64,000 bases of DNA, from positions 18,538,001 through 18,602,000 of the forward strand of contig OY740799.1 of NCBI GenBank assembly GCA_963514005.1. Reading direction: 5' to 3'. This DNA is from Raja brachyura. Its lineage: Eukaryota. A model generated the notes under the pieces. It saw nothing but the letters and a program-made list of their open reading frames with translations, did not search any database and was not told where the DNA came from. This document shows, in pieces, positions 1-64,000 of this stretch. Numbering within the stretch: position 1 is the first letter of the stretch; each line of letters begins with the position of its first letter. Both the position numbers and the translations under genes were made by a program.

Positions 1-196
1 CTTTAAACACATAAATGTCACTGCACCATAAACAGCTTTCCTTTAACATTAGAGTGAACTTCTATTTATATTAAAAAATCTTATGTGGCAACATTAAGAT
101 GATCACAAATATCCGCTTCTTACTAAAGCAGCTGGCTGAGTTAATGGATCTGATATTTATCATTTAATGTATTTTCGTTTCTTTCTTGTCCCTAAG

Positions 197-391
197 GACT
201 ATACACCATCCTATGATATCCCGCAGAGCCAGCTGAGCATTTGGCTGATGTTAGCTAATGAGGGGATGGGCAGCAATGAAACGTTCTGCTCCATGACTCA
301 CTCGGCCATGGTGTTTGCCAAATCCGACGGTGACCGGGTTGCTGTGACTCGAGACCTGACTCTGAAACCTGGATTCCTGCTTCAATTCAAG
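197..391 (+). CDS. RELN: Reelin exon (window exon 1): [23 protein letters not shown]...GFLLQFK
   Basis: cctaag| acceptor, aag|gtattg donor; 195 nt, phase 0-0; matches start of reelin repeat 3. Confidence 0.9.
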
Positions 392-684
392 GTATTGTGT
401 GTGTGTTCTATCACCTCTCACTGATGCTTATACAATTCTTGCCCCTAGCCAGCTGCTATTGTATCCTTGCATTATACCATGTATCAATCAGAGGTTTAAC
501 GTCCGTAAAGGAATACTTGATTTTTCTATCACCTTTTATGTAATTTTCAAGGTCTCTCAGAGTATTTTACAGCCAATGAAACAGTTCTGAAGAGTAGCTA
601 GTGTTATAAAGGACTAAGCTCCCACAATCATTTGACGTGCTCTTGCAATGATTTTGGATGGTTTAGGGGTAGTTAGTATGAAAG

Positions 685-1440
685 ACATAGAAGAACACAG
701 AACAGCGTCAAGCCCTTTAACTCACTGTGTCTGTGCCAACCATGGTGTCAAGCTAAACTGCATATCTGCCTGCACGTGGTTTATATCCCTCAATTCCCTA
801 ACTGTTCATGTGTCTGTCAAATGCTTTTAAAAAGTTGCTATTGTATATGCTTCCACTATTTATTCCGGCAGTTAATGCCACACATCTACCACTCTGTGTA
901 AAACTACTTGCCATAAATCATCTTTAAACTTTTGCCCCCTCATCTTAAACCTATGCCCTGTCGTGTTTGACAGCTCCACATTGGGAAAGACTCTGACAAT
1001 TCATCCTGTAGAAGGGTCTCGACACGAAACGTCGCCTATCTCCTTCGCTCCTTAGATGCTGCTGCACCCGCTGAGTTTCTCCAGCCTTTTGTGTACCCTC
1101 ATCCTGTATATATGTCTCTCATAATGTTATATACTTCTATCAGGGCACCCTTCAACGTTCCGGACAAAACAATCTACATTTGCCTAACATCCTCTTACGA
1201 CCAATAGTCTCCAATTTAGCGCCATCTCCAAAGCCTCTATATCCTTCCTGTAATGCAGTGACCAGAACTGCGCACAATACTCCAATATAGCCGAACCAAA
1301 GTTTTATACAGCTGCACCATGACTTCCCAACTTTTATACTCAACATCCAACCAATGAAGACAAGCATGCTGTCGCCTGCTTTACCACCCTATCAACTTAT
1401 GTTGCCACTTTCAGGGAATTATGGATTTGCACCCCAAGAC
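685..1440 (-). mobile_element. Degenerate CR1-clade LINE 3' fragment, interrupted by a short Penelope insertion at 1011-1098
   Basis: Resembles other CR1 3' ends in the window (accagaactgcgcacaatactcc, i.e. reverse of the LEYCVQFW region; catagaa-type tail). Boundaries are approximate. Confidence 0.6.
1011..1098 (+). mobile_element. 88-bp Penelope-like 3'-terminal insertion
   Basis: Near-identical to the reverse complement of 1465-1553. Flanked by a 10-bp direct repeat tcatcctgta (1001-1010, 1099-1108). Confidence 0.8.
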
Positions 1441-1529
1441 AAACTAGTTTGTTACTGATTACAGGGTTACACAAAAAGCTGGAGAAACTCAGCGGGTGCA
1501 GCAGCATCTAAGGAGCGAAGGAGATAGGC

Positions 1530-1557
1530 GACGTTTCGGGTCGAGACCCTTCTTCAG
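1530..1557 (-). ncRNA. Putative minimal hammerhead ribozyme core in the Penelope terminal repeat
   Basis: Minus strand reads CUGAAGA-A-GGGUCUCGACCC-GAAAC-GUC: CUGANGA box, stem II hairpin, GAAA box, GUC triplet. Stems I and III are minimal. Confidence 0.6.
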
Positions 1558-1787
1558 ACTGGTCAGGGATCAGGGAAACGAGAGATATAAACAGTGATGT
1601 GGAGAGATAAGGAACAATGAGTGAAAGATATGCAAAAAAGTATTGGTGACAAAGGAAGCAGGCCATTGTAAGCTGTTTGTGGTGTGAAAATGAGAAGCTA
1701 GTGCGACTGGCGAGGGGGGGGGGGGAGATGGAGAAGGAATGTCAGGGCCAGAGGGCTGAGGGAGAGGTGGGGGGGAGGCAGTCTGGG

Positions 1788-3597
1788 TTAACAGAATTGA
1801 GAAAATTCAATGTTTAAGCCCAGAGGATGCAGACTCCCCAAGCGGAATATGAGGTGCTGTTCCTCCAACTTGCGGTGTTGATCACTCTGGCCGTGGAGGA
1901 GGCCCAGGACCGAGAGGTCGGATACGCAGTGGGAGGGGGAGTTGAAGTGCTGAGCCACCGGGAGGTCGGGTTGGTTATTGCGGACTGAGCGGAGGTGTTC
2001 GGCGAAACGATCGCCCAGCCTCCGCTTGGTCTCACCGATGTAGATCAGCTGGCATCTGGAGCAACGGATGCAGTAGATGAGGTTGGAGGAGGTGCAGGTG
2101 AACCTCTGTCGGACTTGGAATGACTGCTTGGGTCCCTGAAAGGAGTGGATGGGGGAAGTGAAGGGACAAGTGTAGCATCTCTTGCGGTTGCAAGGGAAAG
2201 TGCCCGGGGAAGGAGTGGAGCGGGAGGGAAGGGAAGAATTGACGAGGGAGTTGCGGAGGGAGCGGTCTTTGCGGAAGGCAGACGGGGGGAGATGGGAAGA
2301 TGTGGCGAGTGGAGGGGTCACGTTGGAGGTGACGAAACTGGCGGAGGACTATCTGTTGTATGCGTTGGCTGGTGGGGTGAAAGGTGAGGACCAGGGGGAC
2401 TCGGCCCTTGTTGTGAGTGGGGGAATGGGGAGAGAGGGCAGTGTTGCGGGGTATGGAGGAGACCCTGGTGCGAGCCTCATCTATAGTGGGGGAGGGGAAA
2501 CCCGTTCTCTGAAGAACGAGGACATTTGCGATGACCTGGTGTGGAACACGTCATCCTGGGAGCAGATGCGGCGTAGACGGAGGAATTGGGAATAGGGGAT
2601 GGAGTCCTTACAGGAAGCAGGGTGGGAGGAAGAGTAGTCCAGGTAGCTGTGGGAGTCAGTTGGTTTGTAGTGGATGTCAGTCAGGAGTGTATCACCTGCA
2701 ATAGAGATGGTGAGGTCAAGGAATGGTAGGGAAATGTCGGAAATGGGCCAAGTATATTTGAGTGCCGGATGGAAGTTGGTGGTGAAATGGATGAAGTCAG
2801 TCAGTTCTGCGTGGGTGCAGGAGGTGACACCAAAGCAGTCGTCAATGTAACGGAGGTAAAGGTCGGGGGTGGGGCCCTGGTACGCCGAGAACAAAGATTG
2901 TTCGACGTGCCCGACAAAGAGGCAGGCGTAGCTAGGGCCCATGCGTGTGCCCATAGCTACGCCTTGTGTTTGGAGGAAATGGGAGGAGTCAAAAGAAAAG
3001 TTGTTGAGGGTAAGGACCAACTCTGCTAGGCGGAGGAGGGTGTCAGTGGATGGGTATGGGTTGCTCCTCTGGTCGAGGAAGTACCGGAGGGCTTTGAGAC
3101 CATCCTGGTGGGGGATGCAGGTGTATAGTGACTGGACGTCCATGGTGAAGATGAGAGGATGGGGGCCTGGACAACGGAATGTGCGGAGCCGACGGAGAGT
3201 GTCTGAGGTGTCTTGAACATAGGTGGGGAGGGATTTAACAAAGGGGGATAGGATGGAGTCAAGGTATGTGGAAATGTGTTCGGTGGGGCACGAACAGGCA
3301 GAGACAATGGGTCTGCCGGGGCAGTCGGGTTTGTGGATTTTGGGGAGAAGGTAAAATCGGGCTGTGCGGGGCTGGGGAACGATGAGGTTGGAGGCTCGGG
3401 GGGGTAGGGAGCCGGAGTTGATGAAGCCGGTTATGGTGCTCGAGATGGTGGCCTGGTGCTCGTCAGTGGGGTCATGGTCCAGGGGTAAGTAGGAGGAGGT
3501 GTCCGAGAGTTGGCGCGTGGCCTCTGCTTTGTAGAGATCGACGCGCCAGACTACCACAGCACCTCCCTTGTCGGCGGGTTTGATAACCCAGTCTGGG
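1788..3597 (-). pseudogene. Penelope RT/endonuclease ORF broken by two compensating frameshifts (~2501 and ~2285)
   Basis: ORFs 2481..3557 and 1788..2321 are in the same frame. The linker FPSPTIDEARTRV...RVPLVLTFHP...DPSTRHIFP lies in a shifted frame between them. Confidence 0.85.
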
Positions 3598-5527
3598 TTG
3601 TTACTGATTACAGATTGAAATAGTCTTCATGGTCATATATATAGTTGGGAATGTAGGTTCAGGGCTTAAGGGGAAAGCAACATGTAGTGCAGTTCATGTA
3701 TTGGGCAGCAGCTGTTTGGTCAGTTCTACTATAGTTCAACCTGTTCATTGCCACCCCAAGTATACTCGGGTCATGGCCAATAGTTTTTAAAAAAACTTGG
3801 CAGTGAACGGGTTAAAGGAAACCAAGATATAATCAACACTGCATTAGGTCTGAGGTAAATGGATAGTGGCTGAATCATGTTGTGATTCATAATAAACACA
3901 ATGCATCCATCTGAAATTGTTTTCTGCAGGCTTTGAATGAAGGTTTTAATCTTCCTATTTAAAAGGCCTAAAATAGTTGGCATAAGAATTGCTAGATACT
4001 ATATAAAAGGAAGGATCACATTGGGAGGGTTGAATGCAGTTTTGACCTGTGTCACTGCAAGGTCCTTGTTGCATCTGGTCGAATGGCTTTGTCCATTCCC
4101 TAATGTCTATTCATTTCACGACAAATATTGCTACTACAGGATTTAGATGGTAAGCCATTGCAGTTAAAATTTGGTGGAATTGTTCTCATTTTGAAACGAT
4201 TATACCTCATCCCCATTTTTTAAGCAGTTGACGCGATGCTGTCACTGTTATGTGATACACAGGACAGGCGCATATAATTGAAAATTAATGAACTGTGCAG
4301 AAATTTCTGATCAATGTATAACAGGCGAGAGCTGAATAATTGAAAGCTTGTAAAATAATGAAAGGCTACAGAGGTGAACAGCTGATTCATTGCCACAGAT
4401 CAGTTTTCCTCACAACCCAGATTTACCGCCAGTTCCTTGATATTTGTCAAAAGGGGTTTTCATCCGTTTAGTTGTTTGGATACTAAAGTTTGACAATCTG
4501 AGTTTGATGATCAAATACAAAGATTTTTTTTCCTCTGAGATGCTAATGGTATTTCCTCAATAAGTTCCAAAGCATTCTCCAACCAATTAATAACACAAAC
4601 AAAGATTTTAGTTTAGTTTAATTTAGTTTAGTTGATTATTATCACGCGTGCCAAGGTACAGTGAAGAGCCCATTTCAATCATTCCACTCTATATATTTCC
4701 AATATGAGACCACAACAAATGGACTCCCTTAACGTATATGTTTTTATTTTGTTTTTCACATCATGCATTGAGATTATTTCCAGAATATAAGATAATGGAG
4801 ATGAATCATTGCACCTTAAACTATGGACAACACTTGCAGATGAATGATTAATTTACACAACATTTCTCCATCTAGCATTTTAAAAGGCTCTCCAAATCTA
4901 TTCTGATAGAGGTGAGCGATCCATTAAAGCAGCGCAGAGGAATGTCATAAAAATACTGAGTATTCATCTACAAATATTGCCAGCGTCTAGTTCAAACATT
5001 TTTGGAGCTGAGTTTTTAACATATAATGCAGTAGTGCTGGGTTTGATCCTGAACTCTCTGCCAATACAATGTGACATGGAAGTACAGGTTCCCTGGGTGA
5101 ACTTTCAATGTTGACTGGAGTTTTCCAGCAATGATAGTCCCACTTGCAATTGAAAGGAACGTTCTAAACTGTTCTAAGTTCTCTGACGTGGCTTATGGTC
5201 ACCCTAAGCCACATCAGAGGTTAAGTGGAAATAAATTAAATGGAATAGAAATTGTACTCATTTTGAAATTGGGCAAAAGCAGTTTGAGCTGAACCCTAAA
5301 ACCAGGCTAAATTGAATTACCTTAAATCTATTCCTATTAAATCCTGCCCCTCTCACCTTATGGTGAAAGAGGACAATTAATATTCACGTATCTCAATCCT
5401 TTACCAGCATAATCTATTACATCAAGTTCACTCCCTTCCTTGCTGCAGGACAGGCATGGTTGTATGTGTGGCTTTCGGATGTTTTTGCCCAGGGAGGATT
5501 TAATTTTTCACATCTGGGACTTTTCAG

Positions 5528-5763
5528 CTGAACATCGGATGTGAGAGCCAGTTCAGCATTGCTGCCCCGGTTCTGCTCCAATACTCTCATGATGCTGGCA
5601 GATCGTGGTCCTTGGTAAAAGAAGGTTGCTACCCTGCATCAGCCAGTGTCAAAGGCTGCGAGGGAAGTTCAAGAGAACTGAGGGAGTCGACAGTGTATTA
5701 CACAGGAGACTTTGAAACCTGGACAAGGATCACAGTCATTATCCCAAGATCTGTTGCGTCCAG
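5528..5763 (+). CDS. RELN: Reelin exon 2: LNIGCESQF...[10 protein letters not shown]...IIPRSVAS
   Basis: ttttcag| ... ag|gtaagg; 236 nt, phase 0-2; Asp-box motif. Confidence 0.95.
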
Positions 5764-7255
5764 GTAAGGAAGCGTATTTTCAACCTACCACGCTAGGTAG
5801 TTTATGCAACTAACATAAATACATTGATGAGAATGCTAAATTCAATGTTATAGTTGGATGGTTGGGAAGGGCATCTCATAGAGCATAAACATTGGCATGT
5901 GTACAGTTTTGGTGCTCTTGTCCAGGGAAGTCTGGACTTTCTTTAGTGGGAATACACTGATGTTCACTGGAAGGTGGCCCCATAAGGTGAGATTGAGTAA
6001 AACGGGCCAATCTTCACCAGGGTTCAGAAATATAAGGTGGGTTCTTTCCAGAAGTAAAGGAAGGGTGCAAGCTTGTCCTTGCTTCGTGTATGAGTGCCTT
6101 GGAAATTGTCTGTTAACTTTACTGTGGAAGTGTGGTTATTAGCTACAGTGTGGTTAATGAGCCATTCCCTTGTAATGGGCTGTCTTACAGAAAATAATAA
6201 GACACTTTGTAACCTCTGCAGAACACAGGGTGTACACACCGTCTGAAGCCACCAGCAGGCCCACTCACTCCCTGTAATCATTTGAGCATTAAAGTCCAAC
6301 TAGCGTAAGGCTGAATTGTTAAACATTTCCATTTACTGAGAGCCATTTACAGAGTAATTATTTTTACTGTTAGAAATAACTGGGAAAAAAATGCTCAATT
6401 CTTTTGTACCTTTCAATCACGTGCTGTCTCATGAACAAGCAAGTAGACCACTCGTACGCTCCCAGTATGACAGGGAAAGACGGAAGATTATAGTAATGTT
6501 GCAGCAATTGGTCTGTGCTCTGCACGGATCCATCAACAGATAATGATTTTGATTTAATGATATAGATCAGATGGAGCCCCTGATAAACACAGCGTGCTGG
6601 AGCAACTCAACGGGTCAGGCAGCATCACTTATCCAAAGGAAAAGGTGATATTTGGGGTCAGAACCCTTCATCAGACAGACATAAAGCCCATGTTTACTTT
6701 CCAAAAAATGCCACAGACTTTTGTACGTTCACTAGAACATGTAGACACCTTGCTGGAAAGCACAGCTTACTCTACATACAGCAATATAAGTGGTACCCGT
6801 ATATTCCTTATCATGAAATAAGGAATATAATAGATGGTTATTGACTCTGACAGCTGGTGAAATCTTGACCTTGGGCATACCTGTTTTCGAAACCCTGGGG
6901 GAAATTCAGCCTTTACTCTGGCAATAACCGACTGGGAACAAAGCCTCTCCATCTCTGAAATCAACAGTGTGCAGGATGCAGGAAAGCCTCGAGCAAGGTT
7001 ACATGTGCAGCTCGCTGTGAGATCTCCCTATTACCAAAAAGTTACACCGGGGAACCTGTTCTGCCATGTGTTGTATTTGTAAAAATGAAGCATCTGCAGA
7101 TGGCTTTCCCTTTTACTAAATAGTCATCGTTGTGCTGAGAATAGTAACACTTAGCACCGACTCACCTGAACATTTTCATTATTCTACAGTGTATAACTAC
7201 GTTTATATCTATCATTCTAATGTCTTAGTTTCTTTCATTCTTTGGTGAATTACAG

Positions 7256-7413
7256 TAAGACTCGATTCCGCTGGTTTCAGGAGACCAACACGCACAAGAG
7301 TGCACCTGCCTTTGGATTAGATGAAGTTTACATCTCTGAACCCTGCCCTAACTACTGCAGTGGACACGGTGACTGTATCTCTGGGGTCTGCTTCTGTGAC
7401 TTTGGTTACTCTG
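7256..7413 (+). CDS. RELN: Reelin exon 3: KTRFRWFQ...[23 protein letters not shown] (EGF of repeat 3)
   Basis: tacag| ... g|gtaaga; 158 nt, phase 2-1. Confidence 0.95.
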
Positions 7414-8470
7414 GTAAGACCATGCCAGATAGCTGTTACCTTTATCTGAAGCTCGTGCCAGAGATGGCAAGATCCCGATCTTTGTTAAATGTCGTAGACA
7501 TTGCCATTCCTTGTATAGATAGTTCTGCTTCAGAAAGATAGAAATATCAGAACCAGCCAGCTGAGCAGTTGCTCCTCCTCATATTCTTGAACCCCAAAGA
7601 ATTCACTGCATTTGACAAGATGTGACATAAGCTGTAAAACGTTAGCGCATTTTAAACTCCGGCTGATTTTATTTCCATTCAAAATAAAGCTGCTGATTCA
7701 CCATCTCCCAAGATGCATTTTATCTCCCATGGATGGTATAATGAATGAACTACTGAAGAGCAAAGTCCAAAATCATGTGTGAACTTTTCTGACTGATCAA
7801 AGATGGGATGCAGGATGAGAAGAGTGGATTTTGTTTGTTTGTAATGTGTGTAAAGTAATATGCGTGTAAAATGAAAATAGGGAATTGAACATGTTGTGCA
7901 CCATTTTGTCACCAGGTCAGGGAGATGTTTCAAAAGTACTGTCTACAGGTTAGTTAATGAATTGTACCTTTAGTTTGGGTGTGGCACTTTGAAAGGCTTT
8001 TAAAAAAAACTTTTTCATTTAAAATTTGAGCAAGACTAGTTCTGCTACATGTTATATTACCCATGTTATATTGGAAGCTGCATGTCTTAAATTTATTAAA
8101 AAATAACCCTTTCCTTTCGTCACCTGTCTGCCCAAATCAATGTACTACCTATAAATTATTAATATTAGCAAATCACAGTTTAATACAGGGTCCTGCTGAG
8201 CTTTATTCATTCGACGGTGTAATTATCTTATTGTGCCGAGTATAACGGAGGAAAATCAATATCAAGACATTATAACATGGGCTCACATTGATTTGAAATG
8301 CAGCTAATGTTGAGCAATTGTACCACTCAGGCGCATTATTCAAATACTTGATTCTTTGTTTCAGATCACCATTTCTAGTTTAGATAACAGAACATTTTCT
8401 ATACGTGAATGCAAATATTAAATGTAGAACCCTACTTCTCTCAATGATGCATGGCTCCATTCTCTCATAG

Positions 8471-8678
8471 TTGAACATGGAACCTGTGTACCGAACACAC
8501 CAAACCCCAGTGAAATGACTGATCGGTTTGAGGATAAGCTGAGTCCTCTCTGGTTCAAGGTGAAAGGAGGACAGGCTGGAATTGGCTGTGGGATACTGAA
8601 TGATGGGAATTCCCTCTACTTCACTGGCCCCGGTCGAAGAGAAGCCAGAACTGTGTGTCTTGACACGACAAACATCAG
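8471..8678 (+). CDS. RELN: Reelin exon 4: EHGTCVPN...[13 protein letters not shown]...[11 protein letters not shown]
   Basis: ctcatag| ... ag|gtgaaa; 208 nt, phase 1-2. Confidence 0.95.
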
Positions 8679-9335
8679 GTGAAAAGCAAAATGTATATTT
8701 GACACGAGCTGTTGCAAAAGTTCACATTAAAAGCTCCCTTTTAATATTCTTTAACTACATGCATTTCCTGAAGATGCTGTACAAAAGCAAAGTCTATTAT
8801 TTTGAAAAAATATTTTCCACATAGTTGTATCTCATGAAGCACAATACTGATTATTACTACCAGATCCAAATTAAGTGAGTTTAATTTATCTCTATTGGTT
8901 TAAGTTTGGTTAACTTAAATAGGCAGGGGTAGCACTGTATTCATTGTAGAAGAACATGACTTTTGAGATAGTTGAAGCTGCCTTCAAAATTGGTTCCATC
9001 TTGAGGATGTGCAAATCTAATGAACTCATTGTCCGAAATGTGAAGTTGAAGATTTGGAAGGAACCATTCTTATGGTACTCAAACTTCATTTAAAAAATCC
9101 ATTAATCCAAAAATTCAATACCATTATTTTACGGCAATGTTGGTAATCAGTCCTGGTGTGTGATTTGAGTTAATTAATTGGGATAACAAGCCAGTAAAAT
9201 GTAATTGTTTATTTCACTTAATTTACTGTAAAGACAGATTAATCAGAAGTGTGAGGCATATGCAGAATAAAGCTTTTGACCGTATGTCCTACAATTAAAT
9301 CCTATGAACACAGTCTGGTATATCAGTGCAAATGA

Positions 9336-9639
9336 GGGTGGCGCGGTTGAGGTACTTCCTTGCAGTGCTTACAGTGCCAGAGACCCAGGTTCGATTGCGA
9401 CCATGGGTGCTGTTTGTACGTTCTTCCCATCACCGCGTGGGTTTTCTCTGAAATCTTCGGCTTCCTCCCACACGCCAAAGACATAGAGGTTTGTAGGTTA
9501 ATTGACTTGGTATAAATGTAAATTGTCCGTAGTGTGTTAGGATGGTGTAATGTGCGGGGATCACTGGTCGGTGCAGACTCGGTGGACCGAAGGACCTGTT
9601 TCCGTGCTCTATCTCGAAATTAAACTAAACTAAACTAAA
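9336..9639 (+). mobile_element. HE1-like tRNA-derived V-SINE, near full length
   Basis: B-box-like ggttcgat, V-domain-like gggttttctc...ggcttcctcccaca, 3' tail ggaccgaaggacctgtttccgtgctctatct followed by (taaac)n. Confidence 0.75.
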
Positions 9640-10135
9640 TGTATCATGTTCCCACACTGGCCATTGTTGTAGCTCTCCAAGTGCATTACTAACATGTCCT
9701 GAATACTGGATATTCTGACATGTATAAACTGACAATTGGGGTCAGAGCTCATGTCCAGGCCGCCTCAGCACAGCAGCTTCCCCATGCAACCCTGAGGTTT
9801 TGTAGCAATGTGCACTTTGCAAGAAGAGTCCCTTTGCATGACATTTCCCTGCTTAGCTCCTGCTGAGTGACACCAGAGAAGTTTCATTTTACTTGGGTGT
9901 GATTTCCAGAATTCAGTTTCGCACGTCAGATAGTTCAGTTTCATGGTTGGATTATTTCTGTCCTGTGATAATTCTTGTGTTGTAATTCTATCGTCTACCT
10001 AGGTTTCCATTATTGTCCATAATGCTCATCAGTCCTCTCTAGATGGCCTGTTTAATAACATAAGGTGGTTCGGCCAAAGTGCATTTGTGATACCTTCTTC
10101 CTATGAATTTCATCATCTCTACTTTTCATACACAG

Positions 10136-10212
10136 ATTGGTGCAATTTTATATCCGCATTGGAAGTAAAAGCCTTGGTTCCTCCTGCAGCAAACCAAGAG
10201 CTCGAAATGAAG
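10136..10212 (+). CDS. RELN: Reelin exon 5: [25 protein letters not shown]
   Basis: cacag| ... g|gtaatt; 77 nt, phase 2-1. Confidence 0.93.
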
Positions 10213-10382
10213 GTAATTAGAATTCAGAATGTTTGCTAGAATACTGTATGTTTTTGCAAAGGGAACATATTATCAATAACCCCAATGTATTCAGTACTCT
10301 TGTTTGCCTGAAATACAAAATGCTAGATGAACTCAGCGGGTCAGGCAGCATCTGTGGAGCGAATGAACAGACCAAGATCCTT

Positions 10383-11129
10383 GGTACACAAAAGGCTGGA
10401 GAAACTCAGCGGGTGCAGCAGCATCTATGGAGTGAAGGAGATAGGCAACGTTTTGGGCCGAAACCCTTCTTCAGACTGATGGGAGGTGGGGGGAGGCAGG
10501 GGGAAGAAAAGAAAAAGGAGGAGGAGGAGCCTGAGGGCTGAGGGAGAGGTAGAAAGGGGAGGAGACAGCAAGGGTTAACAGAATTGAGAGAATTCGATGT
10601 TCATGCCGAGAGGATGCAGTCTCCCCAAGCGGAATATGAGGTGCTGTTCCTCCAATTTGCGGTGTTGCTCACTCTGGCCATGGAGGAGGCCCAGGACAGA
10701 GAGGTCGGATACGGAATGGGAGGGGGAGTTGAAGTGCTGAACCACCAGGAGGTCAGGTTGGTAAATGCGGACCGAGCGGAGGTGTTCGGCGAAACGATCG
10801 CCAAGCCTCCACTTGGTCTCACCGATATAGATCAGTTGACATCTAGAGCAGCGGATGCCATAGATGCGGTTGGAGGAGGTGCAGGTGAACCTCTGTTGGA
10901 CCCTTGATGACATCCCTCCCCTTCCTACCTCTCTCTCAGCCCTCGGGCTCCTTCTTCCCCCTTTTTCCTTTCTTCCCCCCGCCTCCCCCCATCCCCCCAT
11001 CAGTCTGAAGAAGGGTTTCGGCCTGAAACTTTGCCTATCTCCTTAGCTCCATAGATGCTGCTGCACCCGCTGAGTTTCTCCAGCATTTCGTGTGCCCTCG
11101 ATTTTCCAGCATCTGCAGTTCCTTCTTTA
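10383..11129 (-). mobile_element. Truncated Penelope-like element with GIY-YIG remnant and an inverted terminal copy
   Basis: ORF 10575..11000 ends in ...IYIGETKWRLGDRFAEH...NIEFSQFC. 10385-10560 is inverted relative to 10915-11095. 14-bp TSD agaccaagatcctt at 10369-10382 and 11130-11143. Confidence 0.85.
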
Positions 11130-11330
11130 AGACCAAGATCCTTCTTTGACTGAAGAATGGTATTGACCCAAAACTGTGCCTGTCTATTTCCTTCACGGGT
11201 GTATAAAAATACTTTGGTCCTGATTCGTCATTTGTAGCTTTGTCTTTCTTTTGCTCTAGTCAATTATTTCACTCTCAGGATGATTGCTAATGGTGGAGTC
11301 CGTACGCATGCAAACGAGTCCTGGTTTTAA

Positions 11331-12556
11331 TCTATACATAACAAAACACTGATCTTGTCCTCTTCCGGTTTGCGGTTTTTTCTATTTGCGCAAACACAGC
11401 ACGAGATAGCGCTACAACGTTTCGCCAGCTCACCCACCGTTCTCCTGGGCTGCGAGTGCAACAAGTTTTGTTCCGATCGGTAGCATATTGTAAAAGTTAG
11501 CGAGGTTTAAAAATCTTTAAAACCGCGCGTGCGCAGATCGATCTCCTCTCCTGCCAGTCAGCGCCGTGTGGATTGGTCTCTTCTTCTGTCACTCCCGGAG
11601 ATGGTCCACCCCTTCCTGCACCATCACATCTTTACTGAACCTGAGAATGGCTGGCGGAGGTCAAAATTTTCGGAGGGACCGGAAGCGGCCCGGCCCAGAG
11701 TTGGAGATGTAACCAAACAGAAAGTGGATAATCTGATCCCGGTGAAGGAGAGCATCCACCGCCCGCTGTGAATTTCAAACGCACCGCCAGCGCAATGCCC
11801 AGCAGCTGTAGCCCCTTCCCCTCTGGTCACCCTCACTGGCTCCTGCCCCCCTCCCCCATGATACCCCCCTCTCCTCCATGCCTCTTTCCCCATCTTTTCT
11901 CCGAGCTCTCCACCCCCGCCCACACGCCCTGCGCGGCCGTAGCTGCTGGTGCTTCCGGGCCGAGCCGAGGATCCGCGCCAATGGCTGATGCTCCTCCGGG
12001 ACACGCAAGAAGGGAGCGGAGCGGCAACCTCGAGATCCTGGGGAGGGAGAGTGGGGAAGGAGACGGGATAGAGGGAGAGGAGGGGAATAGGGAGGTTAGA
12101 GAAGTTATGGAGGGAGGGAGGGGGTGACTGAGGGTAGGGGAAAGGAGAGGTGAGGGAGGGATTGGGGGAGGGTAGGAGGAGAGGGAAAAGAAGGGTGAGG
12201 AGGGAGAGTGGGGGAGGAGGGGGAATAGAGGGAGAGGGGGCAGTGGGGGAGGTGAGCAGGGATAGTGGTGGGGATAGGGGGAGTGGGGGATAGAGGGATT
12301 GGAGGGGGTATGGAGGGGAGAGGAGTTATGGAGGTAGGGAGGGAGTGACTGAGGATAGGTGAAAGGAGAGGGAGAGAGAGGTGAGGGAGGGATTGGGGGG
12401 GGAGGAGGAGAGGGGAAAGAAGAGGGAGGGTGAAGAGGAGGGGGAGAGTGCTAGGGTTGAGGGGAAATGAGCTGCACCTGCGCAGTTGGGGGCTATGAGT
12501 GAGTGGTGGAATATTGCGTTGGGGGACCAAGCCTGTGTGACAGGGACTTAGTCCAG
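11331..12556 (+). mobile_element. Probable non-autonomous Helitron-like element with internal polypurine tract
   Basis: Begins A|TCTATACATAACAAAA and ends ...agtCCAG|T (degenerate CTAG), so inserted between A and T with no TSD. CpG-rich against AT-rich flanks. The 3' hairpin looks reduced. Confidence 0.5.
12040..12465 (+). repeat. G/A-rich polypurine low-complexity tract with internal duplication
   Basis: Unit gagttatggagg...gtgactgagg.tagg.gaaaggagag..gtgagggagggattggggg occurs at ~12100 and ~12320. Confidence 0.85.
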
Positions 12557-13498
12557 TGCCCTTTAATCATGTCACTTTTATTTGTGTTTTCCTCGATAAT
12601 TTGTTGGATATTCTTCATTTTTCTGCAGTTTTTTTCAATTTTTTCAGCTGATCCAGGAAACAACAAAGGCACATAAATTGGTTTACAGTCTTATTCAGAT
12701 TTCCCATAGGACGTCTCATTCTTGGTAACACTGTATAAGTGATATTGTTTTGGATTCATAAGTAGGAAGAGATGGGAAAGAGGAGCTGATAAGAGAATTT
12801 ACAAACATAAATGCACCCTGAGGAATCAACAAAAGGTGCTAATTAAGGAGAACGAATTAAGTCATTTCAGATATTGACAATCATTATTTTAATTTCTTCA
12901 CTTAGCAAGGCTCATTGAAGAACCAGAAGAAGCTTTATAATTTCACAGTGCCATTTGAGAAAAATTACTTAATAAAAATGTATTGCTCCAACCTCTACGA
13001 ATAATTTTATGGATTCAAAATATTTCAAATGATTGATTCCATTGTTTGAGAAACTTTAGATTGAGCTCACGTGGGTGCCCTGAGATGTCACGCTCCACTC
13101 AAGCAAATCATAAGGCAACAAGTGGAGTTCTCAGTGCAGGGGTAAAGGAACAAATTGCACGGAATAATCGTGTGATTGACAAGGAGAGTATATCATGACT
13201 TTCCCTGCTCCTGTGTGTTACTAGCAAAAAAGTACTCTGGACAAACTCTTGACTACCATGTTTGAGAGCAATGAAAGAAACCAGAGAGACACCATCATCA
13301 AATTTAGTAGCATGGTAATTGAGGTACTACTGAGGAGAAGTGGTTGATGGGGTCTTTAACAGGAATATCCCACACCATGCCTTTTGATTTTGTCGTATGT
13401 GTTAACTAATTGCACTATTTATTTTATTCAAGATCTCTGCGCTGCTCCAGTTTGGTTTACTGTCCATCCCTGATCTTATCTGTGCTATCAGTGGTGAT

Positions 13499-13944
13499 GG
13501 TTACACAAAAAGCTGGAGAAACTCAGCGGGTGCAGCAGCATCTAAGGAGCGAAGGAGATAGGCGACGTTTCGGGCCGAGACCCTTCTTCAGACTGGTCAG
13601 GGATCAGGGAAACGAGAGATATAAACAGTGATGTGGAGAGATAAAGAACAATGAATGAAAGATATGCAAAAAAGTATTGATGATAAAGGAAACAGGCCAT
13701 TGTAAGCTGTTTGTGGTGTGAAAATGAGAAGCTAGTGCGACTGGGGTGGGGGGGGGGGGGGAGATGGAGGAGGAATGTCAGGGCCCGAGGGCTGAGGGAG
13801 AGGTGGGAAGGGGAGGAGGCAGCCAGGGTTAACAGAATTGAGAAAATTCAATGTTTAAGCCCAGAGGATGCAGACTCCCCAAGCGGAATATGAGGTGCTG
13901 TTCCTCCAACTTACACAACCTCCTCTCTAACTGTTTCCCTACGA
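13499..13944 (-). mobile_element. Short Penelope-like 3' fragment, same young family as 1465-3597
   Basis: 13499-13912 is near-identical to 1465-1871 and starts at the same terminus ggttacacaaaaagctgg. 14-bp TSD ctatcagtggtgat at 13485-13498 and 13945-13958. Confidence 0.88.
13564..13591 (-). ncRNA. Putative minimal hammerhead ribozyme core (second intact copy)
   Basis: Minus strand reads CUGAAGA-A-GGGUCUCGGCCC-GAAAC-GUC; stem II is kept through a G-U wobble. Confidence 0.58.
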
Positions 13945-14773
13945 CTATCAGTGGTGATTGTGCCTTCAGCTGCATTAAGCTTCAACTTTAATCTAATATG
14001 TCTTTCCCCAAACCACTCTGCGCTATCCTTTCCTTTAAAAAGCTCCTTAAACTGTATCTCTTTGACATAGGTCTTAGCTGCCTATCCTCATGCCTTCCAA
14101 TGGAGCTAAGAGTCAATCTTATCCTGTGCTTGTTCTTTGGGATGTTTTGCTACAATAAAGTGCTAAAACAAAATGACTACGTTGCCATTTTATTACAAGT
14201 AACTAGGAAACAAACAAGTCTTGTAAACAATTTGGTCATATAAACATATTATCATATAAACAATGTAGTCACTTCATGAATAGAAATTCTGAGTTTAGGT
14301 ATATGTATGTACCTGCAAGTGTTTAGAAAAGAAAGGATCGAGCAAATTAGATTAATAATTGATGGTATATATCTTACTCACTTTAGCGTTTAAAAATCCA
14401 GGAGATGGAGAACAAAGGTTAAAAGTAATTTTCCCATTTAACACACAAACACTTGTTTAAGTTAACGTGTGTGGAGATTAAAATATTAATTGATACCCAA
14501 GTGAAATGAAAAATGATTTGTTTATTTATGTGTCTGGTTCCTTGCCTTTTTTTAAATCATGAATATATTGCTTATCCTTGGAGAACATCATATTTAATTC
14601 CCTCAGCGGGTACATCTTCCCCTCCAGCTATTTAACTTTCTAACATTTCCCCTAGCCCATACTATAGAGTAATCATTGAACTATTAGGAATATTGTCATG
14701 GGAAATCTGCCACTGTGAAGCAAAATCCTGGTAACACAATTTATCCTATCTCTCTCTTTCTCTCCCAAATTAG

Positions 14774-14932
14774 GAATTGTTGTCCAGTACACCAATGATA
14801 ATGGAGTGACCTGGCATGTTTTGCGTGAGCTGGACTACATGTCTTTCCTCCAGCCACAGAAAATAACGATCGAACTGCTCCCCGAAGCCAAAACCATATC
14901 GACAACATTCCGCTGGTGGCAGCCACAGCATG
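14774..14932 (+). CDS. RELN: Reelin exon 6: [24 protein letters not shown]...TFRWWQPQH
   Basis: aattag| ... g|gtaagc; 159 nt, phase 1-1. Confidence 0.95.
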
Positions 14933-15892
14933 GTAAGCTCCCATAACTTTGGAAACCAAGTATAAACTTATAAAAAGATTGTCTAGTCCCTTTATAACTT
15001 ATACACCAATCAAATCTCCCTTTGAGATTCCTGTATTCAAAGCAAACAATCCCAGCCAAAACAAAAAAAAAGATACAAAGCGCTGGAGGTCTCAACTGGT
15101 CAGGCAGCATCTCTGGAGGACATAAGGTGGTGACATTTTGGGTCACAACATCAACAGTATCCAAATAACTAATATGCCATGAAAAACATCCTTATAAATC
15201 GTTTTGGCATCCTTACCAGGACTTGCACAGCCCTCTTGTAACAATGTGCTGAGTGTACACAGTCCCCACACGATTGCCAAACACAGTATATGTATGATAC
15301 AATCTTTTACAACTTCATCCCTATGATATTTTTGCCTTGACCTATAAAGGAAAGTTACCTCCCTATACATCCTATTCAGCATTTCTATTACCTTAAGAGA
15401 CTTGTGGATATTAAATATAAAGTCTCTTTTTACCAGTACACTTCTTAATATGGAGTCATACACCATGGATACTCATCCGTGTTGACCAAGGTGCCTATCC
15501 AAGTTGGTCCCATTTGCCCATGTCTGGCCCATATCCCCATAAACCTAACCTATCCACGGAACTATCCAAGTGTCTTTTAAATGGTTACACAGTTCAACCA
15601 CTTCATCTGGCCTATCCTCTAACTAATTATGCATTCACTTGCCCTATTGGTCCTTCCATTCGATCATGGCTGATCTGTTTTTCCCTCTCAACCCCATTTT
15701 CCTGTTTTCTCCCCATTACCTTGAACATCCTGCACCCTCCTCCAGATTGTGTTCCATATCTCACGTATTTCTTCATCTTTCCAGTCGATTAATATATTTT
15801 GCTGCGGTGTTCTTTCTCACTATAAAGCTCTGCACCAATGTTAACATTTTTGGCTCTTTTTGTAGTCATGGCTCTTGCATTTAAATTCAAAT

Positions 15893-16940
15893 CATAGAAA
15901 CATAGGAAATTGGTGCAGGAATAGGCCATTTGGCCCTTTGAGCCACCACTGATCATGGCAGATCATCCAAAATCAGTATCCTGTTCCGACTTTTTCCCCA
16001 TATCCCATGATTCCCTTGGCCCTAAGAGCTAAATCCAACTCTCTCTTGAAAACAATCAGTGAATTGGCCTCCACTGCCATCTGTGGCAGAGAATTCCACA
16101 GATTTACAAATCCGTGGGTGAAAACGTTTTTCCTCATCTCAGTCCTAAATGGCCTACCCCTTATTCTTCAACTGTAACCCCTGGTTCTGGCCTCCCCCAA
16201 CATCGGGGACATTTTTCCAGCATCTGCCCTGTCCAATTCTCTAAGAATTGTTTATGTTTCTGTAAGATCCCCTCTCATCATTCTAAATTCCAGCAAATAC
16301 AAGCCCAGTCAACCCATTCTTTCATCAAACGTCAGTCCCGCCATCTCAGGAATTAACCTGGTGAACCTACGCTACACTCCCTTAATAGCAAGAATATCCT
16401 TCCTCAAATTAGGAAATCAAAATTGCACACAATACTCCAGGTGTGGTCTCACCAAGGCCCTGCACAACTGCAGTAGGATCTTCTTGCTCCTAAACTCAAA
16501 TCCTCTCGCAATGAAGGCCAACATGCCATTGGCTTTCTTCACTGCCTGCTGTACCTGCGTGCTTACTTTCAGTGACTGATGTACAAGCACACCCAGGTCT
16601 CGCTGCACCTCCCCTTCTCCTAATCTGATACCATTCAGATAATAATCTGCTTTTGTATTCTTGCCACCAAACTGGATAACCTCACATTTATCCACATTAT
16701 ATTGCATCTGCCATGCACCCACCCACTCACCCAACCTATCCAACCTATCCAAGGCACTCTGCAGCCTCATGGCATCTTCCTCGCAGCTCTTGTGTGGGAC
16801 CTTGTCAAAGTCTTTTTGAAAGCTCAGATACACCCCATCCACTGGCTCTCCCTTATCCATTCTACTTGTTACATCCTCAAAAAATTCCAAAATTCCAAAT
16901 TCCAAAACCATGATTTCCCCTTCATATATTCATGCTAATT
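15893..16940 (-). mobile_element. CR1-clade LINE 3' portion with internal deletion
   Basis: ORF 16417..16911 has LSFQKDFDKVPH, QYNVDKCEV, RDLGV, KKANGML and LVRPHLEYCVQF; 3' tail catagaaacatagg. Confidence 0.85.
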
Positions 16941-17524
16941 TTGATCGATCCGTCACTACTTTCCAAATCACTGAATCAGAGCTGTATTCTGTGAAAAGCA
17001 AGGGCCTAATGCTGATCCCTGTGGAACTCACTGCAAACTGATGTTCAATGGCCAACGGTCTTGTCGACCATTAGTCTTTTCTTTCCACCTCTGAGTTAAT
17101 TGTGGATGCATTTTACCACCCACTGTAGAATCCCATGGACATTTATCATTCTGTTAGGCTACGTGTGAGGCCATGGGATTTCTGTGGATTCATGATAAAT
17201 TATTTTTTGTTCTATCAGAGTAGGGGTAATAGAATCTTGGCTCCTTTGGTGAACTCTGTTATGCACATCAAGAATTGAAAATTAGCATCTACATAATTGT
17301 TGTCATCTGCACAGGATAAAACAGCACACTTCTTCTAATGGCGGATGATAATGTTAAGATTTTTAATCATGAAGATTAAATCACAACTGCAAACTAATAC
17401 ATTCTTGTTATCAGTTTTTATCAATTGTTTATCATAATGGGCATGCTACCTGAATAGGGAAATCTGGAATCCTTCTTCATGCTTGTTAACATTAGCCTAA
17501 CATTGATTGTATTTGTCTTTTCAG

Positions 17525-17713
17525 GAAAGATCAGTGCACAATGGGCTTTGGATGATCTCTTGATTGGAATGAACGATAGCTCACTTACTGATTTTCAGGA
17601 TACATTTGATGACTCCTCTGACTTGCAGCTCAATTGGTATCGCATTCAAGGGGGCAATCCAGATATGTATTGTCTCTCGAAGGACACAGCACTGGTTTTT
17701 AATCTGAATATTG
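17525..17713 (+). CDS. RELN: Reelin exon 7: [14 protein letters not shown]...NWYRIQGG...VFNLNI
   Basis: ttttcag| ... g|gtaggt; 189 nt, phase 1-1. Confidence 0.95.
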
Positions 17714-18344
17714 GTAGGTAATTGAACAGAACTTGCAAACACAAGAACACCGGAGCTGGTGTAGGTCACCTGGCCCCTCAGGACTGCCTTGTCGTTCAGT
17801 AATTCAGTATGATTGTTGATGACCCACCCCATGCCACTTTTCCGCTTCTGTGTCAGTTCTTGTAGTCGCAGAATTCCCGAATTTTTCAAAAATGGATCTA
17901 CCTCATTTTGAAATGCATCCTGTCATCACCTATCCCCCTCAGCCCAGCAGGCTGGAGAATTACAGAGATTCGCCATTCACCATTACTAAAAACATTTCCA
18001 AAGGTGGCACAAAGTGCTGAAGTAACTCAGCAGGTCAGGCAGCATCTCCGGGGGACATGGACAGCATCTCTAGAGAATCTATCCATATTCTCCACATAGG
18101 ATGCTGAGTTACTCCAGCACTTTCTGTCTTTTTTTGTAAACCAGCTTCTGCAGTTCCTTTTCAAAAGATAGTACACCACTATCGACCATTTTCTAGCATT
18201 AATCATAATGGCACAACACAGTCAATAAATAATCATAGAAACATTTAATAACTTTGATGCTTTAGTTACCAGAGTCATTTTAACCCTCAAAATGATACAT
18301 TCTCTCTTCCTCCTTCATCCCAATTTGTCTATTTTGTATTCCAG

Positions 18345-18618
18345 GCAAGCCTCGGTTTGCAGAAACGTGGGATTTCCATGTTACTGCCTCCACGTTCCTG
18401 CAATTTGAGCTCAATATAGGCTGCGGTAGTCAGTCGCCAGATTCCTCCGGCATCCACCTGCAGTACTCGCTCAACACAGGCAAAGACTGGCATCTGGTGA
18501 CAGAAGAGTGTGTCCCCCCCACCATTGGTTGTCTGCATTACACGGAGAGCACGGTCTACACTGCACAGAGTTTCCAAAGCTGGAAACGTGTCACCGTCTA
18601 CCTGTTTCCGGGAACCAT
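18345..18618 (+). CDS. RELN: Reelin exon 8: [12 protein letters not shown]...[17 protein letters not shown]...[12 protein letters not shown]
   Basis: ttccag| ... at|gtaagt; 274 nt, phase 1-2. Confidence 0.95.
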
Positions 18619-19439
18619 GTAAGTCTGCGAAGACATAAGCACGCAATCGGGAATGGGGAAACAGTGGGCAAGACCAATGAGCGCATTGGCCTCGCAAATC
18701 AAATAATCACTTTAAGGATACACGCATGTCTATGTGTGTATGTGTACTTCAGTGTACAGATGGCTTACTTCAAATTTCTTCATGGGATGATTTAGGAACA
18801 GGGAAATTACATTCAATCACTCAAACATGTGCTGCTCTGCAGTTAGATCATGGCAGATCCTGTTTTTAATTTCTTCAATCACTACTGATTCCTTATCCCT
18901 GCCTGACATAAATCCATAAACCTCACTTTTGGCATTTTCATTTGACCCACCCCCTCCTCCCCTCCCCCTCGCCCAGCCAAAACAAATTTCAACTGGGTGA
19001 AGAAGTGTTCCCAAGTTATTTTCTACTACCCTGCCACACAAAGTAATTTATCAGCCATATCGATTTCAATAATCATCTTGACCACCTATATTATTCATAT
19101 ATTTCTCATGACACAGAAGAAGGCTATTCAGCCCATTGAATCTCTGCCAGCTCTCAGAATAAACTCGTCAATCCCAATGTCATGGGTTATTTCCTCTAAG
19201 CCTTTTCCCCCTCACATCCTCATTCTTCTTATCGAGTCCACACACAAGATTAGAAGTTGTTCAGCCAGAGCTGAACACTCTTCTCGGTATCTGCATACAA
19301 TGGTGTCAGTCTTGCGCTTCTTGTGCTTCTTGTGCGTGGTGGTGGAAAGATTGGTGAAAACAGGGCTGCGACGTGAACGCTCTTTCCTTGACCCCCTCAT
19401 CCTCATTAACTGCCCCCAATCCACCAGCATCCGCTTCCA

Positions 19440-19636
19440 CTAGGGACACTTTACAGTAACCAATTATCTAACCAACACACATGGCTTTGGGATATGGGAA
19501 GAAAACAGATTACCCAGGGGGAAATTGACGAGGAGAACATGCAAACTGCATACAGACAGCACCAGAGGTCAGGATTAAAAACAGGTCACTGGTGGTGTGA
19601 GGCAGTAGCTGAATGAGTTGCACCACGGTGCTACCC
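19440..19636 (-). mobile_element. HE1-like SINE fragment
   Basis: Reverse complement resembles the head and V-domain of 9336-9639 (ggagaacatgcaaactgcatacagacagcacc). Confidence 0.6.
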
Positions 19637-19932
19637 TTAAAACTTTGTGGATTTAGTAGTTAAGTCCTGTAAATGAACGGAGTATATTTTGGGTAAACCT
19701 CCCCAAATCTTGCTTTCGCTCCGTAAAGTTAGAGACTGATATACCAAGACCACACTTTGCTTCCCGCTGTTGTTAGCCCTGTTGCCTCAATAATTGTGTA
19801 AAAAAATGTTTTTGGGGAGATTGAAGCTAGGCTTTAATTAATAATTTTCATTTCCTGAATGCTGAAAATGATTTATATTTCAACCCAGCACCTTTCCTTT
19901 TGATGTTACTTATTCATCTACTGTCTAATTAG

Positions 19933-20073
19933 TTCCCCCAGGACACGATTCAGATGGATACAAACTGAATACTCTTCTGGGACTGATAATTGGGCCATTG
20001 ATAATGTGATCCTAGCCTCGGGGTGTCCCTGGATGTGTTCTGGTCATGGCATTTGTGACATGGGTCATTGTGT
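19933..20073 (+). CDS. RELN: Reelin exon 9: [10 protein letters not shown]...WAIDNV...[16 protein letters not shown] (EGF of repeat 4, first part)
   Basis: aattag| ... gt|gtgagt; 141 nt, phase 2-2. Confidence 0.95.
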
Positions 20074-22999
20074 GTGAGTATGAAAGCATCGATCTAATTG
20101 TGACACCGATGTAAGGCAGGAAGCCATTTTCTGCCGCTGACTGCAAATAATTAGAATTCATCCTGATACAATATCAGGTCTAAAACAGATTGAGAAAAGT
20201 TTTCATTATTATTCATTACAGATTACAGAGTGGTGTATATTAACTGTTGACTAATGTATCCCATGACAAACTAATCCCAAAAGGGCATCAGCCACTAATT
20301 AAAGTAACCCTGCCAGTTCATTTTTGCTATTGAACACCAACTTGCTCCATCCTGCTACAATTATAAAGAAAATGTTCATGGTTGACAAGATTTTAGATGT
20401 AAATCATTGATGGGACCATCTGCTGTAATGTGGCCTATTCAAAACTATATAATGCAGGATATTAGTCTGCTACCAAAAGATTTTAATTACATCGCCTTTA
20501 GAATGTTCTGAGATTAGTTCTTAACAATGCATTTTGTTGCAAGCCAATAATTAGAAATTCAGTAACTGGGAGCAGAGTATGATTAAGATTTGAAAAGGGA
20601 AATGATGTACGGTTAAATTTCCATTCTTTTCCTCTTTTTGTTTAAATTTAAAAGTGTTTCTCCCCTTTTACAATTGCCAACTCCCATTAGTTACAATGGA
20701 GGTAATTTTTAATTTGGCCAGTTGTATTATCTGATTCACAATGGATTGGATGCCTATTATAGAATTATTGTGAGATTATGGAAGAAGGGGTTTGCAGGTC
20801 AGTAGATGAGAATTGCTGGATGAGTGAAAGCTATTATGTAGGGATAGAAAACCAACAAACTAGGATTGGGCAGGTTATGTAGTAATTAGCAACATTCAGC
20901 CTGGTTATTTGGTTTACTTGCTTCACTCAATCCTGGCAGGTCAGGATTTTATTTCTTCTACGTTAAAGAAGGCTTGCATTTACAACCATCCTTTTTTTTA
21001 GATGCACACTGTCGCTGCAGAGTTTCAAGGAGCCGGGAGCAGTGGCTGTTGTGGTCTCAGTGCCAGCAGTTCCTAAGCGTTTTGTGACATTGAATGATTG
21101 AATGCTTCTAAGAACAGAATGGATGAAAGGCAGATTTTTTTTTTTATAATTGATACTTTTCTGGGAGTGAAACTCACTTCATCTTTGTTAATGTGTCAGA
21201 ACGGACAATGGCAGATATAATCGGGTTCATTCTCCACATCCAGAGGAATGCTTTGTGACTGGAATAGGACAGTGGGAAAGTTTGCAACCTTTACATATGC
21301 TTTGTTACACTTACATTAATGGTGGGAAATGTAAAATTTGTATTATGTTTCATAGAATTGAAACTAGATGTGGTTCAAGGCTTTTTCTGATTTTGTCTTC
21401 GGATACCTTTTTAGAAATGAATTCAAAAAATGAATTTGTACGTGATCCTAGGGATTCCAGAGCAGCAGGAAGCAGGACGTGATCAAAGCAGATAAATGAA
21501 CTGAATGCTTCCCTTCTCTGTTAGATTTCCTGCCTTTTTGTCAAGCTCCCCATGGTTTCCTGCGAGGAAGTGCTGTTAGAATGAAGGTGGAATGAAGCAT
21601 TCTCCCCAATAATCTTGTACTGTGCCTTGGGACTTGCGCTGTGTGGCACAATGCCTGACAGCATTCTGTCTGATGAACCCAAGTGAAAGGGTGGCTCGTA
21701 CTGCTGAGGGAGTGAGCAAGTCATGTCTCAACAGCTTACGAGTAGTGATTGCAGTTGCAATCTATTCTTGCAATTTGGGTATTATTACAGATTATGAAAT
21801 TGACTGAGCTGCTTGATCTGACAGTGCCTTGTAACTGCACATACAGTTACTGTCTTGTACACAAGACTTATTATTGGATAATATTAAAGAATTCTATATC
21901 AGAGATTTTTCAAATAATTGTTTACAAAGCAATAGATATCACTCCAGATGAAGGTTCTCGATCCAAAATGTCACCCATTCCTTCTCCCCAGAGATGCTGC
22001 CTGTCCCGCTGAGTTACTCCAGCTTTCAGTGTTTTATCGTAGGTGACATATCGGGTTGGAACCTTTCTTCAGACCCAGCTAATCCAGCCTTAACCATTTC
22101 ACTGGTTCCTGTACAAACCTCTCCAGTGAATAGCAGAAAAGAGCATTTATTAGCAGCAAAGACCCAAGAGCAGACAATGGGCACAAGCCACCAGAGACTG
22201 GATGCTGATGCACAGGTCACTGCTTCAGCTGCACCTACAGGAAAGCCTCCAGGAAAACAGCCGATGGATCCAGGCCAACTTTTACAGTGAGGTGGCTTCT
22301 CTAGTGAAGCTGCTGGATCTGCTGATGATTACAGCAAAGGGAACACACTTTCTTATTGCTGCTACTAAGCGCTGTCAGTTGCAGTATATCCGTCGAAAGT
22401 GGCCCCCAATCTTGCTGAGGTGTCCAGTGTTTCTGGAACAGTCCTCTGCATAGATGCCCGTTCTGGGTTCCATCATTTTGAAACCAGAATGGTTAAACAA
22501 ATAGAGCACTGCTGTCCACAGCCTATTGTTCCTGCTCCCACGGGGTGGAGATAGCAACAGAATATATGAGGTGATAAATCGAAACAACAAAGGGCTACTG
22601 ATTGCATAAAGTGATAAGAAAGGAAGGTGATGAGTGGAAGCAGACAAGGGAGGGATGCTGGTCAGAAGAGAACAGTGAGGGGTGGGGATAGGGGGCTCTT
22701 TATATTGGATATCTCCCAGTTACACCCTCAGTCCTAATGCAGGGTCTCAACCTGAAATGTTGACTAACCCTTTGCCTCCAGAGATGCTGCCTGAGCTGTT
22801 GTGTTCCTCCAGCAGTTTGTTTTTTTGCTCCAAGTGAATATTGTGCCTTGGATATTTGGACCCATATTCCGCAGAAAATGTTGCATTGATGATTGGCAAT
22901 TTGATCAGTTGGATGCGCTGATTTGCGGACTTTAGCTTGTGTGTTGACTGTGAGACTTTCATCAGGTTGTGCCTTTCACTGATGTTCTTTTGCTTGCAG

Positions 23000-23177
23000 A
23001 TGCGACAGTGGCTTTGGAGGTCGCAACTGTGTACCCACTCTTCCATTGCCATCAATTCTAAAAGATGACTTTAATGAGAAACCCCACCCTGACCTCTGGC
23101 CTGAGGTTCTTGGAGCAGAAAGGGGAAACTTAAATGGGGAAATTATCAAATCTGGAACGGCGCTGGAATTCAACAGG
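23000..23177 (+). CDS. RELN: Reelin exon 10: [12 protein letters not shown]...LKDDFN...SGTALEFNR
   Basis: ttgcag| ... agg|gttagc; 178 nt, phase 2-0. Confidence 0.93.
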
Positions 23178-24879
23178 GTTAGCAATCTATTATAAATATG
23201 TAGATGTGCAAAACAGGTGTTGGAATACAGGTATGGCCCCACTCAACAAGGTAGAGCAAGTGAAGCTGCCACTGAACACGGTGCTGCCAGCAAGTGAGGC
23301 TGCAAACACCATGCCCATTTTTGTAACGTTAGCCAATGCACAATCTCCCAGAGGTATTGACATTTTAATCTGTTTAAACTAGACTTTGGCACCTCTTTAT
23401 GTTTATCTTGCATTGTTTCAAAGTACCATTAACATCATCGCTTGGCATGAAAAGATTCTTTACCGCTTAAGCCTCTCTAATTGACAGGATCACCTGCTTT
23501 ATCTCAACATCATATTGCCAGGAAGAGTTTATACAGATACGGTTTCATTAACATGAACCTCTCCAATAACCGGGACACGTATTCACTCCCTCTGGGCAAA
23601 AATCTGCAGATGGTGGAAGTCTGAAATAAAATCTGAAAATGCCAGCGATACTCAACAAATCAGTCAATGCTTAGAAAAGTACAGCACCGGAACAGGCCCA
23701 TCGGCCCAAAGTGCCATGGAGTTAATGTGGCATCAGGATTGTGAAAACTTAGTAAATTGCTCATCTGGCCTGCTAAATATTTTCAGAATTTTCTGTTTTG
23801 ATTTCTCTCCCCCTTATTGCTGGTTGAGTTGCAACCACATCTGACAGAAGAATGCAAGGAATAGAATGATGACATAGTGGACAGATTTCAACTAGCACTT
23901 TCAGATGCTGGGCTTTGTCTGCCTGCCTTTCTTTTTGCTTCTGGTTTCTATTGAGGCGACAAAAATGTGAAGTGTTTCCCAGGGTCCAAATCTGGCTTCC
24001 TGTTGGGATTTGTCAAAGCACGAGACTCGGAGAGGCTTTTTGTAATTGTAGGCCATTGGCAAGTGTAGCCTTCAGTGGCTCAGAGTTTGTCCCTCAGCTG
24101 CACCCCCAGAACATAAGCTCAGCTGGTTCCACAGCACATTCATTCATCCACATGCCACATGGAGCACAAAAATGCAGATAACTTCTGCCCATTCCTCTGC
24201 ATTCTGTCGTTCTTGAGAATTAAATGTAATCTCTTCCCACCCCCATTGGTGCAACATTTTTGATAATTGCCCTCACTGCACTTGTGGAATAGTGTTTTGT
24301 CTGAATGTTCTGCAAGGACACTTGTGTCAAGTCTGCAGGCTAGTGGATTTCTGACTGGTGATCACCAGTTTCCCCAATTATTCTTGGCCTCTCCTTCATT
24401 GATTGATTGTTTAGTTTTAGTGTGATTCAAAGGGGCTTTTACTTTTGTAGATTAAAGAGATGTTTATTATTTCTGCTTAAGGAATTGAGTTCTTCAGTTG
24501 TTGTCGACAAGAGAAGCAAGGAATTTCACAAGCATTCTGATTCTTAAGATAATGGGAGACTTTACACTTGACACACATCCGTGCAGTAAGTTTACAGTTG
24601 TGCAGTATTCTGGTGAAGGCATCAAGAAGCAAAGTATTCTGTCAATATGTTGCATCAACTGTGTACACTTCTGATTGCCCCGCTAGATTAGATGTTACAA
24701 AAAAAGGGAAGGGAACAAACAAGATCTAGGAGGATGTTTCCAGGTCTGGAGGGGTTGAGCAATAATGAGCCACCGAATAAGCTGTTTTCTTCAGAGCATA
24801 AGAGACTAAGGAATGATCTTATAGTGGTATATAAAAGCACAAGAGGCATTGATAAGATGAATAGCCACATGTGGAATAG

Positions 24880-25290
24880 TTGAGGATAGGGAAAGGCCCT
24901 TCGGCCCACGATGTCTGTGCCGAACATGATGCTAAGTTAAACTAATCTTCTCTGCTTGCATGTGATACATATCTCTCTATTCCCTGTATATCTGTGCGCC
25001 TATCTAAAAGCTGCTTAAATGCCACCATCATGCCTGTTTCCACCACCACCCTGACCATGCATTCTAGGCACCTGCCATTTTCTATGTAAAAATAGGCACT
25101 GCATTTCTCCTTTAAACCCTCCCTGTGTGACCTTAAAGCTATACCCTCTATTTTTTGGTTTGGGAAAATATATGGACTGTTCTCCATATCTATGCCTCTC
25201 ATAATTTTGTATACTTATATCCAGTCTCCCCTCAACTTCTGACACTACAGAGAAAACAATCTAAGTTTGTCCAATCTTTCCCATAGTTAA
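24880..25290 (-). mobile_element. CR1/HER1-like LINE 3' fragment
   Basis: ggcccttcggccca tail and similarity to 685-1005 and 58535-58880. Confidence 0.55.
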
Positions 25291-26445
25291 TGGTTTATTG
25301 TTTCTGCCACGTGCCTGCCCCTGAAGGTATGTGACACCATCCCTCTTTAAACATTTCCGCATTGATTATATGGACCTCCCCATGGTAATGGTGTACAATA
25401 TTAAATAAAATCTTGCGTTCCTTTATCCATGAAACCTGAAACACAATGTTTTGTGGCTCTGAGAGTCATAGTCATACAGCATGGGAACAGGCCCCCAGCG
25501 CCCAGCTTGTCCATGCCGACCCATATGCCCCATCTATGCTAGTCCCACCTGCCCGCATTTGGCTCGTGTCCCTCTAAACCTTTCTTATCCATGTACCTGT
25601 CCGAATGTCTGTTAAATGTTGTTAATGTACCTGCCTCAACTACCTCCTCTGGCAGCTCCTTCCACTTACCCACTATCCAGGGAGTGAGTTTGAAGTGACA
25701 TTACTTTTGTTATGTGTTCTGTTGATACCCTTATACAATGGCCTGTATCTTTGGTTAATAGTTTCTAACATTTTGCACTTGGTGTGGTGATATTCTTATA
25801 CAACGCACTGAGAATTGTGTAATTACTCTTAATGTACTGCATAATGTGTATTACTACTATATAGAACTGCATGCTGTTGCATTAATACCCCCTTATAGCA
25901 CAGTTTATGGTGTGCTGACACTTTAACAAAGCACGCTGTACATTGTGCTAATATGTTTACTATGACAAATTGTGTTGTTAATGTTCAACATCATGCAGTT
26001 AATAATGTAACATACTAACTGATATGCATTTTAATTCCTTCATTTAAACGTTTTGTGTGCTGTGTTAATATGTGTGTCATGCTAAAATTATTATGCACTG
26101 CACTGTATCTTGAGTCAATTTTCAAACAAATTGTCCTGTAAGTTATGTTAATATCATGCAAATGTTGTTAATCCTCTAACTACAATATACTAAGTGTAGG
26201 TTTAGTACTGTTTTGTTCACACTCTAATACACTGCGCAGTGTGTTGTCAGGGACACTTCTTTTAAATTGTTTACTGCAAAATAGACATTTGGCTGTTCAT
26301 GTTCAATTAGTTGTACAGTAATTATGGAAGTAAAATGCCCTTGGTCTTCATTTAAATAACACGTTGTGGTCATTTCTGTGTGTTTTTCTGTACAACATGC
26401 AACCACATTGGTTCTAATCCTCGCTTTCCTCTTCATTTCTTTCAG

Positions 26446-26530
26446 GATGGGCTGCGGATGCTGGTGTCCCGGGACCTGGAATGCACAAGTACCTTGTACA
26501 TTCAATTCTCATTCAAGTTTATCACTAAAG
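26446..26530 (+). CDS. RELN: Reelin exon 11: [28 protein letters not shown]
   Basis: tttcag| ... g|gtctgt; 85 nt, phase 0-1. Confidence 0.93.
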
Positions 26531-28578
26531 GTCTGTTTAAAAAAAAATCTTACCCAAGCAAACAATATTGACCAGATATCCGACTTAAAAGTTCCAGAGT
26601 ATAAAAGCTATCTTGCATCTAATGCTGCAGAGACTAAAAGTAACATTAATAGCAAGCATTTAAATATAACAAAATAATATATATATTTGATGTTAGATGT
26701 TATTTCAAGTGACGTTCTTTGGCCATTTTGGATGACTGTTGCAACTCATGGAAAGTCCAAGGATTTTTGCAGGGAAGGTAATTTACCTGGCCAATTTTCT
26801 GATTGTGTTGCCTGTTTACTAGAGCACTGTGGCAGTTGTGCATGTTGCTTCCCTGTAACCCACTCGTGGCCAGGTGTCATATGGAACCAATGCAGGTAAC
26901 TGTCTGTTGAACGGTCCCCAGGAAGGTGGGGAACTTCCAAGTGTGCACTTTAGCAAGGTCAGTCAGGATCAGCAGAATATCCATTCTGCTATAAAGTGCC
27001 AAAGGGACCTGGTGGTCAATTGGCACCAAATTATCAAGATGTAAATTCCATTCATTCGTTCCATTCCGTGCAGCTAAACTGCAACTGTCAGAGTTGGACC
27101 GACCAATAATCATGTACGAGTTAATTAGTACGGGTATCAGGGGTTATGGGGAGAATGCAGGAAAATTGGGTTACGAGGGAGAGATAGATCAGCCACAATT
27201 GAATGGCGGAGTAGACCTGATGGGCCAAATGACCTAATTCTGCTCCTATCACTTATGGCCTTGGAGAGGTTGGACAGAGTAACATCATCTGATGAAAACT
27301 CTTTGCATTTTCTGGTAATTTGATTAAGAGCACATAGATCATTGTACATAAGATTTAGTGTGTATAACATGAGAATGAAGGGAGGGAGAAAGTAACGAGT
27401 ATCTGGACGGGTACTGAACATATAAAGCTATGATTTAATACCTAAACACAACTCTGCACTGAGGTACAGACATCTGAAAATATCAGGAGTCTCTGAAGTC
27501 AATATATTAAAGCACTTCTCATGACAGCATGTTAAAATGACAGAAGGATTATCTCATCTTATGAGCTAAATATTTAACAACTGAGTTACAGAGACATACT
27601 CAGCCGCCATTTAGATTAAAAAAGGGAAGCACTCAGTTTGAATGCAGATTTCAAAATTAGTTTATTAATGGATATTTTCCTCGCTGCTTAAAAGGAGTTG
27701 CTTTCTTTGTAGATATGCAGTTATTCCAGAGACTGGTTAATGCAGAGCCCATAAAATGTTACTAACATTCATTGTCAGAATGTGGGTCATACATTTAAAT
27801 TAAAAGTATCAGTGCAGGCTTCAAGCCCAAAGCTAGTCCGTTGTTATTTTGCATTTACATTTAAACAGAGTGATTTGTAGCATTTCTAGATCCAGAACGA
27901 CATTTACATTGTTTTAGTATTGAATTTCATTGCAATATGAAATATTCTAAAGCATTTCCATCAGTTGCTGATAAGTATTATATTCAGCTTCTGTTTTTTT
28001 AATATATTTGCCCCTCTTTCAATTTATTCTCCAGTCCCAATGTTAACATGTTAGTTCATTGTATTTATTTTACTCAGGAGTGATATGTAAGCCAGTTATT
28101 CCATCTGGTTAAGGTAGAAGGGTAGTAATTGTTTTTCACCCTGTCTGGTTTCAGTGACTTGGACACTAAGGTTTCTGAAGTTGGCCCTGGCTATGCAAAG
28201 TGTTGGGATTCTAAAGGCATCCTGGTTTGTAACGTATGATGCGCTCAAATAAACTATTTGATGCTGTGAATGACTTGGAGTGTGAGCTGATGGAGTTGAT
28301 CAGCACGACCTGGCAACGTTCTAAGGGCTGCATTCTGCATTTGTCAATCATGCATCGAGAGAGTTTTTACAACTCTCAGTGGAGTTTCTAAACTCTGATT
28401 AATTACATTTATGCAGACTGACTTTTAGTGGATATTTTTGTAAACTTAAATTAATTTATTAGTGCCTGCCATTTCTGTGATAAATTGTGGGTTAGCAACA
28501 ATGTGGTTGCGGTTCAGCCTCGTCCTGAATTGGTCTGATGGGAATTATACTGATCCCAACGCTGTCTCTTTGGCTCAG

Positions 28579-28761
28579 GTGCTCCCGACCGCTCGCATTC
28601 TGTTCTGCTGCAGTACTCCATCAACGGTGGCATTACCTGGCATTTGATGGATGAATTATACTTTCTTCAGACAACAGAGGTGCTCTTTATTAATGTCCCC
28701 TTCCCACACACTGCCCAGACCAATGCTACCCGGTTCCGCCTCTGGCAACCTCACAACGAAG
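28579..28761 (+). CDS. RELN: Reelin exon 12: [25 protein letters not shown]...[11 protein letters not shown]
   Basis: gctcag| ... g|gtaaca; 183 nt, phase 1-1. Confidence 0.95.
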
Positions 28762-28973
28762 GTAACACATTGGAATTATATTTACATTGTTCTTTCATTA
28801 AATCATTTCTGCCACCTTTTTATTCAGTTTGCTATAGGTTTTTCAAAAATAATTTTATTTGAAGAATACAGATGGACATTCTATTTATTAAAGCTGAATC
28901 TGTGAAGTTCTGTTGAACTTTGCAATATGACATGTGTGTGTTAAGAATAAGACTAGATCAAGGATAATGTTAT

Positions 28974-29127
28974 AGAAGCAAAATGTTGGAGTAACAGTCT
29001 GAAGAAGGGTCTCGACCCGAGACATCACCCATTCCTTCTCTCCAGAGATGCTGCCCATCCCGCTGAGTTACTCCAGCATTTGGTGCCTATCTTCGGTTTA
29101 AACCAGCATCCGCAGTTCCTTCCGACA
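28974..29127 (+). mobile_element. Miniature Penelope-derived element with a short inverted 5' piece
   Basis: Carries ctgaagaagggtctcgacccgagac...gctgagttactccagc...agcatccgcagttcc. 15-bp TSD caaggataatgttat at 28959-28973 and 29128-29142. Confidence 0.8.
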
Positions 29128-30036
29128 CAAGGATAATGTTATGCTATAAATTAAATCTCTAATATACTTAATTCTTCTGTACTCGCTCCGAGTTGGGAAT
29201 ATGCAGATGCAGAGGGGAGCTCACTGAATCAATCCACCCTTACCATTACCCCTCAATGCCAACAGTAAACCACAGTATCCCGTTTCCGTTTCTTGAGCCA
29301 GTAATGCACCAGAAATCAGAAATCCACAAAAGATGGGATCAAACTTGCTAACATTTCACTGCAGGGCACAAAGATTCTGCAAGTCAACCTTAGCTGAGCT
29401 TCCTTTGTTCACATGTAAAATTGGCAAATGTGTCCTATTACAACATTTCTCATGGCAACAATGAACTAATAATTCCTCTGCAGCTGTGTAAATGACAATG
29501 TAGTTAACCCCGCATTGTCTGCAGAAGGGACATGACCCACCTCTACAATTAAGTTAGGAAATTTGGTTGATAAAGTTACACTGACATTCAGAGTGGTTTA
29601 CCAACACTGGAAACGATAAGCCCGGGGACAGTATCACTCTCAATCTGTGTTAACAACTTTCATTTTGACCATTGATTAAATAATTCCATAAATGAACATT
29701 TCAATAATTGTTCAATGAGGCACCAATTATTTAATCTTTTTAGTTACCTTTTGCTGTAATGTCTACAATGCTTGATTAAAAGTAAATTGTACCTGGCAGC
29801 TGCATGTTAATGATTTAAAAAATATATGTTAGTGTATGCAGTCTTAGTTAATTTTTGTGGAATTGTAAGATTGGTGAGTTCATATTGAGGCAATTAAGAT
29901 GGGAAATACAATAGTAACCTTGTTAAATGCATTCACACAGAATTAATAATTGACTTTTAACCAATTTGCTAAAAAAAAACAGTTTGTTGGGATGTTATAG
30001 CCAAATTCACTCTAATGTTTGTGTTCTACAATAAAG

Positions 30037-30208
30037 GACAAATGGAAGAAATCTGGATTATTGATGATCTTATTATTGATGGGAACAATGAGAAAAATCA
30101 TGCTGTTTTGTTGGAAACGTTCGACTTTGGGCCAAAGGAGGAAAACTGGTTATTCTATCCTGGTGGAAACATTGGTCTTTATTGTCCCTATATATTAAAG
30201 GGAACCAC
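30037..30208 (+). CDS. RELN: Reelin exon 13: [15 protein letters not shown]...[21 protein letters not shown]
   Basis: ataaag| ... ac|gtaagc; 172 nt, phase 1-2. Confidence 0.92.
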
Positions 30209-30589
30209 GTAAGCATAACGGCTTCTCCAGTCCATTGGTTATTGGTCTCTGACTGTGTGTGTTAACAATAAGCGTTTATTACTCTTGATTAATGTCCAGG
30301 CTCTTAAGTCATAAGATCATAAGGAATAGGAGTAGAATTAGACCATTTGGTTCATCAAGTCAGAGTAGGCTGGACATTAATCAAGGCTGATCTATCTCCC
30401 CCTCCTAACCGCCTTCTCCTGCCTTTCCCTCCATAACCTCTGACACCCGTACTAATCAAGAAATAAAACATTCCTTAACGTCTCCACCTTTCTGCCACTT
30501 ATTCCACTTTAAGGATGCTTCTTAAAACCTTCCTCTTTTAGCAAACCGCTCCTAAGGCCCAACATTTCCTTCTGGCATGCATCACGTTG

Positions 30590-30730
30590 GCCTAGCGGTA
30601 GAGCTACCACCTTACAGCGCCAAAGACCCGGGTTTGTTCCTGACTACTCGTGCTATCTGTACGTTTGTACATTCTCCCCGTGACCTGCGTCGGTTTTCTC
30701 CGAGATCTTCGGTTTCCTCCCACACCTGGT
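30590..30730 (+). mobile_element. HE1-like SINE 5' fragment
   Basis: agcggtagagct...gacccgggttt...tgtacattctccccgtgacctgcgt...ggtttcctcccaca. Confidence 0.65.
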
Positions 30731-31570
30731 ATCTTGGAAACACGAGCGGCCCGAGACATTATCCCCGTTGCATTTCCCCAGGTATCCTTCTCAACATGTG
30801 CTTTTTTGGGCAAATTATATCAGATTTCTAAATGATCTGTTTTATATATTTTTTTAAGCATTGGAAAATGTTGTTGTATTAACTGTCAGGGAATGATTGC
30901 ATCGTCAAGGGCATAGTGACCAGAAACACGTCAGAAATGTGTCAGCATCACACCTCTTCATAGGCTTTGGCAATGTAGGTTTAGGCTATAGGCGTAGGCG
31001 TAGTCAGGCTCCTTTTGCAAACTACATTACTGCATTATATGCTAATTAACCTCCGGTACATGTCAACTCATCTGCAGATCCTTTTAGTGACGTTCTGAAG
31101 ATTTGCTCTAATGTTTTTACCTCACACCTTTTCTTACATTTTATTTACAAAGGAGCATTACATCATCAGCAAAACAAAACTAAAGCTAAAATGTAGTTCT
31201 CATCAGGAAGCTTCTTTCCAATCATTGAAGTGAGTACCAGTTGTAGATGGTCTCCAATGTAGCAGCATCCACTCCCCAGAGATGCCTGGGAATGAACCTT
31301 ATCTCAAAAGATGACTAGACAGTCAGGTGGCGTTGGTGGAGAAGGGGAGCTTCTCTGGCTGCTCTTTAGTTTGGGAATCACTTTTCCTCTTAACAAATGT
31401 TTTTAGTGACATACACGACTATCATAGCATTGCTTCTTTCAATATGCAATCCTCTGAATGCTCCCAAGCAATGCTTGTTGCAGTGTTAACACCCTATCTT
31501 AGCAAGCGGATTTAGCTCCGTAATTACTGTGCAGTTATTTTTATTTTAACGTTGTGTCTCTGTGAACAAG

Positions 31571-31673
31571 GGAGGAAGATTCTGCCATAGTCTTCGTGTC
31601 AAACATGGTTGGGGAACATTCCATCACCACACGTGATCTGGATGTTAATGAGAACACCATCGTTCAGTTTCAG
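31571..31673 (+). CDS. RELN: Reelin exon 14: [34 protein letters not shown]
   Basis: aacaag| ... cag|gtaatt; 103 nt, phase 2-0. Confidence 0.92.
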
Positions 31674-32448
31674 GTAATTCTCTATGTTAACTGTACCTGC
31701 CTATTTTTTAGCAACCTATAATTTTTGGACATTGACTGCACGTATTTAGCATTTAGGCCACACAGCAACTAATGTTGGTCCCTAAATGGTGCATTTGATT
31801 AACTTAGGTTCCTGAGTGTCCACCAAGATTGTTTATCAGTTTTCAAATTCTTTGGCCCATCACTCACTTCATACTGAACTCACACAGCACAGGCCAGATG
31901 ACAAATCAAACTAATCATTTCCACAAAGGGATACTTTGACTGTAAACAGGGCAATGGAGCCCAAACCAGAACCTCAAAATACATTGAGTAATAGCAGGGA
32001 AACCAACATTAAAAAATGTAACCTCAAGATTGACCTTTCAATCATTTAAAACAGGCCTCTCGAAAGGAATACTAACAAATAATTAATGGGTTAATCTGCT
32101 AATATACCAAGCAATGGTTATTAGGTCTTAAAATAGAACATGTGTAGCTCTGGAAAGAATTAGTGATAAATATTCCTCGGTGCATAGAGAAGGTAAAACA
32201 TCTGCCGATATATTTACCTTGACAACAGCACAGCTGTAAGAATTATTAAGAACAAAAGAGAAATAATCTGGGTCATATCAAAGATGTCCTCAGAATATTT
32301 TGAATTTTCCCAAATCGTCTTTGAATCAAAACCTTGTTGCTCTTCAAATGAAAACCTTCCTAGGCCAAACGCTTGCATTTCTGCAATAATGTGTAATAGC
32401 ATCACTGAGTTAAAACAGAAAAAATGCATGTGTTTTCTATAATTTCAG

Positions 32449-32675
32449 ATCAACGTTGGATGTAACATAGATAGCTCAGCTTCTGATCCTATTAGATTGG
32501 AGTTCTCACGTGATTTTGGAGCCACGTGGCACTTGCTCCTGCCTCTCTGCTACAGCGGTGGACACATCAGCTCACTTTGTTCAACTGAGCTCCACCCCAG
32601 CAGCACCTATTATGCTGGAACAACCCACGGCTGGAAGAGGAAGGTCATCCATTTTGGCAGGCTCCATCTTTGCGG
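32449..32675 (+). CDS. RELN: Reelin exon 15: [10 protein letters not shown]...[17 protein letters not shown]...HFGRLHLC
   Basis: tttcag| ... gg|gtgagt; 227 nt, phase 0-2. Confidence 0.95.
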
Positions 32676-33286
32676 GTGAGTTCCTAATTCAGAATTTAAA
32701 AGAAAGCTTTATTTAAATATTTTTTTTATCTTTCCACACACTTAAACTGGTAATCTAGTGATTCAAAAGAGTCGGCAGCCTTCTGTCCCATTTGCACATT
32801 GATGGTCAGCAGTTTGCTGAGCCTTGCCTGGTCTGGCCTGGTGTAGCTCAGGAGCTCAGTTGCACTGCCATTCTCTGCTGCACCTGAACAAGTGAAGGCT
32901 GTGGCCTGAAAGGTGCAATAATTCCCAACTCCTATTTTGTCTGGACCCACTTTTCATTCAATTGCGCTTTCTGCTTCCTCACACCTCTTCTGATAGCCTT
33001 CTGAACAATCAGACTCTGATGGTCCTGACCAGTTGTGGCTATCTCCTCTTCGTCCAGTTTGGTGCTCATCACATTTAATTTCTTCTTGTGGCAGAGGTAC
33101 AGATGCATAACAGGTCATGACCCTGTCGTCAGTTCACTGCATAGATTTCCATGGAACTACCACTGTAATACACCCAATGAACATGAGATGCTGGAGTAAC
33201 TCAGCAGGTCAGGCAGCAACTCTGGAGAAAGTGGATAGGTGACGTTTCAGTTTGGGACCCTTCTGCAGCCTTTTCAGACTTCTTTA

Positions 33287-33885
33287 TGGGCCTGTCCCAC
33301 AGGCAATTTTTTTTCTTCAACTTCCGACGGCTGTCATAGTCGTAGCAAGTCGCCAATAAATTGGCGACTGGACCCCCCTACGACAATGTCTACGACAATG
33401 TCTACAACAACCTACAACCTAGTCGATGCCAAGCTACGGAAAGCTACCGACAACCAGCAACCCATTAGGGCGTCCACCTACGACACACCTACAAAAACCT
33501 ACATCCACCCGCGACAAGCTACGACAAAGCACGACCCTGTCGGCGACAATTGAAGACAATTTAAGACAATTCACTCGCCGGTACTTGTCACCGGTTGACA
33601 TAGGTAGTTGCCAATGGAATTCACCGTAGTCAGCACCGGCGACAACTTACGTCATCCTGGCAACAACCGACGTCATCCTGGTGACAGCGCCTACGTTAGG
33701 CTACGATAATTGGCGTCAACTGTCGCCGAAAAGTTTTGAACATTTCAAAATCCGGCGGCGACCAGAAAAAAGGTACGACTCTTTGGGCAACCGAGGAGAC
33801 CAGACAGGTGACACCCCGGCGACCATGTGGCGACAGACTAGTCGCCTGTAGTCGCCTAAAAAATCACCTAAGTGGGACAGGCCCA
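33287..33885. mobile_element. PIF/Harbinger-type MITE
   Basis: TIRs TGGGCCTGTCCCAC / GTGGGACAGGCCCA, TTA TSD (33284-86, 33886-88), internal cgac sub-repeats. Nested in a Penelope-derived fold-back element (~33185-34010). Confidence 0.8.
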
Positions 33886-34346
33886 TTAGGCTTTTTCAGT
33901 CCTACCTGAAACGTCATCTATCGCTTTTCTCCAGAGATGCTGTTTGACTTGCTGAGTTACTCCAGCATTTTGTGACTATCTTTGATATAAACCAGCATCT
34001 GCAGTTCCTTTTTATTACCCAATAAACATGGCTTAGTAATGAGTGTATGCAGGTACACTCCAGGTCTTCTATGTGGGTGAACTTATCCGTCCACGAAAAA
34101 TGTAGACGCACCTGGGGTAGTAAAGATGGGAAAAGGACAGATGTTGTTTCGGGTTGGGCCCTTCTTCAGACTGGAAAAGACCAGGATAGAGATCTGAAGG
34201 AGGACCCCTACCCTTCTCCCTCCACACATGCTGCCTGGCCTGCAGAGTTCCTCCAGCACTTGCCGTTTTGCTCAGCATTTACCGCTTGTTTGAAATCTTC
34301 TTTTGTTTAGCTCATGCCTGGGAAATATTACTGCTTGTTTCCACAG

Positions 34347-34567
34347 GTCAGTGCGGTTTCGCTGGTACCAGGGCTTCTACAGGCTAGGCTCTCAACCAGT
34401 GACCTGGGCCATTGATAATGTTTACATCGGGCCCCAGTGTGAGGAGATGTGTAACGGTCACGGTAGTTGCATCGGTGGAACCCACTGCATTTGTGACGCC
34501 AGGTATTCCGGGCCCACCTGCAAAATCAGCTCCAAAAATCCAGACTTCCTGAAGGGAGATTTTAAAG
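34347..34567 (+). CDS. RELN: Reelin exon 16: SVRFRWYQ...[20 protein letters not shown]...KGDFK (EGF of repeat 5)
   Basis: ccacag| ... g|gtaggt; 221 nt, phase 2-1. Confidence 0.95.
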
Positions 34568-36128
34568 GTAGGTTGGAAAAAATGATTGTGGGTTTGTACT
34601 CGGTAAAATTATAATAGTAGTATAAAATGATTGTAGGTTTGTGAGGCCTGGGTTAAAACAATCAAACAGATTGACTCTATCTACAGAGAATTGAAACAGT
34701 CAGTCTGTTCTACCATTTGGTGTAATAATCTGAACGACGCATAATTTCCAGGATATTTGACACTGAATGGAGAATACGTCCAAAATCAGGATGTAGGTGG
34801 GAGCCAGTGAACGGTGGGTATTGTAACTTGTGTCTGCGTGTGGTGGAGGGGATTTGATATGTGTGGTACAGTGGGAAGTGGTGGGTGTGGACAATGGGAG
34901 GGTGCGGGGTGCAGATGCAGATGGGCAGATGCGGAGGGTGGGCAGGAGGTGGTGGGTGGAGGTGGGCATGATTAGATGTGGGTGTGGGTGGACATGGAGC
35001 ATATGTAGTCAAGGGTAGTGTTTGCAGCTGTGAATGAGGATGATGGATGTGGGCAGAGGTGAGGGGGAAGCAGGATGTGGGCAGTTGTTGTGTAGGGTGG
35101 TGGATCTGAGCAGTAATGGGATTAGGGATTGCATGTGCTGCTGGGCGGGTGATGTTGAGGGTGGGTGAAGGTTGGGATAGAGGCTGTCAAAGGGTGTAGG
35201 AATTTCTTTCAATTGCTTCCGGTCACACATTAAACACATTCATTGTAAAAATCAAGGATCATCGAGCAGAAATCCCCACCCGTTCCCTGTGGCTGGTGGG
35301 GGTATTAGTGAAATGCAGTCCCCTCCACCATCAGTAGGGAACAGTGACACTCAGCTCAAAACTAACACCCAGCCAGTTGGGAAGTTGGAGCTTCATAATG
35401 TGGGCAGGTGCTGGGCAGTGTGTAAGGTGCAACTCGTTCGAATGCTGTGGACACCGTTGCATCAAGATAGAGTAGCTAGGTGTTCCCTGTCTGTCAGCGT
35501 TGTACATTTATAAAATTCAATGTAAGAAAAGAAATATTTACAGTCGATTTTGCTTCAACATGTGCTGGCAGTTCAGTCAAAGTTTTATGAGCATGTGTGA
35601 CAGGCACAGGAGTTGTCGCTGGTGGTTCAGTTTTTAGTCATGATTGTTAAAGGAGCCGGGGTCAGGAATCCCTGTCTTTCCACGGTACTTTAGCAGAGTG
35701 TCTGATGTTGGAATGAGGCCCTAAACCCACAAACGTTAACACAATGAGGTGAGGCAAATGCAACCAGTGAGCATTGAAAACATCTGCCATTACTGCAGTG
35801 TTTAATGAATATAATTATTGCTTGGCTTGAAATGTCAGGCTGCCAGAGTGCTTGCAGCGATGAAGCAGGCTATGAACGTTGTCGAGAGTGAGCAAAGGAG
35901 GAGGTTAGGGCCGATCCATTAAGATTACATTGAGCTTTATGTTTCTCTGAAGGACTATTCACAGGTTAACAGTTCAGAAACCTCTAAGATGTCAAGATAA
36001 TACATGTCTGCATCATATTTAAGGCTGTAATCCACTTTGAGTTTATATTAGTCAACTGATGTGGCAGCCACTTTGAAACATTTTTGGCAAATCAAACGTA
36101 ACCAATCCGGACTTCCTTTCATTCTTAG

Positions 36129-36276
36129 GTCCAACAGACCCTGAGAGGTTTTTGGTGGTGAGTGGCGGCAAACCATCCAGGAAATGTGGTCTAATGTCCA
36201 GTGGAAACAGCCTCTTCTTCAGTGAGGAGGGCCTACGCATGCTGGTGACTGTTGACATGGATTTGTCATACGCAAG
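36129..36276 (+). CDS. RELN: Reelin exon 17: [20 protein letters not shown]...VDMDLSYA
   Basis: tcttag| ... ag|gtattc; 148 nt, phase 1-2. Confidence 0.94.
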
Positions 36277-38832
36277 GTATTCAGAACATGTCAGTCATGG
36301 ACATATCTACCATGTTCACCTCTTGTTTAAGCCTTTTGTAAAGAGCCTTCATGTGAAATCCTGCATTCAAAATTCAGGAATGATGGGGAAAAAATGCATT
36401 TGGTTATCAGACACAACCATACTGAACCACATAATTTGCGCTTCCACCTGCTTTGACACAGATTTTTCTGGTGGTCACACTAATGTGGCCATGAATGTTT
36501 CCAGTAAGTCTCTAGTCACTGTACCAAGCCACGGCCCATTCGAAATGTGGAATTGTTATTTCCCAAATCTGCTTTAGTTTCAGATCCATTTCACAGTGGC
36601 CCCTAACAGTAAGACACCCATGTCGCTTTCCCTCTGATTTCTTTCTCCCTTCAACCTCAGGCACAGATTCAACAATATTTGTTGTTCTCCTCTTTCATCA
36701 GGGGCAGAAGTAATATTCTCTAGTTCCTTTCCTCTTTGAGGTTTGGCGTTATTTGCCTGAGTGTTTCAAAAATAGAACGCCAAACAGGTTCCCTCCGCCA
36801 GTTCCCGAGATACTCATTCCTCGTTAGCCGGACTGGTGCGTGGAAGAAATAATTTCAAACAGCTCACTGTGAACAGTGTAACCGTGTTCAGCTGTCATGT
36901 TTAGAAGATAACAGAAATTCTGCCCAGCTTTTCTTCCTCTGATTTCTAAGAGACAGACATTGTGTCTGAGCATTCTTTAATCTCCTGTCAGGTAGGAGTT
37001 CACTATTTCCTCTCTGAGGTGACGGTGAAACTGCTAATTTGAGACCTGAAGGCTGATAACGGAACCATTCAAGCTGATGCTGAGTGCCCAGTGGTTTTCA
37101 CAGCACCGTGCCATCAACGCTACCCTGACGCAAGCCTGTGGGACAGTGGGCGTCTTAATGAATTCTCATTAAAAATAATCAGCAAATGAGTTTTCAGAGT
37201 CAGAACCTGCCAGTAACCTAAAGAATCTACTTCAGTTTAAGAAAGTAAACACCTACGCTTTACAGATGAAGTGAACCAAATGCGAGAATTTAAAGTGGCA
37301 GCCCCATGTTTGCTGCTGGGTGCTCTGAATTCCTTTGCAAACATATGTTATGCATGGAAAGTGTTGTATTTGAGGTTGTCAATTATACGTCATTCATGCA
37401 TCATGAATCATGTGCCTCAATTTAAAGAGGTGTTTGGTGGAAAGAGAAAGGGACAGTCACTTGTGGATTTTCTGACCTTGAAAATCCACTCCATCCCTTG
37501 GAACAGGAATGAGTTATTTATAAAGAGCTGACATTTTATAGACCCTGCTCCTGCAATTGACCTCCAACAGACCTTGGATTATCATTATATTGTATCACTG
37601 AAACAAGAATTCCTTAAAAAATGAATTTTAATGGAGTAAGCTAGATTCAACAGAGGATCATAGAAAGGTTACATCCTCTGTTTGAACACTATGATTGAAC
37701 TTGCCTCTGCATTCCATATTCTGACTACTTGCTGCTGAAAAATGTTGTTCCTTATGCCACTTTATGTCAATTTGCATCATCTGGTTGTTGATTATCCACA
37801 AACACAAAGAGTCTCTGTTTAGTTCTTTCATGATACTTAGTACCTCTGTCGCAATCTTCCCATCCTGCTTTGTCCAAGGAGTTCAACCCCATTTTCCCCA
37901 GTCTATTCACCTAACTAGAATCCATCATCTCACAGAAAATCTCTATTGCACCATTTAAGGCTTTAACATCTTTCCTAAACTTTGCCATCCAGTACTCCAG
38001 TTATGGTTAAAACGGTATCTTATAATAAACAGTTCACCATGACCTCCTTGCTCTTTTCTGAGTGACTGCTAATTCCTTCCTGAATTATTGTCTCTAGAAC
38101 ATTCCTTGACAACCAAAGTTAAACTGATGAGCCTGAAACTGCCGGGTTTACACTTAAAGCACTTTTTTGAGCAAAGGTGTAACATTTGCGGTACTTTCAC
38201 AGTCGTTGGGCACCACCCCAGAAACTGTATATCTGTTGAGTCTGACCAGTGGCTCTGCATTTACCTCCCTTAATTCACTTGGCAATGTACAATATATCCC
38301 ACCCACACCAGGGAGGTGATTTACCTACTCAAACAACAGCTAACCTTACTCTCATCTCCTTAGCAACTTGCAGCCCAACCAGTATCTCAATAACATTTTG
38401 CTTTGTTGAGAATTCAACTGCACATTTTTTCTTGGGAGAATCATGTCTGTGATATTAATAGTCAAAACCACCAGAAGTATGTGGACGGGGCCATCAGTCA
38501 GCTGGTAATATTAGACTTAAATAAAGCTGCCATGTAAAGCCGCTAGATATTCACAATGCATTCAAAGATGGAGCCACTTTTCTTCACCTCTTGGAAAATC
38601 TCCTGGTTTCAATTTCCAATCCACAATCCCACCTGGATTATGGTGTTGCTCTGAGCTGGAAACAGATGCGATGTGGTTCACTCTGCCATGACAAGTGGGC
38701 CTGCATGGCATTCTGACATTTACCCAGAAACCTACTGCATGAATCGATTCCCTATGTGAGTGTCCACAGAGTCCGTCCGGAGGGATATTTTAACTGTGAA
38801 ATGCCAGCTGTTTTATTCCACTTTTCACTCAG

Positions 38833-39091
38833 GTTTGTGCAGTTCTTCCTGAGACTGGGCTGTGGCAAGGCATCACCTGACCCCCGCAGCCAGCCAATGC
38901 TGTTGCAGTATTCCATGAATGGAGGCCTGAGCTGGGGCGTGCTCCAGGAATTCCTCTTCAGCAACTCCAGTAACGTGGGCCGATACATTGCTCTCGAGAT
39001 TCCACTGAAGGCCCGCTCCTCCTCCACCCGACTTCGCTGGTGGCAGCCCTCTGAAGACGGGCATTTCTACAGCCCTTGGGCCATTGATGAG
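38833..39091 (+). CDS. RELN: Reelin exon 18: [11 protein letters not shown]...[10 protein letters not shown]...TRLRWWQP...WAIDE
   Basis: actcag| ... gag|gtgaga; 259 nt, phase 2-0. Confidence 0.95.
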
Positions 39092-39316
39092 GTGAGATCT
39101 ATTAGCTGAAGGCAGGCGTGATACATTGAACTCATGAAGGCAAGTGCAGTACATTGAATGCGGGAAGGCACTCGCAGTAGATTGGGTGAAGGCAAGCATT
39201 TGCTGCAAGGCTTCTGACCTCCAGACAAGGGTAGATGTTATGAGGTGTTAGGAAAGACACAAGCTGAGGGCAGTTAAATAGCAGCTGGAATCCCTGCTCT
39301 GTTGGCTGCTAAGTGA

Positions 39317-39470
39317 GTTTAGAGATACAGCGCGGAAACAGGCCCTTCGGCCCACCGAGTCCGCGCCGACCAGCGATCCCCACACACTTACACTATCCTA
39401 CACACACTAGGGGCAAATTACAATTATACCAAGCCAATTAACCTACAAAGCTGTATGTCTTTGGAGTGGA
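39317..39470 (-). mobile_element. HE1-like SINE 3' fragment
   Basis: tttagagatacagcgcggaaacaggcccttcggccc is the reverse of the HE1-type tail. Confidence 0.7.
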
Positions 39471-39546
39471 GTGATCGCTATTGGAAATTCCACATGCCTG
39501 GACTGGTGAAGACCAGGTCCCATGCTAAATGTCCAGCGTCACAGCA

Positions 39547-40365
39547 TGAGAAAGGTCATTGGATTGAAGCTTCAGAGAACCATTTTCCTCTGTGGACGGT
39601 ACCTTTGCCTGAGTCCCGGCCACCAGACAGGGGCAGTACCCGGAGCAGGTCATGTGCAAATGCTTGAACAATCCACCAGATGAGTGGTCACCCCATATCT
39701 GTCTCGAGCATGCTGTGTTATCTTGTAAAACATGGTCGCAGAGTGATACACAATGGAAACGGGCCAAAACATTCACCATTTTGAATTATGGCAAAACGGA
39801 CAATAAAGGGGAAGCTCAGAGGTGCACCTGGTAGAACTGTTACTTTGCAGCATCAGAGATCCAGGAGCAATTCTGACCTTGGGTGTTGTCTGTGTGGAGT
39901 TTGCATGCTCTACCCTGCAATAGCGTGATTTTCCTTTAGGTGCTCTGCTTTCCACCCATATCTCAAAGACGTGCGAGTTGTTGGCTTAATTGGCTGTTGT
40001 AAATTGTTCCCAGTGTGTGGGTAAGTGAGCAAGGCTGGGGGGTGATGGTATGATTGTGGGATTGAGGCAGGGATATTTTAAACGGGAGGCTGATGGTTGG
40101 CAGTTATGGTGGGCCCGTTTCCATGCTGTATCGCTCAGCAACCATGTTTTAGGGGGTTTGCTGACTACCGTGTAGATCCAAGGAAAGATAACACAGCATG
40201 CTCGAGACAGATATGTAGGGATGACCACTCATCTGGTGGATTGTTCAAGCATTTGCACATGACCTGCTCCAGGTATTGCCCCTGTCTGGTGGCCGGGACT
40301 CAGGCAATGGTACCGTCCACAGAGGAAAATGGTTCTCTGAAACTTCAATCCAATTACCATTTTCA
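39547..40365. repeat. Long inverted duplication (arms 39547-39765 and 40111-40365)
   Basis: Direct reverse-complement alignment shows only scattered mismatches and a ~33-nt indel at 40152-40184. Confidence 0.9.
39820..40135 (+). mobile_element. HE1-like V-SINE
   Basis: V-domain tgtctgtgtggagtttgcatgctct; tail gggcccgtttccatgctgtatc. Confidence 0.65.
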
Positions 40366-40602
40366 GTGACTCTTTGCCATCATTTAAAATGGTTTGGTGG
40401 TTTTGAAAGAAATCCAAGACTCAAACTCCAGTAACAATGATAACTCTGTGTCTGAAGATGGGTCTCGACCCCAAACATCGATGTTGCCCGTCCCGCGGAG
40501 TTACTCCAGCATTTTGTGTCTATCTTCGTACTGTATTAGTGCCTGTGATTTGCTCTGTGTGTAATGTATTGACCCTCACTGGTGCCTCTCTGAATAAAAC
40601 AG

Positions 40603-40852
40603 ATCGTGATTGGAGGCAGCATCCTGGGTGACACGGTGATTGAGGATAACTTCAGCACTCTGGACAACAGGAAGTGGCTGCTGCACCCAGGAGGCACCAA
40701 GATGCCGGTCTGCGGCTCGAGTGGAGATGCGCTGGTGTTCATCGAGAAAGCCTACACCCGCTATGTTATCTCCACTGACGTAGTCATAAACGAAGATTCT
40801 TTCTTGCAGTTTGACTTTGCTGCCTCCTGCTCCGTCACAGACTCTTGTTACG
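40603..40852 (+). CDS. RELN: Reelin exon 19: IVIGGS...[15 protein letters not shown]...[11 protein letters not shown]...SCSVTDSCY
   Basis: aaacag| ... g|gtaaat; 250 nt, phase 0-1. Confidence 0.94.
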
Positions 40853-41314
40853 GTAAATATCTTATGGATTTATTCATTTGTGAGGTTCCCCTCGGCCGGC
40901 TGTATCATGGTAGTGCAGGCTTCCCGTTCACCATTCCCTGGAAAATCTGATTCCATCTCATATTTCAGGAACAGGGTCATCTATACAGACTCGGCAGGTG
41001 TCACATTCGTAAAGGGTGCATCAATAATCCCTCATAGGATTGGCATCCTCCACCTGGTAAAGATTTGGAGGCCAGCTATAGTGAAATGGATTTCCTTAAT
41101 AATATCACAACCACAGTAGAGTCATACTGCACAGAAACAGGCTGCGAACATGCAGCTACTTCCATCTGGGTTTCATGTGCATGGCTAATTTTGAGAACAT
41201 GTGACTGCAAATTACTCAGAGAATGCTCATGCAATGTATGTTGAACACAATGCTGCCCAATATGTTTTGTGCCTGAGTAAAAACCGATTCATTTACATAT
41301 TACTGTTAGAGATG

Positions 41315-41772
41315 TAGAAACAAGGAACTGCTGATGCCATTTAAAAAAAAAAAGGCACAAACTTGAGTAATTCAGAGGGTCAGGCAGCATTCCTGGTGAT
41401 GTTTTAGGTCGGGACCCTTCTTCAGACTGATTGTTGGGGGAGGTGGGGGGGGGAGAATGCTGGCAGAGAGATGGGGCACGGCAAAGTGCAGTGAGTAATA
41501 GGTGAACATAGGCGGGGGGGGGGGGGGGTGAGGTTGATGGGCTTATGGTTATACACAGGCCAGAGATGAAAAAGCAAAGGGTGTGAGACAAAAGGATGCA
41601 GCATTGTGAATGTGAAGCTGGGGAAGGAATATTGGGGGGTGTGGAGAAATAGGTGGATGTCTATTAGGATCTGCATTCCTTCCTCTGACTTCACAATCAG
41701 TCGGACTACACTTATTCATGTTCTCTGGGGATGCTGCCTGGCCCGTAAAATTCTCTAGCACTTTGTGTCTTT
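41315..41772. mobile_element. Penelope-derived fold-back element
   Basis: Minus-strand terminus (aaggaactgctgatgc...gacccttcttcagact) at the left and plus-strand gatgctgcctggccc...ctagcactttgtgtc at the right. Confidence 0.6.
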
Positions 41773-42767
41773 TATTGTTAGATGGTTGCTGGAGATAATT
41801 TCCACTTTTCCTTTCTTTGAAGTTTTTTGTATAGTGCTTAATTAGCCAACAATTATCTTATCAGCCAGCTTATTATCGTGAGTGCAAATTCTGATAGCAA
41901 GCAGACAAGACGTTGAAAGCGGATGGCCATCCAGTTTAGAGGGACCATTCCCTTCCCTAGGCCATCTGCAGCTTGGGTTGATGCCCAGTCTATCCCAGGC
42001 TACAAGGATTGATTCAGTGCTCTGAGATCAGGAGCCTGAAATTCTTGTAGCTGATGTTTTTCCACTCATTGGCAGCATTGGGCAGAGAATCACGACTGCT
42101 CCTGCACTCCTGTCATGTATTTTCACCCCTGAATGTGGTGCTCTCTGCTGGTGCAGTAGAACCAGTCCTCTGTTCTCCTTCAACTCCATAAGTACTTAGT
42201 AAAATGCCAGTGTTTTTAATTTCTTCCCAAATCTAAACTGTCACTGCTTATTCAGGATGGTATTGCCACATGCTCGGTAATGTTAATAATGTGGACCACA
42301 AAAAATGCTGGAGAAACCCAGTGGGTCTGATGAAGGGTCTTTTGTCCCGGAACGTCACCTATTCCTTTTCTGCAGAGATGCTGCCTGACCCACTGAGTTA
42401 CTCCAGCATTTTATGTCTCTTTTTGGTGTAAACCAGCATCTGCAGCTCCCTCTCACATGCAGTGGATTATACCAGCTGAGTTCCTAAAGCATTTTGTGCA
42501 TTCCCTCCATAGACGCAGCCTGACCCACTGAGTTCCTACAACACTTTGTGTTTTGCTGTTGGTAGTTTATACAAGCAGTCTCATGGTGCTGACCTGCCTG
42601 GTCCTGCATTATAGCTCCAAAACCCTGAGACCTTGCATGGTCCTGACCCCTTATGTTCAGATCTGAAATTGCATGCTATATTTTGCCTCTGGATTTGTTC
42701 TAAGAATTTAAAGCAAGTGTGTTTAAACTGTTGGTTATGAACATTTGGGTCTCTTTTGTTCATTCAG

Positions 42768-42936
42768 CTGTGGAGATGCAGTATTCCGTGGATCTGGGAC
42801 TGACATGGCAGCCTGTGCTGACTGACTGTCTCCCCAGCAACGTGGAGTGTAACAAGTACCATCTGCAGAAGGTCCTGGTGTCAGACACATTCAACAAGTG
42901 GACCAGACTCACGCTGCCACTGCCGCCCTACACCAG
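42768..42936 (+). CDS. RELN: Reelin exon 20: [15 protein letters not shown]...[12 protein letters not shown]
   Basis: attcag| ... ag|gtatct; 169 nt, phase 1-2. Confidence 0.95.
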
Positions 42937-45058
42937 GTATCTCCCGCACCCTTTCTTTCAGTTCACAGAACATCTGCATAAAAATAGGCAAGAGTATTTT
43001 TACTTCACTGAGCTGCTGATAGCGGGGGGGGAAGAGGCTGGCAAAGTGTCAACAGAGACGGTATCAAAGGAGGGATGTTCATCCCCCGGGAATTAAATGT
43101 GTCTGAAAATTCTTAATGATCAAAATGTCATCATTATTTTTTGAAAAATACTGCACAGTTGCACATTTTAATTGAGGAAATCAATTTGGCCAAAACCATC
43201 CATTGACCTCTGATCAACTAATCCCTGGATGATATCCCCGTCTTCTCCTGTTTCTTGTGTGTGGCAAATCGAGGGAATCCCCAGGGAAGAAATAAAAAAG
43301 AGCCATTTATGTAATCTCAGTAAATGAGCCATGTTGCATAAATCAGTCTTGGCTAAAATGGCACGGAGGTCAAAGTGCCTACCCACAATTGCTATCAAAA
43401 CTCACAGATGAGAATTTGCATTTGGACATGATGTGCAAGGAAAGGTCTCTCTCTGCTTTCCCCAATATTCCCGTCTATCTGTTACAGATCTCACTTGTAT
43501 GGAAAACACTGCCATCTGGTGATCACTGTGAACATTGCACAATCTGACTATTTCCTTGAAATTGGTTTTCACCAAAAGCTAAATCCCAGCAGCATTTAAC
43601 CCAATTGCCCAATTGGACAAAAGGAAATTCAACACTCCCCCCTCCAAAAAACTGGGTTGTTCTCTGTGTGAAAACTCTACCTGTCCGATCCCTGGCAGCC
43701 ACGTCATACTCGTACTAACTCCAGAGTAGCCTGAAGTGCAGCCAAAGTGGGACCCACCAAAGCTGCCATGAAGCTGAAATAGAGGTGAGGTCGGCTGCCC
43801 TGAGTGGTTACAGCAAAACTCCCCTCCACATGATCATCCTTACTGAATGGGCCGTGCGCTCTGAGCGGCCCCGTGTACTGTGAGGCCTGGGTTATAACTG
43901 CAGACGTTGCAACATTATCAGTGTTGTGAATAACTGCAGTCAACACTGTGAGACTCTGCAATGATTTCTAAAGCTCAGGCGACACACGTGGACAGCAAGC
44001 AGCACTGTCCCCGGGAGAACCCGTTTAATTCAGATTTCCTTGCTGATTTGCCACAGCATCATTAGAATTATTAGTCTGATTCCTGTGGACAGAATCCAGT
44101 AATTGAAACATGAATGTGGCAGGTGTTATGTCCCTCCTTCAGTTTAATTTTACAAAGTAACTGCTCCTCTGATCCCTGGACCCAAACTACACGTAACAGG
44201 TACATATTAGTCTCCCTGAACGACAAGAATAGAGTAACAATTAAACTAGCACAGGTAAACCTCCCATTGCCGTCACACTGGTCTTAACATCAGGTGAAGT
44301 ACCTTTGTGATCCAGAGGCAGAGATACAGATGAGGTTCCACGATATGGAGGAACTTTCAGTAAGTAGGACATCCCAGCTTAGCCACCAGATGAATCTGCC
44401 AGATATTCTGTAACATTGTCTTGATGTGTTAAAGGCAACTGTCCCAAATGGGAGCTGGCGGATCAGTTCTACCTCAGAATGGGAGTCCAGGCTTCTGCTG
44501 CCCCTCTGATGGGCTGCACCTCCAGCTCACATGCCAAGACTGCTGTCCACCTGCCTCATTAGTCAAAGTCATGTGGTACAGATCATCCATGGTGTTGTGC
44601 CCAGAGAACATGCATATTTCAAATGTTCCCAGGGCTTAATATCTTTAATCCAATTTAAATAATGTTGCAGCTCATTCTGTCAAGGCAATACAGTATCTAA
44701 TGAAAATTTGCTTGAAGTGGAATGACACATTTTTACAAAATGTATTTATTTTTATGTACCATCAATCACTATTATTTAGTAATGTCCATTTTTAAACTCC
44801 ACTGTGTGAAGTACAATCTTTATCGTTTCTGATATATTTGCCATGTTTATTGATAAACGATTGATATTTCACAGCGATATTTTACATTCACTCAAAGAGA
44901 TCATTGCTGAGAAGTGTATGTGAAAACATGGAGGTTATAGGTAGGTTTTGGCAGCTGCCAGAGCTGGTGAAGGATGCCAGTCACTATTCGGCCCTCTTCA
45001 AGCCCTGCCTGCCATCGGCATCCACAGGACTGTGCTCAGATTCTATGCTGCATCTTCA

Positions 45059-45295
45059 AGGGCTTGTCCCACTTGGCGATTTTTTTGGCGATTGCCGGCA
45101 TCATTAACTGACGAATCAGGTCACTGAAACATTTGCGGCGGTGACGCGGCGTGATGACGTATGATGCACGGTGTTTTTGCAAGTGTCGCAACATTTTTTT
45201 TGTCGCCGCTGGATTTTGAAATGTTCAAAATCTTTTGGCGACACTGTTATGACGCCGGCAGTCGCCAAAAAAAATTGCCAAATGGGACAGGCCCT
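45059..45295. mobile_element. PIF/Harbinger-type MITE, same family as 33287-33885
   Basis: Imperfect ~47-bp TIRs AGGGCTTGTCCCA... / ...TGGGACAGGCCCT, TCA TSD (45056-58, 45296-98). Shares the motif gtcgccgc.ggattttgaaatgttcaaaa in opposite orientation. Confidence 0.78.
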
Positions 45296-45544
45296 TCAGT
45301 TACTGCCCAGACAAACAAGTCAGTGACAAGGACCAAAAGTAAGAGATGCAGATGAATGATAACAATTAAACTTTGTCCACTACTCTGTGCTGGAGAGCTG
45401 AGGCTGCTGGCCTGTGGGCTAGCCATGTAAGTCAACCTGCTTTCCTTCAGCTACACAGTGAGGTTGAACTATTCTCCACAACAGCAGTACCATTTGAGGA
45501 ATAAATGAACTAATGATTCTATTTGAGTCTATTATCCATTACAG

Positions 45545-45685
45545 GTCCCAGGCCACTCGTTTCCGTTGGTATCAGCCAGCACCCTTTGAGAAGCAGCAGA
45601 CATGGGCCATTGATAATGTGTACATCGGGGACAGCTGTCTTGACATGTGCTCTGGCCATGGAAGGTGCTCACGTGGATCCTGCAT
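45545..45685 (+). CDS. RELN: Reelin exon 21: [25 protein letters not shown]...[16 protein letters not shown] (EGF of repeat 6, first part)
   Basis: ttacag| ... at|gtaggt; 141 nt, phase 2-2. Confidence 0.95.
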
Positions 45686-45850
45686 GTAGGTGGAGGATAT
45701 TTGATGTTCATGTTACCAACTGTTTCAAAGTGTTGTTCTTCAACTGCTTTACGTTTGTCCTGATATTAGCACACAGCTGCATCCTAACACATCTGGATTG
45801 TGCATGTCACAGAATCACCAATATAGATTTGTATTTCCTTTCATGTAGCC

Positions 45851-46898
45851 ACAAAGAACTACAGATGTTGGTTTACCAAAAAAGAACATAAAATGCTGAA
45901 GTAACTCAGTGGGCCAGGCAGTGTCTCTGGAGAGGGAAATGCGATGTTTTGGGTCGGGACCTTTCTTCAGACTGATTGCAGTGGGTGGAATAAGTTGGGA
46001 GAGAGATGGGAGCAGGACGAACCTGGGAAGTGATAGGTGGATACCGGTGAGGCGGGCTTTCAGTGGCAGATGGTTGGACAAGGGCCAGTGATGAAAAGAC
46101 AAAAAGTGTGAGACGAGGAGGTAAAGATAGAGGAGGTGAGAGATGTAAAGTCAGCGGAAGGAATATAAGTGGATGGGGGGGAAGGGGAAAGGGAGAAATT
46201 GATGCACAAACAGGTGGGACCAGGGAAGAGAGGGAAAAAGGGGTGGGGGGAGAAAATGGCGGTGGGGTTGTTCACCTAAAAGTGGAGAATTTAATGTTCA
46301 TGATGTTGGGCTATGGGCGACCCCAAACTGAATGTGAGCTGCTGTTCCTCCAGTTTTGTGTGGCCTCACTCTGACAGTGGAGGAGGTCCAGGATAGAAAG
46401 GTGAGTATGAGAGGGGGAGTTAAAATGGTTAGCAACCTCAAAAATGCACAGGCACCTCCTCTAACTTCATCTACTGCATTTGGTGATCTCAATGTGGCAT
46501 CCTTTACTTCGGTGAGACCAAGCGTAGATTAGGCAACAGTTTTGCCGAACCTTTGCTCTCAGTCCGCTACTCCCGGACTCCCAGTTGCTAACCATTTTAA
46601 TTCCCACAACCATGTCCATGCTGACCTATCTGTCTAGCGCTGCCTCCAATGTCAGAGTGAGGCCACACATAAACTGGAGGAACAGTATCTCTATTCTGCT
46701 TGGGTAATTTACAACCCAATGGTATGAACATTAAATTATCCCATTTTAGGAAACTAATCCCCCACTTCTCTCCCCCCCCCCCCCCCCCCCCTCTCTTCCA
46801 ACTCTCTTCCCGGCTGAAGAAGAGTCCCAACCTGAAATGTCGCCTATCCATGTTCTCCAGAGACACTGCCTATCTCGCTGAGTTACTCCAGCTTTTTT
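45851..46898. mobile_element. Two older Penelope 3' fragments arranged head-to-head
   Basis: Minus-strand 3' end at 45851-46440, then a plus-strand GIY-YIG remnant (TSSNFIYCI..LYFGETKRRLG) running to a terminus at ~46898. Confidence 0.7.
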
Positions 46899-47639
46899 AG
46901 AACTTCCTTTATCTGGGAAAACCTATTCAGTTTGATTATAGGGAACACGTGATGCGTGTATCAACCACATGATGAGACGATCTGATGTGAGTGTTTATCA
47001 AAGCTGCACGGATAAGATAAACCTCAATGTTTTCAATATGTTGAAATTGGTAGGCAGGTAGCAGATGAAGTTTAGTGTAAACAATAGCAAGGAACAATGC
47101 TAAAGCAAATAAAGTAATGTGCCTAGAAAATGAAAGCAATCCAATAATAAATTATCTTAATCTTGCTTGTTAACTGGTGGGATCTGTTAGAAAATCAAAA
47201 CTAATCTGAAATGCTGGGATGCTCTTGTCTACCTCAGAATACTGTTGTGACTACACTTATTTCTGTGTGTAGTTCTAATCACCTCCACCACATAAAAAGG
47301 AGTTTGTGGCTATTGAAGGATTGGATGTCATGCGGTCTCCATCATGGGGCTTGTCAAAGGCCCTACTAAAGTTTGTGTAAATCATATCTACTGCCCTGCC
47401 CTGATCGACACACTTTGAATTCTTGAATTAAAGCCTTGAGTTCTTGCTATTTCTTCATTGAATATTTCCGGCTGTGCAGATGTGGACATGGTTGCAAGCA
47501 GATACACCCAATCTACTTTTGCCATGTCCTCCTTTACGTTACTGAATGTGGCCACACCCCAGAATGTGGACACATCATGGACCTTTATTAATGGCCCTTC
47601 CCTATCCATCTCCATAACAATTTCAAAATATGCAGTTAT

Positions 47640-47893
47640 TTAGTTTAGTTTAGAGATACAGCGTGGAAACAGGCCCTTCGGCCCACAGTGTCCATGCTGA
47701 CCATTGATCACCCTTTCACACAAGTTCTATGTTTTCCCACTTTCTCACCCACTCCTTACACCCTACAGACAATTTTACAGAGGGTTAATTAATATACAAA
47801 CCCTCACATCTTTGGCATGTAGGAGGGAGTGCGTACAAGATCAAACGTAGGTCTCTGGTGGTGTGAGGCGGCAGCTGTGCCACTTTGCTGCCC
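47640..47893 (-). mobile_element. HE1-like SINE, internally deleted
   Basis: (ttagt)n followed by agagatacagcgtggaaacaggcccttcggccc. Confidence 0.65.
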
Positions 47894-48672
47894 TTTGATA
47901 AAATATCCTGCATTACAACTGGTCAAAGTTGCCAATCAGTACCCCTCCCTACCGCAACTTTGACAAACAGGAGCACATGGAAGCATCTGAGAACAATTCT
48001 CCCAATTGCATATCACGGGGTTTTTATTTCTGTGTAAGTCAAGTTGAAGGTTAATTAGACACGTTTTAATTAATCCCACAATGCAATCAGACCTGGCTGA
48101 TCTTGACTCAAGTAATAGAACTCTGCTTCAACAACATCTGGCAGGTGCGGGAAAGAGAGAATATCAGACACTGTAAACGTCCCAGCCCACCCTCAACAAA
48201 ATAATTGACCAATCTGCCTTCAGCACCGTTGAATGCAAATCTTACATTACCTTACTTACAAATGTTTATTTTATTCAGGAGATCATTTGATGGGCCATAG
48301 TGCGGGTGCTACTGACTTTGAAAATCAAAGGTGAAAAGGCAGTGTATGATAATATCATTGTATTTGTTGATGCAAGCAAGTAAAAACAAAGGAAGTTACT
48401 TGTTGGCATCAGTAATCCAGCACTGTGACCCTGGACCTGAAGCCGGACCTTAATGTTTCATTTTACAAATGCATGAGTCCTGCAAGAGTGTTTTGTACTG
48501 GATACAGGCAGCGTCTCAAAGCAATGAGCTGCAGTGCCTTGTTTGCAGGAAATGTTGAAAGATGTAGTCTTTCCTTGTGTAATTGGGGGATGCTTTCATA
48601 ATCTACTATTATCGCTCAATTATCTTAATCTTTGTGTCCATAATCTTGGTAACTGCTTTTCTTTCAACCCAG

Positions 48673-48850
48673 CTGTGATGAGGAGTGGAGTGGCACGTAT
48701 TGTGATGAACCAAAGTCCAGTCTTCCCCGACAGCTTAAAGACAACTTCAACAGATCCCCCTCCAGCAACAACTGGCTGATGGTGAACGGAGGCAAACTCA
48801 GCACTGTCTGTGGAGTCGTGGCCTCAGGAATGGCTCTTCACTTTAGTGGA
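48673..48850 (+). CDS. RELN: Reelin exon 22: CDEEWSGTYCDEP...LKDNFN...GMALHFSG
   Basis: acccag| ... gga|gtgagt; 178 nt, phase 2-0. Confidence 0.95.
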
Positions 48851-49419
48851 GTGAGTGCGCTCTTCAGGTTCAGTTGTTTCCAACCGGGCTGCTGTGTAAA
48901 TAAACCATTAGTTGCGAGAGGTTGGGTTCAAATATATAATCATAGAAAATGTTCAGCTTTGAAAAAGGAGATTCAGCCTTTCATGGCTTTGAGTTACGCA
49001 GCCCAAGGAGATTTGGGGTCCAAAGTTTAGCACGCAGGTACACTACCTAATTTGGAAGGCTAACAAAGTTTATTGTAAAGGGTATGACATATAGAAGTGG
49101 AGAGGTTTTATGAAATATTTCATGGACCAATGTTTCGTTGTGCGATGATACCTGGATATAAATCAGTGCAATCAAACCCCATTAAAGGACTGTGTTCAAA
49201 GACTTATTGCATTAATCCACGTTCAAAGGCTCCTTGCATTAAATTGCATACTTATTTACTTTCCGATAATATAGAAACATAGAAAATAGGTGCAGGAGGA
49301 GGCCATCAGCCCTTTGAGCCGGCACCGCTTTAAACAAACATTGTGTTGAGACAACTTGGCATCTAACATGCCCAAAACCAGTGACATTTGCCTCTGATGG
49401 AATTCTTCCTCTGCTTTAG

Positions 49420-49613
49420 GGTTGCACACGTCAGCTGGTGACGGTAGATCTGGACCTCACAGATGCTGAATTTATTCAGTTTTACTTCATGTACGGCTGC
49501 CTTATTCCCCCAAACAATCGCGATCAGGGAGTCTTTCTGGATTATTCTGTCAATGGAGGCATCACATGGAACATCTTAATGGAAATCTTTTTCGACCAGT
49601 ACAATAAGCCTAG
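49420..49613 (+). CDS. RELN: Reelin exon 23: [13 protein letters not shown]...[10 protein letters not shown]...DQYNKP
   Basis: ctttag| ... ag|gtgagt; 194 nt, phase 0-2. Confidence 0.95.
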
Positions 49614-50356
49614 GTGAGTATCTCAAGTACTTGTACATATGGACCTCTTTGGGGAGCAGCAGATGTCTCTAAATTAAAAGGTGCATTAACTAACGAGTCA
49701 GTGTGAATGATAAGGGCTGTCAGAACCTGGCAATGGAGCCTTACTTGGCAACAAAGTGGTGTGAGATTTCCTGGACTCATGAGCTTTCCTTATTCTGCTT
49801 CACTCTGAACTTTATTTGAGCCTCTGATTTACAGTCAGAATTATATTATATCAGGAAATCACAATTGACCAATTATTGAGATTCTCTAACGAAGGAACGT
49901 GATGCGATGAAGGGAAAGCAGCAGTTGAGCTATGCTCGGACTTCCAGAAAACATTTGACAAGTTGGTGTGTCAAAGGTTATTGTGGAAAATAAATGCTCC
50001 GTGGCAAGACAAAGGCTGGTTTACAGGAAACAAAGATTAGGGTATAGGTGGATCATTTATTTGTTTGTCTTGGTGTAACAGGTTGTTAGGTTAATTGGCT
50101 ACTATAAATTGCTCTAGTGTGTGTGATGGGTGGGAGTGGTTGATGAGTACATGAGAAACTAGGTTATTGAGAAATAGGTGGGGGAATCACAGCCATGGCA
50201 TTGCTTTGGGAACTGACGTTGAATCAGTGGGTCATATGGTTACCTGTCTAAATCACAATGAGTAATAGGTGATGAGTTGCGTACTACATGGATCAGTGCC
50301 AGGGCCTCAACATTTTTCAATTTATATAAATGACTTGGCTATAGGAGACTTTTAGA

Positions 50357-50655
50357 CTTCAGAGATAGAGCCGGAAACAGGCCCTTTAACCCACTGAATC
50401 TGAGCTGGCCAGCGATCACCCTTACACTAGCACTATCGTACACACTGGAGACAATTTACAATGTTACCAAAGCCAAACAACCTACAAACCTGCACATCTT
50501 TGGAGTGCGAGAGGAAACTGGAGCATCACGAGAAAACCCACGCGGTCACTGGGAGAATCTACAAACTCCATACAGACAGCACCCGCAGTCAGGATCAAAC
50601 CCTGGTCTCTGGCGCTGTAAGGCAGCAACTCTACTGCCGTGCCACTGTACCGCCC
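50357..50655 (-). mobile_element. HE1-like V-SINE, near full length
   Basis: Reverse complement parallels 9336-9639 from tail to head. Confidence 0.72.
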
Positions 50656-51167
50656 TTAATGTCAGCAGGCTTGTAGTTGATGTTTGTCTTTAGCTTATTA
50701 TCAACATCTCCTTCCATGGAAACTGTCAGACCTCCCAAGGTTTTATAGCAGCTTTTTTTATTACTCATTTCCATCACCTGCAGCTTAATTATTTTCATGG
50801 TGTTGAGTCTGTTTCGGACAAAGAACCCACATCAGTTGCTACCGTAATCCAATGATTTGTTGATATTTTGGTTTTATTTCCAACTCTTAGAGCGTTACCA
50901 GTGCCTGAATTGTACCACGTCCTCTGGACTTGTGAGAGTGCTGCTGTTTATATGGTTATCCAGATTTCCATCCATCTTACTTGTTAAGGGAATAACTGGC
51001 CTCTTTGGTTGGCCTTTGGTTGTCTTTGCAGAGATCAAGAGCTAATGAGGAATCTCAGATGGCAGCAGCTGTTGTGAAACAAGTATTTAAAGTGAAAAAA
51101 GGGGAAATCAGCAGCAAGCTTGGAGTGAATAACAATCTAGTTAATCTGCCATAACAATTTGTCACTG

Positions 51168-51450
51168 ATTTAGTTTTATTTTAGTTTATAGATACAGCAT
51201 AAAATAGGCTTTTCAGCCCATGGAGCCCAGGCTGATAACATTAGTTCTCTGTTACCCCACTTTCTCATCCACTCCCTACACACTAGGGGCAATCACGGAG
51301 GCCAATTAATCTATGACCCTGCACGTCTTTGGGATGTGGGAGGAAACCCTGTGGTCACGGGGAATGTACAAAATCCACGCAGACAGCTCCCGAGGTCAGG
51401 ATTGACCCAAGTCTCTGGCACTGTGAGGCACAGTTTTACCTGCTACTGCC
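51168..51450 (-). mobile_element. HE1-like SINE
   Basis: tttagtttt tail; ctttgggatgtgggaggaaacc; gacagctcccgaggtcaggattgaccc. Confidence 0.65.
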
Positions 51451-51967
51451 GAGTTTAATCTGTACTGCCTAGTTTAATCCATTTTATTCATAATTGCTTA
51501 TTCAAATGTATTTTTTTCATTCATGTGATGTGAGCATCACTGATAATGCCAGCATTCATTGTGCATCCTTGAATTAGTTTTGAACTAAGACGTTTGCTTG
51601 CCCATATCAAAGGGCAGTTAAAAGTCAAACACTTTGCTACAGGAAGGGAGTCTTATTCAAATCAGACTGGATAAGTTGAACACATTTCCTTCTCGAAAGC
51701 CCATAAGTGACCCAGTTGGATTTTTACTACAGTCTGCGAGTTTCATGATGAACATTACTGATAATCGCTTTTTAATTCCAGTTTCATGTAACTAATTAAC
51801 TTCGCAACTACACCGGTGAGATTTGAAGCCAAGGTTTTGGATCACTAGTCCAGGTTTACTATTCTAGTTATGTAAACTTAGCAGTATACCAGTATATTTC
51901 ACTGACGTGTTCATTGTATGTTTTTGAAAATAAATAAAGCTAATTCACATTTGTGGTTTATTTGTAG

Positions 51968-52221
51968 CTTTGTAAGTATTCTCCTTCCATATGAGGCGAA
52001 AATAGTTGGCACACGTTTCCGATGGTGGCAACCAACCCATGATGGACGTGACCAGAGTGACTGGGCCATTGACAATGTGTTGATAGCTGGTTCAGCCAGT
52101 GAGAGAACCTTCATGCTGGATACGTTTAGCAGTACCCCTGTCCCACCACATGACCGGAGCCCCGCTGACAGTGGTCCTGTGGGCAGGATCAGCTTTGACC
52201 TGTTTCAGGAAAAATCCACAG
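51968..52221 (+). CDS. RELN: Reelin exon 24: [11 protein letters not shown]...TRFRWWQP...[24 protein letters not shown]
   Basis: ttgtag| ... g|gtaaat; 254 nt, phase 2-1. Confidence 0.95.
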
Positions 52222-53132
52222 GTAAATCATAGCCAATAGTTACTGAGGTTCCTCATAGGAAGGTTTACTGTGTAATTCTTAAACAATGGACTCTGAAAGG
52301 TTTAACTCATACACACTTTATCTGAATGTCACTTTTGTTATCTCTTTTATTGCATTGAATAATGTGTTCAGATGCAAACAGAGACAAAAACACACTGGAT
52401 CTTGCCATAAATACATATTTACCTGTCCCTTGGGACTCTCCAGCTTCAACAATTTATTGTGTTTATACCAAAATAGAGCTACCATCAGTATTACACCTCA
52501 AGGCTAATCTCTGACTCCATTGTACAATTGGGTCAGGTTACAATTCCTCCAAGAAAATTACAAAACTACCTTGTACATCCAGTCTCGAGACCCACGCTCC
52601 AATCTCCCACGCTCCCAGTTGGAGTCTCAGTAGAAAGACTTGTAAACTAGTAGCAATCATGACTTGCACTGCAACTTTCTAAATTTGTCCTGTGATGCAG
52701 AAACTAATTTCTAATTACATTCCTAAGGCACATACTCCTAGCTCACAGACAAATATTCAGTGGAGAAAAAACTTCATCCTCGTTGAGATTAGTGGAATGA
52801 GTTGCCAAAGCAGAGTATTGCCCTCAAGTGCTGTCCTTGTGTGTGTTTAGTGGCACATTGCCATCCCCAACATTTTGAGCATTTAATCTTCACCACTGCA
52901 ATACAATAACACCACACATCCAAATAATGGAACACTTTCCAGGGAAAATTAAAATCTACTAATCAGTTGTCAAGAAATGTTAAGTCAAGTAAAACTAGAA
53001 CTTATCCAAGAAGTTAACAAGAATTTGTTGCCGGGAAAATCTCCAGTTGGTTTTAGTTGTATGCAATTGATAATGATTCTCTAAAACAAGTTTTTAACTC
53101 TAAACTGCTGGAAATTGTGAACTTGTTGGCAG

Positions 53133-53296
53133 CTTACAAACCAAACAAGTACTGGATGTTCCATGATGAGTGTTCTGTGGAGAGATTCTGTGATTCGCCT
53201 GATGGAGTGATGCTGTGTGGCAGCCATGATGGGCGGGAAGTCGATGCAACGACCCACGACCTCACACCAAGCGAGGACTGGATCGTGCAATTTAAG
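53133..53296 (+). CDS. RELN: Reelin exon 25: [24 protein letters not shown]...WIVQFK
   Basis: tggcag| ... aag|gtgaaa; 164 nt, phase 1-0. The acceptor was chosen as the phase-compatible AG nearest the conserved sequence. Confidence 0.88.
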
Positions 53297-54514
53297 GTGA
53301 AACTTCTCATCATCTTGCAAAGTAAAACTGAATTGGCATTTGATATTCTGCTGTATACCTTGATGGAAAATGCTGGTTGGTAATAGGATTACACAGGCAA
53401 GGTTAGATATACAAATGTCTATAGCTGTAAAGGTTTGCTCCAGGCTAATTCTGCAGTGCAGTGTAGGTACTGCATTTTGTCCAAGGATAGTCTGTCATAA
53501 AAAAAAGTTAAAACAAAGAAAGTCAGTGCCTAACAGAGAGAGTCAGATGAGCATTTTAATCATCACCTGACAGTCTTGAGACTGATGTTAATGTGGATTT
53601 CTCAACAGAGGCTGACTGGTTTGTGAAATATTGCCAGCACTGTTTATGCAGGTTTCTGAATTCCTGCTTTTATTTTGTCCCCTTTTCACTTTCCTTTATT
53701 CAGAATCAGCTTAAGTCATTTGAAATGAATGTTAACAGTCTGAGCATCTTGATGTCCACTCAAAGTAATGCTCATTTTACTTGTGAAACAACACATTGAA
53801 CTGTTTGGAATTTTCTGAAGAGTAGCAACTGTTTGTCATAAAGAAATCTTGGCTACTCCTTTTGCCCACAGGAAGCCTGACAAACAATGATGTGATTGTG
53901 ACTGGGTAACCTGTTCCTGGTGCTATTATTGAGAATGCACAATGGTGAAGGCACCAGGGGAAACTCGTTGAAATAGTGCCATAAGTTTTATGCTTTTTTA
54001 CAAAGGGGATGTAAGCAGTGCCAGCGAGGTCAGCATTTAATGCCCATCCTTAATGCTCTTGAGAAAGTCCTTCTTGTCAAAGATGCAGTTTATTTCCAAG
54101 TACTGTGTGTGTGGGAGGGGAAGTTGCAGGTATGGTCTTGTCATGTCATGCCCATTACCTTTTGGAAATAAAGATCTTGCTGGTTTGGGAGTAACATTAT
54201 TCCCTGGAATTTTGTGAGAGGACGTTGCAAAATAGACTGAGCTGCAACATTAATACGTGATTCTCATTTCAATGGACGATTCAGTCAAACATACCCAAAA
54301 AGTGGCATGTAGGATTGCTTAGGTGAGGCAAGCAGATTTCCTCCCTGAAGGATATTAGGTGCTTAAGACAATTACCGATTCTGAATTCAGTGAGATTAAC
54401 TGAATTAAATGTTCCCTGGCGGGTTTTGAATTTACATCTCCAAATCAATGCTCCAGATTTGACATTACCATCTATATTTTAACCAGCACACCAGTGTTCC
54501 AAATGAGAGATGAG

Positions 54515-54600
54515 ACAAGGCCCCAGTTTAATGTCTCACTGCATTGATCAGAACCAGTGAGGAAACACACCCTCAGTAGTGCAGTGGGTATTAGCCCTTT
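54515..54600 (-). mobile_element. Possible Deu-domain (DeuSINE/SacSINE-like) remnant
   Basis: Minus strand ggctaatacccactgcactactgaggg...gtgagacattaaactggggcc resembles the Deu-domain consensus as I recall it. Confidence 0.35.
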
Positions 54601-55037
54601 GTGTAAATATATCTCACAGATTTAGTATGCTTACTAAAAGTACTGCACTTTGCACTTTGTCAGAAATCCTTGATGCTTCACTGATGTATTCTTCAAGGAA
54701 CCACAGATGCCAGAAATCTGAAATAAAAATCGAAAATGCTGGAAATACACTGCAGGCAGGAAGCATCTGTGGAAAAGTCAGTGTGGCTGCAATGTCTCCC
54801 ACATCAGAAATGTTAAATATATTTCTCATTTTGCTGATGCTACTCAACCTGAGTGTTTTCAGTAGTTTTTCTTTTTGTGCAGCTCATGTTTCCCTGCAGA
54901 TGAAGGGTTATAAATATCCAGCAACGATTTTCACCTGACCAAAGTCTGATAATTTATTTGCAAACTAAATGGTACATAATTTTTAATGACAGTAAAGAAA
55001 AATACTGGTTTAAGAAATATTTTTGTTTTCGTTTCAG

Positions 55038-55252
55038 ATTTCAGTGGGCTGCAAGACTACAGAAAAAGTAATTCAGAATCAGGTCCATGTTCAGTATTCG
55101 ACTGACTTTGGAGTGAACTGGCGATACCTGATGCCACAGTGCCTCCTCGCGGACCCAAAATGTTCTGGTGATATCACTCAGCCCTCTGTGTTCTTCCCTG
55201 CCAAGGAATGGAAAAGAGCCATCTACCCGCTGCCTGACAATCTGGTGGGCAA
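55038..55252 (+). CDS. RELN: Reelin exon 26: ISVGCK...[11 protein letters not shown]...[14 protein letters not shown]
   Basis: tttcag| ... aa|gtgagt; 215 nt, phase 0-2. Confidence 0.95.
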
Positions 55253-55589
55253 GTGAGTAAGCGGAGCTATGCAGTGAGGAGTGTGCTGCATTGATTTGTT
55301 CCCTAGAGATCCACACCCAACCTTCCAAGCTCCTCATCATAGAGAAAATAAACCCTGCCCAATGCTGACATCAGACAAGATCTAGTGATGCAATATTTTC
55401 CATCTCCCATTAGATTGAATTGGTAATAAACTGATGAATTAACAGGTTGCCTAACCATGCTCCCATTCCTCACCCTTTCTCTGTCTCCATCTCAGAAACT
55501 GGAACTGATGACTGGAAAAACCTCAGAGATACAACAACTTTCTACCAACCCTCCATTTGCTTTCATATTCTCTCCGCACTGTCACACCT

Positions 55590-55790
55590 CATTCTTTTCT
55601 ACCTCCTCTCCCCTCCGCACCCCCCCTCCGTTCTCCCTTCCTTTCTCCTTCACTCATCCTCTTCCTCTCAACCACCATCCCCCACCACGCCATCCACCCC
55701 CAGCACCCCCTTCTCCCATCCTCCCTCTCCCCCTCACGTTCACTCTTCCCCCTGCTTCTCATCCCTTCCACTGTCTCTCAGCTCCTCTTG
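55590..55790 (+). repeat. C/T-rich polypyrimidine low-complexity tract
   Basis: Nearly purine-free cct/ccc-rich run. Confidence 0.75.
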
Positions 55791-56032
55791 TCACTTGTCA
55801 ACAACTAGACTAAAGCCACATGAAGAGCTTTGTACACCACAAAAGCAAAAGTTGCTAGATTTACTCAGTAGGTATGGCAGCATCTTTCAGTGAGGAATAG
55901 AGTTGCAGGTTGATGAATTTTCTCTGAACTGCCAGACCCGCGGATCTTTTCCCACATAATCCAAATTTAAAACAACGACTTTATTTTACTTTATGGCAGA
56001 ATGTATGTTTTGTTAAAAAATAGAGACGGATA

Positions 56033-56048
56033 TGTGTGTGTGTGTGTG
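56033..56048 (+). repeat. (TG)8 microsatellite
   Basis: tgtgtgtgtgtgtgtg. Confidence 0.85.
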
Positions 56049-56319
56049 CTCTGCTCTAGTTGATGACTGCTGCTGACCTTGACTCTAGCAACTTATACAC
56101 GGGTAGGCTTTGGCCCTCGGCTTGAGTGAATGCCAACGCAGGGCTGGAGGAGAGTAAACCGTGTGTTTGAAACCGAAACCCATAATGTAAATTAGAAAAG
56201 GAAATGTTTAATAGGAACAATCTTTGATATGGTTCATGAGTCATTATTGAGGATACGTTGAAGACTCATTAATGACATACTAGTCCAGAGGGCAATGGTG
56301 AACAGAATCCTATGACATT

Positions 56320-57200
56320 AGACACAGGGAACTGCAGATGCTAGAATCTTAAGTAGAACACAAAGTGCTGGAGTACCTCTGCAGGTCAGGCAGGATGTCC
56401 GGAGGGTATGGATGTGATGTTTCTGGTCAGGACCCTTATTCAGTCTGATCGATGTGGAGGAGAGAAAACTGGACAAGAGTTGGAGGCAGGACAAAGCCCG
56501 GCGAGTGGTAGCGGAATACAGATGAGGCGGGGATTGAGTGATTGATAGATGGACAAAGGCTGTATTTGAAAATGAGATGAAAGGGGACCAAAGGAGATAC
56601 AAGGGTGTATGTAAGGAAAGAGGAGGAGTGAAATGTGAAGCCTGAGTGGGGGAGAAAGGAGTGGGGAGAGGATGAAATAGTGGGTGAATAGGAGTGCGCC
56701 AGGTTTAGGAAAGAGAGGAGGGGAGAAGAAGAGAGACAAGCAAATGGGTGGGGCATTACCAAAAGTTGGAGAATTCAATGTTCATGCCATTAGGTTGTGG
56801 AATATGAGGTGCAATTCCTCCATTTGCATGTGGGCTCACACTGGCAATGAAGGTGGCTCAGGACAGAAATATTTAGATGGGAATGGGAGGGGAAGGGTTA
56901 ACAACCGGGAGATCTAGAAGGCCTTGATTAACGAGTGCATGTGGTTGATGAATCGGTCGCCCACTCCACACTTGGTCTCACAGATGTAAAGGAGGCTACA
57001 TTGGGAACACTGAATGCAGTAGATGAGGTTAGAGGAGGTACGTGTGAACCTCTGTCTCACATGGAAGGGCTGATAGGGCCGCGGGATGAATGTAAGGGTG
57101 GACGTGTTACATCTGCAGGATTTTACAGAGAGAGTGGTCTCTACAGAAAGGATGGGTCAGGAAGATATGTAGTGTGGTGGCATCCTGTGGAATGCCTGTA
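56320..57200 (-). mobile_element. Old Penelope-like 3' fragment with degenerate GIY-YIG region
   Basis: Terminus gggaactgcagatgct...gacccttattcagtct; aattcaatgttcatgcc and cttggtctcac...gcagtagatgaggttagaggag parallel 1800-2100. Confidence 0.65.
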
Positions 57201-57565
57201 GCATTAATTGGAATTTGCTCAAGCAAATTAACATTCTTTTGTAGCAGTGAAGCAGACTCCCTATTACTCAGTGCATGAAAATCAGAAAAAAATGCAGATG
57301 CTGGAAACTGAAAATAAAAGCACAATATGCTGGAACCGACAGACAAACGACTTTAAATTTACCTTTACCTTTAAATTTCACCATCACTTTCAGCTGAATA
57401 AGTGCTCTGTGTGATAAAGAGAAAATAATCAATTTGACTGGAGAAATTAGGTCCTTTATTCAAATGTTTCAACAAAGGACCTGTTTAGTTATATTTGCAT
57501 TTGGTTTATTGAGAGATATCACTTTGTCATTCTGCAGAAAGTAAAACTAACATGTTTTATTCCAG

Positions 57566-57743
57566 CCCAGTGAGATTCCGCTTCTATCAGAAGTATTCTG
57601 ATCTTCAGTGGGCCATAGACAATTTCTACGTGGGACCTTCCTGCCCAAACAATTGTGGAGGACATGGAGACTGCCTGCACAAACAGTGCTACTGTGATCC
57701 TGGCTTCACTGGGTCAAATTGCTATTTGAGTCACCCTCTAAAG
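57566..57743 (+). CDS. RELN: Reelin exon 27: PVRFRFYQ...WAIDNF...[19 protein letters not shown]...HPLK (EGF of repeat 7)
   Basis: ttccag| ... aag|gtaaag; 178 nt, phase 2-0. Confidence 0.95.
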
Positions 57744-58534
57744 GTAAAGTTAGATTAGATGAGGTTTCTTATCATCTTGGGTTCTTGGAATAATGAAACT
57801 ATGCAGATTTCACATGGTTCTTGAGTCCAGACTTGTGATATACTGGGTCAAGAGCAACAGCGTGGACCAGAACCTTAATTTCACTTTCTGTGTTCCATTA
57901 ATACTGAACGGTTGAATCATACTTTTGATGCACAATACGTTATAAATATAAAACTCTATTTATTCTTGCTAAAAACTCAAATTGAACAATTATTCTCTTT
58001 TGATTGATGGTCAGGTCTGTTTTCACATTATGCAGGTGGCGAAAATAACTGTGGCTCTCTGAGGTGTTAATACTTAAGCACAATGTAATGAAAAATATGT
58101 CCATTGCCTTCTTAAAATATTGCCTAAATACCTCATAGATAAAGGTTTTATTCCAGGGATTCACCCCTTATTTAGTGGCGCAGAGAAGATTTACAAGGAT
58201 GATCATGAGTATGGAAGGCCCATCCTACAGTGCAGGTTTGGGCTCCACACATAAGAGTTAGAAGAATAAGCACCAATCTTATTGAAATATGTACGGGTCT
58301 TAGTGGATTAGAAGCATACCTGCTGGTGGGATGTTGCCCCTCATGGGAGAGTTCAGGGCCAAAGGGCAGCGCCTCCAAATAATTGAATGCCTATTTAATT
58401 TTCAAATGATGAGAAATAACTTCTGGGAACATTTAAGCCTTAAAGGGATCATTGGTTATTTGGGAAAACAGTAGTTCTGGGGAAAGGACAGAAAATTGGA
58501 CAAGAACATTTGAATTTGAGACTGAATAGCCTGT

Positions 58535-58885
58535 TAGAACAGTAGAGCACAGGGACAGCCCCTACAGGCCACAATGCCTGCTGAATATGATACCATGTTA
58601 AACTAATCTCCTTTGCCTGCATGTGATCCATATCCACTCTTCCCTGCATATCCATGTGTTTATCGTACAGACTTAAATACCACTATCGTATCAGCCTCTA
58701 ATACTACCCCTAACAGTGCAGTCCGGGCACCCACCACTCTCTGCATAAAAAACACTTGCCCCATACGTTTCCTTTACCTCCCACCCTAATGCCCTGTCCT
58801 CCAGGCTTTGACAGCTCCGCCCTGGGGAAAAAGATTCTGACTATCTACTCTATCTATGACTCTCAGAATTTGATATACTTCTCTC
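58535..58885 (-). mobile_element. CR1/HER1-like LINE 3' fragment
   Basis: Similar to 685-1005 and 24880-25290. Confidence 0.55.
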
Positions 58886-59743
58886 TTTTGTTCCAACGTC
58901 TAATAATGTAGTATCAACATGTACAAACCAGATGATTTTAACTTTAATTTCTTATTTCAGCTGAGTTAGCTGACCTTGGGCAAATCAACCTTTGAGGTAA
59001 AAAGGTATTTGTAGTCCTTGGGCTAGTCTTTCATATCCAATCACTACTACAGTAACCTCACTTGGAAAGTGTTGGGCATTGGTTGGGATTGGGATTATGC
59101 CAGCTGTCATAAAGGGCAGAGACAAGCTTACACAGAGCAAATGCCAAGGTACTGAGTTGTATTCAATACACACCATGAGTAAGCATGGAGAAGGAAAAAA
59201 AAACACAATGTCCTTTTGCAGTGGATGTTTGCTAAGAAAAAGACTTGCATTTCTACTGAAACGTTCGTGTCTACTTCAGGGCGACCCACAACAAAATTCC
59301 CCTTAAGATGACTGCTGTTGTGAAACAGGAAGGAATTTTTCCTAATTAATATTTATATTTAATATTAGTTACTGCGGCCCACTCAGTTCCACGGACCATT
59401 AAGCACATTTAATGAACTTCTTTCAAGTTTAATTTTATGTCAAAATTAGTCCGTCTGTAACATGTGATGTAACATTAGACTCAATTTTTGATGGCAGCAA
59501 TTGGGGAATGAGGGATGAACTTGGCGTTCCAGTATTCTCTAATGTGAGTCTAGGGAATTTGTCCTTTTTTCACAGCATGTCACCTCTCATCACATGATAG
59601 TTTTTTGGAAACTGGAGGCTAGAGAAAAGGGATAAGGAGGAGATTTCAAAACAGCTTAACCTTTTTGACGTTGGCTCCAGATGAAAATAGGAATGCTGCC
59701 TTGGCTTTTCTGATCTAGTAAATGGCAATGTTATGTGTTGCAG

Positions 59744-59919
59744 ACTTCATTGAAAGAACGCTTTGAGCTTGATGACATGAAATCAGATACATGGATTTCT
59801 CTGGATGGTGGAAAGGCTTGCACAGACTGCGGTGTTCTGGTGGAAGATTTGCCCCTCTATTTCAGTGGAGTAGGCATGAGACAGGCAATAACCAAGGACC
59901 TTGATCTCAGGGGTACAAA
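59744..59919 (+). CDS. RELN: Reelin exon 28: TSLKERFE...CTDCG...QAITKDLDLRGT
   Basis: ttgcag| ... aa|gtgagt; 176 nt, phase 0-2. Confidence 0.95.
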
Positions 59920-61814
59920 GTGAGTTTGACACCATTGTTTTTATGTAAAGCTCTGTTTCATAAAAGATCAATCAAATATGTATTAAAATGTTTAAAACGT
60001 TGTGAAAGTAGGTGCAGGAGTAGGCCATTTATCCCCCATATGCCTTGATTCCGTTAGCCCTAAGAACTCAATCTGATCATCACCTACTCTTGTCAAATTG
60101 TTGCTGATTTTGGTACTTTGCTGAAAATCTGGTTGCAGGAGTTCACAAAATATTGGGCGTGATGAAAGGAGAAATGTTAGCTTGCTGCAGAGACAGTTCT
60201 AGTCTGATAGTGATGAGGCATCTTGTTTGGCAAATTCCAGGGAACATCATGCCTATTTGAACTATTGCTGACAATTACTGATTTGCCTACCCAAATTTTG
60301 GAGATTATTATTAGGGCTGGAAAATGGAGCAGATTATAAATCTACAATGAGGAAATAAACCACACCATCCATTTTGATTGTGCAATATGTTATCTGTTTG
60401 TTTTGAAAAAGACGAGCATTTGTACAGAAACTTTCAGTATTTCTCAGGAGTTGCAAAGACATACCCTTTGTGTGGCTGCTAAACTGTGGTTTGTAATACG
60501 TTTATTTACATTCAAGTGAAAGTAAGTAAAAAAAACTACTGTTTGAGGTCATAGGTCCACTGCACAGGAACAGGCCTTTTGGCCCACCTTGCCCATGGTG
60601 ACCATTGACAACCTAACTAGCTCGTTCCATTTGTCAGCACTCGGTCCTTAGCCTGGCTGTGTCTGAAATAGAAAATATTCCAAAATGCCATGGCTAACAT
60701 CCTTTACCAGATGAGAACAAAATAAATCCTAAACCATTTAAGAGAAAGAAATAATAAAAAATATCTGAGACAAGAGGATGAAGTCCATAATTCTCCACTG
60801 AAGAGAAAAAATAAAACATGTGAACTGCCTGCTTCTATGCTTCCATTCCCTGACAACTTCCCATGCAACTGGAGGAGATTCAACACCTGCTCTTAAGGCA
60901 GATAGATAGATAGATTCTTAATTAGTATGGGTGGCAGAGGTTATGGAGAGAAGGCAGGAGAATGGGGTTACGAGAGAAAGATCAGTCATGATTGAATGGC
61001 GGAGCAGACTTGAGGGGCCGAATGGCCTAATTCTGCTCCTATCACTTATGACCTTATGACTTCTTGGATCTCCTCCCTTCCCAGCATCCAAGAGACCCAA
61101 ACAGTCATTTGCATCAAAGAAGAAATTCACTTGCAATTAGAGTCCAGAGCCATACAGCATGGAAACCTCAGCTTGTGACTCTCTAGTAGACGTAAATATA
61201 CTCCGGCTCTCGGGGAAGTGTCTCCGAAGCACCGACTTTCTGTACATTATACATTACCCACCTTTGACTCATATCCATGTGGACCAAGTTGGCATTCTGG
61301 GATAGTCACATTTGCTTGCATTTGGGCCATGTCCCTCTCAACCCTTAGATAGTCACAGAAATCCCTCTACTCTTCCCCAGGACCCAAGGAATGGTTGCTG
61401 ATGCAAAATGTGGATGAGTTTCTCTTTCCACAGATGCTGCTTGACTGGCTGAGTTCTTCCAGCATTTCTGTTTTTGTTTCAGATTCCAGCACCTGCAACT
61501 TTGTTTTCCATTTGTTGTACACATTTAATTAAGTTTAATTTAATTTAGTTTAACAACCCAGAATCATCAAAACTCTCTCCAAAAAAAAAAAATCACTTGC
61601 ACAAGATCTTCTAGCAGGTTCTGATAGGAGGCAGCTGTCACGCAGGTTGCATAAGGACCATGATGTGAATATGAAGCAGAGGTTGAAGAAGCTGCTACCT
61701 GATCAGAACTCTTGAAATTCCAGCCTTCATTCCTGCCGAGCAACTTGATCAGCAGGAAACAATGTTGTTTCTGGGGAAGAGACTTTGGTGGAAAATCAGG
61801 GAAGGGAATCTATA

Positions 61815-62260
61815 AGACCACCTCAGCCTCCTGCACCCCATGGAATAAAGTCCTACTCTGCCCATCCTCTCCCTAAAGCTCAGGCCCACAATCCTTTAGA
61901 TCCTTTTTATAACTAAACTGAACACAATACTCCAAATATGGGCTCACCAACATCTTGTACAACTGTAACATAAGATCCCAACTTCTATACTCAATACCCT
62001 GACTGATGAAGGACAATATACCAAAACCCTTTTTGACCACCCTATCTAATGTGAAGCCACTTTCAAAGAACTATGCACCTGTATTCCTAGGCACTCTACA
62101 ACACTTGCCAGAGCCCTGGCATTCCCTGTGAACGTCCTGCCCTTGTTTAGCTTCCCAAAATGCAACACTTCACACTTATCTGCATTAAACTCTATTAACC
62201 ATTCCTCCGCTCACTTGCCCAACTGTAAACGTGCTGTAATTTTTGATAACCATCTTCGCT
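61815..62260 (-). mobile_element. CR1-clade LINE fragment
   Basis: aactgaacacaatactcca (reverse of EYCVQF) and tgcaacacttcacacttatctgcattaaactc (reverse of EFNADKCEVLH). Confidence 0.6.
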
Positions 62261-62912
62261 ATCTACGATACACCCACTTTAATGTTAGAACTTGGGCCTC
62301 TGGCATTTTGCATCTTGTTCACCTTTGATGCGTGAGCCTGAGAAAATGCGTAAATATGCTTGATTGCATTTACTCTGAAGGTCAGGGTTGAGAGCTGCAA
62401 ACAGAATGGAATTCAAATCTGTGGCAAAGTCACATTCTTTAACCTAACGAGTCAGACAGCATTTATGGCATGAAAAATCACAATTAGGCAAGGGTTTTGA
62501 GATAGCAGTGGAATATTCCGATAATATGCTTCTTGAGCTAAAGTACCTGAGAATACACAGTAAACATCCATGACTCAGATAACACTTTGTGCCTAAAAAC
62601 AATCTGCTGGAAGATCTCAGTGGGTCAGGCAGCATCTATGAATGAAGTCTGTTGAAGGATCCTGACCCAAAACGTAGTCTGTCCATTTTTATCAGTCTTA
62701 AGCTGACCTGCAGAGATCCTCCAGCGGTTCCGTTTGTTACTCAAGATTTCTGCATCTGCCATCTCTTGTTTCAGCATCTTATGCCTTATTGGAAAAGAAA
62801 ACAGCCTGAAAGTCCCCTCTGCTCGTAGTCTGTTTCCAATCAGTGCCAATGGACAGTTCACTACTGTGTCTAAGTACAAGTTTACAAATTAATGCTGATC
62901 TTTTTGTTCCAG

Positions 62913-63019
62913 ATTTGTGCAGTATTGGGCCAGAATTGGTAGTGAGAACAACATGACGACTTGTCACCAACCCATCTGTCGGAAGGAGGGAGTTTTGTTG
63001 GACTATTCAACTGATGGAG
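62913..63019 (+). CDS. RELN: Reelin exon 29: [35 protein letters not shown]
   Basis: ttccag| ... g|gtgaga; 107 nt, phase 2-1. Confidence 0.95.
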
Positions 63020-63394
63020 GTGAGATTTATTCACTGTCTTACTAATTGTGTAATTAGTTGAAATACTTCTTCCTGTCCAAATTAATCAGACTAATCACTG
63101 TGGCGTTTGAAAGAGGAAATGGAAACCCAACCAGCGTTAGTAATTGGCTGAATTTGTAGCATTTCATTGGCATATTCGGACATAAGTTAGAGTAAGACAT
63201 GTCAGTGGGAATTTTGAGGGAGACAACTCATAAACCTTTGTAGATAAGTATGTGATGAACAGAAGGATTGAAAAACATATTTGTGCATTAGGATGAAGTA
63301 AAATGGAAAGAGGCTTGTGTGAGGAGCAGGAAGGAATCTGAGGGGGAAGATTCACATGCAGATCTATTGGCATCTGCCAGAGGAGGCCATACAG

Positions 63395-64000
63395 TCATAG
63401 AACCATATGACATGGAAACATGCCCTTCAGCCCAATTCCTGCACCACGACCAAATTGCCTAACTGAGTTAGTCCCATTGCCTATATGTGCCCCATATCCC
63501 TCTAAACCTTTACTCTCCATGAACCACTCCAAGTAGCTTTTAAATGTTGTCATTGTATTCACCGCCACCATGTCCTCTGGCTGCTTATTCCATATACGCA
63601 ACATCTTGTGTGTGGACAAAGTTGCCCCTGGGGTTCCTTTCAAATCACCATAAACCTATACTCTACAGTTTTAGACATCCCAACCCTCGGGAAAAGACTG
63701 TGGCAATTCACACTATTTAGTCCCGTCATACTTTTATAAACCTCAATGCTTAATAGACTGACCAATGAAGACAAGCTTGCTAAAAACCTTCTTCCCCATC
63801 CTGTATACCCATGTTGCCACTTCCATGTACTGCACCCCTAGATCTCTACGTTCACCAACATTCCCCAGGGCCCTCCTATAAACACCTTGCGTTAATCTGA
63901 ATTAAACTCCATTTGCCATTCCTCAGTCCATTGGCCCAGTTGCTCAGATCCCATTGTAATCAGAGATAACCTCCTTCACCATCCACAATACCACCAATGT
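63395..64000 (-). mobile_element. CR1-clade LINE 3' fragment running to the window end
   Basis: tcatagaacc...ggaaacatgcccttcagccc tail; resembles other CR1 3' ends here. Confidence 0.55.

Follow-up and report, generated by a model that had tools for sequence, protein, structure and literature searches.

A predicted minimal hammerhead ribozyme in the terminal repeat of a young, abundant Penelope-like element family of Raja brachyura

The stretch of DNA analyzed here, referred to as the window, comprises 64,000 nucleotides of the Raja brachyura genome (contig OY740799.1, positions 18,538,001 to 18,602,000). It contains a 5'-truncated insertion of a Penelope-like element (PLE) on the minus strand at 1465-3597, flanked by a 16-bp target-site duplication (1449..1464 on the 3' side of the element and 3598..3613 on its 5' side). 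The reverse transcriptase (RT) part with its DKG motif lies at 2481..3597 (minus strand; PF00078, E 3.2e-5, below the curated cut-off); it is truncated at its 5' end, and in this copy its frame differs from that of the endonuclease part. The C-terminal part of the open reading frame (ORF), at 1788..2348 on the same strand, has a Cys linker of the form C-x4-C-x2-C and a GIY-YIG domain (PF01541, E 1.9e-4, just below the curated cut-off). It is followed by a pyrimidine-rich 3' untranslated region or upstream pLTR (1561..1787, minus strand), which contains a C-run and ends in a splice-acceptor-like polypyrimidine-CAG. The motif under study (1530..1557, minus strand) sits 233 bases beyond the stop codon of the RT/GIY-YIG frame. 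A reelin-like host exon is found at 197..391 (Reelin subrepeat B, E 6.5e-5), with the element in the next intron, and a reelin exon is found at 34348..34566 (reelin chains, E 1e-57). As both exons are on the plus strand, the window copy is antisense to the host transcript; it is a dead, frameshifted insertion and would not cut reelin pre-mRNA.

Read from 1557 to 1530, the motif has the core of a minimal type I hammerhead and fits the consensus line in supplement file 2 of PMC4209133. It consists of CUGAAGA (1557-1551), an unpaired A9.1 (1550), a 4-bp helix II made of GGGU and ACCC and capped by a CUCG loop (1549-1538), GAA (1537-1535), a palindromic zero-loop helix III, ACGU (1534-1531), and C17 (1530), with the cut predicted between 1530 and 1529. 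The pair G1549-C1538 corresponds to G10.1-C11.1. An AGU leader (1558..1560) supplies the 5' strand of helix I (U1558 and G1559), and the bases G and C at 1528..1529 supply its 3' strand. Helix I is thereby only 2 bp long (U-G or U-A, followed by G-C), and no longer register was found; position 1.1 is G or A depending on the subfamily, and both alleles pair with U2.1. The short copies of the family begin at the leader, and we infer that A1560 or G1559 is likely the transcription start. In the following, positions are counted along the sense strand of the element from C3 of CUGA (window position 1557), which is set to 0, so that the predicted cut falls between +27 and +28. The post-hammerhead segment (1465..1527, minus strand) reaches the first 3' end point of the family (+88 to +95). 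An earlier, sequence-only reading of this locus had singled out an extra A after CUGANGA and a weak stem I, from which it derived a possible need for dimerization. The extra A is present but is no oddity, being a published hallmark of such motifs (PMC4209133). Stem I is indeed 2 bp long, but the dimer requirement stems from helix III, because ACGU is palindromic and loop-less.

Several other copies of the element lie in the window. The plus strand at 1006..1098 carries a short, young copy that has a target-site duplication of its own; the junction of this copy falls inside CUGA, so its core is incomplete. A second young 5'-truncated copy (13499..13912, minus strand; 14-bp duplication) has, at its junction, sequence from the element's 5' ORF in inverted orientation and, at 13564-13591, a hammerhead with a U-G pair in helix II. 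This copy had been put forward as keeping stem II through a wobble; an A-to-G change does turn U-A into U-G, but in this copy it is a single transition. Two copies belong to a UUCG-loop subfamily (U-G closing pair, U17), one at 10385..10478 (minus strand) with a changed G12, and the other at 11001..11130 (plus strand) with a tail and a decayed helix III. The copy near 34145, previously described as having a variant stem, is instead a decayed fragment of an older subfamily (34130..34173, minus strand), in which U16.1 and one base of the stem are missing (GAAACAAC). As support for the motif, the copies at 13564 and 34145 are weak. The regions 46240-46800 and 56748-57078 contain older fragments of this element type at about 69% identity, in part inverted. 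A separate ribozyme match was noted at 19344-19407 on the minus strand, where the Rfam CPEB3 model detects an HDV-like sequence (31.3 bits, E 2.3e-4, gathering threshold 35). It heads a dispersed repeat of about 190 bp (19223-19408) with relatives in four other loci (L005, L043, L105, and L145), and this repeat is probably a ribozyme-headed short retroelement.

Of 39 loci selected because they are nearly identical to the RT, 4 contain open frames of 1,137-1,203 codons and 2 (L007 and L021) carry one motif at each end, at a spacing of 3,969 bp. The first ATG of the full-length units lies about 160 bases past the hammerhead core. At +158..+167 in L021 and L007, a donor-like AAG/GTATG overlaps this ATG, and this site and the acceptor-like CAG would delimit an exon of 160 bases. 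Among named proteins, the best relative comes from the shark Chiloscyllium punctatum (73% identity), in agreement with the assignment to a chondrichthyan Penelope lineage made from the sequence alone. The sequence-only reading was also right in placing the motif within the pLTR, the terminal repeat, of a young Penelope-like family. A Cys linker between RT and endonuclease is common to Neptune and Nematis (PMC8557442), and domain order and linker, rather than a tree, place the family as a likely Neptune-clade PLE. As in the endonuclease-positive PLEs of this clade, the RT is followed by the Cys linker and then GIY-YIG, and pLTRs, inverted 5' pieces, and an optional tail are present; unlike in those elements, the target-site duplications are clear and 8-17 bp long (PMC8557442).

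The minimal hammerheads of PLEs have a nucleotide lying between 9 and 10.1, a G10.1-C11.1 pair, and a palindromic 15.2-16.2 segment (Cervera and De la Peña 2014, PMC4209133). Here, the core CUGANGA ... GAAA ... NUH is present, as are the unpaired nucleotide between 9 and 10.1, the G10.1-C11.1 pair, the palindromic loop-less helix III, and helix I. The published motifs share with ours the elements CUGANGAH, G10.1-C11.1, and GAAA-N-palindrome-N-U-H and a short helix I, and in both cases copies are mostly solo or on opposite strands, with two per full element (PMC4209133). However, with 2 bp in helix I and 4 bp in helix II, the motif found here is at the short end of that alignment, which includes motifs with a helix I of 2 bp from elements of Drosophila, Culex, and Oikopleura (PMC4209133). 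No cartilaginous fish is among the rows in the part of the alignment covered (supplement file 2). By its sequence, the motif is the already known minimal type I hammerhead of Penelope-like elements. Identity as a hammerhead is well supported, constraint at the level of lineages is moderately supported, and cleavage is predicted.

The motif occurs far above chance. The exact 28-mer has 50,608 genome copies, while the reversed control has 0, and a descriptor of the core plus stem II (at least 3 bp) gave 54 matches in 80 unselected 10-kb loci and 0-3 in each of 10 shuffles. A loose core pattern matched 15 times in the window against 6.95 expected. With a profile, 33 relatives were detected in the window, as were 334 across the 80 unselected loci (800 kb), which extrapolates to about 1.1 million relatives in the genome. 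In contrast, the coelacanth and Xenopus have 4,000-9,000 copies, and the motif, which is uniform here, is highly variable there (PMC4209133). The Rfam hammerhead models, which had been suggested as a check, gave no match in the whole 64,000-nt window at E values up to 5.

It is of note that the core, helix II, and palindrome are all intact in only 30 of 221 unselected near-full copies. Preferential conservation of the core among young copies, which the sequence-only reading had expected, was not seen: in 26 young unselected copies, divergence was 2.3% in the core vs 2.2% in the flanks (6/259 vs 33/1481, p 0.82). Since inserted copies decay neutrally, equal decay is expected and refutes nothing, and selection is visible only in changes between master lineages. 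For alleles at this level, 304 of 456 near-full copies were compared; the other 152, young copies from selected loci, were excluded. The core is invariant in 10 subfamily clusters, CpG decay aside. Co-segregating subfamily alleles were found at 5 of 30 motif positions vs 21 of 59 tail positions (p 0.085, not significant), and at none of the 11 core bases. All five motif alleles agree with the fold: two affect loop bases, one turns U-A into U-G, one replaces C17 with U, and one concerns A or G opposite U2.1. The chance of such a pattern is about 0.009, as calculated from a post-hoc count of tolerated transitions. Two-sided covariation was not found in helix I or II within this one genome, where two one-sided compatible changes were seen. 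A metagenome pattern scan returned at least 116 loci, of which none among the matches listed fits the family profile, so that no cross-species covariation is available. When subfamilies with an extended helix I were sought, 12 matches of at least 4 bp turned up, every one of them chance junction sequence; an old window copy at 22734 hints at a longer stem but is too decayed. Predicted folding has helix II formed at about 52% in the bare motif and at less than 2% with the tail attached, and the predicted fold of the 96-nt unit hides the core in another helix (z-score 0.38).

These observations bear on whether the motif is catalytic at all. It might be non-catalytic in this lineage and retained either for use as an internal promoter or because the element's protein binds to it, its resemblance to a hammerhead being inherited. 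The helices of only 2 and 4 bp, the sequestration of the core in the predicted fold, the lack of covariation, a cut site that leaves no mark in the genome (see below), and the fact that further stretches of the tail are likewise invariant across subfamilies are all consistent with this explanation. However, the lineage changes without exception obey hammerhead rules, including C17 to U and the wobble pairs, and motifs with a 2-bp helix I are on record for the Drosophila, Culex, and Oikopleura elements mentioned above. Furthermore, the motif of PAc, a Poseidon-clade element from Anolis carolinensis, is silent alone but cuts with protein (PMC11167929). We regard a loss of catalysis as unlikely. 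In the tail that follows the hammerhead (1465-1510, minus strand, and up to +115 in L021), nested helices are predicted in which GAUGCUG pairs with CAGCAUC and the UGCUG region pairs with CAGC, and their bases are invariant across subfamilies. Located at the points where reverse transcription would start, they are a candidate site for binding of the protein that the element encodes.

The ends of insertions were mapped relative to the predicted cut. Among 172 young tail-anchored copies, the 3' end is at +88..+95 in 114 and at +126/127 in 49, the second point being the boundary of the PLE 'tail'; these ends fall 60-100 bases beyond the predicted cut. The 5' starts of 22 young copies in unselected loci are at -4..0 in 14, further upstream in 4, and at +1..+14 in 4, with none at the predicted cut. 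Genome-wide junctions were counted in 5-base windows with a pattern of three non-element letters, four free letters, and 28 exact ones. There were 16,562 junctions at -4..0, a count that pools subfamilies sharing the core, and for the young family only 397 at +17..+21, 297 at +24..+28, and 533 at +31..+35, i.e., there is no excess of starts at the cut. Young-type patterns alone gave 4,464 starts at -3 and 7,033 at -2. The lack of a genomic mark at the cut site argues that the templates are uncut, and as the short copies begin just before the motif, they were likely made from uncut RNA starting there. Assembled contigs from four putative RNA runs, in which neither strand nor transcript ends are visible, also have loose ends at the same -4..0 edge. 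Near 1846 on the minus strand lies an AT-rich spot, close to the end of the ORF, to which the hammerhead edge or tail is joined in contigs of two runs that come from different organisms; this spot may be a target within the element that is preferred.

This distribution of ends bears on the proposal that the motif cleaves itself efficiently as a dimer, frees the element from longer transcripts, and thereby defines the RNA that is copied. An intact core across subfamilies, two motifs per full-length unit, and the weak activity of the Schistosoma minimal hammerhead as a dimer (PMC4209133) speak in its favor. However, starts at the cut are fewer than in both neighboring windows, the 3' ends lie well beyond the cut, and hammerhead catalytic mutants of PAc still insert in vitro (PMC11167929), and we consider efficient dimer cleavage very unlikely.

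The base preceding the insertions was tallied by eye for the first 100 junctions listed from one contig (C1). Before -3 starts it was G in 54 cases, A in 35, and T in 11 (28 G expected, binomial p 5e-8), and before -2 starts it was G in 63, T in 28, and C in 9 (30 expected, binomial p 2e-11); G was not enriched before position-0 starts (4/32). Snap-back of the cDNA along helix I was rejected as the source of the extra G, as it predicts G at -3 and A at -4 and G is in excess at both. A set of 110 short young copies comprised 26 with a strict 8-17 bp duplication, 23 inverted ones, and 61 in which the strict finder detected no duplication. Extra bases are present in 13 of the 26 duplication-bearing copies and end in G in 9 of these 13; in at least 2 of these 9, the extra bases are themselves element pieces.

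The edge shared by the 5' ends could also be a 3' splice site, in which case splicing would give a better helix I. The pyrimidine tract and CAG immediately 5' of the motif, the retention of YCAG in 10 of 10 subfamily clusters, the donor-like site at +161, and the Drosophila virilis Penelope intron that ends at helix I (PMC4209133; PMC2377424) are in line with such a site, but the duplications of the 26 copies abut the junction or fall within a few bases of it, leaving no room for an upstream exon, the +161 donor is joined to the CAG site in 0 of 319 genomic copies, and no GT-AG joint was found among 15 of the 23 joints in contigs of the four putative RNA runs, so that splicing appears just as improbable as efficient dimer cleavage.

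The sequence upstream of these 319 copies is not element-derived in 172 cases, native in 90, an inverted piece in 46, and another direct piece in 11. The inverted pieces form head-to-head pairs joined at the -4..0 edge (e.g., C1:272160-272216 in the genome), i.e., fold-back palindromes centered on the 5' boundary of the hammerhead. A non-LTR retrozyme was rejected as the source of the short copies, since head-to-tail arrays are absent among these copies. Retrozymes and the short copies are alike in being non-coding, hammerhead-bearing, and PLE-derived (bioRxiv 10.64898/2026.07.22.740005; PMC7229834). However, retrozymes are tandem arrays by definition, whereas the short copies are dispersed, single or inverted, and match the terminus of the autonomous element itself (bioRxiv 10.64898/2026.07.22.740005). 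Hammerhead retrozymes have been reported in one chondrichthyan genome (bioRxiv 10.64898/2026.07.22.740005). Our literature search found no paper devoted to PLE hammerheads of sharks or rays or to the 5' pile-up.

Taken together, the reading that we favor as probable is that a Penelope-like family, which is young, very abundant, and likely of the Neptune clade, carries a minimal type I hammerhead in its terminal repeat; the hammerhead is likely the 5' tip of the capped RNA, is predicted to cut weakly, as a dimer or with the help of protein, and the RNA that is copied is likely uncut. Transcription would start at A(-3) or G(-2), placing the hammerhead right at the 5' end of the capped RNA. The sequence CCAGTCT at the start point fits YYANWYY, the initiator consensus. 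A helix I of 2 bp would be explained by such a start, as the 5' copy would have no further leader. Reverse transcription would begin internally, at RNA position +93 or +127. Starting in the 3' repeat, it would produce long 5'-truncated copies such as that in the window, while starting in the 5' repeat it would run off the RNA end after 95-130 bases, often adding a C opposite the cap. Reverse transcriptases can copy the RNA cap as G, a point for which a literature search returned no passage.

The proposed mechanism resembles that of PAc, for which uncut RNA is the main substrate and the hammerhead, located in the pLTR, cuts only with protein (PMC11167929). In PAc, as proposed here, RT starts internally at two sites 30-40 bases apart, which in PAc are tied to a two-site pattern of 3' ends and give the 'tail' (PMC11167929). 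In contrast, the ORF of PAc starts at stem II and not about 160 bases past the core, the Neptune/Nematis Cys linker is present in the protein described here, and the pile-up of 5' ends before the core has no counterpart in the part of PMC11167929 covered. A tentative extension of the preferred reading, which we consider possible though rather doubtful, is that a large share of the approximately one million relatives are integrated 'strong-stop' cDNAs of uncut RNA and that the ribozyme, as the capped 5' tip, is a protein-triggered off-switch, which would remove the cap and the first 30 bases and so limit the element's own translation and copying.

In summary, the motif itself is ordinary within its class, and the pattern of insertion starts is a modest mechanistic clue. 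A unit present in about a million copies matters for repeat annotation. Near-identical copies in the thousands together with intact frames provide a natural read-out of the debated role of the Penelope hammerhead (PMC8557442, PMC11167929). Since insertions ignore the cut and instead mark a start 2-3 bases before the core, the purpose of the ribozyme becomes directly testable in this family.
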